Shown piece after piece: positions 1 through 11,602 of a DNA stretch of 11,602 nucleotides. The stretch covers positions 1 through 11,602 of the forward strand of contig JBDRJQ010000031.1 in assembly GCA_043814765.1 (NCBI GenBank). Reading direction: 5' to 3'. Position numbers and translations under genes: made by a program. Origin of the DNA: Nanobdellota archaeon (lineage in GTDB: Archaea; Aenigmatarchaeota; Aenigmatarchaeia; QMZP01). The notes under the pieces were generated by a model, which searched no databases, had not been told where the DNA came from, and saw nothing but the letters and a program-made list of their open reading frames with translations. Position 1 is the stretch's first letter. Every line of letters begins with the position of its first letter.

Positions 1-186
1 TTCATCCGCGTAATTAATGACACTGGAACATTCGACACAGCCTTCATCTACCATAACGGCCAGCTCATCGCAAGGCAGGAAGGCGATGGGGCCAAGTTCT
101 TCTACCACCCAGACCACCTCGGTTCAACAAGTATCGTCACGGATGAAAACGGATACATAGTTTAAGAGCATATTTATAAACCATAA
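1..186 (+). pseudogene. Decayed fragment of an RHS/YD-repeat protein (start of the RHS repeat-associated core); 5' part lies outside the window
   Basis: Not in the ORF track. Frame +1 reads FIRVINDTGTFDTAFIYHNGQLIARQEGDGAKFFYHPDHLGSTSIVTDENGYIV*EHIYKP*. YHPDHLGSTSIVTDENG is the RHS core signature. The G-x7-Y-x-P-(Y/F) spacing is kept across two TAA stops (163-165, 184-186). About 51% GC over nt 1-150 by hand count, visibly higher than the neighbouring gene. Confidence 0.85.
173..180 (+). promoter_or_regulatory. Putative archaeal TATA box (TTTATAAA) for the 208..1506 gene
   Basis: TTTATAAA ends 28 nt before the GTG at 208, the spacing expected for a leaderless or short-leader archaeal transcript. 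Confidence 0.45.
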
Positions 187-207
187 AACCAAGAATTCAA
201 CAAAAGG

Positions 208-1506
208 GTGAGTGTTATAGAGGCAAAAACCTCAGGTTTAAGGAAATTATTTATCAGTTCACGTTTTATTATACCAACTCTTTTGATTCTTGTTGTGATT
301 GTTGCGGTGGTTTTTTCCCTGCCTAATAATTTTACCGGTGATGTTGTTTTTAACTCTGTTAATGAATTGTCTTTTTTAAATGAACAGGATTCAGATCAAA
401 CAGAAGTAGTAGAACACCACTCACAACCAACAAAGATGTCCTTACAGGGCAAGGCAACTGATTCTGGAGGAAGCCCTGTAATTGATGGTGATTTACAGGT
501 AAAGGTAAGTACTGAGAATTCTTGTTTGATTGGAGTTTTCTTTGATCACACATACACTGATATAATACAAAACGGTATATTCGACCTTACGCTCGGAGAT
601 ACATATACACTCAACCTCGATTTTAATGACGATTATTATATGTGCCTTTATGTTAATACAGAACTTGTCAGTGGCCCTTCAGTTTTTAGAGGAGGTCAGG
701 GAGAAGTTCATCTGGATGATGTAAGTCATGATTTAGTGGATTTCTTTGTTAACGTGTCCGGAGATGTGATGACAGGTAATTTGAACATGAATGACAATTC
801 TATATTATATCCAAATGGGACGTCACAGTTTGATGGTATTACTTTGTATATAGATTCTGCTAATGACAAAATTGGTGTTGGTTTAACATCACCAACTAGA
901 AAACTAGATGTAAATGGAACTATTCGCACAGCATCTTATTATGATGTATATGATATCAGTACCAGCAATATACTAGGATATCTAGGCAAAGGTTCGAGCT
1001 TGATTGGAGCAGGCGTCAATGATAATGCTGTTGTGTTGCGGTTTGAGAACGAACTAGAGATTTCAAAGGGCTCAAGCAGAAGGGCTATTTTTGCATGGAA
1101 TTATTTTAGTCCAGTCAATGATAAGGGAATGGATCTGGGCATAAGCGGAACAGTATGGGATGATATATATTTTGATGATCTTTATAATGAAGGCTCAGCC
1201 GCCTTTACGGACAGAAATGTTACTGAAGAGATAATCGATTATCCGCCAAAAGAGAAAGAACAAGATACATATCATTATAAAAATGATAAAGGTCTTGTGG
1301 AACTTGATCCAACATCCCTTCCGGATGCTTTGTATGATACTGATGAAAACACCAGCATTAGCAGTATACTCACAGATGAAGTAGTGATTTACAACTACAA
1401 AGCTAATTATGAACAACAGCTTCAAATAAACGAGTTGGAAAAGCAAATAGAGGATCTTAAAGAGGCATTGTGTGCTTATCATCCTGAAGATAATTTATGC
1501 AAATAA
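208..1506 (+). CDS. Membrane-anchored surface protein, tail-fibre/adhesin-like, with C-terminal coiled coil (possible degenerate S74-type chaperone region)
   Basis: 432-aa ORF with an N-terminal TM helix (FIIPTLLILVVIVAVVFSL). It has the LQGKATDSGGSP...NGIFDLTLG module seen at the N-terminus of CPR/DPANN 'tail fiber domain' proteins, VNVSGDVMTGNLNM and IGVGLTSPTRKLDVNGTI fibre-type motifs, and a DLGISGTVWDDIY motif. It ends in a heptad coiled coil QQLQINELEKQIEDLKEALC...C. The GTG start is uncertain. Confidence 0.7.
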   Translation: MSVIEAKTSGLRKLFISSRFIIPTLLILVVIVAVVFSLPNNFTGDVVFNSVNELSFLNEQDSDQTEVVEHHSQPTKMSLQGKATDSGGSPVIDGDLQVKVSTENSCLIGVFFDHTYTDIIQNGIFDLTLGDTYTLNLDFNDDYYMCLYVNTELVSGPSVFRGGQGEVHLDDVSHDLVDFFVNVSGDVMTGNLNMNDNSILYPNGTSQFDGITLYIDSANDKIGVGLTSPTRKLDVNGTIRTASYYDVYDISTSNILGYLGKGSSLIGAGVNDNAVVLRFENELEISKGSSRRAIFAWNYFSPVNDKGMDLGISGTVWDDIYFDDLYNEGSAAFTDRNVTEEIIDYPPKEKEQDTYHYKNDKGLVELDPTSLPDALYDTDENTSISSILTDEVVIYNYKANYEQQLQINELEKQIEDLKEALCAYHPEDNLCK

Positions 1507-1582
1507 TATAACCAAAACTCACTGCATAACGAGTGGGAGAATGCCTGTGTGCCTATTTTAAGTTTATTTCTGATTATTTATC

Positions 1583-1957
1583 ATGGTCTCTGATAGAAGA
1601 GTTTTGATTATACATAGAAGACCAGGCCTTTTAAGAGGAAACCTTTTCAAAGATTTAAAAAGTAATTATCAGCTATCCCAGGTTACGCCATGCGTTTTCT
1701 ACGATAATCCTGCATTTTACCTAGGAGACTACGAAACCAGAAGAATTCCAGGAAGCGATATTGAAGCCGGGATGCTGAACAGACCATATTATATTCTAGC
1801 CTCAGAATTAGACATTGATTCATTAAAAGCTATTATTGAATCACACGGTTATGCTGAAAAAAACTCTATTGAAAAATCAGACAATAAAGAGGGCTCTATT
1901 GAGATTCCTAGACTGTTTAAGGTATTCAAACAAGACAACTTTGCATTACCATTGTAG
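1583..1957 (+). CDS. Hypothetical protein
   Basis: 124-aa ATG ORF filling the gap between two + strand genes; no recognisable motif. Confidence 0.65.
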   Translation: MVSDRRVLIIHRRPGLLRGNLFKDLKSNYQLSQVTPCVFYDNPAFYLGDYETRRIPGSDIEAGMLNRPYYILASELDIDSLKAIIESHGYAEKNSIEKSDNKEGSIEIPRLFKVFKQDNFALPL

Positions 1958-2014
1958 TGCTTTTGAAGCAAAAATGCGCGATAGGTTTAAAAAAGTTATT
2001 ATCTATTAAATGGT

Positions 2015-4210
2015 ATGAAAAAACAATTTTACTCTTTAATACTATCAGTTGTATTTATTTTTTTACTTTCTTTAAGCACGGCACAATATGTAGTAGCCAC
2101 TCCAGAAATAGGAATTGGCTTGGATCCAGTCCAGATGTCAACATGCCCTGACAGGGTTCTTACTGCAAATGATGTTGACGTAGAAATTCAGAACCTTGGA
2201 GATGCAACAAGAACATTCACTGTTAAGATAAACTGTAACGGGTGGGTTTGCAGCTCATTCCATGAATATGTAAACAAAAACCTTGTTCTAATGTCAGGCG
2301 AGAAAAAAACAGTTGACATACTGTTTATGACACTGCCAGCTAACATGAACCCTGGTATATATGAAATAGAATTCGTAGTTACTGATGTTTCTTCTCTGGA
2401 ATTCGCTACAAGAACGCTTGAGATAGAAATACTAGGATGCTATTCTGTTGATCTAAAAATAGATAATGATAAGCAGAGCGTCTGCTCTGTGGATGCAGAT
2501 GAAATTGTTTACGATATCACTGTTGAAAATACTGGACAAGAGACAGATACCTTCAAGCTTTCAACCCCTGAAATCAACTGGGTTAAGTTTAGGGATATTG
2601 CTACACAAAACTTCGTTACAAATGTGATTTTAGACTCAGGTGAAACAATGGATTTTGAAATGGTAGTAACACCGCCAGAGTTGGGAATCGGAACACATGA
2701 AATTGATGTTAAAGTGGCTTCTACGTCAAATTATGCGCAAGACACTGAAAAGGTTTGGTTTGATATAGAAGAATGTTATGGTTTTTCTGTTAGCATAGAG
2801 CCTGAAGCAAATGATGCCTGCACTGGAAGACCCGCCGAGTATCTGTTAACCATACAGAACACAGGGCAAACAGAAGACAGATATTTGATAAACGCTCCTA
2901 ATTGGGTAGAACTGCAAGAGGTTGACGTAACAGTAGCAGCCGGACAGTCAGTGAGCATATCATTGGCAGCAACTCCTTCGCAGGAAGGAACAACTGAGTT
3001 TGAAATAACAGTCAACTCAGCTAACGATCCAGACTCAACAAAGAGTGTAACAGCATCTGTAACCAGCGAGCCTTGCAGAGGAGCATCTGTCGAAGTGTCT
3101 CCTGCAGAACAGTCTGTATGCGGCGGGGATACCACAAATTATGTTGTTAAAATCAAAAACTTGGGAACAGAGAGCGATACATTCACTCTTGAAACAAGCC
3201 ATGGTGTGCTTGAGAATGAAGTTGTAACAATAAGCTCTCTTGAAACAAAGCTTGTTGATCTGGTGGTTGATACAGCAGGAATCACAGGAACAGAAACTGT
3301 CACTGTTACTGTTAAAGGCATAGATGTAGAAAAGATAGGAACAGCTGACTTGATAGTGGATGAGTGCTACACTACTTTGTTCACTGTGGATCCAGAGATA
3401 AACACTGGATGCGCCTGTTCAGAAGTAAGCTACACATTCACTGTAACCAACACAGGAAAGAACCCAGACACCTACACGCTTCAGTTTGAAGACATGGTAA
3501 AGAGTTTTGATCTGGAAGCAGGAGAGACCAAGGAAGTTGCTTTTGACTACGCTGTTGATTGCGAACTAACAGATGTTCACCTGCTCTCTGCAGCACTGAC
3601 ATCAGAAGGCGGTGTTTCAGAGGCTATAGAAATAGGCTTGAACGTGCTAGCAAAAGACGCATGTTATTCTGTTGAACTGACAAGAATTGACGGAGATGAA
3701 GTAATAGAAGTGGTAGACGGCGGAGACGCTAAAGGAAAAGGTGTTGTCTTATTGCTAAAGAACAACGGGGAATTCCTTTCAGATTTTGATGTAGGAATAG
3801 AAGGACCTGATTGGGTATACATAGAGCCAATAGAGGCTTCATTAGATACAGGTGAGGAAGTAAACCTGTACGTTTATGTGGCTCCTCTTTACGGCACAGA
3901 AGCAGGCCTGTACACAGCAAAAATAACTGTTGACTCATTCAACGCTCATGCAGAAGTAGAGCTGAACATGAATGTTTTATCAGATTTTGTTCCTGATGAA
4001 ACAGTTGATGTTACAGAAAATGAGAGTGCAGACGACTCTGTCCTTGAAATCAATACAAGCTTCGGTGATGATGTAACAGGCGAAGTTGTTGGCGGCGAAG
4101 ACGCAGAGACAGAAGAAATACCTTTCTGGAAAACACTAACAATCGGAGTAATAACATTGATAATAATACTGATACTTCTTGCAAGATTCATTCTTCTTAT
4201 GAGGAAGTAG
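2015..4210 (+). CDS. Cell-surface protein with six tandem Ig-like (NEW3/CARDB-like, COG1470-type) modules, signal peptide and C-terminal TM anchor
   Basis: Signal peptide MKKQFYSLILSVVFIFLLSLSTA. Six ~100-aa repeats with an [IVL]xNxG-x3-4-[DT]-x-[FY] motif (IQNLGDATRTF, VENTGQETDTF, IQNTGQTEDRY, IKNLGTESDTF, VTNTGKNPDTY, LKNNGEFLSDF). Acidic linker, then a C-terminal TM helix and MRK tail. Confidence 0.85.
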   Translation: MKKQFYSLILSVVFIFLLSLSTAQYVVATPEIGIGLDPVQMSTCPDRVLTANDVDVEIQNLGDATRTFTVKINCNGWVCSSFHEYVNKNLVLMSGEKKTVDILFMTLPANMNPGIYEIEFVVTDVSSLEFATRTLEIEILGCYSVDLKIDNDKQSVCSVDADEIVYDITVENTGQETDTFKLSTPEINWVKFRDIATQNFVTNVILDSGETMDFEMVVTPPELGIGTHEIDVKVASTSNYAQDTEKVWFDIEECYGFSVSIEPEANDACTGRPAEYLLTIQNTGQTEDRYLINAPNWVELQEVDVTVAAGQSVSISLAATPSQEGTTEFEITVNSANDPDSTKSVTASVTSEPCRGASVEVSPAEQSVCGGDTTNYVVKIKNLGTESDTFTLETSHGVLENEVVTISSLETKLVDLVVDTAGITGTETVTVTVKGIDVEKIGTADLIVDECYTTLFTVDPEINTGCACSEVSYTFTVTNTGKNPDTYTLQFEDMVKSFDLEAGETKEVAFDYAVDCELTDVHLLSAALTSEGGVSEAIEIGLNVLAKDACYSVELTRIDGDEVIEVVDGGDAKGKGVVLLLKNNGEFLSDFDVGIEGPDWVYIEPIEASLDTGEEVNLYVYVAPLYGTEAGLYTAKITVDSFNAHAEVELNMNVLSDFVPDETVDVTENESADDSVLEINTSFGDDVTGEVVGGEDAETEEIPFWKTLTIGVITLIIILILLARFILLMRK

Positions 4211-4211
4211 C

Positions 4212-4436
4212 ATGGTTTTAACCAGCATTCTGGATTACATTGAAAATTTAGGAAGAAATCTTAATAGAAATGATCTTCTGAACAAAGATGTTTATAACAG
4301 TGATGGAGTTTTTTTAGGCAATGTTGAAAGAGTTTTTCTTGCAACAGATGGACACAGCATAAGAATAGAAAATAATGAAGAAATCGGTGAAATTATAGAT
4401 TATAAAGAGCTCAATTCCTATTTTCTGGACATCTAG
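4212..4436 (+). CDS. Small PRC-barrel-like protein
   Basis: 74 aa. DLLNKDVYNSDGVFLGNVERVFL matches the PRC-barrel N-terminal consensus (L.G..V...dG..lG.V.dv). Starts 1 nt after the upstream stop. Confidence 0.65.
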   Translation: MVLTSILDYIENLGRNLNRNDLLNKDVYNSDGVFLGNVERVFLATDGHSIRIENNEEIGEIIDYKELNSYFLDI

Positions 4437-4475
4437 ATATCTTCTTTTCCAAAGATAGCCTGCATATGTATTTAA

Positions 4476-4718
4476 ATGGGATTGTATAAGAAATACGTTA
4501 TGAACAACTACATAAAGCTGGAAGATTTCCTTGAAGAGAACGGCAGACAAGCCTTTAAAGACAGAATGGTTTACAAACCAAATGGAGAAGGTTTTGTAGC
4601 TGTAGGAGCCATCCGTGATTGCATAACAATATGCAATAAGATATTCTATATAGATTTTAAGGACGCAGATGAAGTCGTCAATGAAAAAAATTTAAATAAT
4701 TATTTCATAGGCGTTTAG
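4476..4718 (+). CDS. Small protein paralogous to 4212..4436 (divergent PRC-barrel-like)
   Basis: Aligns by eye with the preceding ORF: LEDFLEENGR/ILDYIENLGR, VYKPNG/VYNSDG, EVVNEKNLNNYF/EIIDYKELNSYF. The true start may be the second Met (MNNYIK). Confidence 0.6.
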   Translation: MGLYKKYVMNNYIKLEDFLEENGRQAFKDRMVYKPNGEGFVAVGAIRDCITICNKIFYIDFKDADEVVNEKNLNNYFIGV

Positions 4719-4745
4719 ATTTTCTTCTTTTCCACAGCAACCCTT

Positions 4746-5330
4746 TCAGTGTAATTGTTTCAAAGGTCTGCACCCCAAAAAGTAACCTTGCTTTCTTTTC
4801 CTCTTCCACAAATAACCAATGCTTATTCCTATAATTGCAGCGAATATTACCAATGCTAATACATGCAGTATTGGCTCTGGCGTGTATGATATGAAGCCTG
4901 TTCCTGTGTCTATTGCCTTGGGAGCAGCTTCTGAAACAAGCGAACCACTTCTGTCTGCTATTGATGATGCCTGCATTGTGCTTGCAGGCATGAAACTTGA
5001 CATGAAACTGAATGTAGTAGCCACTATTGCTATGCCTGAAAGACCTAGAAGAACCCATATCTTTGTATCGTCTCCTTGATTTAGAACCTTTTTGCCTATA
5101 CCAGTGAGCTCATAATACTTCCATTTATGGCCATCGTCGATCTGAACCACTAGACCCGCCTCTGAGAGGCGTTCCAGGTGCTCTTTGATTGTGGAGACGC
5201 TCATCCCTAGCTCCTTAGAGAGCTCGGTTAGCATCTTCCTTCGCTGACCCAGACTCTTGATTATACTAACTCTCGTGTCTGAGGCAAGAACCTTAAAGGT
5301 CTTCTGATCCAGAGTAATTTCATTAGTCAT
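4746..5330 (-). CDS. Membrane-anchored ArsR/SmtB-type winged-helix transcriptional regulator (two C-terminal TM helices)
   Basis: TFKVLASDTRVSIIKSL...LTELSKELGMSVSTIKEHLERLSEAGLV...KWKYYELT is an ArsR-like wHTH, followed by TM1 (IWVLLGLSGIAIVA), a Ser/Ala-rich loop, TM2 (LALVIFAAIIGISIGYLW) and a basic tail. Start moved from GTG 5336 to ATG 5330 because that GTG is part of a GGTGA Shine-Dalgarno sequence. Confidence 0.88.
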   Translation of the reverse strand: MTNEITLDQKTFKVLASDTRVSIIKSLGQRRKMLTELSKELGMSVSTIKEHLERLSEAGLVVQIDDGHKWKYYELTGIGKKVLNQGDDTKIWVLLGLSGIAIVATTFSFMSSFMPASTMQASSIADRSGSLVSEAAPKAIDTGTGFISYTPEPILHVLALVIFAAIIGISIGYLWKRKRKQGYFLGCRPLKQLH

Positions 5331-5358
5331 ATTCACCTATTATATCTTTTGGATTAAA

Positions 5359-5437
5359 TCTAATCTCCTATTATATCGGATTAGAGATTATCTCTTATCC
5401 CATATATTATATGAGATAAGACCTTTTTTAAAAAGGT
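5359..5437. promoter_or_regulatory. Cluster of three dyad-symmetry elements upstream of the ArsR-type gene (putative operators and promoter)
   Basis: TCTAATC-N13-GATTAGA (5359-5385); TCTTATCcCATATA-T-TATATGaGATAAGA (5393-5421, one mismatch); ACCTTTTT-T-AAAAAGGT (5421-5437), which contains a TTTTAAAA TATA-like box. Confidence 0.6.
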
Positions 5438-5551
5438 TTATTAAATAATTACCATTTTTGCATAATTGAAGAAAACTAGGAGTATCACCAAGTAAAGTAT
5501 CCACAGAGCTATGTATGCCTTCATATTAAAAATAAGAAAAAGGAATTACTA

Positions 5552-5860
5552 TTACTTTCGTTTTGTTGCGGTTTTTGCCGAAACCGGACCCCTCTTGAAA
5601 ACCGAATAAGTTAATCCGAATGTTGCTATTGATAACAGCACTATCACGAGTAACAATGATTGTATTATTATTGTTCCTGCTCCTGCTCCAACCGAGTATT
5701 TGCCTATATCGTCACCAGGGTCCACTATACGCATTTGTTCGTCGCCGGGGTCCCAAGGTGCATCTCCTTTAACCATGTTAGAAGCAAACCCCAATACAGA
5801 TATGAATACGATTGCTAATTGGAAAACAAGCAACAGTGCAATTTTGTTATGATGTTTCAT
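5552..5860 (-). CDS. Small two-TM membrane protein with duplicated DPGD motif in the loop
   Basis: 102 aa: hydrophobic helix, loop PWDPGDEQMRIVDPGDDIG, second hydrophobic helix, basic tail. Confidence 0.7.
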   Translation of the reverse strand: MKHHNKIALLLVFQLAIVFISVLGFASNMVKGDAPWDPGDEQMRIVDPGDDIGKYSVGAGAGTIIIQSLLLVIVLLSIATFGLTYSVFKRGPVSAKTATKRK

Positions 5861-5993
5861 ATTATATATTATATCCCGTATAGTTTAAATGTTTATATAT
5901 TGTGATTTTAGTTATTTTATAGTGACAAATACGTAAAGTATTTAAATAGAGGGTTATAATTACTGTATCTTATATAAAAAAACTAAAAGCGAC

Positions 5994-6566
5994 TCACTTC
6001 ACTATGTGAGCCACTGCCACGCCGCCTATTAAACATATTATCAGTTGTTCAAACGCCCATGCGACCAAAAGGCCTGCTGGAAGATTGATTAATAGGAACA
6101 TGCTTAAAATAAACGGAATTCCACCCACTAGGAATACTGCAAAACCGAATGTTAATCCTCTCTTTGTTTTATCACTTCCACCTATGCAACAGGCTAGCAA
6201 TGAGAAAACCAGAGCGAACAAAACGCCTACTATCAATCCAGCTCCCATGGAATACATGAAAAAGCTGGCTGGCGGTGATCCTGCTGCAGGCATCATTATC
6301 TTGCTCCAAACAGGAAAGTATTCTTCAGTCAAATAGTATCCCATTGTAGCAAAAGCTCCAATAGAATGGATTATCTGCGCTATTATTGCAAACACTATGC
6401 CTGCAAGAAGCACCTTAACACCGCTGGCTTTAATAGGAGTGCATTCAGTCTTTGCTGAACTAGGCTTAGACGTAACGTTTCTTGTTTGTAGTTTTTCCAG
6501 AGCTTTTTTTTCTGTCAAAGCTGTTGTTCTAGCGGGCTTTTTCTTTGAAGTCTTTTTTGCAACCAT
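5994..6566 (-). CDS. Four-TM membrane protein (DUF1761-like topology) with Lys-rich N-terminal tail
   Basis: 190 aa. Four hydrophobic helices, with a YFPVWSKIMMP loop after TM1 and GLTFGFAVFL in TM3. Family call is by resemblance only. Confidence 0.75.
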   Translation of the reverse strand: MVAKKTSKKKPARTTALTEKKALEKLQTRNVTSKPSSAKTECTPIKASGVKVLLAGIVFAIIAQIIHSIGAFATMGYYLTEEYFPVWSKIMMPAAGSPPASFFMYSMGAGLIVGVLFALVFSLLACCIGGSDKTKRGLTFGFAVFLVGGIPFILSMFLLINLPAGLLVAWAFEQLIICLIGGVAVAHIVK

Positions 6567-6600
6567 ATTAATATTTTAATAAAGAAACTAATAAAAAGGC

Positions 6601-6987
6601 ATGATACGAGCACTTTTACCCATATTCTTGATTTTTATGCTGGTTTTAGTCTCAGGCTGCACACAAGCTCCTGATGATTTAGGTGATGATGTATACGATG
6701 AAAATTATGTAGAACCCACAATAACACCAATGGAAGACATAGAGTATGTTTGCAAGACTTTATGCCAGGAACAGCTTGACCTGGAAAGGGATATTAGCAA
6801 TGGTCCTTGTTTAGGCAATGATGTAGGAGAGTTGCCAGAAGGTGAGATATGGGTCTGCGATATTGCGCACAATCCAAGACAAGACACAGACAACTTTCCG
6901 GAGAACCAGTGTGAAGATTACGCCGCAGGCATAGCCAAGCATTTCATAGAAGTTGATGAAGACTGCAATGTGATTAGGGCAATATGA
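6601..6987 (+). CDS. Cys-rich lipoprotein of unknown function
   Basis: Signal peptide with lipobox LVSG-C. Mature part has six Cys (CKTLC, GPCL, WVCDIAHNPR, ENQC, EDC) and an HFIEVD motif. Confidence 0.8.
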   Translation: MIRALLPIFLIFMLVLVSGCTQAPDDLGDDVYDENYVEPTITPMEDIEYVCKTLCQEQLDLERDISNGPCLGNDVGELPEGEIWVCDIAHNPRQDTDNFPENQCEDYAAGIAKHFIEVDEDCNVIRAI

Positions 6988-8191
6988 GCTTTTTGTTCTT
7001 TTTTTTTGGTGCTCCTTTCACGATTTTGATGCCCCTTTTCTTAAGATATTTGGATATCGTTTTTGTATCGTGCTTAGTAATTTCCGCCAACTTTCTTATG
7101 TTTCCGTGCTCTCTGTAGAGCATGACAAGCCTGTCAATCTCCGCATCAGAGTACCTAGGATACCCGGGATCTAGTATCGGCAGGCCTGCGTTTTTCCAAT
7201 ATTTTAAGAATGTAGTTCTACCGAATTTTTCATTTTCTGCTGCTTTTAGGGCATTTCCTTCATAGACTGAATGCAATGAAATAACATAATCAACGTCTTC
7301 ATCACATAGGGGTGTTTTATCCCAGTCGCATAATGTCTCGGGTATAGCCTCATCGATCTGGTCAAAATTATGCAGATGCCTATAAAGTGGATAATCAATG
7401 CGCTTAAGTTCTGTTCTAGTTAGAACCCTGTTTCTGAAATTGGACCTGAAGTAGTCCAAAGCTGTAGCACAGCTGCGAAACTCCTTTCTTCTTATCGTCT
7501 TTTTTTCCGCAACTCCATCAAGCTGCTTGTGTTGCCACAGCGCTCGATATAATGACTCATCCACCTTCATAAGTCTCGTTCTAGTGATTTCTCCCCCGCA
7601 GAGTTTCCTGTAAATTTTTTCATGCTCATTAAAATATGCAAGCGGATTGCCATTAAACCTTCTTCTGCCGAATTTTATGGCAAGGGGATTGCATTCAATG
7701 CTGATTATAGGCCTTCTGGGCATTAGTATTTCCCCGTTAACGCCATACAGTCTCTCCAATTCATCCAATGTTTCTTTTATATGTTCTATCGTATCTAAAA
7801 CAGCTTCAGGAAATATCTCTAATGGATTGCCTGGATTATCCTCATACATTGACAATAGCTGTGACAGAATTCCAGCATAACGATTATCAAGCTGGCCGTC
7901 CAGTATAACAGGAATCTCGGACACAGGCACAGCATTGCTTTCTTCTGAAAAAAGATGTTCCTGATATTCATGTTCAACGCTATTGGCACTCTCTATTCCC
8001 AGGGATTCTATTGTTTTGTAAAAACCTCTGGATTTTTCTATAAGGTCTGAAATATAGCCGTATAGAGTATCAAAATCGTGAATAAACCAGTAGTTTGCCC
8101 CTTCAATGGCTACTCTTTCTATTTTTTCTCTAAATCTCGGCTTAAGTTCGTATGTATCCAAAATGTACTTCACCATGTTCTCTGTGTCCAT
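6974..8191 (-). CDS. Hypothetical multi-HTH putative DNA-binding protein
   Basis: 405 aa with internal repeats (NPLAYF...ITRTRLMKVDESLYRAL...QLD / TALDYF...LTRTELKRIDYPLYRHL...QID). Two C-terminal HTH-like units (GNALKAAENEKFGRTTFLKYWKNAGL; GNIRKLAEITKHDTKTISKYLKKRGI). Confidence 0.75.
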   Translation of the reverse strand: MDTENMVKYILDTYELKPRFREKIERVAIEGANYWFIHDFDTLYGYISDLIEKSRGFYKTIESLGIESANSVEHEYQEHLFSEESNAVPVSEIPVILDGQLDNRYAGILSQLLSMYEDNPGNPLEIFPEAVLDTIEHIKETLDELERLYGVNGEILMPRRPIISIECNPLAIKFGRRRFNGNPLAYFNEHEKIYRKLCGGEITRTRLMKVDESLYRALWQHKQLDGVAEKKTIRRKEFRSCATALDYFRSNFRNRVLTRTELKRIDYPLYRHLHNFDQIDEAIPETLCDWDKTPLCDEDVDYVISLHSVYEGNALKAAENEKFGRTTFLKYWKNAGLPILDPGYPRYSDAEIDRLVMLYREHGNIRKLAEITKHDTKTISKYLKKRGIKIVKGAPKKKNKKLILP

Positions 8192-8267
8192 GTTTAAAAG
8201 TAGGAGGTTGTTTTTATAAGAATTTGCGGCATATAGCGCTTAAAAAACTTAGTTCTAAAAGATATCC

Positions 8268-8987
8268 ATGTATCTTGGAAGGGTTGTTTTTATTGGATTG
8301 ACTGATCAGGGCATACCATACTGTGCTTATGCCATATCTGGCCGTTCAGAAGCAAGCAAAGAAAGGATTCTTAAAGTAGATGGCAACACTGTAAAAACAA
8401 AACCGCTTGTAGAAGAACTCACGCCAGAACAGGAAGAGAAGAGGGATTTGCTTTTCTATGATGCCATAATAACAGATTCTGGACACAAAAGGGCAGTGGT
8501 ATCTAACGGTGAGCAAACAAGACATAGCTTTTATGCAGCCAATGATTTGATAGCGCCTGGTTCGCTGTCTGAAATTGTATATGGTTTTATGAAAGCAGGT
8601 GGGCCAGAGCCAGATGACTACAGAACCCCTAGAATAACCGGCATTTTGGATGTCTTGGATATTTTGCGTGATTATAAAAAACCTGATTCCGCGCTCGGTA
8701 TAGTAACAGAAAATGGTTTAACTGCCAGATTCATTGTCCCAGAAAGGGGTGAAGCCTGTTTTGTATCAACTTATGAAGGCGATTCTTTGGAAAAACATAA
8801 AATAGTAATACCAGATTTGGTTGTGCCTATAGATTCAATCGAAATCGGCGGTGCTAAATCCGCAGAAGATTTGGCCGAATGGACATATGACTGGCTAGAA
8901 CATGATTTCCGCGTGGGAACCGCAGCAGCAGTGTGGTTGCCTTATGAAAACAGATTCGATCTCGCTGTCAGAAATCTGCATGACTAA
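8268..8987 (+). CDS. purO: IMP cyclohydrolase, PurO/PF07826-like (Ntn-hydrolase fold)
   Basis: MYLGR N-terminus, AYxxSGRS, Y-D-A-I, AVVSNGxQT, EPDDYRTPRITG and VSTYE motifs are characteristic of the archaeal IMP cyclohydrolase family. Confidence 0.82.
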   Translation: MYLGRVVFIGLTDQGIPYCAYAISGRSEASKERILKVDGNTVKTKPLVEELTPEQEEKRDLLFYDAIITDSGHKRAVVSNGEQTRHSFYAANDLIAPGSLSEIVYGFMKAGGPEPDDYRTPRITGILDVLDILRDYKKPDSALGIVTENGLTARFIVPERGEACFVSTYEGDSLEKHKIVIPDLVVPIDSIEIGGAKSAEDLAEWTYDWLEHDFRVGTAAAVWLPYENRFDLAVRNLHD

Positions 8988-9427
8988 AGCTGCACGCTGT
9001 CCCCAACCTCTATCCCATTCGCCTCAACAAAACCAGCGTTGACTTCTATAACATATTTAGCAGGCTCTACTGAAGAGTATTTTGGGCATGGATCAGCTTT
9101 GCATGGCTGCACGTTTTCATGCATATTAACTATCTTGCCATCTTCTGAAAGGAATATCATATCTAGCGGTATTATTGTGTTTTTCATCCAGAACGAAACA
9201 GGCTCTTCGCTGTCGAAAATAAACAGCATTCCGCAGTCGCTGCATAGTTCTTTCCTGAACATCAGGCCCTGCTGCCTTTCGATTGGGGTATCAGCCAGCT
9301 CTGCTGTTATTTTGGTGCCATCGCTGAAAATAACAGTGCTTTCAGAAGGATTTACACCAAAAAACAGCGCGTAGGCTGTTAAGAAAACCATAATTGCTAT
9401 AACAATTAAATATATTTTTATGTTCAT
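8984..9427 (-). CDS. DUF192 (UPF0127/COG1430) family exported protein
   Basis: N-terminal TM helix, then ELADTPIERQQGLMFR, GMLFIF, FWMKNTIIPLDMIF and YVIEVNAG, the canonical DUF192 motifs. Confidence 0.95.
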   Translation of the reverse strand: MNIKIYLIVIAIMVFLTAYALFFGVNPSESTVIFSDGTKITAELADTPIERQQGLMFRKELCSDCGMLFIFDSEEPVSFWMKNTIIPLDMIFLSEDGKIVNMHENVQPCKADPCPKYSSVEPAKYVIEVNAGFVEANGIEVGDSVQL

Positions 9428-9431
9428 AATT

Positions 9432-9878
9432 TTACAACCTATGCAGATTATGTTTAACAGCAGAAGTTTTGTTCATTAATCCTGTTTGGCCATGTTTTCT
9501 GGCGCTTTCATTGGCTTCATCGCATAAAGCTTCCATGAATTCTATTTCCTCATTTGTTGGTTTTTTGCTCAGTTCAATAGGAACAAAAAAATGTTCATCT
9601 AATAATTCACGTTCACCGTTGCCCATATTAACATAATCAGAGCAAATCGCCCTTATTCCTCTTTGATTGTCACTGCCTTTATGCTGAAAACCAACAACCA
9701 TTAAATGGTTTTCTCTTTCGAAAAGATATGAAGCTATGTGTGCGCGGCAGTTTCCGCAGTATGGACATTCACCGTTCTCCAACACACACTTTCCGTTGGG
9801 TTGATAAACAGAACGAAATTCATCAGCTTCAGAAAGATATTTTTTGACCTTTAAAACCAAGCTTCCATTTTTTGCCAT
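9432..9878 (-). CDS. Hypothetical protein with Cys cluster (possible Zn-binding)
   Basis: 148-aa ATG ORF, CVLENGECPYCGNC motif, ends 4 nt before the DUF192 start (likely co-transcribed). Confidence 0.65.
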   Translation of the reverse strand: MAKNGSLVLKVKKYLSEADEFRSVYQPNGKCVLENGECPYCGNCRAHIASYLFERENHLMVVGFQHKGSDNQRGIRAICSDYVNMGNGERELLDEHFFVPIELSKKPTNEEIEFMEALCDEANESARKHGQTGLMNKTSAVKHNLHRL

Positions 9879-9986
9879 AGTTTATTTTTGTCGCAAACGA
9901 ATAAAAACATTGTTTTACACTCACTTTATCCACAAAACACTACCTAGCGAGCCTATTTACCTTACCAAACAGGTCTCACTTTCACT

Positions 9987-9998
9987 TTTAACTCTCAC
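9987..9998 (+). repeat. 12-bp direct repeat, left copy (TTTAACTCTCAC); right copy at 10931-10942
   Basis: Exact match read from the sequence. The right copy overlaps the stop codon of the 10932..11114 gene. Confidence 0.55.
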
Positions 9999-10012
9999 CA
10001 TATGGGTCAAAA
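9997..10012 (+). repeat. 16-bp inverted repeat, left copy (ACCATATGGGTCAAAA)
   Basis: The reverse complement of 10837-10852 is ACCCTATGGGTCAAAA: 15/16 identity, with a 12-bp perfect core. Confidence 0.65.
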
Positions 10013-10099
10013 TTCCTGGGATATATTTTTTCTACTACATTCTACAATATATATTATTTGTTAGTTGTTTCATATAATCTATATATAGTTAGATACTTT

Positions 10100-10132
10100 A
10101 TGTAACATATTACATGATATATATATATATAT
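10100..10132. repeat. AT-rich tract: ATGTAA-CATA-TTACAT dyad followed by (AT)8
   Basis: Dyad at 10100-10115; (AT)8 at 10117-10132. Confidence 0.7.
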
Positions 10133-10198
10133 TACACAGATATTCATTTGCTATATATTTTTCATCATAAGTGAGTATTAAAAACGGACATATGCACC

Positions 10199-10753
10199 TC
10201 ATTTTGTGCTTGAGAAGGCTTTGTCAACCCACTCTTTTGCCTTTTCAACCCCGGTTCTTGTATATATTGCAGTTGTTTCCAAACTCTCGTGACCAAGTAT
10301 GGTTTGTATCACATTTAGTGGAACACCACTGTTCTGTAAATGCGTAGCATAGGAGTGCCTCAATGTGTGTGGATGCACCTCATCATACTTCCTTATACCT
10401 GCTTTTTGAGCATAAATTTTTACGATACGCCTTATGTGCCTATCGCTTAGCTTGCCTTTAGATCTGCCGGAAAACAAGAACCCTTCTCTATCTTTAATGA
10501 AATTTTTCAGTTCTTCTATAAAGTCTCCAGGAATAGGCACATATCTATCTTTGTCTCTTTTACTCTGGACCACCTTAACTGTTCTGTTTATAATGTCTGT
10601 GTTATCTATGAGCATTTTTTGAGCTTCTGAATTTCTTAAACCTAAAAAATAAAGACATTTTAGAAGCATGTTATCCCTGGAGGAATCTTCAGATGCTTTG
10701 AACATTTCTGCGACCTCTAGGGGTGTAAGAAATCTAGGCAATTTCCTTATCAT
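10199..10753 (-). CDS. Tyrosine recombinase (Xer/integrase superfamily), catalytic domain only
   Basis: Complete catalytic set R40 (GLRNSE), K65, H129-x-x-R132 (HTLRHSYATH), H155 (LGH), Y164. It begins at the KLPRFLT linker that normally follows the core-binding domain. An in-frame TAA at 10775-10777 excludes an N-terminal extension. Confidence 0.93.
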   Translation of the reverse strand: MIRKLPRFLTPLEVAEMFKASEDSSRDNMLLKCLYFLGLRNSEAQKMLIDNTDIINRTVKVVQSKRDKDRYVPIPGDFIEELKNFIKDREGFLFSGRSKGKLSDRHIRRIVKIYAQKAGIRKYDEVHPHTLRHSYATHLQNSGVPLNVIQTILGHESLETTAIYTRTGVEKAKEWVDKAFSSTK

Positions 10754-10778
10754 ATCTATAATTGTCTTCAGATCTTAA

Positions 10779-10806
10779 ATGTCCGAGAATACGGATTGTC
10801 GGACAT
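10779..10806. other. dif-like tyrosine-recombinase core site, ATGTCCGAGAA-TACGGA-TTGTCGGACAT (11-6-11)
   Basis: Arms are reverse complements with one mismatch (ATGTCCGAGAA vs ATGTCCGACAA), with a 6-bp spacer and 28 bp total. It lies 25 bp upstream of the recombinase ATG. Confidence 0.75.
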
Positions 10807-10836
10807 TAATTTCAAAACCGCATTATACAGGCATCT

Positions 10837-10852
10837 TTTTGACCCATAGGGT
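10837..10852 (-). repeat. 16-bp inverted repeat, right copy (TTTTGACCCATAGGGT)
   Basis: Partner of 9997-10012; contains the internal dyad ACCC-ATA-GGGT. Confidence 0.65.
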
Positions 10853-10930
10853 AACCTATTAGAGCTCATTTAGTGGTAAAATTGAAGTTTTGGGGTCCAG
10901 ACCTTTTCTAAAGGATTGAAAATGTCCGAA

Positions 10931-10942
10931 TTTAACTCTCAC
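10931..10942 (+). repeat. 12-bp direct repeat, right copy (TTTAACTCTCAC), next to a dif-like half-site (10920-10929)
   Basis: Identical to 9987-9998. It is preceded by AAATGTCCGA, which is identical to 10777-10786. Confidence 0.55.
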
Positions 10943-11114
10943 TTTCTAGATCTTTTATATAATTTTCAAACCTTTCTTCATCAACAGGACAAATAGCAGA
11001 TTTGTTTACTATTCTATCCAATACAGAACAATAAACACCGTTCTCTGTGTGGCAAGCCATCTCCTGAGCTTTATCAGAATCAGATGCTTTGCATGAATAA
11101 CTGCAGAATCTCAT
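10932..11114 (-). CDS. Small Cys-rich protein (5 Cys; possible metal binding)
   Basis: 60 aa, CSYSC...CHTENGVYC...KSAIC. Starts 5 nt after the wHTH stop, suggesting an operon. Confidence 0.65.
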   Translation of the reverse strand: MRFCSYSCKASDSDKAQEMACHTENGVYCSVLDRIVNKSAICPVDEERFENYIKDLESES

Positions 11115-11119
11115 ATGGA

Positions 11120-11464
11120 TTATTTAGAACTAACGCTTTTATTCTTCTTAGCAGGAGATTTCTCCTTTTTTGAAGCATTCTCCTCTATCTGGACAAACTT
11201 TTTCTGCATTGCTTCTAGATTATGCGCAATATCCCATCCGTCATCAGTTAGCTTTACATGCTTTATTCGGCCCTTTTTATCGAATTCAACAAGGCCTAGC
11301 TTCAAAAACTGATTTAGTATTTTGGTTGTGTGAGAGTACGTACAGTTGGCTTCCTTTGATAGTGTTGTGGCGTACACAGAATCCTTTGTGGATTTTAGTC
11401 CCATTAATATCTTTGCAGGTTTTTCCCGTAAAAACAGGTCCTCTAGCACTCGATTTTCAATCAT
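11120..11464 (-). CDS. Archaeal MarR-like winged-helix DNA-binding protein
   Basis: LFLREKPAKIL...YATTLSKEANCTYSHTTKILNQFLKLGLVEFDKKGRIKHVKLTDDG is a wHTH. Start moved from 11479 to ATG 11464, which is preceded by a GAGGTG Shine-Dalgarno sequence. Confidence 0.85.
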   Translation of the reverse strand: MIENRVLEDLFLREKPAKILMGLKSTKDSVYATTLSKEANCTYSHTTKILNQFLKLGLVEFDKKGRIKHVKLTDDGWDIAHNLEAMQKKFVQIEENASKKEKSPAKKNKSVSSK

Positions 11465-11602
11465 ACACCTCAACTTCAATTTTTATAATAAATATATGGA
11501 TTAAAGAAATATAAATGTTCTTTACTATTTTTTATAGAGTTTGTAAAAGATATATAATTATATATATATTATCAAACAATCTTTATTATTATTTCATTAT
11601 AT

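Follow-up and report, generated by a model that had tools for sequence, protein, structure and literature searches.

For Xer-type recombinases, a C-clamp made of two domains is considered necessary for holding the DNA. The sites at which archaeal XerA acts, termed dif, have an 11-6-11 layout and, according to the available text on the Thermococcales, dif does not adjoin xerA in that group (PMC2958812). The available part of another paper records xerS and difSL as adjacent and describes xerA/dif modules in some archaea (PMC5357621). In haloarchaea, dif is located upstream of a xerA operon, and T. kodakarensis has a dif site with the spacer TGTACC at which there is a TrmBL2-dependent domain boundary, as stated in the accessible sections of the respective paper (PMC11840125). 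Archaeal families with the PF00589 domain alone have been listed, but not characterised, in a paper whose available text does not contain the term 'DPANN' (PMC8371274).

Here we describe a locus in which a recombinase gene of this catalytic-domain-only kind lies next to a conserved 28-bp palindrome. Judging from the sequence, we consider it reasonably probable that the two form a linked, probably autoregulated module of the Xer/dif type with putative recombination activity. A search of the main texts of the literature found no description of this short Aenigmatarchaeota recombinase family, its site or the chromosomal landmark in which both are embedded.

The genome and the locus

The metagenome-assembled genome (MAG) under study, referred to as G000, comprises 859 kb in 39 contigs (88% complete, 1.2% contamination, 37% GC); G001 and the following numbers denote the genomes of relatives, and L-numbers such as L005 and L013 denote pooled loci. 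The window, which is the whole stretch of DNA that was analysed, is the entire contig C31 of 11.6 kb, and its features are listed in Table 1. Neither a tRNA scan nor an Rfam scan of the window gave a tRNA gene or an Rfam family, respectively. Close homologues of the short recombinase carry the name Aenigmatarchaeota in GenBank. Related loci were collected by an alignment-based scan, as a scan with a single protein gave nothing.

Two statements of the initial annotation about the gene boundaries were confirmed: an in-frame stop lies 8 codons upstream of the recombinase, and the gap to the neighbouring gene is 178 nt, with the same-strand ORF ending at 10932. This 60-aa ORF had homologues in G001 (49%) and G010 (41%) only and matched no family in a Pfam search.

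Table 1. Features of the window (contig C31), with positions numbered along the window.
Feature	Position	Strand	Basis or remark
Short Xer-type recombinase, 184 aa, catalytic domain only	10199..10753	-	ATG start; PF00589, 4a8e, NF040815, AF2 model
28-bp 11-6-11 palindrome, putative dif-like core recombination site	10779..10806	.	Sequence and conservation
TTTAAG TATA-like element	10774..10779	-	Shares 1 nt with gene-proximal arm; putative promoter
Half-site ATGTCCG-N9-CTCAC	10171..10191	-	Begins 8 nt past the recombinase stop codon, on the sense strand
Half-site ATGTCCG-N9-CTCAC, second copy	10922..10942	+	Inverted relative to the first; overlaps 3' end of 60-aa ORF
60-aa Cys-rich ORF	10932..11114	-	No family match
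Small winged-helix (wHTH) protein	11120..11464	-	114 aa from conserved ATG; 119 aa if begun at the TTG at 11479
AT-rich tract, GC about 0.21	10020..10170	.	Between module and adjoining gene
Second AT-rich tract	11480..11602	.	Reaches contig end
Two CTCACTT bracket-array motifs	9920..9981 (at 9920, 9975)	+	Directed toward module

A recombinase consisting of the catalytic domain

The PF00589 match (E=1.4e-36, 126.3 bits against a cut-off of 27.1) covers residues 8-167 of the protein and positions 2-168 of the 172 in the profile, which leaves no space for an N-terminal domain. Together with the stop codon upstream, it shows that nothing precedes the catalytic domain in this protein. The catalytic residues R40, K65, H129, R132, H155 and Y164 are all present; in a 41-row family alignment R40 is conserved in at least 90% of the rows and the other five are invariant, and the M-x-RKLPRFLT start is common to all 41 members. 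The profile span and the alignment thus agree with the original description of a 184-aa recombinase with an intact R-K-HxxR-H-Y set and no N-terminal core-binding domain. The AF2 model obtained from the same 41-row alignment was confident, with a pLDDT of 85 and a pTM of 0.82, and the reading frame in G000 is free of stops. A profile search of the genome for the N-terminal domain PF02899 found none anywhere in G000, nor was a separate core-binding-domain homologue found there. With that domain absent, a clamp such as that of XerA, XerD or Cre would be impossible as such.

The best match in the PDB was P. abyssi XerA (4a8e, residues 99-276, E=5.9e-29) and the best NCBIfam model was NF040815, XerA_Arch (E=1.7e-45), whose score of 155.6 bits stays under the cut-off of 220 because only the C-terminal half of the profile (91-261 of 263) is matched. 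The FimB/FimE models NF007370 and NF007371 scored 54.5 and 41.5 bits against cut-offs of 221 and 222 (best E=1.2e-14), and other matches were weak (XerH 5jjv, E=1.5e-13; XerS NF003462, E=5.8e-17). The FimB/FimE-type likeness suggested in the initial annotation has to be given up on this comparison of E-values; by its profile matches the recombinase is XerA-derived rather than FimB/FimE-like.

The protein database contained 280 homologues; among the 120 listed, lengths were 167-220 aa and identities 59-92%. The 68 matches with identities of 45% or less have roughly 95-320 more in-frame residues upstream, whereas the close orthologues have none; these matches come from Woese-, Pace- and Nanoarchaeota or bacteria, and the palindrome motif is absent from them. 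In a quick tree, whose root is undefined, 38 short-gene rows fall on one side of a branch with an SH-aLRT value of 96, and this group adjoins 42 full-length DPANN XerA-like rows (support 87). A single long bacterial row, which is unreliable, attached to the stem.

The palindrome and its conservation

The palindrome reads ATGTCCGAGAA-TACGGA-TTGTCGGACAT and is separated from the ATG codon by 25 nt, just as in the first description of a 28-bp near-perfect palindrome 25 bp upstream of the gene; a 13-4-13 reading with one mismatch is also possible. The window contains a single match to ATGTCCG-N14-CGGACAT when up to two mismatches are allowed, against 0.02 matches expected from 200 shuffles of the window, 4 of which had one match or more. 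Of the four copies of AATGTCCGA in the entire 859-kb genome, three are found at the locus. The TATA-like TTTAAG on the minus strand that had been noticed at the gene-proximal arm is indeed there: it shares the last base of the arm and begins 26 nt before the ATG, a spacing that would suit a leaderless archaeal mRNA. A/T-rich TATA-like runs also follow the site immediately in L013, L014 and L005.

For the analysis of conservation we pooled 39 distinct orthologous genes, about 47% or more identical to the query, from the relatives and GenBank and searched the 700 nt upstream of each for ATGTCCG-N14-CGGACAT with at most two mismatches. The initial annotation had made its proposal depend on an 11-6-11 palindrome being conserved upstream of homologues, and such a palindrome is present in 23 of the 39 orthologues, the remaining 16 having none. 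The consensus is ATGTCCGRAAA-N6-TTTYCGGACAT. The distance to the start codon is 24-63 nt in 14 orthologues, 175-339 nt in eight and 642 nt in one. Positions outside the search pattern are kept as well, with A10 and A11 in 22 of 22 sites and T18 and T19 in 21 of 22, while G8 and C21 are each found in seven of the 22 and mostly in the same sites, so that both arms vary symmetrically. The outer 7 bp of each arm (ATGTCCG) are invariant and the inner bases looser. This strictness of the outer part would fit recognition by a catalytic domain alone, for which complexes of Cre and XerH are the basis. In one orientation the spacer fits T-R-Y-R-T-C (for example TACATC, TGTATC, TGTGCC), and its orientation relative to the gene is mixed. 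The difSL arm TTTCCGAAAA, as given in the available part of its description, has TCCGAAAA in common with the consensus of the short-recombinase site (PMC5357621).

When whole genomes were searched, the loose pattern was found in 14 of the 41 relatives, with the reversed-pattern control matching eight of the same 41; it was single in 12 of the 14 and in 13 of them lay just upstream of the orthologue on the same contig. Across the order, 34 of 91 genomes had a match with no more than one mismatch, and about 27 of the 91 were judged by reading to hold true sites, with A/T-rich inner arms and one site per genome (G057 is doubtful). Adjacency of site and gene was verified in 18 genomes.

The winged-helix neighbour

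The wHTH protein is 58-89% identical across 27 relatives and occurs as a single copy in 34 of 41, among them genomes that lack the recombinase. In at least 14 loci its gene adjoins the recombinase orthologue, with the orientation differing in some. The model shows a winged helix followed by a 29-residue C-terminal helix, and structure comparison placed the fold closest to AF1382, MarR proteins, AspA (the pNOB8 centromere binder) and Sso10a-2. An RTP-like terminator fold was considered for this protein and dropped, as RTP was not among the best Foldseek matches listed. Two family f2 genomes have a divergent HerA-like ATPase gene beside that of the wHTH protein, and the HerA-like genes of G000 are located elsewhere. 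Prediction of a complex between the recombinase and the wHTH protein gave a score of 0.00, which weighs neither way.

One alternative is that the palindrome is an operator only, bound by the recombinase or by another factor such as the wHTH protein, and that recombination, if any, takes place elsewhere. The overlap of the site with the TATA-like element and the 24-63 nt spacing in 14 orthologues speak for an operator, the symmetric co-variation of the arms would suit any homodimeric binder, and the wHTH gene is a conserved upstream neighbour. In nine orthologues, however, the site lies 175-642 nt from the start codon. The recognition helix of the wHTH protein (CTYSHT.K) is invariant and is the same in genomes with and without the palindrome motif, yet ATGTCCG was not found in five loci that have the wHTH gene and lack the orthologue; the motif thus tracks the recombinase, not the wHTH. 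Binding by the wHTH protein alone, which the initial annotation regarded as reducing the palindrome to a plain operator, is argued against by these five relatives. In addition, the palindrome agrees with published dif-type sites in its 11-6-11 geometry, in having inner arms of GAAAA/TTTTC and in its TGTAYC-like spacer, as given in the available parts of two papers (PMC5357621, PMC11840125). We therefore regard a pure operator as unlikely. The conserved palindrome, whose motif goes with the recombinase rather than with the wHTH gene, is best read as part of a linked Xer/dif-type module of recombinase and site, with predicted activity.

Other recombinases and architectures in the relatives

The only PF00589 match in G000 is the short recombinase, with its site 25 nt away; as this genome is 88% complete, a second recombinase might be unassembled. 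The short gene is also the sole PF00589 match, without PF02899, in other genomes, so that this holds for six of the 13 palindrome-bearing ones (G000, G014, G018, G019, G022 and G025), and in two further palindrome-bearing genomes a fragment or a pseudogene is all that is added. G002 and G011 (88% and 87% complete) gave no PF00589 match. Full-length XerA-like genes of 270-330 aa are present in 16 of the 41 relatives, and five genomes (G004, G005, G008, G016 and G021) have both a short and a full-length gene. The check for a full-length XerA thus had a divided outcome: there is none in G000, but five relatives with the short gene have one, which means that the short system is not necessarily the dimer resolvase everywhere. 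Among nine full-length XerA-like genes examined, five, including that of G016, have their own, different palindrome 51-83 nt upstream. A site upstream of the gene is therefore the local rule for both kinds of gene, and two systems can coexist.

Two further architectures were found in the same group of genomes. The orthologous catalytic domain carries a conserved N-terminal fusion of ~180 aa in G001, which belongs to the same genus, and in four members of genus g29; this fused domain matches no Pfam family and is 38% identical between G001 and G038. A second short recombinase (25-28% identical) adjoins the orthologue in G001, G009, G017, G023, G024 and G028. The palindrome was not found in genomes with the fused domain or with the second short recombinase, including G001, and no homologue of either was found in G000. 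Linkage of recombinase and site, as first proposed, stands for 23 of 39 orthologues and does not extend to these two architectures. The occurrence of a homodimer-type site with one enzyme and of no palindrome with two recalls, and might reflect, the logic of XerC/D.

Flanking half-sites

The two half-sites are the sole matches to TGTCCG-N5-24-CTCAC in G000 and, being inverted, enclose the gene and the palindrome. ATGTCCG-N9-CTCAC is also found at both equivalent positions in G001. In two other relatives, G004 and G023, the N9 half-site occurs in 7 and 13 copies, respectively, compared with 0-1 control matches. A longer form, ATGTCCG-N5-GCG-N~10-CCTCAC, is located 2-11 nt past the stop codon in G014, G055, G018 and L049. 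Moreover, 13 orthologues carry ATGTCCG within their own coding sequence, at the N/D-V-R codons before HPHT, and codon use there is biased (10 of 11 have GTC and 9 of 11 have CGN, compared with 28% and 25% overall in the same genes), counts that overstate the effect because the orthologues are mutually related.

Such half-sites may keep alive another reading, in which the locus is a cassette that is inverted, excised or exchanged between inverted half-sites and represents a domesticated or active mobile or switching element. That the only two half-sites of the genome flank the gene in inverted orientation would be expected of a cassette; G001 shares their positions with different contents in between (a fused domain plus a second recombinase, as opposed to the short gene plus palindrome in G000), and the dispersed copies in G004 and G023, the biased ATGTCCG codons and the existence of tandem gene duplicates point the same way. 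On the other hand, the locus is syntenic and vertically conserved beside the wHTH gene across the order, the window holds no tRNA gene or other hallmark of integration, and the two-part pattern is no commoner genome-wide in G000 than its controls. Neither a second orientation nor an empty site was seen in public sequencing runs, among which no RNA run was listed for the stretch and the only DNA run contained 0.14 of its words, in contigs. A cassette of this kind is in our opinion improbable, to the same degree as the pure operator. Finally, the palindrome and the short ORF could be the decaying, functionless remnant of a full-length xerA/dif locus, in keeping with the missing N-terminal domain and with G057, where the locus has decayed to a recombinase fragment and a weak palindrome-like site, but the many short homologues of high identity, the common start and intact catalytic set of all aligned members, the open frame in G000 and the conservation of the site make this very hard to believe.

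The Xer/dif-like module is not self-contained, as the initial annotation had called it: additional half-sites flank the gene, the wHTH gene is a conserved partner, and repeat arrays converge on the locus.

A lineage-wide landmark and its chromosomal position

In 10 palindrome-bearing loci, the block of wHTH gene, site and recombinase gene is enclosed by arrays of (A)ACTCTCACTTTTTGG-like motifs that are convergent, the left array being mostly on the plus strand and the right one mostly on the minus strand. Genomes that lack the recombinase also have these brackets around the wHTH gene, which assigns the arrays to the wHTH landmark. Contig C18, the probable neighbour of the window contig, has three more CTCACTT motifs at its right end, and this end probably forms the other bracket. 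The CTCACTT motif forms a local cluster with no clear genome-wide polarity; a long-range, KOPS-like polarity was considered and set aside, as only the local cluster was clear and the distal counts were too small.

The position of the landmark relative to GC skew was examined in two long contigs of relatives that have the wHTH landmark and lack both the short recombinase and the palindrome. In G002:C4 (555 kb) the minimum of the cumulative GC skew is at 210 kb and the wHTH gene at 198.6 kb; in G027:C1 (600 kb) the respective positions are 240 kb and 269.8 kb. The profiles are noisy, and in both of the two contigs tested the strongest skew switch is within 30 kb of the wHTH locus, as are the best four to five switch scores of each contig. 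By bacterial convention a minimum of the cumulative skew marks the origin, not the terminus; the sign of the skew is uncalibrated here, with orc1/cdc6 genes at contig ends and noisy flanks. An orc1-adjacent replication origin at the locus can be ruled out, because in five of five genomes the locus and the main orc1/cdc6 gene lie on separate contigs and no such gene is near the four loci examined; a non-orc1 origin may be present. The skew of G057:C1, a 1.05-Mb scaffold with many 100-N gaps and no orthologue, was set aside. With two contigs, a replication-linked position of the landmark is plausible and no more than that.

A wider proposal can be built on these observations. The small wHTH protein, the convergent CTCACTT arrays and the AT-rich tracts could constitute an undescribed replication- or segregation-linked landmark of the Aenigmatarchaeota, for instance a centromere-like site, an SMC boundary, or a terminus or fork trap. 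It would house an Xer recombinase devoid of the core-binding domain together with its dif, would make up in trans for the enzyme's lost positioning and DNA clamping, and would allow cassette exchange through the half-sites. We put this forward as a speculation that is rather unlikely as a whole.

Predicted mechanism and implications

In the mechanism that we favour, an Xer-type tyrosine recombinase that has lost its N-terminal core-binding domain would use the 28-bp palindrome as its cognate core site. Each 11-bp arm would take up one monomer, chiefly by way of its invariant outer ATGTCCG; two occupied sites would synapse as a tetramer, and strands would be exchanged across the 6-bp spacer. 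As this is the sole tyrosine recombinase found in G000, its most likely job would be to resolve or unlink sister chromosomes in the manner of Xer/dif, at a single fixed place on the chromosome. Because the site shares a base with the TATA-like element and the gene is probably leaderless, occupancy of the site would probably also repress the recombinase gene. The lineage-wide landmark, with the wHTH gene between convergent CTCACTT arrays and the AT-rich tracts, probably positions or organises the reaction.

The family suggests that Xer-type enzymes can work without the part presumed to clamp the DNA. A conserved, apparently housekeeping relative of Xer that has only the catalytic domain and an identifiable 28-bp target would be a minimal system, usable for studying site recognition and synapsis without a core-binding domain. 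The wHTH/array landmark, near a skew switch in two relatives, could be a first point of entry to the way in which uncultured DPANN archaea organise their chromosomes in connection with replication.

Comparison with known systems

The FimB/FimE invertases resemble the short recombinase in their length of about 200 aa, in having the catalytic domain only and in the inverted half-sites around a short segment, but the sequence similarity is distant and the main site described here is a single palindrome, not a pair of inverted repeats around a promoter. The bacterial XerS/difSL and XerH/difH systems likewise combine one recombinase with a linked site, the inner arms being GAAAA/TTTTC in the available part of their description, whereas XerS (356 aa) and XerH are full-length two-domain enzymes of weak sequence similarity. 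The dif boundary of T. kodakarensis, with TrmBL2 and Smc-ScpAB, is similar, as far as the accessible sections of its source describe it, in that a dif-type site has special flanking DNA and a DNA-binding nucleoid protein. It differs in that those sections do not describe convergent CTCACTT arrays and in that the protein found here is not TrmBL2 but a 114-aa AF1382/AspA/Sso10a-like wHTH. Closest of all is archaeal XerA/dif, represented by P. abyssi, T. kodakarensis, T. acidophilum and haloarchaea. Compared with these, the enzyme reported here is short, has no N-terminal core-binding domain and falls under the XerA cut-off, its site has another arm sequence, and that site is set within a wHTH/repeat-array landmark with extra half-sites. 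Nevertheless, XerA has the nearest catalytic domain and acts as a single recombinase, and its sites share the 28-bp 11-6-11 layout and the TGTAYC-like spacer and, in the available descriptions, lie beside the gene in some archaea, as does the palindrome of the short recombinase.

Short recombinases and their half-sites

Besides the 184-aa recombinase and its orthologues, homologous loci encode a second family of short, catalytic-only tyrosine recombinases (∼ 205 aa), which share 25–28% identity with the first family and are usually encoded between the winged-helix (wHTH) gene and the first recombinase gene. A third short family is present in four genomes (G006, G013, G016 and G017). Some loci, including one from the same-genus relative G001, encode the orthologous catalytic domain as part of a fusion protein, in which it is preceded by a conserved N-terminal domain (∼ 180 aa) with the motifs SDPEYEA.VAGF, KCGP and W.L. 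This N-terminal domain had no match in Pfam and is not found in G000 (the genome under study); it could be a module that binds DNA or resembles a nuclease.

The ATGTCCG half-site, the outer part of each arm of the putative dif-like palindrome, also occurs within the recombinase coding sequence of 13 orthologues, where it is followed by an AAATAC-like spacer start. It lies at codons ∼ 117–126 (e.g. in L009, L011, L048 and L041), where the protein reads N/D-V-R-K-Y and the choice of codons is biased; the recombinase gene of G000 lacks it. In the relative G038, an asymmetric TGTCCG...CGGACA site is present twice, in inverted orientation and 5.2 kb apart, with short recombinase paralogues a few kb away; the DNA between the two copies could be mobile or able to invert.

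Features and their locations
Feature	Location	Position	Strand
Second short recombinase	L009	855–1472	
Second short recombinase	L138	3494–4111	
Second short recombinase	L139	3896–4513	
Second short recombinase	L132; L133		
Fused recombinase	L138 (G001:C98)	2403–3497	(-)
Fused recombinase, same architecture	L020–L023 (genus g29)		
TGTCCG...CGGACA, inverted copies	G038:C44	117947–117972; 123180–123205	
Three CTCACTT motifs, one strand	G000:C18, contig end (13284)	12817–13167	
HerA-like (DUF87) ATPase, ∼ 500 aa	L141	6404–7912	
HerA-like (DUF87) ATPase, ∼ 500 aa	L142	2768–4270	
148-aa Cys-rich ORF	window	9432–9878	(-)
Palindrome upstream of full-length XerA-like gene	L029	∼ 1123	
Same	L086	∼ 2082	
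Same	L281; L028; L030		

Genomic surroundings

The CTCACTT motifs on C18 are probably the bracket array missing from the window, so the window contig is probably followed on its right by C18. The wHTH gene and a HerA-like ATPase gene are divergent in two family f2 genomes, and their shared spacer holds the repeat array. In the window, the recombinase and DUF192 genes are separated by an AT-rich tract and the Cys-rich ORF, which matched no family; in G001 the DUF192 gene is directly adjacent, and the intervening stretch looks like a lineage-specific insertion. The '1.05-Mb single contig' G057:C1 contains many 100-N gaps and is a concatenated scaffold, which makes skew analyses over its whole length meaningless.

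Full-length XerA-like genes of aenigmatarchaeotal relatives have strong palindromes of their own 51–83 nt upstream (example arm, TCATATCATGAC-type), and these pairs look like ordinary xerA/dif modules.
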